From positions 248,001 to 312,000 of the forward strand of contig NW_027272208.1 of the NCBI RefSeq assembly GCF_040938485.1: 64,000 nt of DNA, read 5' to 3'. The number at the start of each line of letters is the position of its first letter. Position 1 is the stretch's first letter. Under the pieces are notes generated by a model, which searched no databases, was not told the DNA's origin, and saw only the letters and a program-made list of their open reading frames with translations. This stretch comes from Diadema antillarum (lineage: Eukaryota). The position numbers and the translations under genes are program-made. Of this stretch, positions 1-64,000 are shown one piece after another.

Positions 1-12470: not shown

Positions 12471-13400
12471 TACCTCCAGTGAGTACTTTTCCATCCACCT
12501 GGAGACTCACTCCTTGGATTTTATTTATTGGTCAAGAATTGTAAAACAAACTGTATTTAAAGTCTATTCCTTCTAGGGCTTCTCGGATTGTTACCACAAA
12601 AAAAGTCAGGCTCAGGTATTGGTATTTATGATACTAGATATTTTCTGTGTGTCTTGTTTTCCTCTTGAAATGTATGATTTTCTGAGAGGACCATAAGAGC
12701 ATAGGATTTTTTTTTCTTTTTGACTTGCTAGAGTCTTGTGCTCAATGCATAAGCTGTGGAAGTCCTGTGTCAGGTAATTGTGTGATAAAGTCAGTACCTA
12801 GACTCATATAGTCCAAGCAATATGGTTTGGATAACTTCAAAACAAACCAACAACATATTGGAATGAAGATTATTATACAGGTCAGAACCTTTCTTATTTG
12901 GAAGGTCCTTAAAGGGAGGTACACAGATTCTAATTATGCTTTCTTGAAGCACATGGGTTACATGCCATGCCGAGCTTGAATTATGTGTATCCTTGTGTTT
13001 ACGTAAAATGTGTCTCCACTTACACATTTTACAGGTGCTTTGAAATAGTGGTGTTAAGCACTGAAGACTTTTTAACATTGTCATTTTTATTTTTATTTTT
13101 ATTACAAGATGTTCGCTAGATTCATCAGAAAGCAGTCATTTGCAAGAGAGAGAGAGAGAGAGAGAAAGAGGGTAAGGGACAGAAAGAGTGTACATGGTTG
13201 AGAGGGAACCTGCTTGCTTGATGTAGCCTGAAATAATGATGTGAAAAAATTGCTTCACAGAATTAAATCAGTAACCTTCAAGTGTGCTTTTTGCACAAAC
13301 CTTGGATCTTCTTGCCTTCTGTGATAGAAGCCCATGTTTGGAAAGCAAGACAGGGTGTCTGAAAACAAAAAACAAAGCCCACTGTAGTTCAGTATGTCCT

Positions 13401-13712
13401 GGGCCCTGTTTCATAAAGCTGTTCGTAAAGTTACGCATGGACTATGAAGTGCCAACATGTGTGCCCATTTTTTTCCCTTATATCTTAACAAAGTACAACA
13501 GTATGTCAATATTTCATCTATTTGGGAGCAAAAAACACTCTTTAAACTAAAATTGTGTGTTAGCATGAAAGGATAATCATTATCATCTGCAAATCTTAAC
13601 TTTTTACAGCTATTGAAATTAACAATGATTAGGAAACCCACTCGGCTTGCCATATTTAAGTCATTCTTAAAGTCGTGTGTAACTTTACAAACAGCTTTAT
13701 GAAGCAGGGCCC
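13401..13712. mobile_element. PIF/Harbinger-like MITE
   Basis: ~35-bp TIRs GGGCCCTGTTTCATAAAGCTGTTCGTAAAGTTAC / GTAACTTTACAAACAGCTTTATGAAGCAGGGCCC; CTG/CAG flanks. Confidence 0.7.
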
Positions 13713-14496
13713 CAGAGTGGTAAACATTACATGTGTCATAGGATCATGGTGGCGTGTCTGAGGTAAAAATTTTCACGGAGAGCCGTTCATGTTTTGTGAA
13801 CTTAATACTGTGAAACATGTATGCACACATGCATTCACACATCCTGAACAAAGGCATACTGTGCACATAACCAGTGATCTGTCTACATCAATGTGAAATG
13901 TATAAAAACCAGCCTGCCAAATGTCATGGTACAAGTAACCTATTGATATCAAGCATATTTGTACCAGATATAATGCTCTCCAAAGAAGTGATCATTACCA
14001 AGTGTATGCATTGTCCATTGTTAAATTGTCATGGTGTGAATTTGCATATATGAAATAAAAATATGATTGTTGAACCGATGTGCTTGAATTTGTCACCAAC
14101 GTCTGTGACGTAGTCATAGCATACTTTGCATAGGATAGAGTACAGGTTGTACATTGTACTAACCAACTTTGAAAAGCTATGTACATACACTTGTGTGTGT
14201 GTGTGTGTGTGTTTGCATGTTGCATGTTTGTACAGGTTGAAGGCAAAGTGCATGGTTTTATTTGGCTTGGGTTTTGTTTGATATTCCTGCTGGAGAGATG
14301 GAGCAGTTTGTGTGCGCAGTGTTAACAAACAAGGATGCAAAATGAATTGACCATATGCATCATACTTGGCTTAACTCTAGTGTGACACATGTGAATGCAG
14401 TACTAGTAGTCTTACAATTACCCTGTCACACTAATGTACCACAGATGTAGAAATACTTGTATTCTCAGAAGTAAATTCCAGATATGCATAAAAGTA

Positions 14497-14661
14497 CTGG
14501 TGACTCCCATTATAACAAAGTCCTTGGGATCGGCAGCTTTCTCTAGTTTTATCTGAACAAATAAAGTGTAATAATCAAGCTTATAATTTTAGGCCCTGAA
14601 TTTTACTTCATTGTATCCTAAATTTTGTTATAACCATGTTCATTAAACCGGGAGTGCACTG
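14497..14661. mobile_element. Tc1/pogo-type MITE, family B
   Basis: Ends ...GACTCCCATTATAAC / ...CCGGGAGTGCACTG|TA; same family as 15165-15317, 26743-26918, 61197-61380 and a fragment near 11575-11612. Confidence 0.65.
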
Positions 14662-15164
14662 TACCAAGTTGGTAGCAAACTTTTAATCTGTGGTTGCTAT
14701 GAAAGCATTGAGATACTTTCAGAATTAACTGAATTTATGTGTCCCCATCTTCTCAATACAACTTCCCAAGGAGAATGCTTTGGCAAGTGTTATAATTTTC
14801 CAAAATGGGTAGTCTCATTTCACTACTAAGAATCTTGTACTAACATGGGTCAATATCATAGCCATTGCTAGATTAATTCTGTAGATGCACCGGATATACT
14901 CTGGCCTGTAACTAAAAGTTTTCATGGATCGAGGCCAGAATGCTGCCAATTTGTCAAGATAGAGATGCAGGCTTGTCAGCAAAATTTCAGCTTTCTGGGA
15001 GTCCATGTAAGGGTTACAACATATCTGTTTCTATGTGTATGTGTCTGTCTGTCATGCTAGCTGTAGTCGCGATATAGTTGGCTGTATGTGTATGTGTGCT
15101 ACAAGCACACTCTCCTGCTTTTTCAGGCAGAGTGGTGTAATGGTGATGATGTGTCATTCACATA

Positions 15165-15317
15165 CAGTGCACTCCCGTTATAACGAACATGATTATAACG
15201 AGATTCCAGTTGTAATGACATAAAATTTCTTCAGTTATAATGAAATTATAATGAAATTTTGCTGTAAAGAAAGAAAACTGCGGGTCCTAAGGACTTCGAT
15301 ATAACGGGAGTCCGCTG
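15165..15317. mobile_element. Tc1/pogo-type MITE, family B
   Basis: TA|CAGTGCACTCCCGTTATAACG ... GATATAACGGGAGTCCGCTG|TA. Confidence 0.75.
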
Positions 15318-15812
15318 TACTCATACTTGTGTGTGTGGCTTTGCCGACTTGTTTCACTTATTTGGCATCCTTTTATACATTTTAAAGTTAGGTACATGTA
15401 TTGGTAGTTGTGGTGATGATACTGGAAGTGGCAGTAGTGTCGTAAGTGGTTATGTGTTGGTATTGGGTTTGTTTCTGTGTCATACTGTAGTCCCACTGTG
15501 ACAAAATATTCTCAATCTATTGTAGTATCTCTTTTTTATTTGACAGTTCATGTAAGAATGTAGTCACAACTGATGCAAGAGCAGAATTCAATTCAATGCA
15601 AGCAGGTTTAGCATGATTGGCAAAAGACTTACCAACATCTAGCTGTTAACATTTTGTATGTACAGAAAATGAACTTTTTTCAGAGGTTGTATTTTGTCAG
15701 TGTTTCTCTTTCACTGCAATGGATTCATCAGGGAGGTGTTAGAAAAGGAGAGACAACTCCTGCTCTCCTTTGAAGTCATGCGCGGCACCGCCGAGAAGTT
15801 ATGCGCTTAACT

Positions 15813-16113
15813 CAGAGACTCCAACCCCAAGCACCTTCTGATCTGGAGATTCTCCCGCCCGAAACCCCTAGCAAACGGGAGACTCCAAGTTGATGTGTGC
15901 GAAGCGCGAAGTTCAGGGTTCTAGATGTTCTCTGGTGCTATCTAAGGCTTATTTTTTCAACATACGATAGCAATAAGTAAAAAATCCTTTCCACCGGGAG
16001 ACACAGAGCCAGGGCGGGAGAAATCAAATCTCAAACGGGAGAACGGGAGATTTTGCAAAAATGGGCTTTCGGCGGGAGATCTCCCGTCGAAAACGGGAGA
16101 GTTGGAGTCTCTG
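15813..16113. mobile_element. Non-autonomous TIR element with CAG...CTG termini (hAT/P-like)
   Basis: TIR CAGAGACTCCAAC / GTTGGAGTCTCTG, direct flank TTAACT on both sides, internal repeats of ACGGGAGA/TCTCCCG. Confidence 0.65.
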
Positions 16114-18369
16114 TTAACTACAGGTGGAAATCAGGTGCTTTGACAAAAGAGAGCATCAATAATCGGGACTAGCGCTCTCACATCTAGAAATACTTGCCCC
16201 TACTGCATTTCGCTCTCTCTCTCTTTCAATGTGATGGCAACAATGAACTTGTGAAACTTGAATTGGAGCAGCGAATCAAAATGCAGTGTAAAACTGATGA
16301 TTTTAACAGCAAATAGTTTAAAAGCACGCTGGTGCACGCTTTAGCGTAGTACTTTATTTGAAAGATCAAAATATCCAAGATTAAATGATAGAAAACTAAC
16401 ATGCAGAAATGTGCGCATTATAGAAAAATATTAGGTTTTTAAGATGGCCTAATTTTCATTTCATTTCAATTTGCGCATTACGAAGAAACTAGAAATACAT
16501 GTTTATCATATTGAATTCTTTCCTAAACTACTCTTAATTCAAATATTTCATTTAAAATTTTACGGGGAAATAAAGCTTGTAATTCAACGAAAGGTGAAAT
16601 GCGTTCTTCGTCTCCGAACTTCGCCTTGCAACTAGAGCGGTGCAGAGCATGACTTCAAAGCGTATAGTGGAATGCTAGACATCCCATTGTAACGCTTTGA
16701 ACCAAAACATGTGTTTGCATGATTATGAAGAGTCGTCTCTCCTTTTCTAACACCTCCCTGGATTCATCAATGAACCACAAATCATGCTTTAGGAGTCTAC
16801 AACAAGCAATGACTAAATTCTTCAGACATCTACCAATTACCACATCAACGCATACTTACTTTTGTCTCTGTGATCTATAGTTACAATTTATTCACTGCAA
16901 TGGAAGTAGAGCCACTTGCATGTAACACAATCAATTTCAAGATTGTCCCAAGAAAAACCTGCACTTTACAGATAGAAAATGGGAGGTTGAATGACAAACA
17001 AATATCCCAGTGAATACAGCGTACATCCTATGACGACATTTATACAGACTTGTGATTTAAAATCTGCACCAAGCCATACAATGTATTTTGGTGCTGTATT
17101 ATTGAGTCTGTATTCACAATTTGCTTCATCTCCCCCACAAATGACCCTTCAAAGAAAAAATAGTTCAGATCTAATTAGTGTTAAACATTCTTTTCCCATT
17201 ACTCAATACATCTTGCCCAATTTACAGATGCAAGCAAAAACAAGACTCGATAAATGCACATCACTGTTCAGGACAAAGTTTGTATTTTCCTTGGAGGGTC
17301 TAAAGACTTAAGATGTCTTTTGTCTTCAAGATTCCCATATTCCCAGAGTTGATTAGTCCCAGTTACACTAAAAATACCAAAATCTTATAATTTGCGATCT
17401 GATAAAAGTGAATAAACTTTGTAATGGCTGTTAGATACACAGACAAAGATGACGGACTGGCAAACATGAAACATGCACCACATGATTGGTGATGAATGAA
17501 TCATTTTTTAAAGATTGGTATTTATGCATGTCCCCTTTCTGGATGTGTCGAGAGTTTTCTTAGACAGACTTCAGATTTGCTCCAAGCAGGCTTTTTATAT
17601 GTAAAAGGATATAAACTGGGTTTACCATATGCTGACCCACAATGGAGTAGTATCTCTCTTTAATTCAAAATTATTTTATGGTACCATGCACCTGTAATAC
17701 GAAATATGGATAAATCAATATGGACACACATGGAGCATACTATGTTATAACAAGTTCCCATTTCATTATCATGCTAGGACACAGTACATATCAAAAGGGT
17801 TGAAACCTATTCATGAAGTACTTAGTATGCAATGTGCAACATACAAGTGCCACATAGCACTCTTACTACACAAAGCAAAAATCAATATCTTACCATTATT
17901 TGAAATACTGATAAACATGTTTTCTTTTCTTTTTTTATAAACCTACATGAAAAACACAAAAGACTTGACTTTAATACAGCATCCTGTCAACTCCTTTCCA
18001 CTGTGACAAATTTAATGCAGCTTTCATGGTGTTGAACTTAAAAGGATCAACAACACCGTATGCCCAAAATTTATATATCTGCATTCATCACTGTCATGAA
18101 TTCATCACTAATTGTAAAAGACAAAGGGGTAGAAAAGGAAAATCACAGACTTTCAGACAAGACACACTGGATTGAACCAGTCCATTGTCTTGGCATTTGA
18201 CGGAAGGCCCCCAAAGCCTGCACTACTCCTCACAACACATTCTATCGGCATAGCAGCCAGCAAAGGTGTCTTGTGTACTGCCTGACTCCCGGTCACTATC
18301 CTGCCACCATTGGTCACTTTCTATATTATAGTCCACGTTTTTCGTCAACTCCAAATTTGCAGTTTCAAT

Positions 18370-36163
<17,794 letters not shown>

Positions 36164-36436
36164 GGTCAAATCTTTGCTTCTGTAGCACTGATTCCAAAAC
36201 TCTTAATTAATTTTGCACGTACAGTACACGGTAACTGTAGCGTAGTGTGGTCAATACTGTATACACTGTATCAATGGCTGACGCACAAAACACACGTGTT
36301 TCGCAACGAGAACATTCAGCAGAATAGGGAGACGCGTACGTCGAACCAACCAGTGCAGGCTCTCTGCACAGCCAATGTACCGCATGCAGCAGCAGTGGGT
36401 GTGCATGATGTAAGCTTTAAAGGTCTTGCACGATTC

Positions 36437-36448
36437 TGCGCATGCGCA
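36437..36448. promoter_or_regulatory. NRF1-type site upstream of HSPA9
   Basis: Perfect palindrome TGCGCATGCGCA (NRF1 consensus YGCGCAYGCGCR) ~275 bp upstream of the HSPA9 ATG; CCAAT at 36372-36376 and a CACGTG E-box near 36293. Confidence 0.65.
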
Positions 36449-38497
36449 ACATGTCTGGCATTGATTGACTCTACCACCATTACCCTTGTAGAACTTACTG
36501 GAATGTTTTTAGATAAAGCAGAAACAAGCGGATTTCATTGACATTTCTTTCCCAAACTGTATTTTTTCAACACTTCTGGTTTCTTATTGATCCAATCGAC
36601 CCCCGGATCGTTTTATTTTGGTTGCAATTAATGGTATTCTTTTCTCTCTGATCCTCCTCTTTATACGCTTTCTTCTTTCATTTCTGCATTCTCTTTCTTA
36701 TGTCTCATAACTTTTTTTTTTGTAGTCTCATGTTTTTCATGTGCTGTGAAAACGTGATGTGGATTCTTATGACATGCACATTCCATTGTGTTTATTCCAT
36801 TGTGTTTAATGACCATGATGATTATATAAATGCTAGCATATGATAACCATTCAAAAGTAAGACAGTTGTAACTGTAATTTGTCTGGCACTGTTTTCAATG
36901 AAATTACTTTGCATCACAAAATTTGTGTTACAAGTGTAAACACCAAACATGATATTCTCATCTCTAATCCTCTTCCTTTCCTTCTGTCCTTTTCAATCAG
37001 CATTAAAGACTGTTGGTCAAGGAAGCCTTTAGAATGAATTGTTCTTTGTTTTTAACGCAAGCTATTTGGTGCACGAATTGTGCCTATACACAGTATATCT
37101 TACAGTGACTATAAGATGTTGAACTGGGTTTATATGACGATGACGATGTCACACGACAGGATGAGCTTACCAAGTTTGTTGCATCTGAGCGTATACTGAT
37201 TCCATAAAGACACATTTCTCATAATTTTGAAATTTTTGTTTGTTGTTCAGGGAAATGTGTCATACAGTATAATGAATGTTTGATGTGCTCTTTCCATAAG
37301 GCTCAGAGTGCTTACAAATTACAAAGATAAAAAGATTAGGCTTTTCAAACAGAAAAAAAGGATACATGTAGTAAATAAAGAGCACTTTGATACACCCACC
37401 TTTTATTAGGACCACTATGTTTCGCTTTGTTTTTCGATATCTCGACTATTTTATAACTGATTTTCATCACATAAACTGTCAGTTCGTCATAGAATTGTAT
37501 GCTCTTTAATATTTTATGTAAGTGGTTTCTATAATCTCGCAAAAGTTAAAACCTGAATCCCATCTCAACCAAAACTATGAGGCCTACCATCCCTCTTTTT
37601 TTAATATTTCATGTTATTTATGTTTCCTTAGTCAGTTCTTAGTACGTGGTACATGTATTTGAAGCCTTTTATCATGCTTGCCACTTTTCAAATAATTATT
37701 ATGGTTTATGATTATCTTAATGTTTCATTAAATGATTTGATATAAATGTTTTTCTATATCTTTTCATATCACCAACACAATCATGGGTGTAGAATAGGAT
37801 GGTTTTGTTGCTTTGGTGGTTTATAATCCTAACCAAGATACACGTATGTTTTAAGTACATGTATGATAAAACCATTCTTTTTTTTCCTTTTTCTACATCA
37901 AACAATCACTGTTTCTCTGTACATGTACTGCAATCTCAGCATACACTCTCCAATCATTAGCATGCACATATACATTCTTTACATTACTATAAATGAGAAA
38001 GGCTTTGTAGAAATATACCATGGGAACAAATGAATTTATTCAACCATAGACTGACACACTGCATTCATGAAGGTTTGTGCAGTAAAAACACATTACATGT
38101 ATTATCGTCTTATATTTCCATCTCAAACTGATATTCGAATTCAGTGCCTCCATATCTCATGAAGATCAACTGGGGCTGCTAAAGAAACAACGGATTCAGT
38201 ATATTTCAATGTTGGAAATTAGCGAAATAAGAGCATATCTGAAAAAAAAAAAAGGTAAGGAAATAAAAGATACCACTGCTCCAAATGTAATGCTAAGCCA
38301 CAATCATGGAATGGTAAAAATATATTTCCCTGTGGGATATCTTGAAAAGATATATGCACACTTCTGTTTTATGTGTCCATACAAATTTAAGAGTACATTG
38401 CATTTGTGACTCTGCCATCAGTCACAGATTGTATTTATAAATTGCTCAATATTTCATTTAGTTTTGTTTTTTTAAATAGACTTGCCTTCAACAGTAG

Positions 38498-38826
38498 CCC
38501 TTATGAGAAGCTTGACTAGAATATACCCTGATGTATGACGCTATATGATAATCTGAAGTTCAAGAGGACTGCATTGCTGCAGCATGTCATTACTAAATTT
38601 GATTTTGTCGTCAACAAAGAGCATGAAATGACAGGCAAAGTTGAAAAATTGTGATCCCCTTTGCAAGAAGCTTGACTTGAAAGTACACCCTGATATTATG
38701 GATGTATTTATCATTTAAAGTCCAAAGAGGTAGGAGATGACTACTTTGTTAGACGTTATCATCACTGAGTTTCTGTCTTCACCATTGAACATATAATGCC
38801 AAGTGAAATATTGTGATTCCCTTCGC
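38498..38826. repeat. Degenerate tandem repeat, ~160-bp unit, 2 copies plus the start of a third
   Basis: CCCTT..AGAAGCTTGACT.GAA..TAC.CCCTGAT at 38498 and 38657; TTGTGAT.CCCTT ends each unit. Confidence 0.55.
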
Positions 38827-39760
38827 TAAAAAAAAACCCCAGACAAATAACTACCATCTTGCCCAGATGTAATAACCTTCATTCTGGCCCTCAACCTTGT
38901 TCCAGTGTTAATGAATACATGACATCAGCTTTTGACAAAACCACACAGATTTGAAAAGAGCAAACAAATTGATACCCTCCTTTATCTTTCAAGTTTGATG
39001 AAAGAGGGTGTCTGAGTTATGCAATCACACTCCCTAATAACAAGGCTTTTTACGTCTGTGTCTTCTGGTCCTCTGTTAAGATTTACCCAATAAGCCTGAC
39101 TCACGATCCTTCATTCATACAGCTGTGCAATACAAGGGTTTAAGGTATCACAGTCTACAGAGTTGAATTCCCTGAATGTGCCATGCAAAGCAAGGGGAAG
39201 GCAACATTGTGACAACTTTACCAGCACACTAGTTGATGCCTCTGAGCAAACCAATTCAGAGTGATTCAATTTTCTTAATCATTGTAATTCTGTGTCTGAT
39301 AAGGGGGAAAAAGTGTGTGAATGTTTTCATTGTTCACACACTAGACTGTAGGTGAAGATAATGTCATTTTGGCACAACTTAATTAGTACCTCTAAATCTG
39401 CCTGATGTCATTATGTGATTTTGAATCACAGAATCACTAAAAATATTATGGGCAATATATTTTGAGTTTATGCAGCTTCAGACTTATCGAACCTATCAAT
39501 CAGATGAAGGATGAGGTGATATCATCTAGAATTTTTTTACTCCTGCCAATCACAATACATTTATGCATTATACCAATGCAAACTATGATAAAATCAGATT
39601 TAATATCATACATTTTTCTTTTCAAGGGAGAACCACAAATACTCTAAATCATTCCTCCCACTTCACAATTCAAGAAACTTTCTGTATGGGAAGCAGATAT
39701 ATAATTTTCATCAATGCATAAACTGTTTGATGATCTGTCTTCATCTGGAGAGGGTTGGTC

Positions 39761-42700
39761 TTATGCCTTGCCTGCCTTTTGCATCTCCTGCAGAAATAAA
39801 CAAATAAACAAGCAAACAAATCAATGAATGATTGATCAAACCCCATAAGAACACAGATCAAACTGAAGAAAAGTTTTGATCAAATGTCATTTGATTTCAC
39901 TTGGTAAAAACTCACCATCAGAATATATGCACGCTGAATAAATAACACAGATTTTTACCAGATCACTCTATCAGAATGACATCATTTTCAACACAAACAA
40001 GAAGGCAAAGACAATTTCATTCTAAACATTAGATTTGAAAGTAAAATAAAGAAAAGAAAAGAAAAGAAGTACACCGATTGCACTGATAACTGTTCTCTGC
40101 TCATTGAAGCTATTCACTGAATTGTTTAATGTCACATAATGATTGCTAAACTAATTTTGGTGTGGTTCTGTAGGTGTCCACCATTAATTCTATTCATGCC
40201 TTTTTTTTCCCGTTTTGATTTCCAATTTTTGTTCATCTATTGAAAAGTGGTAACATAACTGCTCAAATGAATATGATGAAATATGTAGCACACAGCTAAT
40301 AGCAGCAATCACACCTGGCATATCAGACTCAATATGCATGTCCATCATCCTCACTGGGTGATATCTGACATCTGAAATGTATTCATGTACATTGCCACAA
40401 TAGTGGTTGCCTAGTCCACAAAAACATATAGTACAGCACTATGACTTCCTTTCATTACACTGAACAACAATTACATGCTGTTTAGTGTGTATTTGATACT
40501 TTAATACACCCATAAGATTCCAAATTCAGTGCTATAAAGTGACTTTTGCAGCTGTGCACAGACTCAAAAAGTGCAACAAAAACAAATATGAAATAAAAAA
40601 AAAAATGATCACAGCAGATGAGGGAAATACCTCTTGAGAATCTTTCACAACTGCAAATTTGAACCCTCTTTATTCACAGAGGAGATCTTTCACTTTGATA
40701 AAGCATACTTGCCACTCAGTCTAGCCAAAGCACAATAAGATCCTTGTGTAACCCGAATGTTACACTCCCGAGTTCATAAATAAAGAATATCACACCTGGG
40801 ATTAAGTTTTGACAAAATAATCCAATGACAAACTTTATTAGCTTGTTTGTCGTTCAACAAAGTACATCACTCAATTCAATTCATTCACAGACTCAATTGT
40901 GACCTTTGCCACATTGGCATAATTAAATATTTGCCAGTGTTCGGCGATAATTCGACTCGTTGCTGTCTCTTTGTTTCTCTCGCCGGTTATCCTGTCGACG
41001 AGCCCAGAGCAGTCACAAACCAGTCGTACACGGTAGCTGATGCAATGCTTAGTAGCTGTCAGTCACGCTGAACCAAGCAAAGGCGGGCCAAAGCTCTCAT
41101 CCAAATATGTATCTAGTCAAAAGAGCCAACACTTGTTTTCACTACAAGTTGCTCCACACGGCAGTCAGTGGATGTACGTGCCACAACCAGTTGTATCACA
41201 GGCACATAAAACTTGTATATAACAGTACAGCTGATGCTTGTAAGGTTTTACCAGTGTTTTGTGGTAAACCTCTCAGCAGATAATATATGTGTGAGAAAAC
41301 TTTCTGGATCACACAGTCGATGTAACAAGCAAAGTGGATGCAGGCCTCAAAGCGCTGGCAGGAAGCAGATATGCCTATTTGCTCCAAAGCTATGGGCTTT
41401 TATACTTTTCTATCTCTATGTAAAATATTGAAATTACAATCTTTCTCTAGAAAATCAGAAACTTCCAGGAAGTTAACTGACCAGCAGAAATTTCATTGGT
41501 TCATGTTTCTATGACATCATTCAAAGTCTGCCTCATTGGCTAGAGGTCACTCATTCCCCTTGACTTCCAGGAACATTACTGACGTACTGACCATCCACTT
41601 GGCCAGACAAAGTCTTAACATTGACCAAGGGCAGTAACGACAGGCTTTCCAGTCACTCTCGAGCATTCTGCCTACAGGGCTTTAAAGTTGCACTCCTGTG
41701 ACCTTGGTCACTGGAGCTGCTGCCTAACCAGCACAGCTATATAACACATTGTTTATACTTATGCAAACACTGATCTACTTAACATAGTAGACAAATCATA
41801 TAGCATAAGTCATAAAAGCACTCAATTAGGATATAGAGACATAATTATATCTCATTTGCATAAATGATGTATTAGACATAACCACTGCACATACATATCT
41901 CTTATGCTGAAGTGCGTGGATCACACTTTGTTCTGAACATATGAGATATCAAATAATAATCTTGCAAACAGTCATACCCCTTACAGTCATTGATAATATA
42001 TAGCACAACAGTATCTGTAACATAAAATGTGACACAGGTAAAGTAAAACTAGTAATGTATGGAGTTACTCTACTTTAAGGCACACGCAAAGATAGCCTAT
42101 TAAACAGTTCATTGGAAATTAGGGGGGGATATGTGAGAAGAAAGGAATAGGAGAGGACAGAATTTGGGCTAGACGTGCACTCTACGTCATTGTCACAGAA
42201 AATGTTGGCCTACAGTTAGAACCAGTCCACTCTGTATAGGCTTTGCCCATGGTGGGACACTGTCTCTAAATCCCAAAGCAACTACTACTTTGTGAATGAC
42301 CTTCCTCTTCTGAGACATGGTCCTTTCGCTTCTCTTGATGTGCCTACACACCAACAAAAGGGAGGGGTGCTTAAAACAATATCCCTAGACTGGCTAGCTT
42401 GCTCTCTCCTTGAGTTTTATTACACCTACATAGTCTAACACCAGCAGGGGCGTTTCACAGGGCTTGACCAGTCTCAATACACACAGGCTTACCATTAGAC
42501 ATTGGCTACTGGGGTCAAAGGCTGGAGGGGGAATCTGAAGACTAATCTTGGGGGTTACTAGTACACTGGTCGAGGGGTTGTTGGAAAACAGGTGGGGTAC
42601 GGACGTCAGAGGAGGGATGAATGGAGGGGGTGGTAATAACAGTGACCATGGGTCTTCCAAGGAAGTAGGAATCTAGTCTGACGACATTTCTGGAGAAATC

Positions 42701-45700
42701 TTAGTAACCCAAATTTTGGTGGGGTTACATCCTCCCCTTTCAAACCAGGGTTCACTCCTGTGAACCTTTGATTAATCAAAACCAAAGATCTTACGCTTAA
42801 GGTCAGCAAAAAATCCTGATGAAGTTGCTTGCCTAGCACCAGAGGGTTCACCAAGGGTATCGTACTGCATGCGTAGCGGCGGCCTTGAAGAGCGAGTCGA
42901 GCGCCTGATGGATTGCGGGGCAGGCTCTGAATCGATTGCTTGATCCGTATTTTGCACTTGCTCTGCCTCAGGCTCTGCTGAAGTATGAGGGGTGTTACCT
43001 CTGGACTCTGTGTCTAGGGGTAAAGGGCTAGTGTGTCTACTTTCTTCTTCCGTGCTCTCCCCTCTCAAATCGGGGACTGCATCATCTGGTGTTACTCTAC
43101 CAGAACTACTGGATGTAACTGTGGCATCTATGCTGATGTCACCGCCAGCATGATTCTCGAAGTCTGAATCGGTTGATGTCTCCTCAGTAATGGGGTCAGG
43201 GGATAAAACGGAACCGCCGGAAACACCTGTGTCACTCACCACATCAGCTGTGTTGACCTGTTCAGGGGTCTCGCTGGTAGTCTCAGAGGGAATATTGGGA
43301 GGTTGGGAGGGGAAAAACTCTGGCGCATTTACGTTAAATCCTGAATGTGGGCGGTTAATGTGCTTGCGTACATCGAAAAGCAGAGTGATTTCTTCGTCAC
43401 TTGAGTCTGAACTATCAGACTCTTCCTCCCTCGGAGGGGCAATGGACTTTTTGGAACGGGTCCGATCAGCTGGACTCCTTTTCTTACCTGGTTTCTGGGT
43501 CTCTGAGTTATGGGCTGGGGCCTCATTCAAATACTCTATGGGTAGGAGAAGGTTGCGGTGTAGGGTGCGTGTCCTACCAATCCCGTCTTCAGGTGCAACT
43601 TCGTAAACCGGCATATCAGGGTTGAGTCGCTTTGTGATGACAAAAGGGTTCGCATACCATCTATCAGCTAATTTCTGCTTACCAGTCAGTCCAACGTTCC
43701 TAACTAGGACGCGATCGCCAGGTTTCAGACCATTGGCTCGCACTTTCGCATCATAGCGGACCTTGTTGGCACTGGCAGACTTGCCGGATGCAGCTGACGC
43801 AAGTTTGTAAGCTCGCGTAAGCTGATCACGCAACCCGCTGACATACTTCACGTGGTCAGTCCCAGTGAAGTTGTCAGGGCTAGTGCCAAATCGCAGATCA
43901 ACAGGCAGCCTAGCTTCCCTACCGAACATGAGGAAATAAGGTGAGAAACCAGTACTGTCATTCCTTGAACAATTGTAAGCGTGTACAAGTGCACTTACGT
44001 ACTTGCTCCAATTTGCCTTCTTCTCCTCCTCCAGGGTCCCTAGCATGTCCAGTAGCGTTCTGTTGAAACGCTCAGGCTGAGGGTCTCCCTGGGGATGGTA
44101 AGGAGTTGTCCTTGATTTCTTAATGCCAAGGAGCCTTGACAGCTCATGGATCACTTTGCTCTCAAAGTCCCTACCTTGATCAGAATGAAGGCGCTGGGGC
44201 AGACCATAATGTACAAAAAAGTTTTCCCACAGGACCTTGGCGACAGTGGCAGCAGTCTGGTCCTTCGTGGGGAAAGCTTGTGCGTATCGTGTGTAGTGAT
44301 CCGTCACTACCAAGATAGACTTCTTATTCGAGCGGTCTGGTTCTAGGGAGAGAAAGTCCATGCAGACCAGCTCCAGGGGGCTGGTTGTGTGAATACTCAC
44401 CAATGGGGCTGCTGGCTTTGGAGGAGTCTTTCTTGCTATACAACGAGGGCAATGCTTGACCCACTCCGTAATGTCAGCACTCATCTTTGGCCAGTAGAAC
44501 CTGTCTCTAGCCAACGCTATGGACTTCTCGATTCCAAGGTGGCCAACACTGTCGTGTATGCCCCTCATTGCCTCGACACGGCGCTGGGCAGGCAATACTA
44601 ACTGGTGATGGCGGTTCCCTAAGGAGTCAGTGAATGTTCTGTAGAGGACTCCTTTGCACAGAACTAGCCTGTCGAACTCGCGGAGTATCAGGGCAACCTC
44701 TCTTGAAAGGCCGGTATAAGACTGCGGCCTCTCCCCACGTTCAACATAATCCCTGACTAGTTTCAGTTGCGGATCTGCCTTTTGAGCCTGTGCCCAGTCT
44801 ACTACATTCAGGTCTGAGCCCTTCGCATACAGACCTGGGATAGACTCTGCACTGGCACACAGGGTCTCAACGTATGGCTGACTTCTATGAGGAGAGTTGG
44901 CTGAAACATAATGCGTCTGACAGAAGGCAGAGAGTGTGGACACTTTCTCACCTGAGTCCGACGTCTCATGCAGCCTTGCTTCCAGATCACTGATCTTGCA
45001 CTGCTGGCGATCCTCAAACTCCTTGTCCAGGCTGGGAGGATGTGGTTTCCTTGACAGCGCATCTGCTTCAATGTTCGTCTTTCCTGGCTTATAATGGATG
45101 GAAAAATCAAAGCAGGAAAGTGCAGCAAGCCATCTATGTCCTGTGGCATCGAGTTTTGCCGACGTCAGGACATATGTTAGTGGGTTATTATCTGTCATAA
45201 CCCGTGTACCTTTTGCTGCATACAAGTAATCCCTGAATTTGTCGGTAACTGCCCACTTTAGAGCAAGAAATTCCAGCTTGTGGGCTGGATAGTTCTTCTC
45301 ACTGTGGGACAGTCCCCGACTTCCATATGTCACTGGACGAAGCTTACCTCCGTGATCTTGATACAGGACACCACCCAGTCCATCACGGCTGGCATCAACA
45401 TGGAGCACAAAAGGCTTTGACAGGTCTGCGAAAGCTAAGACTGGGGCTGTGACCAGACAATGCTTCAAAACCTGAAAAGCCCTCTCACACTCCTCAGTCC
45501 AAGCATCACCAAGGGGGTCACTTGCCTTTCGGGCATCCGGGCTCGGAACTTTCTTTGGAGGTGGACGTCCTCGCTTCCTGGGGTAAACGCACCCACTTGT
45601 AAGTGCGTTCAAAGGGCGGGAAATCTTGGCGTAGTCCTTTATGAATCGCCGGTAATAGCCAGCAAATCCCAGGAAAGACTTAACATGCCTCACTGTCTGT

Positions 45701-48700
45701 GGCCTGGGCCAGGTTCTTACATCGGCCACTTTGTCTGGATCTGTCTGTACCCCAGCCTCGGAGACTACATGACCAAGGTACCTAACCGACTGACAGCAAA
45801 ATTGGCATTTTTCTGGTGATACCTTCAAGCCAAATTGCTGCAGCCTATCCAGCACCCTAGCCAGGCGCTCCTCCATTTCCTCCAGCGTCTTGGAGAAGAT
45901 TATCAGGTCATCCATGTACACCAACACCTCTAACATGTTCAGACCTGACATACACTTCTCCATCAGCCTTTGGAAGGTTGCAGGTGCTCCCTTCACCCCT
46001 TGGGGCATACGCTCGAACTGGTAAAACCCCAAAGGGCAAGTGAAGGCCGTCTTCTCCTTGTCAGATCCACGCATCGGGATTTGATAGAATCCCGACTTTA
46101 AGTCGATAACAGAAAACCATTTACTGCCACTCAGGGAATCAATGGCCTCCTGTATCAGGGGCACTGTGTACTGGTCGGGAATGGTACGAGAATTGAGTGT
46201 ACGGTAGTCGACGCACATTCTCAAAGTACCATTCTTTTTCCGAACCAGCACAATTGGGGAGGCATAGGGACTCTTAGACTCCTTAATGATGTTGTTCTCC
46301 AACAGCTGTTGAAGATGTTGCTGCAAGTCCCTAAGATCAGAGGGAGGCACCCTCCGAGACCTCTCACGGAATGGTGTGTCATCGTTAACACAAATCTGAT
46401 GCTCCGCATAGCCTGTACTGCCTAGGTCAAATTCATGCCTGGAGAACACATCACTCCTCTGCCTGCACTGACTGAGCAGCCTTTCTTTCCACTCCGGGGA
46501 AATCGGGCCCCAATTGATGGGCAGCTCACTAACGTCAACTTGAGGGGAAGGGGTGTTATCGCCTACATTAGCACTTACTTGGGAATGGGTTGCCTTGGTG
46601 TAACTGTGAGGCTGGGTAGGAAAACTACTAGGGGTAGGGAAACACTTGTCGGGGACATAGGCATCTATTATGGGGCAGTTTCCAGGGACAGTGATAGGCT
46701 CAGGGCTACTATTGGTCACCAGCACCCTTACCTTTCCAATCGCACCACCTGACAATTTCTGTACTCCTGGGGCTATGTGTAACCCACTTGGAAGTTTGCT
46801 GTGGGGATTAGACTCTACGAAAACAGTCATCTCTTCTTTCAGGGGATTCCTAATTTGGGCAGTCATTATCAATTTGGAGTGGGGAGGTATTTGCGTGCTA
46901 TGTCCTTTCTTGGTCCTAGCAGTGCCCAATTTGCCATCAGGGGATACCTTCTCTTGTTTTGATATACTGGCATAGATATCCCTGCAAGTCGCACTAATCT
47001 GCAATGACTGGGCGAAGCGTGCTCCAGCCATCCTCCTACAAGATTCAAAACAGTGCCTGAAAAGTCCTGAATTAGTGCCAATAATCACTCTATGGTCACA
47101 GGGACGCTGGGGGTCTGGTACTACAAGAGCCAATGTACTAAACTCAGTCCCTGTGCCAGCAAATGACCGTTCAAAACCTATGTTGACGTAAGCCCAACCC
47201 AGATAGGGCATAGTCCCATCTCCTCCATGGTACAGGACTAGGTCACTCAGTCCATGCAATTCCCTATCTAGTGTGTCGAAAAGGCTCTTGTGTATAAGAG
47301 TGACCTGAGACCCACTATCAAGATGGCATTTTGTCTCCTTTCCATCTATCCAACATTTTGGGTTGATAGCATCTCCTACTAAACCTTCAGGAACATCGTT
47401 CTTGGAAACCTCAACTTTAGAAACAATTGGGGGAGAATCTAATTTTGGGGCCCTTGGTTTCCCCTTCCCAGGCGCCCTTTCTCGTTTCCCTGGTTTCCAA
47501 GGATGTAGTTGACGAGTCTTTTGTTCAGTACGTCAGGGGGGACAGAATTTTGACAATTTCTACTGATATGGCCCTCCTCTCCACACTTGAAGCAAAGAAC
47601 ACCAGTATTATTCTGCTGGGACGACTGAGATTTGGGGGGATTATTGGTGGGTTGAGGTGCTGGTGGAGGTTCTGGTTGGGGAAGGACATGGGGTTGGGAG
47701 GCTGTTTGGGGCGGTAGAATAGAGGGCTCTACCTTACGGTGGGCAGCCTGCTTTGGTTTTGTGCTGACGGGGGGCCTTGGGGCAGACAGAGATTTCTTCA
47801 CTCTCTCCTCTCCTTCCTGCTTCCTCACCGAAGACAGGAGTTCCAGGAAGGACGGTGGTTTCTCCAGGCGCTCCCTGAGCTGTAGGTTTACTAGGAGCAT
47901 TTCATGGTAGAGGATGCCCCTGATGAATTGTCGCAGTCTCACCTTGTTGGCGTCATGTGGCTTGACAACTCCTCGCCTAACCACATGGCGCATGACTTCC
48001 TGTAAGCGAGAAAGATACTCAGAGGGAGACTCACCTTCAGCCTGGACTGTCTGATGAAATCTGACAAACAGTTCATCATCTGTGTCAGTATCGCCAAAAG
48101 CCAGATCCAGAGCCCTGAGGTAGTCTGCAGAGCAGGCCTGGGGATTCTCGCGCCTAAGGTCTGTAATGATGCTTGACGCAGGCGGACGCAATGACTCACG
48201 AATGCGCTTGCGCCGCTCAGCATCATCCAGAGTCTGCCACTCCTCCATCTGGCTCTCAACGTGCTCTATCCAGATGGGGTAGCTATCCTCATCACGCGCT
48301 GCTGTCTTTGCACCGGAGAAGCATCGCAGTTTCCGATACCCTGTGGTCAGCCCACACCGTACTAGTGAAGCTGCTAAAATCGGGATGTCCCGATCAGGGA
48401 AGGACATGGATGGTTCACTGATACCAGGGGAAGGGGGTGGAAGGTTGTTAGTAGTAGGGATGTCTTGAGACTGGACTTCCTGAGCTCTACGTCCTGCTTT
48501 TCTCCATTCCCTAACTAAACCTCTCTCCCTCAGGTCCTTGACACTGACCCTATTTCCTCTGACTGGTCCTAAACCGTCTAACCTCACTACTCTGCACATA
48601 GTCTCCCCATCTACTGGGATGACAATCTGTGCCTGTAGTCCTAACATAGCAACTGCATTTTCAAATTCACACAGGAGCAATGTTTCCCCTGTATCGGGAT

Positions 48701-51700
48701 CATCCCATCTTAACACCTCAAGTAATGTGGGATATAACTCTGACAGTGCCAGTGCAAACACCTCTGTTGGCACAGTCTTTACACCTGTTGCAAGTAGGAG
48801 GGCATTCTCTACTCTAATCTCCTCCTTCTTACACCAATCCTGACCAATCTGCTTCAAACTTTTACCTGCCATCGCTTTGTTTCCTGCACACGAGTGTTGG
48901 CTCTTTGGTACAATAGAACGAAAATGGTGAATGTAACAGTAACAATCAACAATAATAATCAAGACTCAGTTTCGGCAACATGTGTCACCAAACAAATGCA
49001 ATTATACAATTAAGAAAACAATGGTTCCCGGACAAGCCCCCAATTTATGTAACCCGAATGTTACACTCCCGAGTTCATAAATAAAGAATATCACACCTGG
49101 GATTAAGTTTTGACAAAATAATCCAATGACAAACTTTATTAGCTTGTTTGTCGTTCAACAAAGTACATCATTCAATTCAATTCATTCACAGACTCAATTG
49201 TGACCTTTGCCACATTGGCATAATTAAATATTTGCCAGTGTTCGGCGATAATTCGACTCGTTGCTGTCTCTTTGTTTCTCTCGCCGGTTATCCTGTCGAC
49301 GAGCCCAGAGCAGTCACAAACCAGTCGTACACGGTAGCTGATGCAATGCTTAGTAGCTGTCAGTCACGCTGAACCAAGCAAAGGCGGGCCAAAGCTCTCA
49401 TCCAAATATGTATCTAGTCAAAAGAGCCAACACTTGTTTTCACTACAAGTTGCTCCACACGGCAGTCAGTGGATGTACGTGCCACAACCAGTTGTATCAC
49501 AGGCACATAAAACTTGTATATAACAGTACAGCTGATGCTTGTAAGGTTTTACCAGTGTTTTGTGGTAAACCTCTCAGCAGATAATATATGTGTGAGAAAA
49601 CTTTCTGGATCACACAGTCGATGTAACAGGCAAAGTGGATGCAGGCCTCAAAGCGCTGGCAGGAAGCAGATATGCCTATTTGCTCCAAAGCTATGGGCTT
49701 TTATACTTTTCTATCTCTATGTAAAATATTGAAATTACAATCTTTCTCTAGAAAATCAGAAACTTCCAGGAAGTTAACTGACCAGCAGAAATTTCATTGG
49801 TTCATGTTTCTATGACATCATTCAAAGTCTGCCTCATTGGCTAGAGGTCACTCATTCCCCTTGACTTCCAGGAACATTACTGACGTACTGACCATCCACT
49901 TGGCCAGACAAAGTCTTAACATTGACCAAGGGCAGTAACGACAGGCTTTCCAGTCACTCTCGAGCATTCTGCCTACAGGGCTTTAAAGTTGCACTCCTGT
50001 GACCTTGGTCACTGGAGCTGCTGCCTAACCAGCACAGCTATATAACACATTGTTTATACTTATGCAAACACTGATCTACTTAACATAGTAGACAAATCAT
50101 ATAGCATAAGTCATAAAAGCACTCAATTAGGATATAGAGACATAATTATATCTCATTTGCATAAATGATGTATTAGACATAACCACTGCACATACATATC
50201 TCTTATGCTGAAGTGCGTGGATCACACTTTGTTCTGAACATATGAGATATCAAATAATAATCTTGCAAACAGTCATACCCCTTACAGTCATTGATAATAT
50301 ATAGCACAACAGTATCTGTAACATAAAATGTGACACAGGTAAAGTAAAACTAGTAATGTATGGAGTTACTCTACTTTAAGGCACACGCAAAGATAGCCTA
50401 TTAAACAGTTCATTGGAAATTAGGGGGGGATATGTGAGAAGAAAGGAATAGGAGAGGACAGAATTTGGGCTAGACGTGCACTCTACGTCATTGTCACAGA
50501 AAATGTTGGCCTACAGTTAGAACCAGTCCACTCTGTATAGGCTTTGCCCATGGTGGGACACTGTCTCTAAATCCCAAAGCAACTACTACTTTGTGAATGA
50601 CCTTCCTCTTCTGAGACATGGTCCTTTCGCTTCTCTTGATGTGCCTACACACCAACAAAAGGGAGGGGTGCTTAAAACAATATCCCTAGACTGGCTAGCT
50701 TGCTCTCTCCTTGAGTTTTATTACACCTACATAGTCTAACACCAGCAGGGGCGTTTCACAGGGCTTGACCAGTCTCAATACACACAGGCTTACCATTAGA
50801 CATTGGCTACTGGGGTCAAAGGCTGGAGGGGGAATCTGAAGACTAATCTTGGGGGTTACTAGTACACTGGTCGAGGGGTTGTTGGAAAACAGGTGGGGTA
50901 CGGACGTCAGAGGAGGGATGAATGGAGGGGGTGGTAATAACAGTGACCATGGGTCTTCCAAGGAAGTAGGAATCTAGTCTGACGACATTTCTGGAGAAAT
51001 CTTAGTAACCCAAATTTTGGTGGGGTTACACTTGTCAAATGAAACAAAGATACAAACAAACACACACAGTGTTTATCCCACAGAATCTACAAATGAAAAA
51101 AAAAATAAGAAGCAAAACAAGAACAAACTCATACAGTGCTCTGCTCACCTTTAGTATCGTAGTTCCCATCTGTGCTGGCGACATGGTGACGGTTACACCA
51201 GCATCCTTCAGGGCATCAATCTTTTCTGTAGCCCCACCCTTACCCCCTGAGATGATGGCTCCAGCATGGCCCATTCTCCTACCCGGTGGGGCAGTAAGAC
51301 CAGCTATGAATGCAGCGACAGGCTTGGCATTTGGACCCTGCAAACCAATGAGATCAGATCTTCACAGTGTAGAAAAGACATCAATAGACTAATTATCTCT
51401 GTGCTCTTAGTTTTTTTATTTGGAAAGTCAGCTTTTAAACTTGAAAATTATCTTTTTACAAAAAATTGAATCTGTAGTAAAGAGAGCAGTCATTCAGAAT
51501 CAGAGAATGATTAGCATTTAAATTCAAAACATTTCATGACAAATTACAGTAGACTCTTGAACAAATTAGCATGGCACTGCGCTTCACATAACACTTTGTT
51601 TTCACTCACTGTATTGTTTTGCTTGAGGAATTCAGCTGCCTTCTCCTCAGCACCACCACCGATTTCTCCAATGAGCACGATGCCTTCCGTCTCCGGATCC

Positions 51701-53913
51701 TTGAGGAAGATGTCCAGGCAATCCACAAAATTGGTTCCATTGAAAGGATCTCCTCCGATACCTACACTCAAAGGAGAAGGAGAAGAAGAAGAAAAAAAAA
51801 AGAAGTAAGACATTTCAGTACAACTTTCCCTTTCTTTTTGATGAACTTAGTTACCATGGTGACCCATAAAGCCTTCACCTCATAGTTTGTACTTCCTTAT
51901 GTGCAATATCATTTTTCTTTTCCTTTTTTATAATAACAAAATGAGTGCCTTGTTGACTGTTTCATTAAGTCTGCAATACGCACTGGCATTTTCTACAGCA
52001 CTGAAATGTTCTGTTGAAGAATTAGCTCTTCACATTATCCAACAGTAAGCATGACTTGGACTTGATCAGAAGTCTGACCAAATCCAAGAGTGCCTAAAGC
52101 TATAATGCTGCCAGAAAAAATTCTCAAAATCATAATTCTAGACACATTTCTGTCAATCCTTGGGACACCATACAAATAAAAAATAAATGAATAAATAAAA
52201 ATAATCCATCCCTGGGAAACTTTGTTTTGGGTTCCTCAACCCATTTTACACATATAAATGCACTTTCAAGCATTTATTTCTCATTAAGATCATGATAACC
52301 AGGTAGTTCCTTGTTTTCTTATATTAAATTTGTACGACACAATTTGAGTGAGAATGCCTGGAAATCTGCCTTTCTTAATCAAGTACATATCCTTGAAAGA
52401 TATTCAACTTCCATCATCACATTTATAGAGGGCTCTATTCAAATACAAACATATTTCTTTTGTGGTAATACACACTTCTTACTAAAGAGAATTTAGCACG
52501 AAAATGCAAATTTTCCCCCCAAATGACTTTTGATTTTATGAATATTACCAACAAGCACACTTACCAACACAAAGGGTTTGGCCCAGTCCAACAGCTGTCG
52601 TCTGGGCAACGGCTTCATATGTCAAAGTTCCTGACCTCGACACAATACCAATGTTGCCAACTTTATGAATATGTCCAGGCATGATACCAATTTTGCAGCT
52701 TCCAGGCTATAATAGCAATAAAGAGAAAGTAATAAACATTTAATCAAATCTAAAACAAAACACTGATTTTACAAGGGATTGCATCACTTTTGTAAAAAGA
52801 AAAAAAAAAGCCACATTTTGATCACTTCTGTTTTTACCAATGAACAAATACACTCTGCTGTTACATTAAACAAATTTACAATGCGAAACAGCCCTTTTCA
52901 CATCATTCCAAACATACATTTTGTGGCACATAAAACTTCTGAATTCTAATCTAAGAAAAATGACATGCAGGACAACCAGCTAAGATGAGACTCAACATAG
53001 CAATTCTGTGAAATTTCTCAAATTTCTCAAAGGAGAAAATGTGATTCTGATCAAGAAATGTGTCCAGAGTTAAATGGAAGAAAGCAAAGAGTAAAATGCC
53101 TGCTATGAAACCAATTCCAATTTGCTCTAAAGATTGATTTTATGAGTGCTGGGAAACACAGTTTGCCCCATGATATGCTATACATGGGACCCATGAGGTC
53201 AGTCATAAGTAGTCACCAATAAGTAACGTGAAGCCTACACTATGGAATGAGAAAGGTCAATAGTTCATCAACTGATACCTCCAAGGCAGATAAGTTTAGG
53301 ACTCAAACATTTCAATTTCCTCTTGTACAGAAAATGTCACGAGATCTGTATTCACAAGAAGTAGTAACCTGTTACATCTCTTGATAATTTCTGCTAATTT
53401 CTCCATTCTGTGTGAGTGTCGAAAGGGACCTGAAAATGCAGCAGCAGTGAAACAACCAACATACTGCACTGAAAAAAGAAAAGGAAGAAGAGAAATCCAG
53501 TGACTATTGTCAGACATACCTTGATAATACCAGGACAGTTGGGGCCAACAAGGCGTGTCTTGCTCTGTCTGACCAGCTTGTGCTTGACCCGCACCATGTC
53601 CTGCTGGGGGATACCCTCTGTGATGCAGACAACCAGACCGATCTCTGCGTCAATGGCCTCCATTACGGCAGCAGCAGCGAACTGGGCAGGAACATATATG
53701 ACTGATGCATCGCAACCTGTCTTCTCTTTGGCCTGCAGGCAGAATGCAAGGGCAAAATTAAGGATACATGGAGATTGATAGGTGCATAAGCATCTATGAC
53801 AACAACTGCAAACAACTGCCTCTTTGATAAATAAACTTTGAATAGCTCTTGGAACTAAATGCTCTTTCATATTTCAAATGAGGTTTCTCGTTCACACACA
53901 CACACACACACAG

Positions 53914-53950
<37 letters not shown>

Positions 53951-56900
53951 AAATTGGGAAACCTGAAGCTCCATCTCAACCAAAGCTTTACTATCCCTTC
54001 GATTTGTTCCTTAAGACCTGAAAGTCAGTTGGGAAAGCAAATCATCAAGTAGCAGCTCTCGAGCCAACAAATTCTCAGAAGAAAAGACAGGCAGTAGTTG
54101 TAGCTCCTACTGATGATCTTGATATACACTTGTACCAGCAAAGACAGAAAAATTGGATAGTGGAAATAGAATAACTAATGGTCAGACAAAGCAGAACGTG
54201 ATGAGGTTCCATCTGAACAAGAGTACATGTATGTATCATGGTCAAAAAGATGCACACATGTAAGTCATCCAAGGTCAGGGAAACCAAAGGAAATATGTTA
54301 AATACTGTACTAACTACTATACATGCTTTTACATACAACCACAACAGAGGCTCATTCTTTGCACCCTGACAGATATCTGGATCTTCTTATATCAAGGGAA
54401 TGCAGGCAAACTTTAATCTAATCTTAGGGACTAAGCATTCCTTAGTACCCTCCCAAAAACTAAACAAAACAAAACAAGGATAAACAGAAATATTCACAGG
54501 AAAAATGTAGAGGTCTCAGGTAACATGGGTAGTTGCATCTTTTCTAATCTGAACGTAATTTACAGGTCTTACCATTTTTGTGCATTTATGCAAGAAGAAC
54601 ATGCAAGAAAAGCAGGATAATCTCACCTCTTTACATGAATCAAAGACAGGAAGTCCACATGAGACCTGGCCACTCTTTCCTGGGGTAACACCACCTACCA
54701 TGTTGGTCCCATACTCAATGGCTTGTGTGGTGTGGAAAGCACCCTGTAAATATGGGAGTAATAGAATCAATATACAATGAAAGTGGTGATTTTTAAAGAA
54801 AAATGTATGATTAGCACCTGTTTTACAATAAACAAGGTATAACATGACGCAAAACTTTAATTGGCAGTATGAACTGTGATTATAACTGGCAAAATGACTG
54901 TTACCTTTATCTTCTGATGCAAAATCAGTATTCTTTTCAGAGAAAGAGGGGTATGGGATGGTTATGGATGAAGTACACATATATAAGAGTCAACATTCAA
55001 GCATAGGGGATCATTTTGTATAATTTGTAAACTTAGTAATCTGCCAACTGTGCTTTCACTGAGGTCAAAGCTAAATCCAAAGTAAATTCTCTGAGTAAAT
55101 AAGCATGCATTACATAGAGAACATAATGCAAGTCAAATACAGCATTTAGAACTCAGAAAACATAAACACTACAAAATTAGTGTAAAAAAGAAAAGAAAAG
55201 AAATGATAGTTCAGTGATAAGCCAGTGAAATCGTTGTCTTGCATCACCACAGAAATAACCACTCACCTGCTTTCCTGTAATGCCTTGGCAGATGACCTTT
55301 GTGTCTTTTGTGAGGACTAGATTTGCTCTTGACTGTGTGTAGCAGCTTCTAGCTCCAAACTTGGAAAAGGCTAGGTATAATTTTGAACAGCAATGTCAAA
55401 CTGTCATAATCACACATAATTACACATATGAAACAGAACAAGAGCTTACAAATAGAAGTGGAATCATCACATACATGTCCACAGTTCAGGAACTATTCTC
55501 ATTCTCTTGAATTGATGACTACACAATACTTGATGCAATTATCCCTTTATGAAACTCAGCTCATGTGCATATGGCATGGGATTTGGGATGATTTAGGCTG
55601 TGTGCTATGATCTATAAGAAGGTGCCATTTCAACTGATTTGGTTGGTGTATCATTGGGCTCAGATATCATAGAATACCATACATAACTTGGTACATGAAA
55701 AAGATTGTCCTAACATAATTAAGCAATATTTCTTCAACATCATGATCATATTATGACACTAGAGAAGCACTCTGAGAGCACAGACCTCCGCAAAGCAGCT
55801 CATTTCCGGCAATCATCTTGTTCTTCCATAGAGATCAGTGATTTCCACCCATAAGTATGCATGCTAAAAGTCACCCGGATTCCCAATATAAAAGCCTTTT
55901 GTTACGTCATCAACCCTCAGCTGCCCGGCGTGCCCCGCAGTTAGAGCACGCACTTTAGTATGCGTATGAAAACCTCAAAAATGCGCAGCTTGAACTCCCA
56001 AGTTCATTGACCGTACCTGCCAAACTATCAAAAATCCTTCATAAAATCCATTCAAGTTTCCGCATCACTACCAAAATGTTAACATCTGTTCCTTGTGCGA
56101 TTGTGTCATTCTCAACCTTTCCTGCAACATGCCAGTTTCATCTAAATCCGTTCCCAACTTTTTGAGTTATTTTGCACACGGACAAACAAACAAACGGTAT
56201 GCGGTAATGAAAACATATTACCTCCTCCCTTGGCAGAGGTAATTACAAAAGTGTTAAACTGTGTTAGAACTTGTGAACTTGGATTTGGACGTATTTACTT
56301 TAAATCATCTGCATATATCCACTGCACTGCACTGTGTGAGGGAAGCACACTGTCATCACTGACTGCACTGTCAGACTCACAGACATGTTGCTCACACACC
56401 CTACACGAACCTCAATCACTGGGCACTTATCACTGTCAGTTCAGTCACTGCGAACAGGTACAACGCCAAACGGTAGGTAGCTAGGCGAACTAAATCTAAT
56501 TCACATGTAACACATCAACACATCATTGAACTGCCCTCTGTTGAGCAGTTCAAGAGAGCCAAAGAAGCCAATTAAGCATGGCAGAGATTTTTTACTTGCA
56601 CAGTGAGCACCTGTAAATATATCAGTCCGGGAAACCCGCTCATGAGGACCGCTCCCACGTACGAGGACTGCCCCGCCTCATGAGGACCGCCCCCACGCCT
56701 CATGAGGCCCGGGGGGGAACGCGTCATGAGGCCCCCTATTCACTTCTATTCATCTCACATCTGACGTATAAATTGTCGCAACTTTGCACGGTGATTTTTT
56801 GTTACACACACATGTCCACTATCCATGATGAAAAGAAGAAAAAATCCTATCTGTTTTTTTCTTTCAAAAATCGAGTTTTAATCAACCGATGCAGAGCGCC

Positions 56901-57648
56901 CATCAAAACACACGTGTTTTGATAGGCTTGCCAAAACACGTGTGTTTTGATGGGCGCTCTGCATCGGTTGATTAAAACTCGATTTTTGAAAGAAAAAAAC
57001 AGATAGGATTTTTTCTTCTTTTCATCATGGATAGTGGACATGTGTGTGTAACAAAAAATCACCGTGCAAAGTTGCGACAATTTATACGTCAGATGTGAGA
57101 TGAATAGAAATGAATAGGGGGCCTCATGAGGCGTGGGGGCGGTCCTCATGAGGCATGGGGGCAGTCCTCATGAGGCGAGGCAGTCCTCGTACGCGGCGCG
57201 GGAGCGGTCCTCATACAAGTCATAGAGCGGGTTTCCCGGACTGATATACACATTTGAAAGAGCACAAAGCACAAATGGCATCCACTGTCTGAAGCACCAC
57301 ACCACAAACCCTCATCCGGTTGCTGAACAGGCTTTGATGAGAAGCACCATAGAAGTAGAAGAAGTAACACTCAGTTGAGACTTGAGAGACCTTTCATGAC
57401 AAAAGGCACAACAACCAACACAATTTCCAGTACGCAGGACCACACTATCTATCACTCACTGGCAGCATGGTTAAACACATAAAAACAATTATACATTCAA
57501 GATTTTGTAATTGCTCAGTCCAGGGACATCTACAATATTCTCATGTAACCTCATAACTGTCTTGTCGGTGATGAGGGATGCATAGATCTACTTCAAGACA
57601 GCTATACTCACCATGCGAACGAGCGAAAAGTCTGCCGGCGGCCGCCAT
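39761..57648 (-). CDS. SUCLG1: Succinate--CoA ligase subunit alpha, mitochondrial, 8 coding exons, ~326 aa
   Basis: Exons: 57612-57648 ([12 protein letters not shown]), 55267-55370 ([12 protein letters not shown]), 54627-54743 (GGVTPGK), 53520-53732 (ITEGIP...GPNCPG), 52565-52706 (SRSGTLTYE), 51610-51761 (GIGGDPF...IGEIGG), 51149-51337 (RRMGHAGA, phospho-His motif), 39761-39787 (EMQKAGKA*; ttatttctgcAG acceptor). The last intron is ~11.4 kb because of the LTR insertion. The short last exon is the least certain call. Confidence 0.94.
40747..42729 (-). repeat. 3' LTR of the Gypsy element
   Basis: Direct repeat of 49048-51030. I noticed only two differences by eye (40870 C vs 49171 T; 41328 A vs 49629 G); this was not an exhaustive alignment. 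Confidence 0.97.
42730..42741 (-). other. Polypurine tract
   Basis: Minus strand AAAAGGGGAGGA directly abuts the TG of the 3' LTR. Confidence 0.9.
42772..47490 (-). CDS. pol: Pol polyprotein (aspartic protease, reverse transcriptase, RNase H, integrase), probably made by -1 frameshift from gag
   Basis: The frame is open upstream of the supplied ORF start (47259) and includes [10 protein letters not shown] (protease). It then contains RT ([14 protein letters not shown]), RNase H (HVDAS...SEKNY...LEFLALKWA...TDNNPL) and integrase (H-X3-GH...CPRC; [16 protein letters not shown]). No in-frame stops over ~1570 codons. Confidence 0.95.
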   Translation of the reverse strand, partial: GKRERAPGKGKPRAPKLDSPPIVSKVEVSKNDVPEGLVGDAINPKCWIDGKETKCHLDSGSQVTLIHKSLFDTLDRELHGLSDLVLYHGGDGTMPYLGWAYVNIGFERSFAGTGTEFSTLALVVPDPQRPCDHRVIIGTNSGLFRHCFESCRRMAGARFAQSLQISATCRDIYASISKQEKVSPDGKLGTARTKKGHSTQIPPHSKLIMTAQIRNPLKEEMTVFVESNPHSKLPSGLHIAPGVQKLSGGAIGKVRVLVTNSSPEPITVPGNCPIIDAYVPDKCFPTPSSFPTQPHSYTKATHSQVSANVGDNTPSPQVDVSELPINWGPISPEWKERLLSQCRQRSDVFSRHEFDLGSTGYAEHQICVNDDTPFRERSRRVPPSDLRDLQQHLQQLLENNIIKESKSPYASPIVLVRKKNGTLRMCVDYRTLNSRTIPDQYTVPLIQEAIDSLSGSKWFSVIDLKSGFYQIPMRGSDKEKTAFTCPLGFYQFERMPQGVKGAPATFQRLMEKCMSGLNMLEVLVYMDDLIIFSKTLEEMEERLARVLDRLQQFGLKVSPEKCQFCCQSVRYLGHVVSEAGVQTDPDKVADVRTWPRPQTVRHVKSFLGFAGYYRRFIKDYAKISRPLNALTSGCVYPRKRGRPPPKKVPSPDARKASDPLGDAWTEECERAFQVLKHCLVTAPVLAFADLSKPFVLHVDASRDGLGGVLYQDHGGKLRPVTYGSRGLSHSEKNYPAHKLEFLALKWAVTDKFRDYLYAAKGTRVMTDNNPLTYVLTSAKLDATGHRWLAALSCFDFSIHYKPGKTNIEADALSRKPHPPSLDKEFEDRQQCKISDLEARLHETSDSGEKVSTLSAFCQTHYVSANSPHRSQPYVETLCASAESIPGLYAKGSDLNVVDWAQAQKADPQLKLVRDYVERGERPQSYTGLSREVALILREFDRLVLCKGVLYRTFTDSLGNRHHQLVLPAQRRVEAMRGIHDSVGHLGIEKSIALARDRFYWPKMSADITEWVKHCPRCIARKTPPKPAAPLVSIHTTSPLELVCMDFLSLEPDRSNKKSILVVTDHYTRYAQAFPTKDQTAATVAKVLWENFFVHYGLPQRLHSDQGRDFESKVIHELSRLLGIKKSRTTPYHPQGDPQPERFNRTLLDMLGTLEEEKKANWSKYVSALVHAYNCSRNDSTGFSPYFLMFGREARLPVDLRFGTSPDNFTGTDHVKYVSGLRDQLTRAYKLASAASGKSASANKVRYDAKVRANGLKPGDRVLVRNVGLTGKQKLADRWYANPFVITKRLNPDMPVYEVAPEDGIGRTRTLHRNLLLPIEYLNEAPAHNSETQKPGKKRSPADRTRSKKSIAPPREEESDSSDSSDEEITLLFDVRKHINRPHSGFNVNAPEFFPSQPPNIPSETTSETPEQVNTADVVSDTGVSGGSVLSPDPITEETSTDSDFENHAGGDISIDATVTSSSSGRVTPDDAVPDLRGESTEEESRHTSPLPLDTESRGNTPHTSAEPEAEQVQNTDQAIDSEPAPQSIRRSTRSSRPPLRMQYDTLGEPSGARQATSSGFFADLKRKIFGFD
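47439..48872 (-). CDS. gag: Gag (PNMA-like capsid domain plus CCHC zinc knuckle), ~477 aa
   Basis: Open frame from ATG 48872 (MAGKSL...). YRKLRCFSG...[12 protein letters not shown]...[14 protein letters not shown]...LDLAFG resembles the PNMA/Gypsy capsid pattern; [14 protein letters not shown] is a CX2CX4HX4C knuckle. Confidence 0.92.
   Translation of the reverse strand: MAGKSLKQIGQDWCKKEEIRVENALLLATGVKTVPTEVFALALSELYPTLLEVLRWDDPDTGETLLLCEFENAVAMLGLQAQIVIPVDGETMCRVVRLDGLGPVRGNRVSVKDLRERGLVREWRKAGRRAQEVQSQDIPTTNNLPPPSPGISEPSMSFPDRDIPILAASLVRCGLTTGYRKLRCFSGAKTAARDEDSYPIWIEHVESQMEEWQTLDDAERRKRIRESLRPPASSIITDLRRENPQACSADYLRALDLAFGDTDTDDELFVRFHQTVQAEGESPSEYLSRLQEVMRHVVRRGVVKPHDANKVRLRQFIRGILYHEMLLVNLQLRERLEKPPSFLELLSSVRKQEGEERVKKSLSAPRPPVSTKPKQAAHRKVEPSILPPQTASQPHVLPQPEPPPAPQPTNNPPKSQSSQQNNTGVLCFKCGEEGHISRNCQNSVPPDVLNKRLVNYILGNQGNEKGRLGRGNQGPQN
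47457..47490 (-). promoter_or_regulatory. Predicted -1 ribosomal frameshift signal (two G GGA AAC heptamers plus stem-loop)
   Basis: GGGAAAC at 47484-47490 and 47457-47463, both in X XXY YYZ phase with gag. Pol is in the -1 frame and overlaps the gag 3' end; a GC-rich stem follows the first heptamer. Confidence 0.7.
49026..49042 (-). other. Primer-binding site complementary to the 3' end of tRNA-Pro
   Basis: Minus strand reads TGGGGGCTTGTCCGGGA, 5 nt inside the 5' LTR end. The complement of the eukaryotic tRNA-Pro 3' end (...TCCCGGACGAGCCCCCA) is TGGGGGCTCGTCCGGGA: 16/17 match, with the mismatch a G:U wobble. Confidence 0.9.
49048..51030 (-). repeat. 5' LTR of the Gypsy element
   Basis: Direct repeat of 40747-42729 at offset 8301, TG...CA ends. 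Minus strand shows TATAAAAG (49698-49705), two CCAAT boxes upstream of it, and AATAAA at 49135-49140 and 50717-50722. Confidence 0.97.
53890..53946. repeat. (CA)n microsatellite
   Basis: Directly visible. Smaller tracts: (GA)n near 13145-13165, (TG)n near 14191-14212, (GTTT)n near 30250-30282. Confidence 0.9.
55757..56242. mobile_element. Interspersed repeat with subterminal inverted repeats (Helentron-associated HINE-like, tentative)
   Basis: ACCTCCGCAAAG near the left end and CCTTGGCAGAGGTAA at the right end, preceded by (CAAA)n and GAAAACAT. Classification is from remembered architecture only. Confidence 0.5.
56622..57244. mobile_element. 623-bp shorter member of the same foldback family in SUCLG1 intron 1
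   Basis: Same termini TCAGTCCGGGAAACCCGCT...AGCGGGTTTCCCGGACTGA with TA flanks. The ~300-bp arms are nearly identical to the outer parts of the 34405-35795 arms; centre near 56930. Confidence 0.88.
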
Positions 57649-58098
57649 TTTATCTTGACACAACCCAAGGATCGAAGTAATTAATATTCAAGTCGTTTGG
57701 TATATATTTTTAAAAGATATAGTCACGTATAACCGTCTCAGTTCATTAATAAGACAGTGTTTTCCTGCAAACTGTAGATAGCACACATATAAATAAATGA
57801 CAGGGGATAAAAATGCCTGAACATTAATTGTTACCAGTATTTCAGATTATAATTTTTGTAATAGATAACAGTCAGCTTTTATAGCGGCTATTGACCTCAC
57901 TCTGTTCTTTGTATGTTTTTTACCGGTGTAGTGCCTAGTGGCCCCCAAGCGTACATCTGACATGGTGTCCACTGCTTGCATGCACGCTGTCAATTCCCGG
58001 TACTAATCCTTCGTTTTCAACCTCAGTGCACCTGGGTAAATCTACTACCTACTGCTTGCTGCTCGTTTGCCAGGTATCTGCATCCCTTGGCTTCGAAA
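57649..58098. promoter_or_regulatory. Probable bidirectional promoter of SUCLG1 and MED28
   Basis: Divergent ATGs 450 bp apart. A YY1-type AAAATGGCGGC motif overlaps the SUCLG1 start (57641-57651) and AAAATGGCT overlaps the MED28 start. Confidence 0.6.
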
Positions 58099-60850
58099 AT
58101 GGCTTCACATAGTGGATCTAGTGGTGACAGGCACTTGGTTGATGAACTCGAGTCGGCTTTTAAGGTCAGCTGTTTAATTTCATATTTCTTATGTTTGTTG
58201 CATCCAAACATGCCAAACGACATCATCTCTGCTCTGGTGAATCTTGACAAGTTGACATGCAACATTGCAACCATCCGGTCTATCACTAGATCTAGTATCA
58301 GATTATCGTCGTCAATTTCAAACACAGAAATCAGAATATTAAATGATATTGAGTTTGTGTTCTTCATGTAAAATACCTTAAATTAACTCTTAAGATATGG
58401 CTATGCTACTAATTTTCCCATGCCATTTTTTTTTTCATAATCACCTTGTTTTGTCAGTGATCTAACGTTAATACTTTCGCATATAATTTGCTCATATTCA
58501 CTTGTAAACTTATTCTGATATCTAAATATAATCTATTTATAGGATTAGAAATAAAGATTGAATTGAATGGAATGGGATTAATTTTGACTTATTGTGATCA
58601 TTAAATCAACTCGTACAATATTTATAATATACTCATTAATCTTTCTCAAACTGTAGTACCATAGTTATAGGTAAACTCGGCCTAGCGGGTAAAGTCGGCC
58701 GCCAGCGCGCACAGTACATAAAATTGTACTGTGCGCGCTGGCGGCCGACTTTACCCGTGGGGCCGAGTTTACCCATATCTACTGTATACTATATTATATA
58801 TGTCTATTGTCGACCCAGTCTTTTTTAACCTCTTGACCCTTGTGTGTGAAGGAGATAATGATACATTAATATACCTTTGCAAAAGAGTAATAAGATATTC
58901 AATCGTTTAATGTAAATTTACTGTCTGTATTTCGTATTGCCCGATTGGTGAGTGTCTCAACATCTCATATTAACAATCGATATCTTCATTATATCAAAAG
59001 TGTTATGTAGATGTAACTATTACTTGTTAATTGCAAGTAAAGGTAGATTCCAACAATAGAATACATTGTAAGAAATGTTGCACTGATCAGGTGTGGTTAG
59101 TTGATTGTGGCATTGGTTCGTTTGCATTGAAGCAGACAGATTTCAGAGGAATAAACTCTTTGTTTGTGTTTTCCTTTCATATACAGGCTTGCCTCTCATC
59201 TCTTGTGGCTCCAGAAGCTGTTCATGTTCATGATCACATAGAATTGAGGGCAAGTAAGTCATCAGGAGTAATAGTATGTGACGCGGCAGATGCCGTGGAA
59301 GGAATCAATGACCAATCAATGTTAACTTTTACAAGTCATTTTTGTCAGTGCTTTTGTTTTGGGCAGCAGCATCGAGCTGTGGACATAATTTGAAATACGC
59401 GATATAAGTCGGTTGGATAGTTGTTTGCATCAAAGGTGTCTATGGGTGTATTTGGTGTTCTTTCTTGTGAACCTGAAGAAGTTTGTCTTTATCTTTGTTG
59501 AATTATATATACTGTATTTTGCATTTCATGTCTTGTCATGAAGATACCATGTGCATGAGTTTGCAAGGCTATTGTGTGACAACTGCTCATGCATTGAATG
59601 TGAAGATCTTAAGTGATACAATTTACTGGTCTCCAAGTAGTAAACTCTTTCACAGATTGCTGAGCAAAAAAATAAAAAAGAAATAATAATAATCAATCAA
59701 TCAATTAAAAAAACATTAACTATTGTTTGATTTCTGTACTAGGGTGTGCATAAAAGCAAAATGTCTTATTTTTGCATAGTGCTTTTGTATCTGTTCATGA
59801 AAGTTTAAAATAATGATTGAATCAGTATGAAAATCTTTCCAGTTTTTATTTTTTGCATTATGCTTCTTCAGCATAGTTTGAACATGATACTGATATCACT
59901 GCAGAAGTCTCACCTGACTGTCTGGTTCTGTCTTCTTTATGCAGGCTTCTAAACATCTGATCATAAGAATGACATCTGTATGAATTATTAATTTGTGGTT
60001 TCATTGCATCGTAGGTGTTGACCAGTCCATTCAACGTTTTCTTGAGCTTGCCAAAGAAACAGAGAACTTCTTCCTGCAGCGACAGATGCTGATGGCCATA
60101 ACAAAGCCAGAAAATGTGATCAAGGAGGTATGTGATCTTGAGGGCAAAACAATTACCATAAACTCTGTGACAATTTTTTAGCCCGTTATTTTCCCCCTGA
60201 ATGTGCATGGAATGTCAGTAAGTGCCCCACAGATGAAAATGTTTATTCTTTAATATTTGATGTTAAAAAGTAAATGTTGTCAAAGACAAATGGAGCCATC
60301 CATTTTCTATGAGCTTCTTTTTGTCATAGACCTCCACAATACATAAAATTGAGATGTCATCACTACCTTGATATACATGTCCTAGTGTTACGTATGTAGA
60401 GGATGTCCCGTCCTGTATTTCATCTTTGTTTTGTTTTGTTTGTTTTGTTTTTGCCAGGAGATTGACGAGCTGAAAGCAGAGCTGTCCAGGAAGAATGCCC
60501 TCCTCCAGAAACAGCTGACGAAGGTCAACAACTGGCTGACCATCCTCCAATCTCTGGAGTGCAGCGGCCCGCCACAGCCGCAACATCCGCAGCAACTTCA
60601 CCACGCCCAGATGCAGCAGCAGCAGCTGGCGCGGGGTACCATGGCGATGACGATGGGTCCGCCTTCTGGCATGCCGCAGTCTCAGCAGGGCACCAGTGGT
60701 GACTACCAGGGACAACATCACGGGGCCGCTGGTGTCGGTGGTGGGGAGGCCGCAGCCAACATGATGGGGACCACACCCCTGTCGGGACCTCTTGCCCACT
60801 TGGAGCAGGCAACATCCAGTATTGGAGGCAGTGGGTTTGATAGGAGGTGA
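58099..60850 (+). CDS. MED28: Mediator of RNA polymerase II transcription subunit 28, 4 coding exons, ~212 aa
   Basis: Exons 58099-58164 (...LVDELESAFK), 59187-59253 (ACLSSLVAPE...), 60015-60127 (VDQSIQRFLELAKETENFFLQRQ...KPENVIKE), 60458-60850 (EIDELKAELSRKNALLQK...GPLAHLEQATSSIG...stop). Matches the recognisable MED28 pattern LVDELE/GVDQ.IQ.FL.IA...E.FFLQ/LA.LEQA. Introns are GT-AG and phases are consistent. Confidence 0.92.
58670..58773. repeat. 104-bp GC-rich palindrome (mini-MITE-like) in MED28 intron 1
   Basis: 49-bp arms with a 3-nt mismatch and a 6-nt loop. Confidence 0.8.
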
Positions 60851-61196
60851 GATTTGTGCACCTGTTCCCCATAACAAACTCAAGCACATGACTCATTTGG
60901 AATGAATGTGGATCATTACTTCTTGATCAGCACTACATGCCTGGTTGGTACCGCTTGCTCACTACAGCTAGTCATCGGGGTTGAGTCTTGTGGATTTGAT
61001 GTCAAGTGACCAGACGATATCGCCACATTTGCATCTTGCTCTGCTTTACGTGCGCAAGTTGTGTCTCTCTCACACGGGACCTCTATATGATGTGTTATTT
61101 GATGGACACAGTGTTTTGCCTCATATCAGAGTGGATAACATGATAACACACAGTATTGCAGATGTAAGTCCACAAGATCCAACGTGAACTGTTATA

Positions 61197-61380
61197 CAGT
61201 GGACTCTTATTATAACGAAGTCCTCGGGACCAGCAGTTTTCTTTCGCTATATTGAAATTTCATTATATCTGAACAAATAAACTATAAAAAACATAGAGAG
61301 GATAATGTTTGGGCCTTAATTTTTAATTTGTTGTAACCAAATTTTGCTATAGCTGTGTTAGTTATAACTGGAGTACACTA
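61197..61380. mobile_element. Tc1/pogo-type MITE, family B
   Basis: TA|CAGTGGACTCTTATTATAACG ... TATAACTGGAGTACACTA. Confidence 0.65.
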
Positions 61381-64000
61381 TAGTGACTTGGGGCTGAAAT
61401 TTTAGATCATTTCATCTCTGTGGTATATAGAGGAGTTATCTCAGTTTCATAAAACAGCCAAAGCTTGCAGATTCCTCAACATCTTTATTGAGAAAAGGAA
61501 TTTATGAGAGCATTTCAGTTGCAAACATGTAGCGTTTAAACAGTGTTGACCTGGAGTTTGGCAAGTGTTATATTAAGTTTTCTGACAAGATGAAAACAAA
61601 GCATCTTTGGTTCACACAGAGTTGCTGTGTGAGTCATTTCAGCTTCAGAGGAAAGTAATAACAACATACCAAAGACTTATGTCGTTTCAGAAGAGGCAGA
61701 AATTGTGATTTACAGTCAACCTTGCCCAAGTTGAATCCAAAAAGATTGGTCAAAATCTTTTGACTTCAATGAATTTCACCTCACACAATGGAATAAACAT
61801 GTGTTTATATCCAGCAGGGTAGAATTTTTCAACTTCACCCATTCTGGATTTGTGCAAGGTCAACACAGGCAAAATTGACTGTATTCCAAGATTTTATCAA
61901 TGCCTTTTACAGTGTGTATGTTGTCTGTGCTGTTAAAGGGAAACCACTGAAATAAAATGATAACTAACTTTGTCACGAGAAAATCTGTCCCCTTACAAAG
62001 TTTGCCAGACATTGATTTATGTGAAGATGTTGACCATCGCCGTGAATACTGTGACGATAGCTCACTACGATTTTCTTTGCGAGACAAGTGATTAATTTGT
62101 TCCACTATCGTCTTATGATTTAGTTTAAAATGTTCTAAGTAATAATAGCAGGATGTCTGAAATACATGTACACTTGTATCTCCATTTATTTTGCTCCACC
62201 TACTCCAGAATACTGTATAAAGTTTGAAACATCCGAAAGACAAATATTCTTTCCAGTGACAGAAAAAAAAAGTCTGTTAACTTACTCTTTGTTTTACTGA
62301 CAATCAAAGTGTGACCACAGTCCTCTAGAGTGAAGATGATTTTGAATGCAGGATTCGGTGGTATACTTTATTAAAGCATTTGTAGATAATTACCTTGTTA
62401 ACTTCCCAGGGGGTGAATAAAAAAGAAGTGGACAACTCTTAGTCAACAGATTACATTGATGTTAACGTCATCAGTGACCATTTCTGGCACACTCCTATTT
62501 CTTTCTTTTTTTCCAACGGCACATATTTCTTGAGATGATAATCATGACTCTGTGAAGCTGAAAATACTTTGTATGTATGACAATGTAAATATCATTTCAT
62601 AAAATATGATGTAATAAATGTACATAATCAACTCTTTTGGGCCTTGAAAATCTGTTAGTTTTGTAATGCTGAGGATGCAAAAGAGTGAAGACAATAATAA
62701 AATAAAAAACATCAAATCACATTTTTAATCCAGTCTTTAATAACTTTATTGCATTTTGCAAAAATGAAAATGTGACCTTACCTCAGTATCTATTACCATT
62801 TGCAATTTATTGCAAGAAATGATATCTTGAACAGAACACTGCATTTAGTTTCCGTGTGTGCACAAAACCTGCCAGTTATATTTGTGGAGGAAATGTACTC
62901 ATTTCACTCCTTCCTATTTTCATTCATATGTCAAAGGTCAGAGGCATTGGACAAACACAAATTAAAGAATTACACAGTGTGGGAGACAACTCCTGAATGA
63001 TATGAGAACATATCTTGTCAATTTGATTTGAAGGTACATGTAGGATGAACTGATAAAAACACACATGTTAGCACACACAAGGTTTGCTATTGGATGATAA
63101 GTGGTCGGAGAGATACAAGGGTGCACTTTTTCATGATGGTTAATTATCCAACATGTGGGCAAACAATGACTCAGTGTGGAGGGCAGCTATTAACACCATT
63201 GTACCTTCATAGACCCTTTACTGTACGTCTGATATGATCACAAAGAACAGAATGAATTCTTCTGACCAGTAAATGACAGACAAAATCAGACTGGAGATTA
63301 GCTTACAGCTTCTTTGTGACCTGGCTGTAACCTCCAGACAGAGTGAGCCTTTATCACTTTGCTTCTTTCCTTCTGCCAAGGAGTTCATGATTTCAAGATT
63401 GCAATCACAAACACAATTTAGCTTCGAGTTCCATTTTCAAATTGTGAGCAACCATGTAGACACGCTGTCTGTTTGGGAGATATTTACTTTCTCTTGTAAG
63501 TGCAATGTACAAACAGTATCTCATTAAGAAGAGATAACAGCTAATTGTTTAACAGACCAAACAAGGCAATCATGTCGAGCCCTATCACTTTCAATATCAT
63601 TCTGTAAAGGTGAACTACATGATACTTCAGGTGGGATCACATACTGCAATGGTAGAAATTTACCCCACAGTGAAAATAACGTTGATTATAAAGCAGCAGA
63701 CCAGAGACATAACGGGTCATGAAATACAATGACCATTTGACCGTTGGTGAATCATGTCTACAATCACAAAGGTGTATGAGATACCTGCCTAGTTACTGTA
63801 GCATCATCACTTGTGTAGAAATTATTTGTGTCCAGCCAGAGAAGACATTACGTTTCTTGATTCTGTTTGATATAACTACCTATCAAAATCTAAAAGGACA
63901 TATGCTTCAAAGTCCTCAATAATCTCCAGCTGAAACATGATGAAAACTACGTACATGTAGTTGTACTTTCCACTGGTTAAGGTAAAATTTACAACATTTT

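What the first reader, a model, noticed from the sequence alone, without database searches (positions are those of the whole stretch)
40743..51034. Complete, near-zero-age Gypsy retrotransposon sitting in sense orientation in the last intron of an essential TCA-cycle gene
Every cis and trans component is intact: TSD, ~2-kb LTRs with only two differences noticed, tRNA-Pro PBS, PPT, gag, frameshift signal and pol. It separates the 27-nt last coding exon of SUCLG1 (39761-39787) from the rest of the gene, enlarging that intron from ~1.1 kb to ~11.4 kb. It begins only ~115 bp from the donor. Sense-orientation LTR insertions in introns are generally selected against, so this is probably a polymorphic, potentially transposition-competent allele. 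Annotation pipelines may truncate SUCLG1 here.
Basis: partly seen in the sequence, partly recalled or inferred. Interest (0 to 1): 0.75.

Follow-up and report, generated by a model that had tools for sequence, protein, structure and literature searches.

The report
Heterozygous young Gypsy insertion in SUCLG1 intron
A complete, evolutionarily young Gypsy-type retrotransposon sits in the last intron of the sea-urchin SUCLG1 gene on only one of the two assembled parental chromosomes, which makes it a well-documented but ordinary transposon insertion polymorphism.

Summary
A 10,284-bp Ty3/Gypsy element lies on the minus strand at 40747-51030. It has 1,983-bp TG..CA LTRs differing at 2 sites, a 4-bp duplication (CTTG), a PBS, a PPT, an open gag with PNMA-type capsid and CCHC knuckle, and G_GGA_AAC slippery sites in a 91-nt -1 overlap. 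Pol is open, with PR-RT-RNaseH-IN.

The element lies in sense in the last intron of SUCLG1, 114 nt below the donor. It separates the 27-nt last coding exon from the rest of the gene.

The genome is most likely Diadema antillarum, whose 1.75-Gb assembly retains both haplotypes. The allelic contig C1240 carries the exact empty site with one CTTG, so the insertion is hemizygous and derived.

LTR divergence (0.10%) is about 1/28 of the local allelic divergence. This copy is not exceptional. Related copies also have 99.5-99.9% LTR pairs, and the one relative tested is also hemizygous. Copies differ by 3-4% with dN/dS 0.10-0.25. No copy more than 97.4% identical was found elsewhere in the assembly.

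This scan had already noted the family (tandem arrays, PNMA-like gag) on other DNA.

The parts
40743..40746 (.). Target-site duplication, copy next to the 3' LTR (CTTG)
   Evidence: Identical to 51031-51034. The allelic contig has a single CTTG at the site.
40747..42729 (-). 3' LTR, 1,983 bp, TG..CA
   Evidence: 99.9% identical to 49048-51030, with 2 mismatches and no gaps.
42730..42741 (-). Polypurine tract GAAAGGGGAGGA abutting the 3' LTR
   Evidence: Read directly from the sequence. Invariant in 14 related copies.
42772..47532 (-). pol open frame (1,586 codons, -1 relative to gag): protease (LDSG), RT (YMDD), RNase H, integrase (HHCC, DD35E), and a long C-terminal tail of about 400 aa without a domain
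   Evidence: Pfam hits: RVT_1 5e-40, RT_RNaseH_2 3e-30, Integrase_H2C2 8e-18, rve 6e-15. Asp_protease_2 is only 1e-3, below Pfam's cutoff. Motifs. The best solved relative is Ty3 Gag-Pol 7q5b at 1.4e-102.
47439..48872 (-). gag ORF, 477 aa, with a PNMA-type capsid domain and a CCHC zinc knuckle
   Evidence: Pfam PNMA 6e-38 and zf-CCHC 8e-7. PDB PNMA2 8uyo 1e-28. The exact sequence is on record at NCBI, and its cluster-mates are named 'paraneoplastic antigen Ma3-like'.
47484..47490 (-). Slippery heptamer G_GGA_AAC in the gag frame, followed after 6 nt by a G+C-rich hairpin (about 47477-47447)
   Evidence: It is conserved in 13 of 14 relatives. The hairpin folds no better than shuffled sequence, so its role is inferred.
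47457..47463 (-). Second in-frame G_GGA_AAC heptamer inside the gag/pol overlap
   Evidence: Conserved in all 14 relatives.
49026..49042 (-). Primer-binding site, 17 nt, 5 nt downstream of the 5' LTR
   Evidence: Its complement plus a T-loop context occurs 142 times in the genome against 12 for the control, in tRNA-like clusters. Invariant in 14 relatives. The tRNA-Pro assignment comes from general knowledge.
49048..51030 (-). 5' LTR, 1,983 bp. It carries AATAAA hexamers in gene sense at 50722 and 49140 and a TATAAAA at 49705
51031..51034 (.). Target-site duplication, copy next to the 5' LTR (CTTG)
51149..51337 (-). SUCLG1 penultimate coding exon (63 codons); GT donor at 51148-51147
   Evidence: Aligns to residues 235-297 of the 305-residue human SCS-alpha chain at 1.2e-27, leaving 8 residues. 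Pfam Ligase_CoA. Only two places in the genome, both 100% identical at protein level.
39761..39787 (-). Putative last SUCLG1 coding exon, EMQKAGKA plus stop, behind a pyrimidine tract and CAG
   Evidence: It has the same length as the 8 residues that remain in the human chain. It is 27/27 identical on the other haplotype. There is no RNA evidence.
51610..51762 (-). SUCLG1 exon (approximate borders), Ligase_CoA
52560..52706 (-). SUCLG1 exon (approximate borders)
53478..53741 (-). SUCLG1 exon (approximate borders), CoA_binding
   Evidence: Two further upstream exons lie near 54590-54700 and 55200-55290.

Best explanation
This is a hemizygous, evolutionarily recent insertion of an autonomous Ty3/Gypsy (Metaviridae) LTR retrotransposon with a PNMA-type Gag. 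The genome is most likely that of the sea urchin Diadema antillarum.

Shown:
- the full anatomy of the element;
- open gag and pol frames with the catalytic motifs;
- a 4-bp target duplication;
- the exact empty site on the allelic contig of the same assembly;
- sense orientation in the last intron of single-copy SUCLG1.

Inferred life cycle:
- transcription starts in the 5' LTR;
- Gag-Pol is made by -1 ribosomal frameshifting at G_GGA_AAC;
- minus-strand DNA synthesis is primed by a host tRNA (Pro-type) on the 17-nt PBS, and plus-strand synthesis from the PPT;
- integrase makes a staggered 4-bp cut.

The family behaves as a set of long-lived, selectively maintained lineages. These lineages are shared with D. 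setosum and keep producing rare, young insertions. This copy is one of them, and it is the only representative of its lineage in this individual.

Inferred effect on the host gene: the carrier allele may lose some SUCLG1 message. This could happen through premature polyadenylation at the sense LTR hexamers (426 and 2,008 nt past the donor) or through poorer removal of an 11.4-kb intron. The empty allele covers the function.
For: Anatomy.

Empty site:
- The left flank ends at C1240:399001 and the right flank starts at C1240:398998.
- Read directly, L047 shows a single CTTG between flanks that are 96.1-96.5% identical to the window.

C1240 is the allele:
- It is colinear with window 20005-31294.
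- The SUCLG1 exon occurs exactly twice in the genome, with only synonymous differences.
- The assembly statistics match the published D. antillarum assembly, which is stated to retain both haplotypes: 84.4% of BUSCO genes duplicated, 2.52% heterozygosity (PMC13511894).

Species: the exact gag is on record and clusters with Diadema proteins.

Age: 2/1,983 LTR differences against 2.6-3.3% substitutions between the haplotypes in the flanks.

Family:
- Other LTR pairs are 99.5-99.9% identical.
- The C1106 copy is also hemizygous, with a 4-bp overlap at its empty site.
- Internal regions are 95.8-97.4% identical to this copy.
- dN/dS between copies is 0.10-0.25.
- PBS, PPT and the slippery sites are conserved across copies.
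- Gag variants are intermixed between the two Diadema species.

Classification: Ty3 1.4e-102 and PNMA2 1e-28.
Against:
- No source copy above 97.4% identity was found in either haplotype. The searches score only the best candidates, so this is a lower bound.
- The protease is detected only weakly (E 1e-3, below Pfam's cutoff).
- The hairpin after the slippery site is no more stable than shuffled sequence.
- The 8-codon last exon is supported only by splice-site logic, its length and its identity on the other haplotype. Identity over 27 nt is expected about one time in four by chance.
- The species assignment is indirect.
Confidence: 0.85

Rival explanations
1. C1240 is a paralogous segmental duplicate, not the allele. 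The insertion would then be fixed in one of two SUCLG1 gene copies rather than polymorphic.
For: An earlier preprint on the same assembly read the twofold content as past duplication. Local identity including gaps (96.1-96.5%) is slightly below what 2.52% heterozygosity suggests.
Against: The later peer-reviewed analysis shows retained haplotypes. Each phased haplotype is about 0.9 Gb, the genome is diploid by Smudgeplot, and 84.4% of BUSCO genes are duplicated. Substitution-only divergence in the flanks is 2.6-3.3%, close to the genome-wide figure. Exon differences are all synonymous. A second family member shows the same occupied/empty pairing on another contig pair.
Confidence: 0.05
2. The insertion is much older than its LTRs suggest. 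LTR-LTR gene conversion has kept the LTRs alike, and the occupied and empty alleles are a long-lived polymorphism.
For: Every examined copy of the family has 99.5-99.9% LTR identity although copies differ from each other by 3-6%. This pattern would also follow from pervasive intra-element conversion.
Against: dN/dS of 0.10-0.25 between copies shows that their divergence arose in replicating lineages, not by decay in place. The open frames have no lesion over 6.3 kb. Both tested copies are absent from the other haplotype, as expected for rare young insertions.
Confidence: 0.05
3. Assembly artefact: a Gypsy copy from elsewhere was spliced into contig C1320 by mis-joined long reads.
For: The family has many similar copies. 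HiFi depth is low (about 11x per haplotype) and mean read length (6.8 kb) is shorter than the element. No reads could be examined.
Against: A chimeric join would not create a perfect 4-bp duplication of exactly the bases found once at the empty site. Nor would it give an internal sequence and LTRs that match no other copy above 97.4%.
Confidence: 0.03

Closest known systems
Ty3 of Saccharomyces cerevisiae and Ty3/Gypsy (Metaviridae) LTR retrotransposons in general
   Same: LTR-PBS-gag-pol-PPT-LTR layout. Pol order is PR-RT-RNaseH-IN. Gag-Pol is made through a programmed frameshift. The target duplication is short. Ty3 Gag-Pol (7q5b) is the best solved match, at 1.4e-102.
   Different: The LTRs are much longer (1,983 bp). 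The predicted frameshift is -1 at G_GGA_AAC, whereas Ty3 uses +1 (general knowledge). The PBS is of tRNA-Pro type rather than initiator-tRNA-Met type (general knowledge). The capsid is of PNMA type. The integrase has a tail of about 400 aa with no recognisable domain.
Mammalian PNMA genes (PNMA2, MOAP1), which are domesticated Gypsy gag genes
   Same: The gag capsid domain matches Pfam PNMA at 6e-38 and the PNMA2 capsid structures at 1e-28.
   Different: Here the gag is part of a complete mobile element with pol, LTRs and a CCHC knuckle. It is multi-copy and polymorphic in position. It is not a host gene, although NCBI names it 'paraneoplastic antigen Ma3-like'.
PEG10 and the Sushi-type Gypsy lineage
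   Same: An identical G_GGA_AAC slippery heptamer in a gag/pol -1 overlap. That PEG10 uses this heptamer is from general knowledge; the heptamer here is.
   Different: The gag belongs to the PNMA family rather than the PEG10/RTL family. Frameshifting here is not demonstrated.
Sense-oriented intronic LTR-element insertions that disturb host genes (mouse IAP and ETn alleles)
   Same: A full-length LTR element lies in sense in an intron, close to a splice donor, and carries polyadenylation hexamers in the gene's direction.
   Different: No transcript evidence exists here. The allele is heterozygous in a wild animal, and no phenotype is known.
Shared-LTR tandem arrays of the same family elsewhere in this genome (scan note s1-208710)
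   Same: Same family. Internal regions are 96.7% identical, and the PBS, PPT and slippery sites are the same.
   Different: Array units have about 3.1-kb LTRs with an extra 1.09 kb or so at LTR position about 1620. They also have broken pol frames. The window copy is a single short-LTR unit with open frames.

Membership tests
Ty3/Gypsy (Metaviridae) LTR retrotransposon | Two direct LTRs ending TG..CA, flanked by a short target-site duplication | tested here: met
   1,983-bp LTRs and a CTTG duplication. Four-bp duplications are also seen in three relatives.
Ty3/Gypsy (Metaviridae) LTR retrotransposon | Pol domain order protease, RT, RNase H, integrase (integrase last) | tested here: met
   In the 1,495-aa ORF numbering: RVT_1 339-498, RNase H 587-717, integrase 890-1056. 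In the 1,586-codon open frame: protease LDSG at about residue 71, with only a weak Pfam hit.
Ty3/Gypsy (Metaviridae) LTR retrotransposon | RT/RNase H closest to Ty3/Gypsy rather than to Copia, BEL or retroviruses | tested here: met
   Ty3 7q5b at 1.4e-102 and 4ol8 at 3.4e-76. The next hits are a caulimovirus-type polyprotein and retroviruses, at 1e-42 or weaker.
Ty3/Gypsy (Metaviridae) LTR retrotransposon | PBS complementary to a host tRNA 3' end next to the 5' LTR, and a PPT next to the 3' LTR | tested here: met
   The 17-nt PBS equals the complement of host tRNA-like 3' halves plus CCA (142 hits against 12 for the control). PPT. The anticodon identity (Pro) was not tested, because no loci could be cut.
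Ty3/Gypsy (Metaviridae) LTR retrotransposon | Gag-Pol produced by programmed frameshifting | not testable with these tools
   The sequence signals are present and conserved. The stimulatory structure is not significant. Proof would need a protein or reporter assay.
Chromoviruses (Gypsy with an integrase chromodomain) | Chromodomain at the integrase C-terminus | tested here: not met
   No chromodomain was found in the 396-aa tail at E up to 5. The atlas leads are generic integrase C-terminal families.
Errantivirus-like Gypsy with env | A third ORF (env) between pol and the 3' LTR | tested here: not met
   The pol stop at 42772 lies 42 nt from the LTR. There is no other sense ORF of 100 aa or more.
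PNMA-type Gag | PNMA capsid domain above Pfam's gathering score | tested here: met
   130 bits against a cutoff of 25. PNMA2 structures at 1e-28.
Polymorphic (non-fixed) insertion | An allele with the unoccupied site and a single copy of the target bases | tested here: met
   L047 (C1240) reads ..GATC CTTG TCAAATG... Population frequency was not tested.
SUCLG1 (succinate-CoA ligase alpha subunit) | CoA_binding and Ligase_CoA domains, with closest similarity to mitochondrial SCS-alpha | tested here: met
Exon by exon: (human and pig SCS-alpha at 1e-27 for a single exon).
SUCLG1 (succinate-CoA ligase alpha subunit) | The 27-nt exon at 39761-39787 is the true last coding exon | tested here: inconclusive
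   The acceptor, the phase and the 8-residue length fit, and the exon is identical on the other haplotype. No RNA or orthologue evidence could be obtained.

The most novel reading that the evidence does not exclude
The occupied allele is a naturally segregating hypomorph of a single-copy TCA-cycle gene in a keystone reef species. It would be caused by premature polyadenylation or mis-splicing in a sense-oriented LTR. The element would belong to a still-active PNMA-type Gypsy family whose several lineages have been kept under purifying selection since before D. antillarum and D. setosum split. That would make the family a living counterpart of the elements that gave rise to the mammalian PNMA capsid genes.
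Probability: 0.2. Interest if true: 0.45.

Novelty: new member of a known kind. Interest (0 to 1): 0.27.

Why it matters
- **Annotation.** The gag ORFs of this family are deposited as host genes ('paraneoplastic antigen Ma3-like'). A 10-kb element inside the last intron can make gene predictors drop the 8-codon terminal exon of SUCLG1.
- **Biology.** This is a clean, fully resolved occupied/empty allele pair in a highly heterozygous marine invertebrate. It shows that the family has inserted recently. It also offers a natural test of how a sense-oriented LTR element in an intron affects an essential gene.
- **Limits.** None of this is unexpected. Insertion polymorphisms of young LTR elements are common in outbred invertebrates.

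Tried and rejected
- **Reads and RNA.** Junction depth, population frequency, SUCLG1 splicing and element expression are therefore untested.
- **NCBI gene model.** The look-up of encoding contigs with the exact gag returned nothing, because records of the window's own genome are left out. NCBI's SUCLG1 model could not be seen.
- **Fetching loci.** The middle of the C1106 copy, the tRNA-like loci and more of C1240 could not be fetched. Later genome searches gave coordinates only.
- **tRNA context for the PBS.** A first pattern built on a remembered vertebrate T-loop found nothing. A looser T-loop pattern did find matches.
- **tRNA genes.** ARAGORN found no tRNA gene in the window or in 29 loci.
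- **Frameshift hairpin.** The fold downstream of the slippery sites is not better than shuffled sequence.
- **Spliced protein.** The joined SUCLG1 protein was not built or searched. Exons were searched one by one.
- **Rejected readings.** Assembly collapse of the LTRs is rejected because they differ at 2 sites and the TSD and empty site are exact. A chromovirus or env-bearing element is rejected because neither domain nor ORF is present. SURL, the classical sea-urchin Gypsy, is rejected from general knowledge because it is far smaller and has one ORF.


Full report
**What is in the sequence**

A self-comparison of 39000-52500 gives a single long direct repeat, 40744-42729 against 49045-51030, at 99.85% identity without gaps. 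Base-by-base reading places the LTRs at 40747-42729 and 49048-51030. Each is 1,983 bp, begins TGTAAC and ends TTACA.

- Inside the LTRs there are two differences, both transitions: 40870 C / 49171 T and 41328 A / 49629 G.
- The third mismatch in the BLAST hit lies in the flank.
- The four bases outside each end are CTTG (40743-40746 and 51031-51034).
- The count of 'two differences' is exact.

**Orientation and coding capacity**

The element reads on the minus strand.

- Five bases after the 5' LTR comes TGGGGGCTTGTCCGGGA (49042-49026).
- Immediately before the 3' LTR comes GAAAGGGGAGGA (42741-42730).
- gag is open from the ATG at 48872 to the stop at 47439 (477 aa).
- pol is open from 47532 to 42772 (1,586 codons) in the -1 frame, overlapping gag by 91 nt.
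- In that overlap, in the gag frame, lie two G_GGA_AAC heptamers (47490-47484 and 47463-47457).
- The first heptamer is followed after 6 nt by a G+C-rich hairpin. Its predicted stability is no better than shuffled sequence, so I treat it as an inference only.

Pfam results for the two proteins:

| Protein | Family | E-value |
|---|---|---|
| gag | PNMA | 6e-38 |
| gag | zf-CCHC | 8e-7 |
| pol | RVT_1 | 5e-40 |
| pol | RT_RNaseH_2 | 3e-30 |
| pol | RT_RNaseH | 3e-28 |
| pol | Integrase_H2C2 | 8e-18 |
| pol | rve | 6e-15 |
| pol | Asp_protease_2 | 1e-3 (below cutoff) |

The motifs LDSG, YMDD, HHCC and DD35E are all present. The closest solved proteins are Ty3 Gag-Pol (7q5b, 1.4e-102) for pol and the PNMA2 capsid (8uyo, 1e-28) for gag. 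There is no env ORF and no chromodomain. The roughly 400 residues after the integrase core carry no recognisable domain.

**The host gene**

On the same strand, open segments upstream of the element carry the hallmark peptides of succinate-CoA ligase alpha. Searched exon by exon, they hit CoA_binding and Ligase_CoA. The exon 51337-51149 aligns over all 63 codons to residues 235-297 of the 305-residue human mitochondrial chain (1.2e-27), leaving eight residues.

- That exon ends AAG|GTGAGC, with the donor at 51148-51147, 114 nt from the TSD.
- At 39787-39761, behind a pyrimidine tract and CAG, lie eight codons and a stop, EMQKAGKA*.
- The phase and the length fit. The exon is 27/27 identical on the other haplotype, but that is weak evidence at this length.
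- I could not obtain RNA or orthologue support, so the terminal exon is probable, not proven.
- Two more exons lie upstream, near 54.6 and 55.3 kb.
- The mortalin gene follows downstream on the same strand.
- The intron is 11,361 bp with the element and about 1,073 bp without it.

**Whose genome**

The exact 477-aa gag is on record at NCBI. Its 90% cluster consists of proteins named 'paraneoplastic antigen Ma3-like' from Diadema antillarum and D. setosum. The assembly (1.7547 Gb, 2,963 contigs) matches the published D. antillarum assembly (1.73-1.75 Gb, 2,964 scaffolds).

The later paper shows that this assembly retains both parental haplotypes (PMC13511894):
- 84.4% of BUSCO genes are duplicated;
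- the phased haplotypes are about 0.9 Gb each;
- heterozygosity is 2.52%.

The species assignment is an inference from these two matches.

**The empty allele**

Searching the genome with the two flanks finds one other place for each, on contig C1240. The left flank ends at 399001 and the right flank begins at 398998. Read directly (L047), the site is ..AAGATC CTTG TCAAATGAAAC.., with a single CTTG and no LTR remnant.

Several results show that C1240 is the allele:
- The flanks are 96.1-96.5% identical (2.6-3.3% substitutions).
- C1240 is colinear with the window for at least another 11 kb further along.
- The SUCLG1 exon occurs exactly twice in the genome, at C1320 and C1240, with identical protein.

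LTR elements do not excise cleanly. The empty form is therefore ancestral and the insertion is derived and hemizygous in the sequenced animal.

**Age**

LTR divergence is 2/1,983 = 0.10% (Poisson 95% range 0.012-0.36%). Both LTR divergence and allelic divergence measure twice the mutation rate times time. The insertion is therefore about 4% (0.4-13%) as old as the common ancestor of the two haplotypes at this locus.

In absolute terms, T = 0.0005 divided by the per-site rate. No rate is known for Diadema. An assumed 5e-9 per year would give about 100,000 years. 'Young' is justified; 'near-zero' overstates it.

**The family**

The genome holds many relatives (211 and 149 first-look candidates).

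- *No close copy.* None is close to this copy. Internal regions are 95.8-97.4% identical, the LTRs are at most 95% identical, and the last 363 bp of the LTR is at most 97% identical. Only the best candidates are scored, so this is a lower bound. Near-identical copies would have ranked first.
- *LTR variants.* Most relatives have LTRs of about 3.1 kb, with an extra 1.09 kb or so at LTR position about 1620. Among the scored matches, only the window copy and one at C1106 have the full short LTR.
- *Other copies are equally young.* LTR pairs at C1106, C108, C63, C383 and C350 are 99.5-99.9% identical.
- *Another hemizygous copy.* The C1106 copy is also hemizygous. Its flanks meet with a 4-bp overlap on contig C1683.
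- *Target duplications.* They are 4 bp wherever they are readable.
- *Frame status.* Some relatives keep both frames open. One has gag and pol fused by a 1-nt insertion. The units of the tandem arrays at C447 and C137 have broken pol.
- *Selection.* Between copies, dN/dS is 0.10-0.25 in both gag and pol. The 3-4% that separates lineages therefore accumulated while they were replicating under selection, not by decay in place.
- *Conserved signals.* The PBS, the PPT and the slippery heptamers are conserved across the 14 aligned copies, except the first heptamer in one copy.
- *Cross-species pattern.* Gag proteins from D. setosum are no further from this copy (18-21 differences) than those from D. 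antillarum (14-21). The matrix is star-like. This suggests that several lineages predate the species split. I did not test this with a rooted tree.

**PBS**

A pattern joining a generic T-loop to the complement of the PBS finds 142 places in the genome against 12 for the reversed control. There are 32 exact matches reading GTTC(R)A(Y)TCCCGGACAAGCC, many in tight clusters as tRNA genes are. The PBS therefore pairs perfectly with a host tRNA-like 3' end plus CCA. That this tRNA is tRNA-Pro follows from the near-identity of that 3' end to textbook tRNA-Pro. No anticodon could be read, because no more loci could be cut.

**Likely consequences for SUCLG1 (inferred)**

The sense LTR brings AATAAA hexamers 426 and 2,008 nt downstream of the donor. 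Known sense-oriented intronic LTR insertions in mice act through such signals and through cryptic splicing (general knowledge). A transcript that fails to splice would add 37 intron-encoded residues and stop at the TGA at 51037-51035, just before the insertion, on either allele. The gene is single-copy, and the other allele is intact. Nothing here shows that expression is actually affected.

**What could not be done**

As a result there is no read support for the junctions, no population frequency, no splice evidence and no element RNA. The look-up of the locus in public annotation leaves out the window's own genome.

**Verdict**

The insertion is a real, complete, young, hemizygous Gypsy insertion in sense in the last intron of SUCLG1. 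It is also ordinary. The family has several equally young copies, another tested copy is likewise hemizygous, and the same window holds other very young repeats that appear to differ between the haplotypes. The scan had already met this family on other DNA (s1-208710, s1-224793). I rate it a new member of a known kind, of modest interest.

Noticed in passing
L047:3247-3396 (allelic contig C1240), corresponding to window ~51349-51355: The empty-site haplotype carries an extra ~150 bp only 12-18 nt upstream of the acceptor of the penultimate SUCLG1 exon. The window haplotype lacks it. This is a second structural difference between the two SUCLG1 alleles, close to a splice site.
   Followed up: partly
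window 22838-24412: A 1.57-kb repeat has 99-100% identical copies on many contigs. C1240 seems to have only about 400 bp at the corresponding place, so this may be another very young insertion polymorphism.
   Followed up: no
window 34403-35799: A 1.4-kb foldback element in the mortalin intron has dozens of 98-100% identical copies genome-wide, each matching on both strands. The scan already noted it as s1-224792.
   Followed up: no
G000 C447:647083-692808 and C137:553122-592301 (L002-L009, L014, L020-L031): These are head-to-tail arrays of at least five units of the long-LTR subfamily, with a 9,391-bp period, shared LTRs and units 99.7-100% alike. All units carry the same pol lesions. The two arrays are probably the two alleles of one locus.
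   Followed up: partly
L001 (G000 C383:311467-321466): One relative has gag and pol in a single 2,064-codon frame. A 1-nt insertion just after the hairpin causes this, and its first slippery heptamer is changed to GGGAAAG.
   Followed up: partly
window 47439-48872 and cluster P0001-P0011: NCBI annotation names the gag ORFs of this transposon family 'paraneoplastic antigen Ma3-like' or 'Ma3 homolog' in both Diadema species, as if they were host genes.
   Followed up: yes
window 42775-43962 (minus): The pol tail of about 400 aa after the integrase core has no domain. A PAM2-like motif scores just below Pfam's cutoff (E 0.002, 18.1 bits against 20). The atlas leads are generic integrase C-terminal families.
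   Followed up: partly
window 62058-64000: A small contig (C2613:5334-7279) matches this stretch at 99%, higher than the allelic contig elsewhere. It may be a redundant assembly fragment.
   Followed up: no
L018/L019 flanks (G000 C1106) and many other contigs: The C1106 Gypsy copy sits inside a ~1.1-kb dispersed repeat with over 2,000 first-look candidates. Unoccupied copies of that repeat show the two halves adjoining with the same 4-bp overlap. The TSD there is also CTTG.
   Followed up: partly
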